A stretch of DNA of 7,604 bases, from the NCBI GenBank assembly GCA_037147375.1, contig JBAWVI010000045.1, positions 1-7,604 of the forward strand, read 5' to 3'. This document shows positions 1 to 7,604 of the stretch, piece after piece (position 1 is the first letter of the stretch; each line of letters begins with the position of its first letter). This DNA comes from an archaeon (lineage in GTDB: Archaea > Iainarchaeota > Iainarchaeia > Iainarchaeales > CSSED10-239). Both the position numbers and the translations under genes were made by a program. Below the pieces are notes generated by a model. It was not told the origin of the DNA, searched no databases, and worked only from the letters and a program-made list of their open reading frames with translations.

Positions 1-64
1 GTGCCTTTTCGTGTTTTGCTACGTCAGCCATCAACTCGTCAATTTTCTCTTTCACTTTAGCCAT
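1..64 (-). CDS. 5' end of an unidentified CDS running off the left edge (MAKVKEKIDELMADVAKHEKA...)
   Basis: Minus-strand ATG at 64..62, preceded by GGAGA (76..72) with a 7-nt spacer. The frame stays open to the window edge. I counted about 46% GC over 1-76, well above the rest of the window. Only 21 codons are visible, so no product can be called. Confidence 0.3.
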   Translation of the reverse strand, partial: MAKVKEKIDELMADVAKHEKA

Positions 65-84
65 TCGCTGGTCTCCTATAAATT

Positions 85-309
85 TTAAATTTGATCACTT
101 AATAAATACACTATATTGCACTTGAAACAATCTGTCAACAACTTTTTATAAAAACTACAAATTACAACCCATCTTTCAGAGTTATCTCCATCTCCATTAA
201 TTGGTTTTAATTCTTCTAAACTAAATTTCAATAATCCAAGATTACCATGTATAGATTCAAATAGACTCTTTACTAAGTCAACAGCTTGTATTTGTTTTGT
301 TGATGTCAT
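85..309 (-). CDS. hypothetical small protein (74 aa)
   Basis: ORF-track ORF with ATG at 309..307, preceded by GTGAT with a 4-nt spacer, the same SD-like motif used by the housekeeping genes here. It lies 20 nt upstream of the next minus-strand start at 64, so the two look co-transcribed. I recognise no family. Confidence 0.5.
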   Translation of the reverse strand: MTSTKQIQAVDLVKSLFESIHGNLGLLKFSLEELKPINGDGDNSERWVVICSFYKKLLTDCFKCNIVYLLSDQI

Positions 310-522
310 TTAAATCACATCCTTTTTTATATAATATCAAAATGAAGACACAACTATTTTTAAATGTTTATGTAATTAGGATGATACTATATATAATAGG
401 AGTAGTTAAGCTTATATTTGATTCTAAATCTTTTAAATTGGACTATGCAGGAACGAATAGATATTAATCTATAAACTAAGTATCAGGTACTGTTTTTAAT
501 ATCTTTTGATTATTATATTACT

Positions 523-657
523 ATGAAATGTTCTAAATGCTCTAAGAAAGCAGAATATGTAATAAATGAGAAAGGAAAGGATATTTATCTCTGTAAGGAG
601 CATTCAAGAGAGAAGCTAATTAAGGATAAGCTTAATTTTATACCAAGGATAGATTAA
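523..657 (+). CDS. zinc-ribbon-like micro-protein (44 aa, MKCSKCSKKAEYVINEKGKDIYLCKEHSREKLIKDKLNFIPRID)
   Basis: Hand-translated ORF below the ORF-track length cutoff. It has CxxC at residues 3-6 and CxxH at residues 24-27. Its stop (655-657) lies 2 nt before the ATG of the next gene at 660, which suggests translational coupling. No SD-like motif, so it may be leaderless. Confidence 0.4.
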   Translation: MKCSKCSKKAEYVINEKGKDIYLCKEHSREKLIKDKLNFIPRID

Positions 658-659
658 TT

Positions 660-860
660 ATGGACGTGGAGAATTGGTTAACTATTGGTGGGCTAATTGC
701 TATTGTTGTAGTTATTGGATTAATTATCTATCATTATAGTCATCCAAATTCATATGCCTTGTTTTGGGCTGGTTTTATTACTGGAATTATAACTATTGCT
801 GTAGTTGCAGTAATTGGCTTTGGCATCTATATGTGGATAGATAAAATCAAGAAAAATTAA
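660..860 (+). CDS. small integral membrane protein, two predicted TM helices (66 aa)
   Basis: ORF-track ORF with two long hydrophobic stretches (LTIGGLIAIVVVIGLIIY and FWAGFITGIITIAVVAVIGFGIYMW) and a basic C-terminus (KIKKN). AAGGATAG lies upstream of the ATG. Confidence 0.6.
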   Translation: MDVENWLTIGGLIAIVVVIGLIIYHYSHPNSYALFWAGFITGIITIAVVAVIGFGIYMWIDKIKKN

Positions 861-923
861 GGGCTTTCACCTCTAACTACTAAGCCCACCAAGGGCTTTT
901 ACCTTTAACAACTAAGCCTACCA
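859..923 (+). repeat. two tandem 32-nt hairpin units, each followed by ACCA
   Basis: Unit 1 (859-890) is AAGGGCTTTCACCTCTAACTACTAAGCCCACC. Unit 2 (891-922) is AAGGGCTTTTACCTTTAACAACTAAGCCTACC. Each has a 6-bp stem (GGGCTT / AAGCCC or AAGCCT) around a 15-nt loop. ACCA follows at 888-891 and 920-923. The array starts within the stop codon of the 660..860 gene and ends 35 nt from the 3' end of the RelA/SpoT gene. Confidence 0.75.
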
Positions 924-957
924 CAATATGGAATTTATTTGCTTCTTTTTCATTATT

Positions 958-2127
958 TCATTTGTATTTATTTAATATTATTTCTAAATATTTTATGAAT
1001 TCTTTTGTGTCTAAAAAATAATTAGGATATGCCTTTTTTAGGTCTTGTATATTGTCTGCACTAACCAAAACCACATCATATTCCTTTCGATTATAAATCT
1101 TTTTTTCTGCTTTAGAATATGCTATAAGTGCTTCTTTTTCTTGTTTTTTATTAAATGCAGTAATGTTTAATCTTTCCAGTATTGTGTCTAATTCTAAAAG
1201 ATAAAAGTACATATTTTTTTTATTTTTAAAATTATCAAAAGATTTTATTGATTCAGTCCAATGTTTCATTTTTTTAATAACTTGTAATTCTTGTTCTTTT
1301 TGTTTTATTTGTAAATAAAGTTCTTTTTCATTTTCCGGAGTCCCTGATATAATAGGTGTATTTTCTAATTTAGCAAATGCAGAACTTACTAATTTAAAGA
1401 AGATTTTCCAATTTTCTTCACCTTGATTAGATTTAATAGCCTGCCTTGTGAAAAAATCAACTGTTTCAACAGCAGTTGCCCAAAGATGTTGTAGTTTTGA
1501 TCTTATTTGAACCTCAACTAACAAGTCATTATATTTATCTTTACCTTTATCACTTTTATACTTATATATTATATGTATACTTCTATATCCGTCTTGCTTT
1601 GGGTATAAAATATAATTTTTTTCATTTACTTTTTTGTGTTTTAAATCCCCATTTAAATAATACTTTTTATATAGTTCTGTTGCTAATTTAATATTTGACA
1701 TTACTACCCTACATCCTGCGATATCTTGCATTTGGGTTAATTTCATTGTTGGTTTGTTATTATTATATCTTCTTTTTAGTTTTTTGAGTATTGATGAAAC
1801 TCTCTTTAATCTTTGAGCAGATAATGCGTTTTTATCTATTTTTTCTGAAACTCTTTTCAATCTTTTCTTAAATACATTTAATGGATAATTGTGTGCTCCT
1901 TTCCAGTTACTTACTTGTTCTAAAGCATTATTTATTTCTTCTTCTGAATGGTGTTTGTCATCACAAAGAATTATAGCTGAATTATTTATTTTTGATTTTG
2001 AAAGGTTTATAATATCTAATTGTTTCATAACCATATATTCTATCATAATTCTTTTAAATATATCTAATTGCGCAGTATTTATTAAAAACAAGTATCTAAT
2101 TGCGCGGAATGTAATTATGTGATCCAT
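958..2127 (-). CDS. RelA/SpoT-domain nucleotide pyrophosphokinase (small alarmone synthetase / toxSAS-like) with an uncharacterised ~150-aa C-terminal domain
   Basis: RSH synthetase motifs are intact in order: a basic ATP-binding patch (SAQRLKRVSSILKKLKR), DIAGCRVV, GYRSIHIIY and VEVQIRSKLQHLWATAVE. The N-terminal segment (LSKSKINN...NWKGAHNYPL) resembles stand-alone RelA/SpoT-domain proteins. The start is uncertain. Alternative ATGs lie at 2046, 2034 and 2028 (M28, M32, M34), and the first 27 codons overlap DNA repeats that sit in different reading frames. Confidence 0.85.
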   Translation of the reverse strand: MDHIITFRAIRYLFLINTAQLDIFKRIMIEYMVMKQLDIINLSKSKINNSAIILCDDKHHSEEEINNALEQVSNWKGAHNYPLNVFKKRLKRVSEKIDKNALSAQRLKRVSSILKKLKRRYNNNKPTMKLTQMQDIAGCRVVMSNIKLATELYKKYYLNGDLKHKKVNEKNYILYPKQDGYRSIHIIYKYKSDKGKDKYNDLLVEVQIRSKLQHLWATAVETVDFFTRQAIKSNQGEENWKIFFKLVSSAFAKLENTPIISGTPENEKELYLQIKQKEQELQVIKKMKHWTESIKSFDNFKNKKNMYFYLLELDTILERLNITAFNKKQEKEALIAYSKAEKKIYNRKEYDVVLVSADNIQDLKKAYPNYFLDTKEFIKYLEIILNKYK

Positions 2128-2216
2128 TTTCGGTAAGTACCTATATATATTGGCTTTTTCACGGATTGTTTTTTAAATGTCGTTCGTAAAATAAGAGTAA
2201 GTAGCAAATTGCGCGG
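2013..2216 (-). promoter_or_regulatory. array of repeated TATCTAATTG(CGC) / AATTGCGCGG motifs across the 5' end and upstream region of the RelA/SpoT gene (candidate operator sites)
   Basis: There is a perfect 13-mer TATCTAATTGCGC at 2061-2073 and 2093-2105, 32 nt apart. The 10-mer TATCTAATTG recurs at 2013-2022. AATTGCGCGG occurs at 2098-2107 and 2207-2216, with a degenerate AATTTGCG near 2238-2245. GCGC-containing words are otherwise rare in this AT-rich DNA. Confidence 0.4.
2141..2153 (-). promoter_or_regulatory. TATA-box-like element upstream of the RelA/SpoT gene
   Basis: The minus strand reads GAAAAAGCCAATATATATAGG, a purine-rich BRE-like run followed by TATA. It ends about 14 nt from the ATG at 2127. 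With typical archaeal spacing the TSS would fall at or just inside that ATG. This implies either a leaderless mRNA or use of a downstream ATG. Confidence 0.3.
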
Positions 2217-2302
2217 TTTTGTTATTTTAAATGTATTAATTTGCGTATTTTCACTTGGTGGTAGAGGTTCCTTTGGAAATGGCTGATAAAGGATAATTAT
2301 TT

Positions 2303-2353
2303 AAGGGCTTTTACTTTTAACTAATAAGCCTACAAGGGCTCTTTAACTTTAAG
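2303..2353 (+). repeat. one full 31-nt unit plus one truncated unit of the same hairpin repeat seen at 859-923
   Basis: Unit 3 (2303-2333) is AAGGGCTTTTACTTTTAACTAATAAGCCTAC, followed by ACAA rather than ACCA. Unit 4 (2334-2353) is AAGGGCTCTTTAACTTTAAG and lacks the 3' stem arm. Orientation matches the left copies, and the array ends 3 nt before the ATG at 2357. Confidence 0.7.
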
Positions 2354-2356
2354 AAA

Positions 2357-2956
2357 ATGATTATTATGAATGAATGGGAAAAAGCATATACAAATGGTTT
2401 TCTAGTAAATACTAATAAACCTAGTGAGGTTATTCTCTTAGCTCAAGATTTATTACCTAAGTCCGGTAAGGTTCTTGATATTGGGTGTGGAAATGGAAGA
2501 AACACAATCTACTTTGCAAATAAAGGTTACTTTGTAGATGCAATAGATATTGTTGATCTTGATTTTTTAAAAGAAATTCCAAAAGAGCTACTGCCTTTAG
2601 TAAATTACAAAAAAACATCTTGTCTTGATTATTCTTTTGATTCTAGATATGATATTATTGTTATGGCTAGATTAATTCAATACTTAACTGTAGATGAACT
2701 TGATTTACTTTTTAAAAAAGCTATATCTTCTCTTAAAAAAGAAGGATATATCTTATTATCTTATTCAGCAACAGGAAAAGCAATTTCTGAAAAGTATGGA
2801 GTAAACAAGTACAATCACCCCCTATCTCTTGTTTTAGATTTAGTAGAAAAACATAATCTTAAGGTAATAACTCTTAAAGAAGGAAACAAGGTTGGTATCC
2901 ATCTTTCCTATAAAGAAGATGCAATAACTTATGATATTGTTCTTCAATTACTTTAA
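2357..2956 (+). CDS. class I SAM-dependent methyltransferase, TehB-like
   Basis: Motif I and its surroundings (KVLDIGCGNGRNTIYFANKGYFVDAIDI) closely resemble TehB-type methyltransferases (LDLGCGNGRNSLYLA..G..V.A.D). DIIVMARLIQYL and KKEGYILL fit later Rossmann-fold motifs. No SD is present. The adjacent repeat unit supplies a TTTTAACTAATAAG TATA-like element about 30 nt upstream, so the mRNA may be leaderless. Confidence 0.8.
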   Translation: MIIMNEWEKAYTNGFLVNTNKPSEVILLAQDLLPKSGKVLDIGCGNGRNTIYFANKGYFVDAIDIVDLDFLKEIPKELLPLVNYKKTSCLDYSFDSRYDIIVMARLIQYLTVDELDLLFKKAISSLKKEGYILLSYSATGKAISEKYGVNKYNHPLSLVLDLVEKHNLKVITLKEGNKVGIHLSYKEDAITYDIVLQLL

Positions 2957-3111
2957 ACCTAACTTAATCAAAACCTTTATATATTAGGCCTCACTTCCTC
3001 TAAAAACCGTAATCTTTAAAAGGTTAACTGGTTCTTTAATTATTTTATTATGATGTGTTCTAAAATATAGAATACATTGAAGATTGATTAACAAATGGTA
3101 GGAGAGTAATT

Positions 3112-3225
3112 ATGCCACAAGAATTTAAAAAGAAACCAACTGATGATGACGTTTATGATGATGATGACGACACTTCTGACTTTGAGGATACTGAAGAAGA
3201 AGACTCTGACGAAGACGATATTTAA
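3112..3225 (+). CDS. candidate hyper-acidic micro-protein (37 aa, MPQEFKKKPTDDDVYDDDDDTSDFEDTEEEDSDEDDI)
   Basis: Hand-translated ORF with GGAGAG 6 nt upstream of the ATG and AAAATATA about 45 nt upstream as a possible TATA box. 20 of 37 residues are Asp or Glu. Local GC is raised and GAC codons are used. The short length keeps confidence moderate. Confidence 0.4.
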   Translation: MPQEFKKKPTDDDVYDDDDDTSDFEDTEEEDSDEDDI

Positions 3226-3360
3226 GTTATAAATTTAATCTAACATGATAAGGAGATTAGATGTTTGCTTTTAGTAAAAAGCATCTTTTCTCACTTAATT
3301 CTTTTTTTAACAATATGAATTTAAACTTAATCTATTAGAATATATATTGGTGATAAGCTT

Positions 3361-4059
3361 ATGAATAAATATATGATACCTGTTTTATCTATAGTAGGAT
3401 TGATTGCAGTGATTTTAGTTTTTATGTTTGTAGTTAACACAAGCGCACCTAAATCTGGATACTTATATCTAACAGATCAAAATACAACAGATATAAATAA
3501 AATAAACAAAGATACTAATACAATTATAGGAAATGATGTAAATATGAATAATCAAAATGCAAATCCAATTTATGTAATTGAAACAAATAAAGGTAATATC
3601 GAAGTTGAACTTAATTTAACTAAGGCACCAACAACTGTTAAGAACTTTAAAGCTTACGTTTCTGGTGGATTTTATGATGGAACAGTTTTCCATAGAGTAA
3701 TTCCTGGTTTCATGATTCAAGGTGGAGGGTTTATTGCAGATGGTAATCAAAAAGAAACAATGCCTCCTATTGCTATTGAATCAAATAATGGTTTAAGTAA
3801 CTTAACAGGAACAATTGCAATGGCAAGAACAAATGATCCTAATTCTGCAACTTCTCAATTTTTTATAAACGTTGCAGATAATAAGTTTCTTGATTATAAA
3901 AATGAAGCAAATCCAGGATATACTGTGTTTGGTAAGGTAATCTCTGGAATGGATGTTGTAAAAGCAATTGAAGGTGTTCCAACCACAACAAAGTTTGGTG
4001 GATATGCAGATTGGCCAGTTGATAACGTAAAAATTACTAAGATATACTTAAAGCAATAA
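3361..4059 (+). CDS. cyclophilin-type peptidyl-prolyl cis-trans isomerase with N-terminal membrane anchor/signal and Asn-rich linker
   Basis: Contains [15 protein letters not shown] and [22 protein letters not shown], which are hallmark cyclophilin motifs. The N-terminus ([20 protein letters not shown]) is hydrophobic. GGTGAT lies 6 nt before the ATG. Confidence 0.9.
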
Positions 4060-4074
4060 ATTCTGTGATTAGTT

Positions 4075-4263
4075 ATGGAATGTAAGAAAGAAGTTAATCT
4101 AAGATCTTGTCCTTGTACATATTCTTGTATAAGGAAAGGGATTTGTTGTGAATGTATTAAATACCACCGCAAGAACAAAGAGCTTCCAGCTTGTTACTTC
4201 TCAAAGGAACAAGAAAGAACTTATGATAGAAGCATAGAAAATTATCTTAAAACTAGAAAATAA
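4075..4263 (+). CDS. Cys-rich small protein (62 aa), DUF6485-like
   Basis: Eight Cys residues in the pattern C..(8)..CPCTYSCIRKGICCECIKYHR...LPACYF, which I recall from the small Cys-rich cytosolic-protein family of anaerobes. The family name is from memory and unverified. GTGAT lies 5 nt before the ATG, and the gene starts 15 nt after the cyclophilin stop. Confidence 0.65.
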   Translation: MECKKEVNLRSCPCTYSCIRKGICCECIKYHRKNKELPACYFSKEQERTYDRSIENYLKTRK

Positions 4264-4270
4264 AAAAAAT

Positions 4271-4894
4271 TTACTTCTTTTGCCCTAAAAGAAGCATGTG
4301 CTTTTTCTCAAATGGATCAAGCTTCTTTTGGTCTATTAGGTTGAAGTGTTTTCTGAAAAGTTCAAGTTGATCTTCTCTAAGATTTGAATCCTTCTTCTGA
4401 GTTAAAGCAGAGAGCTTTAAACTAAGCAGAACATACCCTTTTTCCTTTAAGAAAAGATCAGAGTTCTTAACTAATATTTCAACTTGATTTTTCTGAGCAA
4501 TATCTTGGATAATTAAATCAAACTTTTCTCCTGCAAGTGATTCAACATATGTTTCAGGCTTATTACAATCTCCAAGAAGAGGAATTAAGTTTGCTCTTTC
4601 AAGAGATAAAAGATAAAGCTTTTGCATTGAGTGTGCTGAGATATCTGCTCCAATAACAATTCCATTAGATGCAATATCAGATATAAAAGAAATTGTATAT
4701 CCTTCAGCAGCTCCAAGATAAAGAACCTTTGAGTTTTCATTTATTGGAAACTCTTTAATTCCTTTTTTAATTCCAGCAGCAACCTTTGAATGACTTGGAT
4801 CCCATATTCTTTTTTCACTTGAGTTAAGATCAATAGTTCCTATCATTCCATCTTTAATTATTAAATTTTTAATTTGGTTCATAATAGTTTTCAC
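4271..4894 (-). CDS. flpA: fibrillarin-like rRNA/tRNA 2'-O-methyltransferase (divergent)
   Basis: Alignable by eye along its length to archaeal fibrillarin: RIWDPSHSKVAAGIKKGI, KVLYLGAAEGYTISFISDI, NLIPLLGDCNKPETY, QDIAQKNQVEIL and LDPFEKKHM. The ORF-track start at 4894 is a GTG. ATG at 4882 (MNQIKN...) is more likely, because that GTGA would then be the SD-like motif 8 nt upstream. Confidence 0.85.
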   Translation of the reverse strand: MKTIMNQIKNLIIKDGMIGTIDLNSSEKRIWDPSHSKVAAGIKKGIKEFPINENSKVLYLGAAEGYTISFISDIASNGIVIGADISAHSMQKLYLLSLERANLIPLLGDCNKPETYVESLAGEKFDLIIQDIAQKNQVEILVKNSDLFLKEKGYVLLSLKLSALTQKKDSNLREDQLELFRKHFNLIDQKKLDPFEKKHMLLLGQKK

Positions 4895-4895
4895 A

Positions 4896-5690
4896 TTATT
4901 TTATTCTTTTAACTACAAGATATTCTCTTGGTAGGTTTTCTCCAATTAATATAACATTCATGCCTGGATTATTTTCTTTTTTAAAATTATGATACTTTGC
5001 TTCAAATCCCATTTTACTTAGTTTTTTTGTAAATGCATCTGCATATTCTTTTTTATGCTCAGAAAAAAATCCAAAGAAACCATAACCTCCTTTTTCAAGA
5101 GAATAAAGATGTTTTAATAGAATTTCTCTTTGCAAGTGTGGAGTTGAATGTGCAAAACCACCGAATACAGAAAATATAAAATCAAATTTTTCTTTAGGAA
5201 CGTATTTACTTACGTCTCCAACATAAACCTTGTCAATTTTTGCGCGTTTTAAATCCTTTTTATTTAATACAATTGCTGTAGTTTCAAGTTTAGGGTTTTT
5301 TGGATCCATTTTTCTAAATGTTTCCCACATTTCTTTTAAATCAGTTAAGAAAACCCCTCTTCCAGCACCATCATCTAGTACCTTCATAACTTTCTTTTTG
5401 TTTTTAATTGAATATTCTACCATTACTTGTAAAATTTCTTTATTTTCTAATCCATCTCCAAGCTTAAGATACTTAATCATATTATTATATTCTGGATATC
5501 CTCTATTCCTAGAATAAAGACGATTATCATTTTCCCCAATAAGCCATTCAGAGTAAACACAATTCTCAATTCTTGATTTTTTATGCATCTCAATAGTTGA
5601 GTCTTTAAGTTTTTTTTCAATTATTTTTTGTTGAACCTTTTCCATTCCAAACTTTTTTGGTTTTGGTCTTGGATTTAATATTCTTCCCAT
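4896..5690 (-). CDS. class I SAM-dependent methyltransferase of unknown specificity, with a basic ~95-aa N-terminal extension
   Basis: Motif I is VLDDGAGRGVF, with later Rossmann motifs FDFIFSVFGG and LEKGGYGFFGF. The N-terminus is basic (MGRILNPRPKPKKFG). GTGAT lies 8 nt before the ATG and overlaps the nop5 stop. The gene is wedged between nop5 (9-nt gap) and fibrillarin (1-13-nt gap). Confidence 0.75.
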   Translation of the reverse strand: MGRILNPRPKPKKFGMEKVQQKIIEKKLKDSTIEMHKKSRIENCVYSEWLIGENDNRLYSRNRGYPEYNNMIKYLKLGDGLENKEILQVMVEYSIKNKKKVMKVLDDGAGRGVFLTDLKEMWETFRKMDPKNPKLETTAIVLNKKDLKRAKIDKVYVGDVSKYVPKEKFDFIFSVFGGFAHSTPHLQREILLKHLYSLEKGGYGFFGFFSEHKKEYADAFTKKLSKMGFEAKYHNFKKENNPGMNVILIGENLPREYLVVKRIK

Positions 5691-5699
5691 AACTATTCA

Positions 5700-6470
5700 T
5701 CACTTCGTGTGCTTTATCTTATAATTTATTTTTTCAAGAAGTTCTTTTGATATATCTTTTCCACCAAGATCAGACTTAATCCCAATTGCAATCTTTGATG
5801 CAATTATTCTTGCAATCTTTCCTTTCTGTTTAGCTGGAAGGGAAATGATTAATGGATGATTAAAAAGAATTCCATACTTTGGAGTATTCTTGTTTTGTGC
5901 AAGTGCTTTAAAAAATGATTTTTCAGATCCAAGAAGTTGAATAGTTGATGCAGGAAATCTTGAAAGTCTTGCAATTCCACCAGAAATAATAAGCATCTTT
6001 GTTGCAATTGCGCTGCTTGCAACTTTTGTAAATGTAGGATAAGTTTCAATTAATAACTTTTCAATTTCTTTTGCAAGTACTTCTTTAATTTCAATTAAGT
6101 TAAGTATGTTGCTTGAAAGAGATTTAGTTAACTTCTTTTCCTTCTCAGAAAACTTAATTCCAACCTCTGAATCAATAATTGTAGTTATTTGTTTAATTCT
6201 TTTCTTATCAAGTCCAACCTTTTCAAGTGTTTTTTCATTTACTTCTTCAAGATTATAAACTAAACAATATTCTTTAATAGAAAGAATAGAATCAAGCATA
6301 GGATACTCTAAATCTGTAATAATTCTTAATGCTTCAAACAATTCATTTAAATTATTTGGAACCTTTTCAGAAAGTAAAGATAAAGCAATTATTCTTTGAT
6401 CAGGAGAAGTTAATTCCTTTCTAATTCCTTCTTTTGCGATCTTTAGCATCTCATTTTTATTAATTTTCAT
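5700..6470 (-). CDS. nop5: Nop5 (Nop56/58) C/D box sRNP core protein, short form (256 aa)
   Basis: The C-terminal Nop domain is clear: ATKMLIISGGIARLSRFPASTIQLLGSEKSFFKALAQNKNTPKYGILFNHPLI...KGKIARIIASKIAIGIKSD (compare the canonical AG.L..LA..PAST.Q.LGAEKALF...PKHG.I......RGK.AR.LA.K.A.A.R.D). The protein is about 140-150 aa shorter than typical ~400-aa archaeal Nop5. Confidence 0.85.
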   Translation of the reverse strand: MKINKNEMLKIAKEGIRKELTSPDQRIIALSLLSEKVPNNLNELFEALRIITDLEYPMLDSILSIKEYCLVYNLEEVNEKTLEKVGLDKKRIKQITTIIDSEVGIKFSEKEKKLTKSLSSNILNLIEIKEVLAKEIEKLLIETYPTFTKVASSAIATKMLIISGGIARLSRFPASTIQLLGSEKSFFKALAQNKNTPKYGILFNHPLIISLPAKQKGKIARIIASKIAIGIKSDLGGKDISKELLEKINYKIKHTK

Positions 6471-6592
6471 ATCTTATCAGCGTTAATCAAAATAATAAGT
6501 TTTTTTAATGTATTCAATATATATTTTATAGTATATTACCATTTATAAATAGTTTGAAGCTAAATAAATAAGTAAAAAAAATGTGATTTATA

Positions 6593-7225
6593 ATGAATAA
6601 AGATGATTTAATTTCAATAAGTATAGCCTTTGTATTAGGAATGATAGGAACTATTTTTGCATACTTTAATGCATCAAGTAATCCATTATTTGGGTTACCA
6701 ATAATTGCTTTATTAATAATAACTTTCCTTATATCTTTTACTCTTTTGTTTGTAATATTTAAGTATCTTGTATTTGGATTAATCTTAAAAAAGAAAGAAA
6801 TTATTCCATCAAGAGAAATTCCAAAAGCAACTTCAACTGTTAAGAATACTTTTGTTCCTGGAAGCAATGCTCCTCAAGCAAGAGAAGTACAAGCACCTAA
6901 AGTGCAATCTCCAACACCAGTAAAGGTACCTGAACCAGTTAAAGAAGAAGTTCACAAGGATGTATCTTTAATGGTTGAAAACATAACTGAACCACAAGTA
7001 GTTCCTGAAAAAAAGGATGTACTTGTTCTTGATAATACAATTGATCATGTTAAGAATGAAGAAAGAAATGTAAGAAGAGAAGAGATTGTTAAAGAATCAG
7101 TTGCAACAACTCTTGTTGATTTAAATCCAGAAGTATCTAAATCTAAAATTGAAGATAAGCCTAGTGATCCAGAAGCACCAAAATTTAGAAAACTAAGTAC
7201 TTTTGAAGATATAGATAAAAAATAA
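6593..7225 (+). CDS. membrane protein, two N-terminal TM helices and a Pro/Val/Lys/Glu-rich probably disordered tail (210 aa)
   Basis: Longest ORF at this locus. The hydrophobic segments are ISIAFVLGMIGTIFAYF and LPIIALLIITFLISFTLLFVIFKYLVFGLIL. The tail contains QAPKVQSPTPVKVPEPVKEEV. GTGAT lies 5 nt before the ATG. No family recognised. Confidence 0.65.
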   Translation: MNKDDLISISIAFVLGMIGTIFAYFNASSNPLFGLPIIALLIITFLISFTLLFVIFKYLVFGLILKKKEIIPSREIPKATSTVKNTFVPGSNAPQAREVQAPKVQSPTPVKVPEPVKEEVHKDVSLMVENITEPQVVPEKKDVLVLDNTIDHVKNEERNVRREEIVKESVATTLVDLNPEVSKSKIEDKPSDPEAPKFRKLSTFEDIDKK

Positions 7226-7235
7226 AATTAGAAAA

Positions 7236-7260
7236 AGATTAAATAAAATTTATTTAATCT
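7236..7260. terminator. perfect 25-nt palindrome (12-bp arms) between convergent genes, a candidate bidirectional terminator hairpin
   Basis: AGATTAAATAAA-A-TTTATTTAATCT, with arms that are exact reverse complements. It lies 11 nt after the stop of 6593..7225, overlaps the stop codon (7250-7252) and last codons of rpl35ae, and has T-runs on both strands around it. Confidence 0.45.
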
Positions 7261-7513
7261 CTATTTTTTCTCCAACCGCAGTTCCTGGAAGTAATCTTTC
7301 AAAAGAAACCTTAACTACTCCTTTATTACCGTGTGAGCCTGTTATCTTACCAGTTATTGTTTTTCCACTAATAGTTTTGTAAACTACTTTCTTACCGAAT
7401 AATGGAGCAACTGCTGCACTTGTATTGTATTTTGCATCATCAACCTTTATAAGAAATTGACTTGGATGTATTTTTGAGATTCCTCTTCTGTTATTATGTA
7501 TTGTTCCTATCAT
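7250..7513 (-). CDS. rpl35ae: 50S ribosomal protein L35Ae (eL33)
   Basis: An 87-aa protein with the archaeal L35Ae pattern: NNRRG near the N-terminus, LFGKKVVYKT.SGK.ITGKITGSHGNKGVVKVSFERLLPG.A.G..IEI. AAAGGTGAAAAT precedes the ATG (GGTGA, 4-nt spacer). Confidence 0.85.
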   Translation of the reverse strand: MIGTIHNNRRGISKIHPSQFLIKVDDAKYNTSAAVAPLFGKKVVYKTISGKTITGKITGSHGNKGVVKVSFERLLPGTAVGEKIEIK

Positions 7514-7604
7514 ATTTTCACCTTTAATTTAATATAAAAACATAAGCTTTTAGTTGTTTTTCTATATATAATATATATACAAATTCTTTTAAAAGGTAAT
7601 TGTT

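Follow-up and report, generated by a model that had tools for sequence, protein, structure and literature searches.

A predicted fused CapRel-family toxSAS in a repeat-bounded slot of a DPANN archaeal genome

CapRelSJ46 of Salmonella phage SJ46 (PDB 7ZTB, 9ERV) is a fused toxSAS that serves as an antiphage sensor, and its YXXY motif has an autoinhibitory role (PMC9712102). The sensors of enterobacterial CapRels are the least conserved part of these proteins and are thought to be engaged in an arms race (PMC9712102). A homologous toxSYNTH toxin is found in PhRel (Gp29 of mycobacteriophage Phrann) and in the actinobacterial two-gene CapRel:ATcapRel systems, the antitoxins of which, Gp30 and ATcapRel, are homologues of the C-terminal domain found in fused CapRel. 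RelQ and RelP (YjbM, YwaC), on the other hand, are single-domain proteins of ~210–230 aa without a C-terminal antitoxin domain, which make (p)ppGpp and are not toxic. RelA/SpoT genes have also been reported in 19–69% of the genomes of four DPANN phyla, where they were interpreted as coding for ppGpp enzymes and as being of bacterial origin (PMC8407392); this prevalence per phylum is high for a defence gene and was counted against an antiviral reading. The first-pass annotation of the locus described here assumed that Archaea largely lack RSH enzymes, a premise hence outdated for DPANN. Its claim that a module of this kind is undescribed in Archaea stands insofar as no description of an archaeal CapRel was found in a literature search that also covered archaeal toxSAS, the DPANN RelA/SpoT report (PMC8407392) being the only related account. 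It does not stand for the genes as such, as RelA/SpoT genes in DPANN are already known and the family is already modelled in PADLOC as the candidate PDC-S33.

The gene and its protein

The window analysed here is a stretch of 7,604 nt from a DPANN archaeon. Its minus-strand ORF at 958–2127 (389 aa) combines a RelA/SpoT synthetase domain with a Cys-free C-terminal domain, and the synthetase motifs that had been described as intact (SAQRLKRVSSILKKLKR, DIAGCRVV, GYRSIH and EVQIRSKLQHLWA) were found as quoted. A profile-HMM search, which the first-pass annotation had proposed, gave RelA_SpoT (E 7.7e-18) as the only Pfam match in the protein; HD hydrolase, TGS and ACT domains were not detected by Pfam, in agreement with the earlier view that an HD domain is missing. 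Translation almost certainly starts at ATG 2028 to give a protein of 356 aa, since homologues are 353–357 aa long, the closest relative (L080, with a 95% identical protein) has an in-frame stop inside the upstream extension and a TATA-like box lies ~30 nt before this ATG. For the same reasons, the stretch at 2029–2127, which holds two GCGCAA sites and the TATA-like box, is very probably non-coding. The coding region and its parts are as follows:

958–2028, minus strand: CDS of the predicted fused CapRel-like toxSAS, 356 aa, with the stop codon at 958–960
2029–2127, minus strand: 5' extension in open frame (N-terminal 33 codons), inside the promoter/operator region
1324–1911, minus strand: toxSYNTH (RelA/SpoT synthetase) domain, residues ~40–235
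1474–1815, minus strand: Pfam RelA_SpoT match, residues 105–218 of the 389-aa ORF
1810–1812, minus strand: ATP-coordinating R73, corresponding to R79 of CapRelSJ46
1708–1710, minus strand: ATP-coordinating R107, corresponding to R116 of CapRelSJ46
1585–1587, minus strand: G-loop Y148, corresponding to Y155 of CapRelSJ46
961–1323, minus strand: C-terminal antitoxin/sensor region with anchor helices, a pseudo-zinc-finger-like domain (~1060–1248) and a C-terminal helix
1018–1029, minus strand: YXXY autoinhibition motif, Y334-P-N-Y337, identical to Y352-P-N-Y355 of CapRelSJ46

[quoted passage not shown] In a phmmer comparison with CapRelSJ46 (7ZTB/9ERV), residues 41–382 of the 389-aa ORF aligned with residues 14–367 of the chain (E 3e-42, 148 bits), and tblastn to the phage SJ46 gene gave 32% identity over 95% of the query. 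A structural comparison of the C-terminal region with that of CapRel, likewise proposed beforehand, resulted in a full-length Foldseek alignment: when an AF2 model of the protein (pLDDT 85, pTM 0.83) was used, 7ZTB and then 9ERV were the first matches, with a best E of 1.6e-20, TM scores of 0.65–0.68 and ~360 aligned columns. The PADLOC HMM for PDC-S33 matched with E 4.4e-112 and 373 bits over profile positions 6–343 of 349; by this evidence PDC-S33 corresponds to fused CapRel-like proteins, and in a literature search on this label, which denotes a computational candidate, a naming paper was not found. FaRel2 was matched only marginally by a family profile (E 0.0031 over ~100 residues). Judged by these alignments and the model, the window gene is predicted to encode a fused CapRel-family toxSAS.

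Grouping against the RSH subfamilies, a further check that had been put forward, sets the predicted protein apart from housekeeping SAS: in sequence comparison RelQ and RelP reached at most 44 bits, as against 148 bits for CapRelSJ46, and aligned with the catalytic core only rather than over the full length, and the NCBIfam equivalog model GTPPhKinYjbM gave 58.1 bits, below its cut-off of 320. The protein might nonetheless be a small alarmone synthetase under regulation, whose product, (p)ppGpp or (pp)pApp, serves as a stress signal or metabolic toxin, as would be suggested by the intact RelA_SpoT domain, by the database names 'ppGpp synthetase' or 'GTP pyrophosphokinase', by the interpretation given to DPANN RelA/SpoT genes in PMC8407392 and by the existence of alarmone-making toxSAS with extra C-terminal domains such as GRel/Pag1B. 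We consider this unlikely, given how much weaker the similarity to RelQ and RelP is, given that no conserved hydrolase partner was found nearby in 53 loci and given that the characterised CapRel, PhRel, PhRel2 and FaRel2 enzymes modify tRNA. The acceptor itself (tRNA as opposed to ATP/ADP or GTP/GDP) cannot be read from the sequence.

The residues known to matter in CapRelSJ46, with the roles assigned to them in PMC9712102, are closely matched in the window protein, as A77, R79, R116, Y155, V338, L339, A351, Y352 and Y355 of CapRelSJ46 are all identical. The equivalents of R79, R116 and Y155 are invariant in 100 family representatives, and the YXXY motif is invariant in 71 members of the clade to which the window protein belongs and at least 90% conserved in the 100 representatives. 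At the docking interface, five of the six residues are kept, among them A71, V320, L321 and A333, and A341 of CapRelSJ46 is replaced by S323. The sensor region (a C-terminal domain of ~120 aa beyond the catalytic core) aligns with residues ~230–367 of 7ZTB, and the AF2 model places strands at residues 262–265, 273–281, 286–293 and 317–323 and a helix at 294–311 in it. The description of a Cys-free, Lys/Glu-rich extension of about 150 aa was accurate, as the last 151 residues contain 26 K, 15 E and no Cys. By alignment and model, the C-terminal region, YXXY included, is homologous to the CapRel antitoxin/sensor domain.

A separate antitoxin gene is not apparent either, as had been proposed. The statement that the flanks contain no ATG-initiated ORF of more than five codons was right for 2128–2302 and not literally so for 923–957, where an 11-codon minus-strand ORF starts at 953 and a plus-strand ATG at 928 opens a frame that runs for 10 codons or more until the interval ends; these two short ORFs are not plausible as an antitoxin, and no flanking ORF exceeds 11 codons. 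When 544 neighbouring ORFs from 53 loci were clustered, neither a conserved partner nor a separate antitoxin emerged, with a maximum recurrence of four loci.

Genomic slot, promoter and spread of the clade

The firm archaeal neighbourhood reported for the gene was confirmed, with Nop5, fibrillarin and L35Ae encoded in the window. Most neighbours in the window are housekeeping genes, an observation that was counted against an antiviral reading. A 264-aa ORF between nop5 and fibrillarin was considered as a relative of long Nop5 and dismissed after comparison revealed no similarity, and no tRNA or known RNA family was detected in the window. The context is real and the contig is not chimeric, a point that the first-pass annotation had wished to see checked, because L080 and L095, independent assemblies from other samples, share the same junctions with the cyclophilin/fibrillarin or the 66-aa membrane-protein gene. 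With these shared junctions, a uniform G+C content of ~0.25–0.31 across the window and an archaeal-type promoter, the chance that the segment lies outside the archaeal genome through an assembly artefact or bacterial contamination is practically nil, even though the family is mostly bacterial.

The gene is bounded on both sides by copies of a short repeat, for which the chance expectation of matches is 0:

859–918, strand not assigned: two tandem copies of the 28–32-nt repeat (859–886 and 891–918), forming the cassette boundary downstream of the gene
2303–2342, strand not assigned: a third full copy (2303–2330) and a partial copy, forming the cassette boundary upstream of the gene

In L088, whose Nop5 is 87% identical, a PDC-S01 ATPase (E 5.9e-104), itself a defence candidate, fills the exact slot of the window gene with the same 32-nt repeat at its boundaries, and similarity between the two loci resumes exactly at the 2303–2342 repeat; L090 carries neither gene. 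The window gene is thus a swappable cassette in a repeat-bounded slot. A metagenome scan for the 32-nt repeat as a genome-wide element returned this single locus in related strains only, and the repeat is absent from the other loci. The junction of the two downstream copies forms a terminator-like hairpin at 882–898. Structured RNA was considered for the flanking repeat regions and was not called, as three of four folds were no better than shuffles; the plus-strand fold of 845–960 had z = -2.3, and the terminator-like hairpin at the repeat junctions is the sole structural signal there. Another member of the clade adjoins RhuM and lies near AbiEii and SLFN/AlbA_2 genes; such defence-gene neighbours, the slot shared with PDC-S01 and the PDC-S33 match were counted as indirect support for an antiviral reading.

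A cassette of this kind, moving horizontally with its own promoter between repeats, could also be pictured as a selfish addiction module that stabilises a mobile element by post-segregational killing, an alternative raised by the first-pass annotation. This is very unlikely, as no integrase, replication or transfer gene was found in the cassette or conserved nearby, and because toxin and antitoxin form one polypeptide the differential stability required for addiction would be unavailable.

The following upstream elements were recognised:

2052–2058, minus strand: TATA-like box TTTAAAA, ~30 nt upstream of ATG 2028
2060–2075, minus strand: promoter-proximal GCGCAA site CTGCGCAATTAGATAT, at -47
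2092–2107, minus strand: another GCGCAA site, CCGCGCAATTAGATAC, at -79 and spaced 32 nt from the promoter-proximal one
2201–2216, minus strand: upstream GCGCAA site CCGCGCAATTTGCTAC, at -188, belonging to a second, upstream module

Nearly all loci of the clade that are archaeal have TTTAAA(T/A)A or TTTATATA at this position. The promoter is of the archaeal type, and the spacing of the box suggests that the mRNA is probably leaderless or has a very short leader. The GCGCAA element is clade-specific and helically phased, with 38 sites at -50 to -41 in ~50 loci, and it travels with the gene and is kept in archaeal and bacterial promoter contexts alike; 26 other CapRel-like loci, SJ46 included, lack it in their upstream regions. 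Such an arrangement may indicate autoregulation through these sites. The palindrome AAATAGCTATTT was dropped as a general upstream element, as it is restricted to a single subclade, where it lies around -73, and overall scarcely exceeds shuffled sequences.

The window protein belongs to a single clade with 57–86% identity, whose members are found in DPANN phyla and in some bacteria, either CPR or others with small genomes. In an NJ tree built without bootstrap, this clade is monophyletic within a set of 99 CapRel-like representatives. The clade protein is far more conserved than the housekeeping protein Nop5, which argues that the gene has spread horizontally, and no shared synteny was found across the clade genomes. 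Together with the swap in the slot, these observations support horizontal acquisition, as had been proposed, and the gene has spread as a self-contained gene-plus-promoter unit. Virus-borne carriage of the clade was considered and rejected: a single match of 56% identity came from a doubtful 'GVMAG' bin, and the other 100 viral matches are distant (at most 43%). This near absence from viral contigs, where typical CapRels are often prophage-borne, was counted against an antiviral reading.

A dN/dS of ~0.1 along the whole protein indicates that the gene is functional. The sensor domain has a dN/dS of 0.10–0.27, and the variability typical of the fused CapRels studied, which is not a defining trait, was not seen. 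Mean pairwise identity within the clade is 0.68 for the pseudo-zinc-finger domain as against 0.78 for the core, and the sensor/core rate ratio, an estimate, is modestly lower in the clade (roughly 1.5) than in the rest of the family (at least 1.8). Diversifying selection on the sensor is absent, and we do not claim a qualitative change in its evolution. A conserved sensor domain, which fits a conserved and possibly non-viral trigger, was counted against an antiviral reading.

Proposed function

We hypothesize, with a probability of about 0.65, that the protein is an autoinhibited tRNA pyrophosphokinase that is released by a protein trigger and brings about abortive infection. By homology to CapRelSJ46, the C-terminal pseudo-zinc-finger-like domain would at rest fold back onto the N-terminal toxSYNTH domain, and the YXXY motif (Y334/Y337) would be inserted between R73 and R107 to block the ATP site. 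[quoted passage not shown] The CCA end of tRNAs is universal, so that one protein can function in archaeal and bacterial cells alike. The tRNA substrate, the toxicity and the nature of the trigger are in each case predicted by analogy.

The same autoinhibited enzyme could instead be a conserved switch, not primarily antiviral, by which ultra-small episymbionts (DPANN, CPR) arrest growth or enter dormancy, with a C-terminal domain for sensing a conserved protein of endogenous or host origin and with expression autoregulated via the GCGCAA sites. Such a role would agree with a sensor under strong purifying selection whose conservation comes close to that of the catalytic core, with the occurrence of one clade in DPANN phyla and in CPR or other small-genome bacteria, with the high reported DPANN prevalence (PMC8407392) and with a gene-specific, helically phased cis-element kept in archaeal and bacterial promoters; PMC13423816 also provides a host-factor precedent in CapRelEbc, which senses T7 Gp0.4 in complex with FtsZ. 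However, close relatives differ in whether they carry the gene, and its replacement by a PDC-S01 defence candidate in the same slot is accessory, defence-like behaviour. Synteny is likewise lacking across genomes, and all fused CapRels characterised are antiphage sensors. Overall, we regard the switch as rather unlikely. Equally tentative is the broader notion that the DPANN/CPR clade is a distinct CapRel offshoot, a cross-domain, self-contained and autoregulated translation-arrest switch that regulates the episymbiont lifestyle and is not an arms-race sensor. As parts of this notion, the C-terminal domain may recognise one conserved trigger, be it an endogenous, a host-derived or a pan-DPANN/CPR viral protein, and the same protein may also bind the helically phased GCGCAA putative operator that travels with the gene.

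If the homology-based mechanism of a trigger-released tRNA pyrophosphokinase holds, tRNA-CCA pyrophosphorylation by a fused toxin–antitoxin would occur in Archaea as well as in Bacteria. The common DPANN RelA/SpoT genes would then be translation-arresting toxSAS and no evidence for an archaeal stringent response or (p)ppGpp signalling, which would correct the published functional inference on DPANN RelA/SpoT. The clade also illustrates cleanly how a single defence-type gene, together with its portable promoter, is common to ultra-small archaea and ultra-small bacteria. Its conserved sensor domain makes the search for a trigger tractable, and one trigger could serve hundreds of homologues.

Comparison with known systems

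Among characterised proteins, GRel/Pag1B of the PANGU system resembles the window protein in layout: an additional regulatory domain follows the toxSYNTH domain at the C-terminus, and the protein is used in defence. Unlike the window protein, Pag1B depends on a NAP partner; its product is pppGpp, it is without the tRNA-binding basic pocket, and the domain at its C-terminus is an acidic mimic of DNA and not an internal antitoxin. FaRel2 (PDB 8PU1–8PU4) is a tRNA-modifying toxSAS with presumably the same chemistry, tRNA CCA pyrophosphorylation, but it has a separate, unrelated antitoxin. RelQ and RelP have the RelA_SpoT catalytic fold in common with it (E ~1e-10, TM to target 0.6–0.77, ~195 columns). 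PhRel/Gp30 and CapRel:ATcapRel are bicistronic, whereas the window protein combines both parts in one fusion and lacks a separate antitoxin gene.

The closest counterpart is CapRelSJ46, the top match by sequence and by structure, which is of the same length class, has the same two-domain architecture in one polypeptide and likewise has a Cys-free C-terminal domain. In contrast to CapRelSJ46, the window gene resides in a DPANN archaeon, off prophage, with an archaeal TATA promoter and probably a leaderless mRNA, and, unlike at the SJ46 locus, a clade-specific GCGCAA element is found upstream. The trigger-contact residues L280 and L307 of CapRelSJ46 are not kept, one falling in a gap and the other being replaced by Arg, and the sensor domain of the window clade, in contrast to CapRel sensors, is conserved rather than hypervariable.

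A fused CapRel in a DPANN archaeon

Judged by its sequence and its predicted structure, the protein is a fused CapRel. Among all PDB sequences, phmmer aligns it with CapRelSJ46 (7ZTB, 9ERV), the fused antiphage sensor of Salmonella phage SJ46, over both domains (E 3e-42, residues 41-382 against 14-367), and tblastn recovers the phage gene itself (32% identity, 95% query coverage). An AlphaFold2 model based on 71 sequences of the clade, the close group of homologues in DPANN archaea and small-genome bacteria, reached a pLDDT of 85 and a pTM of 0.83, and its best PDB matches are again 7ZTB and 9ERV (E ~1e-20, TM 0.65-0.68, ~360 aligned columns). The rmsd is large (~10 Å), which would fit an inter-domain arrangement differing from the open crystal form. 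The PADLOC phage-defence candidate profile PDC-S33 covers the protein nearly end to end (E 4.4e-112). The fused, CapRel-like module proposed in the first-pass annotation is supported.

958-2127, minus strand: 389-aa open frame
958-2028, minus strand: likely coding sequence, 356 aa

The open frame, read from 2127 to 958, contains the synthetase motifs quoted earlier. RelA_SpoT is its sole Pfam domain (E 7.7e-18, residues 105-218), with no hydrolase domain found by Pfam in 958-2127, and the last 151 residues are free of cysteine and rich in Lys and Glu, as had been noted. The first 33 codons are probably untranslated, since homologues are 353-357 aa long, the closest relative, L080 (protein 95% identical), has a stop codon within their counterpart, and the clade shares a TATA-like box ~30 nt upstream of the ATG at 2028. 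One earlier statement, that no ATG frame longer than 5 codons exists in 923-957, was wrong: frames of 10-11 codons are present there, and these are no credible gene.

A mobile single-gene unit and its upstream element

When 544 ORFs from 53 loci with clade members were clustered, no family recurred beside the gene in more than 4 of the 53, in agreement with the proposed lack of a separate antitoxin; an addiction module, also considered initially, is unlikely. DNA similarity between the window and other loci is restricted to ~957-2114, so the mobile unit is the gene with its upstream region. In this region, all 47 clade loci (from L001-L050) with enough upstream sequence carry the motif A-C-C/T-GCGCA-A-w-w-y-R-A-C-A on the same strand as the gene, in two to four copies no more than 260 nt from the start.

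2060-2075, 2092-2107 and 2201-2216 (within 2040-2250): GCGCAA sites

One copy adjoins the TATA box at ~-47, and the others are spaced by 31-33, 53-55, 84-86, 93-99 or 107-109 nt, close to whole helical turns. GCGCAA has a density of 11.4 per kb in the upstream 230 nt versus 0.09 per kb per strand elsewhere in the same loci (~120-fold enrichment), and 26 other CapRel-like genes, SJ46 included, essentially lack it in their upstream regions. Archaeal and bacterial promoter contexts both retain it; in the bacterial member L025 its 3' half also reads as a -35-like TTGATA, with TAAAAT 17 nt further on. The array looks like operator or activator sites, and because only the CapRel-like protein always accompanies it, autoregulation by this protein would be the simplest idea.

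In GTDB representative genomes, the clade is a tight group of ~50 loci (57-81% identity) labelled Woesearchaeota, Pacearchaeota, Nanoarchaeota, Iainarchaeum, Aenigmatarchaeota and Nanohaloarchaea, with a few labelled Patescibacteria, Dojkabacteria or 'Gammaproteobacteria'. One member labelled 'Gammaproteobacteria', at 6001-7065 of L083/L084 (70% identical to the window protein, on a 0.95-Mb bacterial contig), is flanked by trigger factor/TsaD/TsaE and RuvC/YebC; the same clade therefore resides in small-genome bacteria. Beyond the clade, the next relatives in these genomes come mainly from bacteria, with identities no higher than 47%. A library clustered at 50% identity contains 1321 CapRel-like clusters at E <= 1e-30, the best match only 54% identical, and the clade is monophyletic within the family in a neighbour-joining tree without bootstrap. 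For window Nop5, identity drops to ~50% against an Iainarchaeum-type genome and to ~33% against Aenigmarchaeota, whereas the CapRel-like protein shares 70-72% with Aenigmatarchaeota and Nanohaloarchaea homologues. Since these lineages separated, the gene has therefore passed between DPANN phyla and between domains, in support of the suggested horizontal acquisition. A recent sweep was rejected, as dS is 0.8-1.5 to clade members other than L080 (0.11). Among 'viral' contigs, a single one has a clade-like homologue (IMG/VR GVMAG-S-1041346-124, L097, 4535-5572, 56% identity); this contig belongs to a giant-virus MAG bin and may be mis-binned DPANN or CPR DNA.

A repeat-bounded slot in an archaeal neighbourhood

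The window neighbours are Nop5, fibrillarin, ribosomal protein L35Ae (these three as first annotated), cyclophilin and a TehB-like methyltransferase, and G+C is even (~0.25-0.31). L080 has the order Nop5, 264-aa ORF, fibrillarin, cyclophilin, CapRel, and in L095 the 66-aa membrane-protein gene precedes the CapRel 3' end. As these junctions recur in independent assemblies, the contig is not chimeric and the archaeal context holds; that the arrangement is an artefact is unlikely.

859-886, 891-918 and 2303-2330: three copies of a 28-32-nt direct repeat flanking the CapRel-like gene (0 expected by chance)
859-918 and 2303-2342: repeat regions bounding the slot in the window
15055-15085 and 16520-16560 of L088: the same in this relative

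L088, whose Nop5 is 87% identical to that of the window, matches 522-906 (95%) up to the repeat and resumes at the other repeat, from 2301 onward; between the two, a 420-aa AAA_14/DUF4143 ATPase, the PADLOC candidate PDC-S01 (E 5.9e-104), takes the place of CapRel. CapRel occupies the slot in the window, L080 and L095, PDC-S01 does so in L088, L096 and L094, and the more distant L090 has neither. A metagenome scan found the repeat at this locus only; of the five contigs, four stop ~150 nt or less from it, a pattern that strain differences at this point would produce. That two different defence candidates, CapRel and PDC-S01, alternate within a single bounded slot is the strongest contextual argument here for a role in defence. 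RhuM lies beside a further clade member, which also has AbiEii and SLFN/AlbA_2 genes nearby.

Other differences were seen in the same neighbourhood:

2341-2963 (CDS 2357-2956, plus strand): TehB-like SAM methyltransferase gene
4075-4263, plus strand: DUF6485 protein, 62 aa, Cys-rich
4896-5690 and 5700-6470, both minus strand: region of the 264-aa ORF and Nop5

The methyltransferase gene, bordered in the window by the short direct repeat TTAAAGT(A/T)A, is also present in L088 and absent from L080 and L090; its PADLOC 'mad2' match is to a generic methyltransferase domain only (E 1e-13). The DUF6485 gene, between cyclophilin and fibrillarin, occurs in L088 too, its position in L089/L090 being empty or taken by another small ORF. 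Another indel is a Na/Ca-exchanger gene that L088 (12399-13328) and L089 carry between fibrillarin and cyclophilin and that the window (cf. 4060-4270) lacks. Window Nop5 (256 aa) lacks the N-terminal domain PF21572 of the 335-358-aa Aenigmarchaeota homologues; the conserved 264-aa ORF between nop5 and fibrillarin (window, L080, L088, L090) has weak class-I methyltransferase matches and no BLASTP similarity to long Nop5.

Proposed mechanism and relation to known systems

The best-supported reading, to which we give a probability of about 0.65, is that the CapRelSJ46 mechanism applies by analogy: the protein would rest as an autoinhibited tRNA pyrophosphokinase, and binding of a trigger protein would release the enzyme, leading to translation arrest and abortive infection. 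The sensor domain sits less easily with this reading, being conserved within the clade (pairwise identity 0.68 for the pseudo-ZFD versus 0.78 for the core; 0.25 versus 0.47 in the rest of the CapRel-like family). In addition, dN/dS is ~0.1 between the window and clade members with no sign of diversifying selection in the clade, the prevalence reported for DPANN is high, at 69% of genomes in Diapherotrites and 42% in Woesearchaeota (PMC8407392), and viral contigs are nearly free of clade members. Together, these observations lend a small probability to a conserved, possibly non-viral trigger.

The claim that such a module is undescribed in archaea stands in part. The RSH surveys consulted list CapRel in bacteria and their phages only (PMC3153485, PMC7229694, PMC9712102), and the accessible parts of recent archaeal defensome surveys mention neither CapRel nor PDC-S33. 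However, public databases carry the clade genes as 'RelA/SpoT domain-containing protein', RelA/SpoT in DPANN has been published and read as ppGpp metabolism acquired from Bacteria (PMC8407392), and PADLOC already flags the family; the protein is therefore an archaeal addition to a known kind. Three things are added to it: DPANN 'RelA/SpoT' is reassigned to fused CapRel, a conserved clade with a portable promoter element is seen to span both domains, and PDC-S01 is found as the swapped cassette.

The protein does not group with housekeeping synthetases: RelQ and RelP resemble it in the catalytic core alone (phmmer against PDB sequences, only ~1e-10), its score with the NCBIfam RelQ-type equivalog is 58 bits, where the cut-off is 320, and FaRel2 is barely reached by a family profile. 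In CapRelSJ46, autoinhibition involves a YXXY motif (Y352, Y355) inserted between the ATP-coordinating arginines R79 and R116, and the interface residues A77, V338, L339, A341 and A351 (Zhang et al., PMC9712102). The YXXY motif, the two arginines, the G-loop residue Y155 and the interface residues are identical in the window protein, except for Ser in place of A341.

Follow-up and report, generated by a model that had tools for sequence, protein, structure and literature searches.

The analysed window, a 7,604-nucleotide stretch of archaeal DNA, carries a methyltransferase gene (MT) wedged between nop5 and the fibrillarin gene, and comparison with relatives demonstrates that one branch of the MT family was inserted between fibrillarin and an already truncated nop5 and has been retained in one sub-lineage of Iainarchaeota-like archaea. 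The three co-directional open reading frames lie on the minus strand in the order nop5 (6470–5700, 256 amino acids, Pfam Nop 4.8e-36), MT (5690–4896, 264 amino acids), and fibrillarin (4882–4271, 203 amino acids, Pfam Fibrillarin 1.7e-49), in agreement with the preliminary description. The tiny intergenic gaps that it had also reported were found to be 9 nt between nop5 and MT and, between MT and fibrillarin, 1 nt if the latter starts at a GTG or 13 nt if it starts at an ATG. The GTG at 4894, selected by the ORF finder, would give a fibrillarin of 207 amino acids; the N termini of the fibrillarin orthologues all read MN(Q/S/T)IKNLI and the start is therefore likely to be the ATG at 4882.

Both junctions on the minus strand contain a Shine-Dalgarno (SD)-like motif. 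In the nop5–MT junction (5703–5691), GTGAT was located at 5703–5699, where it overlaps the nop5 stop codon (TGA, 5702–5700), as previously noted, and sits 8 nt ahead of the MT ATG. The nop5 gene ends in a tandem TGA TGA, the second in-frame TGA being at 5699–5697, followed by an 8-nt spacer to the MT ATG. The MT–fibrillarin junction (4895–4883, 13 nt) contains GTGAA at 4894–4890. One or other of these motifs is found 8–9 nt upstream of six of the nine genes in the window, with nop5 itself preceded by a weaker SD-like GCTGAT. The sole oligo-T run, T8 then T4, is located directly past the fibrillarin stop (4270–4257, minus strand), with none in either internal junction, and similar T-runs are found 3′ of fibrillarin in relatives L015 and L030. 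This tract is a candidate archaeal terminator of a three-gene transcript, and the AT-rich region upstream of nop5 (6592–6471, minus strand), which includes a TATA-like tataaaat at 6530–6523, is a candidate operon promoter; a sigma-70 promoter scan is uninformative for archaea. The 9- and 13-nt gaps, the SD-like motifs, and the lack of any T-run before the end of fibrillarin, an arrangement that is the same in eight lineages, are the basis for regarding MT as a member of the operon. The sole Rfam match to a C/D sRNA near the operon, sR2 at 3154–3211 (E 0.34), falls within a micro-ORF that is conserved and acidic, and was rejected as spurious.

The AlphaFold model of MT (pLDDT 92.1, pTM 0.90) predicts a basic tail (residues 1–15), a four-helix N-terminal cap (16–96), and a seven-stranded Rossmann core (101–262). 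The cap helices comprise residues 16–27, 31–51, 65–75, and 86–96 (pLDDT 85–98), and the predicted strands of the core (101–107, 134–141, 154–157, 169–174, 198–208, 229–235, and 256–262) have helices between them. The sequence includes VLDDGAGRGVF, FDFIFSVFGG, and LEKGGYGFF, as quoted in the preliminary description, with motif I (VLDDGAGRG, residues 103–111) after strand 1. Across 70 diverse family members, G108 is invariant, conservation of G110 and G112 reaches at least 90%, and some 20 positions besides motif I are conserved to the same degree. The earlier assignment to the class I methyltransferases is upheld by motif I and the predicted fold but not by the Pfam scores, which are sub-threshold on generic methyltransferase models (best 21.7 bits versus a cutoff of 27). 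The family alignments show no conservation (L/N/D/T) at the position, closing strand 2, where an acidic residue usually contacts the SAM ribose, and SAM binding is consequently assumed; such a residue is not universal in the class I superfamily, so that membership is still allowed. The supposed basic N-terminal extension of ∼95 residues is, for the most part, a structured helical cap and is markedly basic only in residues 1–30 (pI 10.5), with a pI of 9.7 for the protein as a whole. Within this region the peptide KPKKFGME-x-QQKIIEKKLK is strongly conserved.

MT belongs to an undescribed family of ∼233 clusters (representatives at 50% identity), the members of which are all found on archaeal, DPANN-like contigs. 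No specific family match was found in Pfam, NCBIfam, PADLOC, or PHROGs, with no Pfam match to Nop, Fibrillarin, or L7Ae, and no specific relative in the PDB despite the pLDDT-92 model. The weak matches were generic and included Methyltransf_23/25, the PADLOC mad2 methyltransferase, a PHROG annotated "tRNA methyltransferase", and TIGR02072 BioC, which scored 17.8 bits (cutoff 185; best E in the family 7e-6) and was weakly matched by 21 of the 70 members. The FtsJ model was matched by only one of the 70. In alignments inspected by eye, no conserved Lys is found at the first or third position of the K-D-K-E tetrad, and N69 appears, by the same unsuperposed alignment, to occupy the place of the first catalytic Lys of FtsJ. 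Searches with the model in Foldseek returned hundreds of class I methyltransferases at a probability of 1.00, all generic; the structural neighbours are a mixture of small-molecule, protein, and RNA methyltransferases with TM-scores of just 0.35–0.45 to solved structures, and fibrillarin itself is a distant generic match in these lists (ranks 48–50 and 41). Thus, the remote-homology searches and structure prediction proposed in the preliminary description revealed no well characterised small-molecule methyltransferase family into which MT fits. A defence or viral origin found no support, the only matches being the weak, generic ones to PADLOC mad2 and a PHROG methyltransferase family; no viral relatives were found in IMG/VR, and BFVD gave generic folds only.

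The Nop5 encoded upstream of MT aligns to positions 123–376 of 417 in NCBIfam aNOP56 and to residues 122–372 of 388 in Nop5 of S. solfataricus, and is composed of the coiled-coil and Nop domain without the N-terminal domain. In Nop5 this N-terminal domain binds fibrillarin (PMC7962484, PMC11213020). N-terminally truncated Nop5 of the same kind is found in ∼85 protein clusters. The fibrillarin is above the NCBIfam cutoff and matches that of M. jannaschii at 6.5e-43. In the literature, no report was found of a natural Nop5 without its N-terminal domain, nor of a methyltransferase insertion between nop5 and fibrillarin.

The order nop5–MT–fibrillarin recurs in at least eight distinct lineages, and it is therefore not a chance arrangement. 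In a neighbour-joining tree of the family, the MTs linked to nop5 and fibrillarin form a single clade, and the survey of relatives that had been suggested shows conserved rather than sporadic linkage. The junctions are tight in every MT-carrying relative, with gaps of 4–15 nt or an overlap (4–9 nt or an overlap for nop5–MT), and MT keeps its position even where Nop5 has diverged to 53% identity. In L028, L030/31 (Ca. Iainarchaeum sp.), and L032/33, which are syntenic and have the same short Nop5, nop5 directly abuts fibrillarin and no MT family member was found within 5 kb of the locus. Short Nop5, being widespread and adjoining fibrillarin without MT in these three relatives, neither requires nor co-varies with MT, and the consistent co-occurrence with nop5 and fibrillarin that would characterise a box C/D core component was not found for MT. 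The sister clade of the linked MTs adjoins the gene for LeuRS, in two different gene orders, and the genes beside more distant members of the family are of unrelated kinds, for example PRPP synthetase, Lhr helicase, and pol X-like genes. A metagenome scan with the Nop5 alignment returned nine loci, the search patterns being too clade-specific. Yet another methyltransferase gene, unrelated to MT, is found directly after fibrillarin in L009–11.

MT has diverged at 3–8 times the rate of Nop5 and fibrillarin, and out of step with both. Between L001 and L015, Nop5 and fibrillarin are each 89% identical and MT is 43% identical, with DNA identity falling exactly at the MT borders and an MT dN of ∼0.5. 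The MT ORF is intact in every lineage, and comparison with the closest relative, L022, gave a dN of 0.039 and a dS of 0.435; the resulting dN/dS of 0.09 shows, from substitution patterns, purifying selection in this pair, consistent with MT being a real, selected gene within the nop5–fibrillarin operon. Replacement by a LeuRS-type or more distant paralogue as the source of the divergence is not supported, because the linked MTs are monophyletic. Exchange among linked MT alleles, or an episodic acceleration, may still account for it, because dS is saturated.

Collectively, these data are best read, with about even confidence on our part, as describing a functional class I, lineage-specific accessory methyltransferase that probably acts on RNA or the translation apparatus and is co-expressed with the C/D genes without being a core RNP subunit. 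MT looks accessory rather than a new core part because close relatives manage without it, and the link to RNA or translation is drawn from its two independent associations, with nop5/fibrillarin and, in the sister clade, with LeuRS, and from its basic charge. Judging from the gene packing, the nop5 promoter would drive transcription of MT together with nop5 and fibrillarin, translation of MT would start from an SD-like site of its own, a few nucleotides past the nop5 stop, and MT expression would track that of the C/D RNP proteins. The genomic context suggests that the enzyme is most likely stand-alone and guide-independent, targeting RNA or a component of translation or ribosome biogenesis, with a putative substrate pocket to which both the helical cap at the N terminus and a set of conserved basic residues (R63, K119, K193, K226, and R262) would contribute. 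Such an enzyme would be dispensable at the lineage level and rapidly diverging, and not integral to the C/D RNP. Several observations count against this reading: homology gives no clue to the substrate, the best matches being weak and generic, the structural neighbours are functionally mixed, the distant family members have unrelated gene neighbours, and the family does not conserve the strand-2 acidic residue. In compact genomes, moreover, gene order can be functionally meaningless.

MT may instead have a substrate that has nothing to do with RNA or the ribosome, such as a small molecule, a lipid, or an unrelated protein, with the gene exploiting a constitutive operon in a compact genome, a possibility that we take seriously but consider rather unlikely. 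Its weak best matches are indeed small-molecule methyltransferases (trans-aconitate methyltransferase, CalS10, and DhpI, in addition to the BioC matches), the gene was lost from, or never present in, close relatives, and it evolves fast, as is typical of peripheral functions. The unrelated methyltransferase gene of L009–11 also makes the site after fibrillarin appear tolerant of passengers. A mere passenger would, however, be less expected to show two separate associations with translation genes, the one with LeuRS in two orders, to be strongly basic overall with a lysine-rich tail, or to retain its place while Nop5 diverged to 53% identity. An integral role, in which MT would bind the truncated Nop5, or else fibrillarin, to give a C/D RNP with a second catalytic activity, or would serve as an adaptor that makes up for the missing Nop5 N-terminal domain, is improbable. 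The position between two core genes, kept with tight coupling in at least eight lineages, is in its favour, the conserved KPKKFGME-containing peptide could be a docking helix, and recruitment of fibrillarin needs some explanation when Nop5 is without the domain that normally holds it. Nevertheless, the same kind of short Nop5 is paired with fibrillarin alone in L028, L030, and L032, the surface of MT diverges 3–8 times faster than Nop5 and fibrillarin and out of step with them, and MT paralogues occur in unrelated contexts. The N-terminal 95 residues were also considered as a displaced Nop5 N-terminal domain and rejected, since the region is all-helical and unlike that domain (hhalign probability 0.3%). 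The remodelled, Nop5-scaffolded machine envisaged in the preliminary description is thus not supported, and is somewhat disfavoured. Its boldest form, in which MT would be a second catalytic subunit or adaptor held on a short Nop5/L7Ae/sRNA platform by its basic N-terminal helix, the C/D RNP would deliver a second methyl mark or tether fibrillarin anew, and MT divergence would reflect retargeting, seems to us quite improbable.

That MT is a decaying or non-catalytic remnant, a pseudo-methyltransferase, is very improbable; the divergence in some lineages is very fast (L001 versus L015) and strand 2 is not followed by the canonical acidic residue, but the ORFs are intact throughout, the closest pair has the low dN/dS given above, motif I and the ∼20 further positions are conserved among the 70 members, and the fold is predicted with high confidence. 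A 524-residue bifunctional Nop5–MT protein, made by stop read-through or TGA recoding, is scarcely credible. The two genes are in the same frame and parted only by TGA TGA ATA GTT, and public protein sets hold 524-residue entries with WW at that spot (P0008, P0011, and P0162); the WW marks these entries as products of gene calling under genetic code 4. Two consecutive stops are the reverse of a leaky context, and the RelA/SpoT gene also terminates in TGA. The frame relation is not conserved: in L012 and L009 the two genes are in different frames, and in L008 they overlap. The fusion was consequently rejected as an artefact of code-4 translation.

Should the favoured accessory enzyme prove to modify rRNA, tRNA, or an RNP protein, the RNA-modification repertoire of archaea would gain an uncharacterised, DPANN-restricted methyltransferase family (∼230 clusters at 50% identity). 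The location of the gene would then offer a handle for finding the substrate, through comparison of genomes that are syntenic apart from its presence or absence. If MT is merely a passenger, it is a caution against inferring function from operon membership in compact genomes. Arguably more puzzling than MT is an archaeal clade in which Nop5 is without its usual fibrillarin-recruiting domain and yet nop5 and fibrillarin stay adjacent, which makes it directly testable how these organisms place fibrillarin on their guide RNAs.

In common with the generic Methyltransf_11/23/25 (UbiE/BioC-like) enzymes, MT has a seven-stranded Rossmann core, a motif I of the GxGxG type, and a helical cap at its N terminus, and the Y-x-x-Y-N element of its cap aligns to the same region of PH1305-like 1WZN and of the cap-N7 methyltransferases. 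It differs from the Methyltransf_11/23/25 types in falling below the Pfam gathering thresholds, in its low TM-scores, and in having signatures of its own, namely the basic N-terminal KPKKFGME...KKLK tail and a C-terminal LPxxxLIIxRxK. The stand-alone rRNA and tRNA methyltransferases of archaea and bacteria (FtsJ/RrmJ, Trm, and METTL-type) resemble MT in size, class I fold, basic charge, and association with translation genes, whereas MT is without a THUMP, PUA, or other RNA-binding module. The locus as a whole matches the canonical archaeal nop5-flpA operon, which encodes box C/D sRNP proteins, in its two core genes, their order, co-directionality, and tight coupling, with a clearly orthologous fibrillarin and an intact Nop domain, but here a third gene intervenes and Nop5 has no counterpart of the fibrillarin-binding domain (residues ∼1–120) of S. 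solfataricus Nop5. In this respect it resembles Prp31 of the eukaryotic U4 snRNP, which likewise has the coiled-coil and Nop domain without a fibrillarin-binding N-terminal domain (PMC11213020). The short Nop5 is, however, much closer to archaeal Nop5 (1.3e-30) than to Prp31 (8.5e-13), and its gene still adjoins that of fibrillarin.

The window carries three co-directional genes on the minus strand, nop5 (6470–5700, encoding a Nop-domain protein of 256 residues), a gene for a methyltransferase-like protein of 264 residues, hereafter MT (5690–4896; NCBI MEI8364489.1), and fibrillarin (4882–4271), with a GC content of ∼28% across the stretch. The insertion of MT between nop5 and fibrillarin, as reported in the preliminary description, was confirmed: nop5 closes with two consecutive stop codons, TGA TGA (5697–5702, minus strand), in frame with MT, the ATG of which comes 9 nt further on, and the TAA stop codon of MT is separated by 13 nt from the fibrillarin ATG at 4882. 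A GTG at 4894, given as the fibrillarin start by the ORF finder, is probably wrong because the orthologues all begin with MN(Q/S/T)IKNLI. GTGAT or GTGAA is found 8–9 nt 5′ of MT, fibrillarin, and four further genes of the window, and the earlier reading of this motif as Shine-Dalgarno-like is therefore reasonable; the motif upstream of nop5 is weaker (GCTGAT). The sole long T-run, T8 at 4269–4262, lies directly 3′ of fibrillarin. An in-frame fusion of nop5 and MT, as presented by three 524-residue database entries of the form Nop5-WW-IV-MT (P0008, P0011, and P0162), was rejected, because the WW at the two TGA codons marks these entries as artefacts of genetic-code-4 gene calling on low-GC contigs; moreover, the frame relationship varies among relatives and TGA ends another window gene too.

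MT scored below the cutoffs of both Pfam (Methyltransf_25, 21.7 bits; cutoff 27) and NCBIfam (BioC, 17.8 bits; cutoff 185), and a sequence search of the PDB produced no significant match. An exhaustive profile search revealed a family with 233 representatives at E ≤ 1e-3, of which 140 also reach E ≤ 1e-10. Their length is nearly always 240–300 residues, and they share a basic N terminus, an R-x-Y-x-x-Y-N element, motif I (DDGAGxG), a D-x-I-F-S-x-x-G motif, and a C-terminal LPxxxLIIxRxK. When 70 of them were compared with Pfam, NCBIfam, PADLOC, and PHROGs, the matches were generic only, to Methyltransf_23 (23/70), Methyltransf_25 (20/70), BioC (21/70), mad2 (20/70), and phrog_4752, annotated "tRNA methyltransferase" (18/70), and no relative was found in IMG/VR. 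The AlphaFold model of MT (pLDDT 92.1, pTM 0.90; 70-sequence alignment) is comprised of a flexible basic tail (residues 1–15), a four-helix cap (16–96), and a seven-stranded Rossmann core, and Foldseek, queried with this model, matched nothing more specific than class I methyltransferases of many kinds, with small-molecule, protein, or RNA substrates, at TM-scores of 0.35–0.45 (PDB and viral library). By its predicted fold and motif I, MT is a class I methyltransferase, and as the sequence, profile, and Foldseek matches are all generic, MT falls outside every described family. Its N terminus as a relocated Nop5 N-terminal domain was ruled out (hhalign probability 0.3%).

The nop5-MT-fibrillarin order, with junctions of 4–15 nt or overlapping, is found in the window/L021, L022, L023, L012/L024, L009–L011/L027, L001/L003/L004/L026, L015/L025, and L008, in which Nop5 is between 53% and 92% identical to that of the window. 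L002 (1–858) matches such a locus until 193 nt upstream of MT, inside nop5, then continues into an unrelated GATase region, and is probably a chimeric assembly. In a neighbor-joining tree of the MT family the linked members form one clade, so a single insertion is the simplest history. Members of the sister clade adjoin the gene for leucyl-tRNA synthetase (LeuRS), and the arrangement takes two forms, LeuRS-MT in L005–L007 (4419–5207 in L005) and MT-LeuRS in L017 (1698–2507), with a tandem duplicate (MT-MT-LeuRS) in L016 (1756–3349); this is a second, independent tie between the family and a translation gene. Members further removed lie beside unrelated genes (L013, L019, and L020). In L020, a single archaeal MAG, two of these (4992–5816 and 8623–9408) flank a gene for an Lhr-type helicase, and several copies per genome are thus possible.

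The linkage is conserved within a clade, but MT is missing from L028, L030/L031 (Ca. Iainarchaeum sp.), and L032/L033, where nop5 directly abuts or overlaps fibrillarin. These three syntenic relatives keep the neighborhood of RNase HII, L35Ae, short nop5, fibrillarin, DUF6485, and cyclophilin, and have no MT family member within 5 kb; MT is therefore not tied to short Nop5. In a neighbor-joining tree of Nop5 (no support values), the MT-carrying group of the window is monophyletic and the MT-carrying L008 clusters with the MT-less L028, which would imply either that MT was inserted earlier and subsequently lost from some lineages or that it was transferred.

Comparison of the window with L022, its closest relative, shows MT to be clearly under purifying selection (dN 0.039, dS 0.435, dN/dS 0.09). 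Over longer distances the divergence of MT is erratic and far above that of the flanking genes, with dN(MT)/dN(Nop5) ranging from 0.95 to 7.9. Between L001 (6001–6771) and L015 (1914–2663), MT is 43% identical, compared with 89% for both Nop5 and fibrillarin, and nucleotide identity falls from 81–96% to 43–73% exactly at the MT borders before returning to 79–88% in fibrillarin. With dS saturated, the genes being AT-rich, this may reflect either episodic acceleration or hypervariability, or exchange among divergent linked alleles, confined to that one gene. In both cases, such a pattern would not usually be expected of a core subunit that is present in stoichiometric amounts and co-evolves with a scaffold as conserved as Nop5.

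Collectively, these data show that the insertion into the nop5-fibrillarin operon is real and lineage-specific and that the inserted gene encodes an orphan methyltransferase; no earlier report of the insertion was found in the literature searched. The direct role on the Nop5 scaffold raised in the preliminary description seems improbable, given the relatives that keep short nop5-fibrillarin without MT and the mismatch in rate between MT and its flanks. The likeliest reading, to which we give about an even chance, is that MT works on its own as an accessory methyltransferase and is expressed together with the C/D proteins. Such an enzyme would plausibly act on RNA or the translation apparatus, in view of the two independent neighbor associations (nop5/fibrillarin and LeuRS) and its basic character. 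That MT is instead a passenger gene with an unrelated substrate is less likely than this, though likelier than the direct role.

Several other genes were observed nearby. A further Methyltransf_25 gene (224 residues) follows fibrillarin on the same strand in L009 (5383–6057), L010, and L011, and its product is unrelated to MT and to the TehB-like methyltransferase of the window. A 389-residue protein (958–2127, minus strand) contains a RelA/SpoT nucleotidyltransferase domain (7.7e-18), here in a DPANN-like archaeon; homologous genes occur close to the operon in L009 and, in L005, immediately following the MT paralogue. Upstream of nop5, a divergently oriented gene (6593–7225, plus strand) encodes a predicted membrane protein of 210 residues with a proline/glutamate-rich tail and no family match; its position is conserved in L001, L009, L012, L015, and L030, and the gene is absent from L032. 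An extremely acidic micro-ORF of 37 residues (3112–3225, plus strand; MPQEFKKKPTDDDVYDDDDDTSDFEDTEEEDSDEDDI), located 5′ of the cyclophilin gene, is conserved, also occurring in L001, L009, L012, L015, and L023, and a weak Rfam match to a C/D sRNA (sR2) at 3154–3211 lies inside it and is spurious.

Of the two genes flanking MT, fibrillarin is orthodox (Pfam, 1.7e-49; NCBIfam cutoff exceeded; Methanocaldococcus jannaschii fibrillarin, 6.5e-43). The truncation of Nop5 suspected earlier is genuine, as the protein covers positions 123–376 of 417 in the aNOP56 model and aligns with residues 122–372 of Saccharolobus solfataricus Nop5. An alignment beginning at ∼122–123 indicates that the N-terminal domain, the part of Nop5 that holds fibrillarin (PMC7962484, PMC11213020), is missing. 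At ≥46% identity, ∼85 protein clusters (P0168–P0251), one of them named Candidatus Iainarchaeum sp., all have 238–273 residues and the Nop domain only, and full-length Nop5 is seen only at ≤37% identity, in Aenigmarchaeota. The truncation is the norm across a whole clade and not a peculiarity of the window. nop5 and fibrillarin stay adjacent in this clade despite a Nop5 without the fibrillarin-binding domain. This loss across the clade is more surprising biology than the MT insertion itself.
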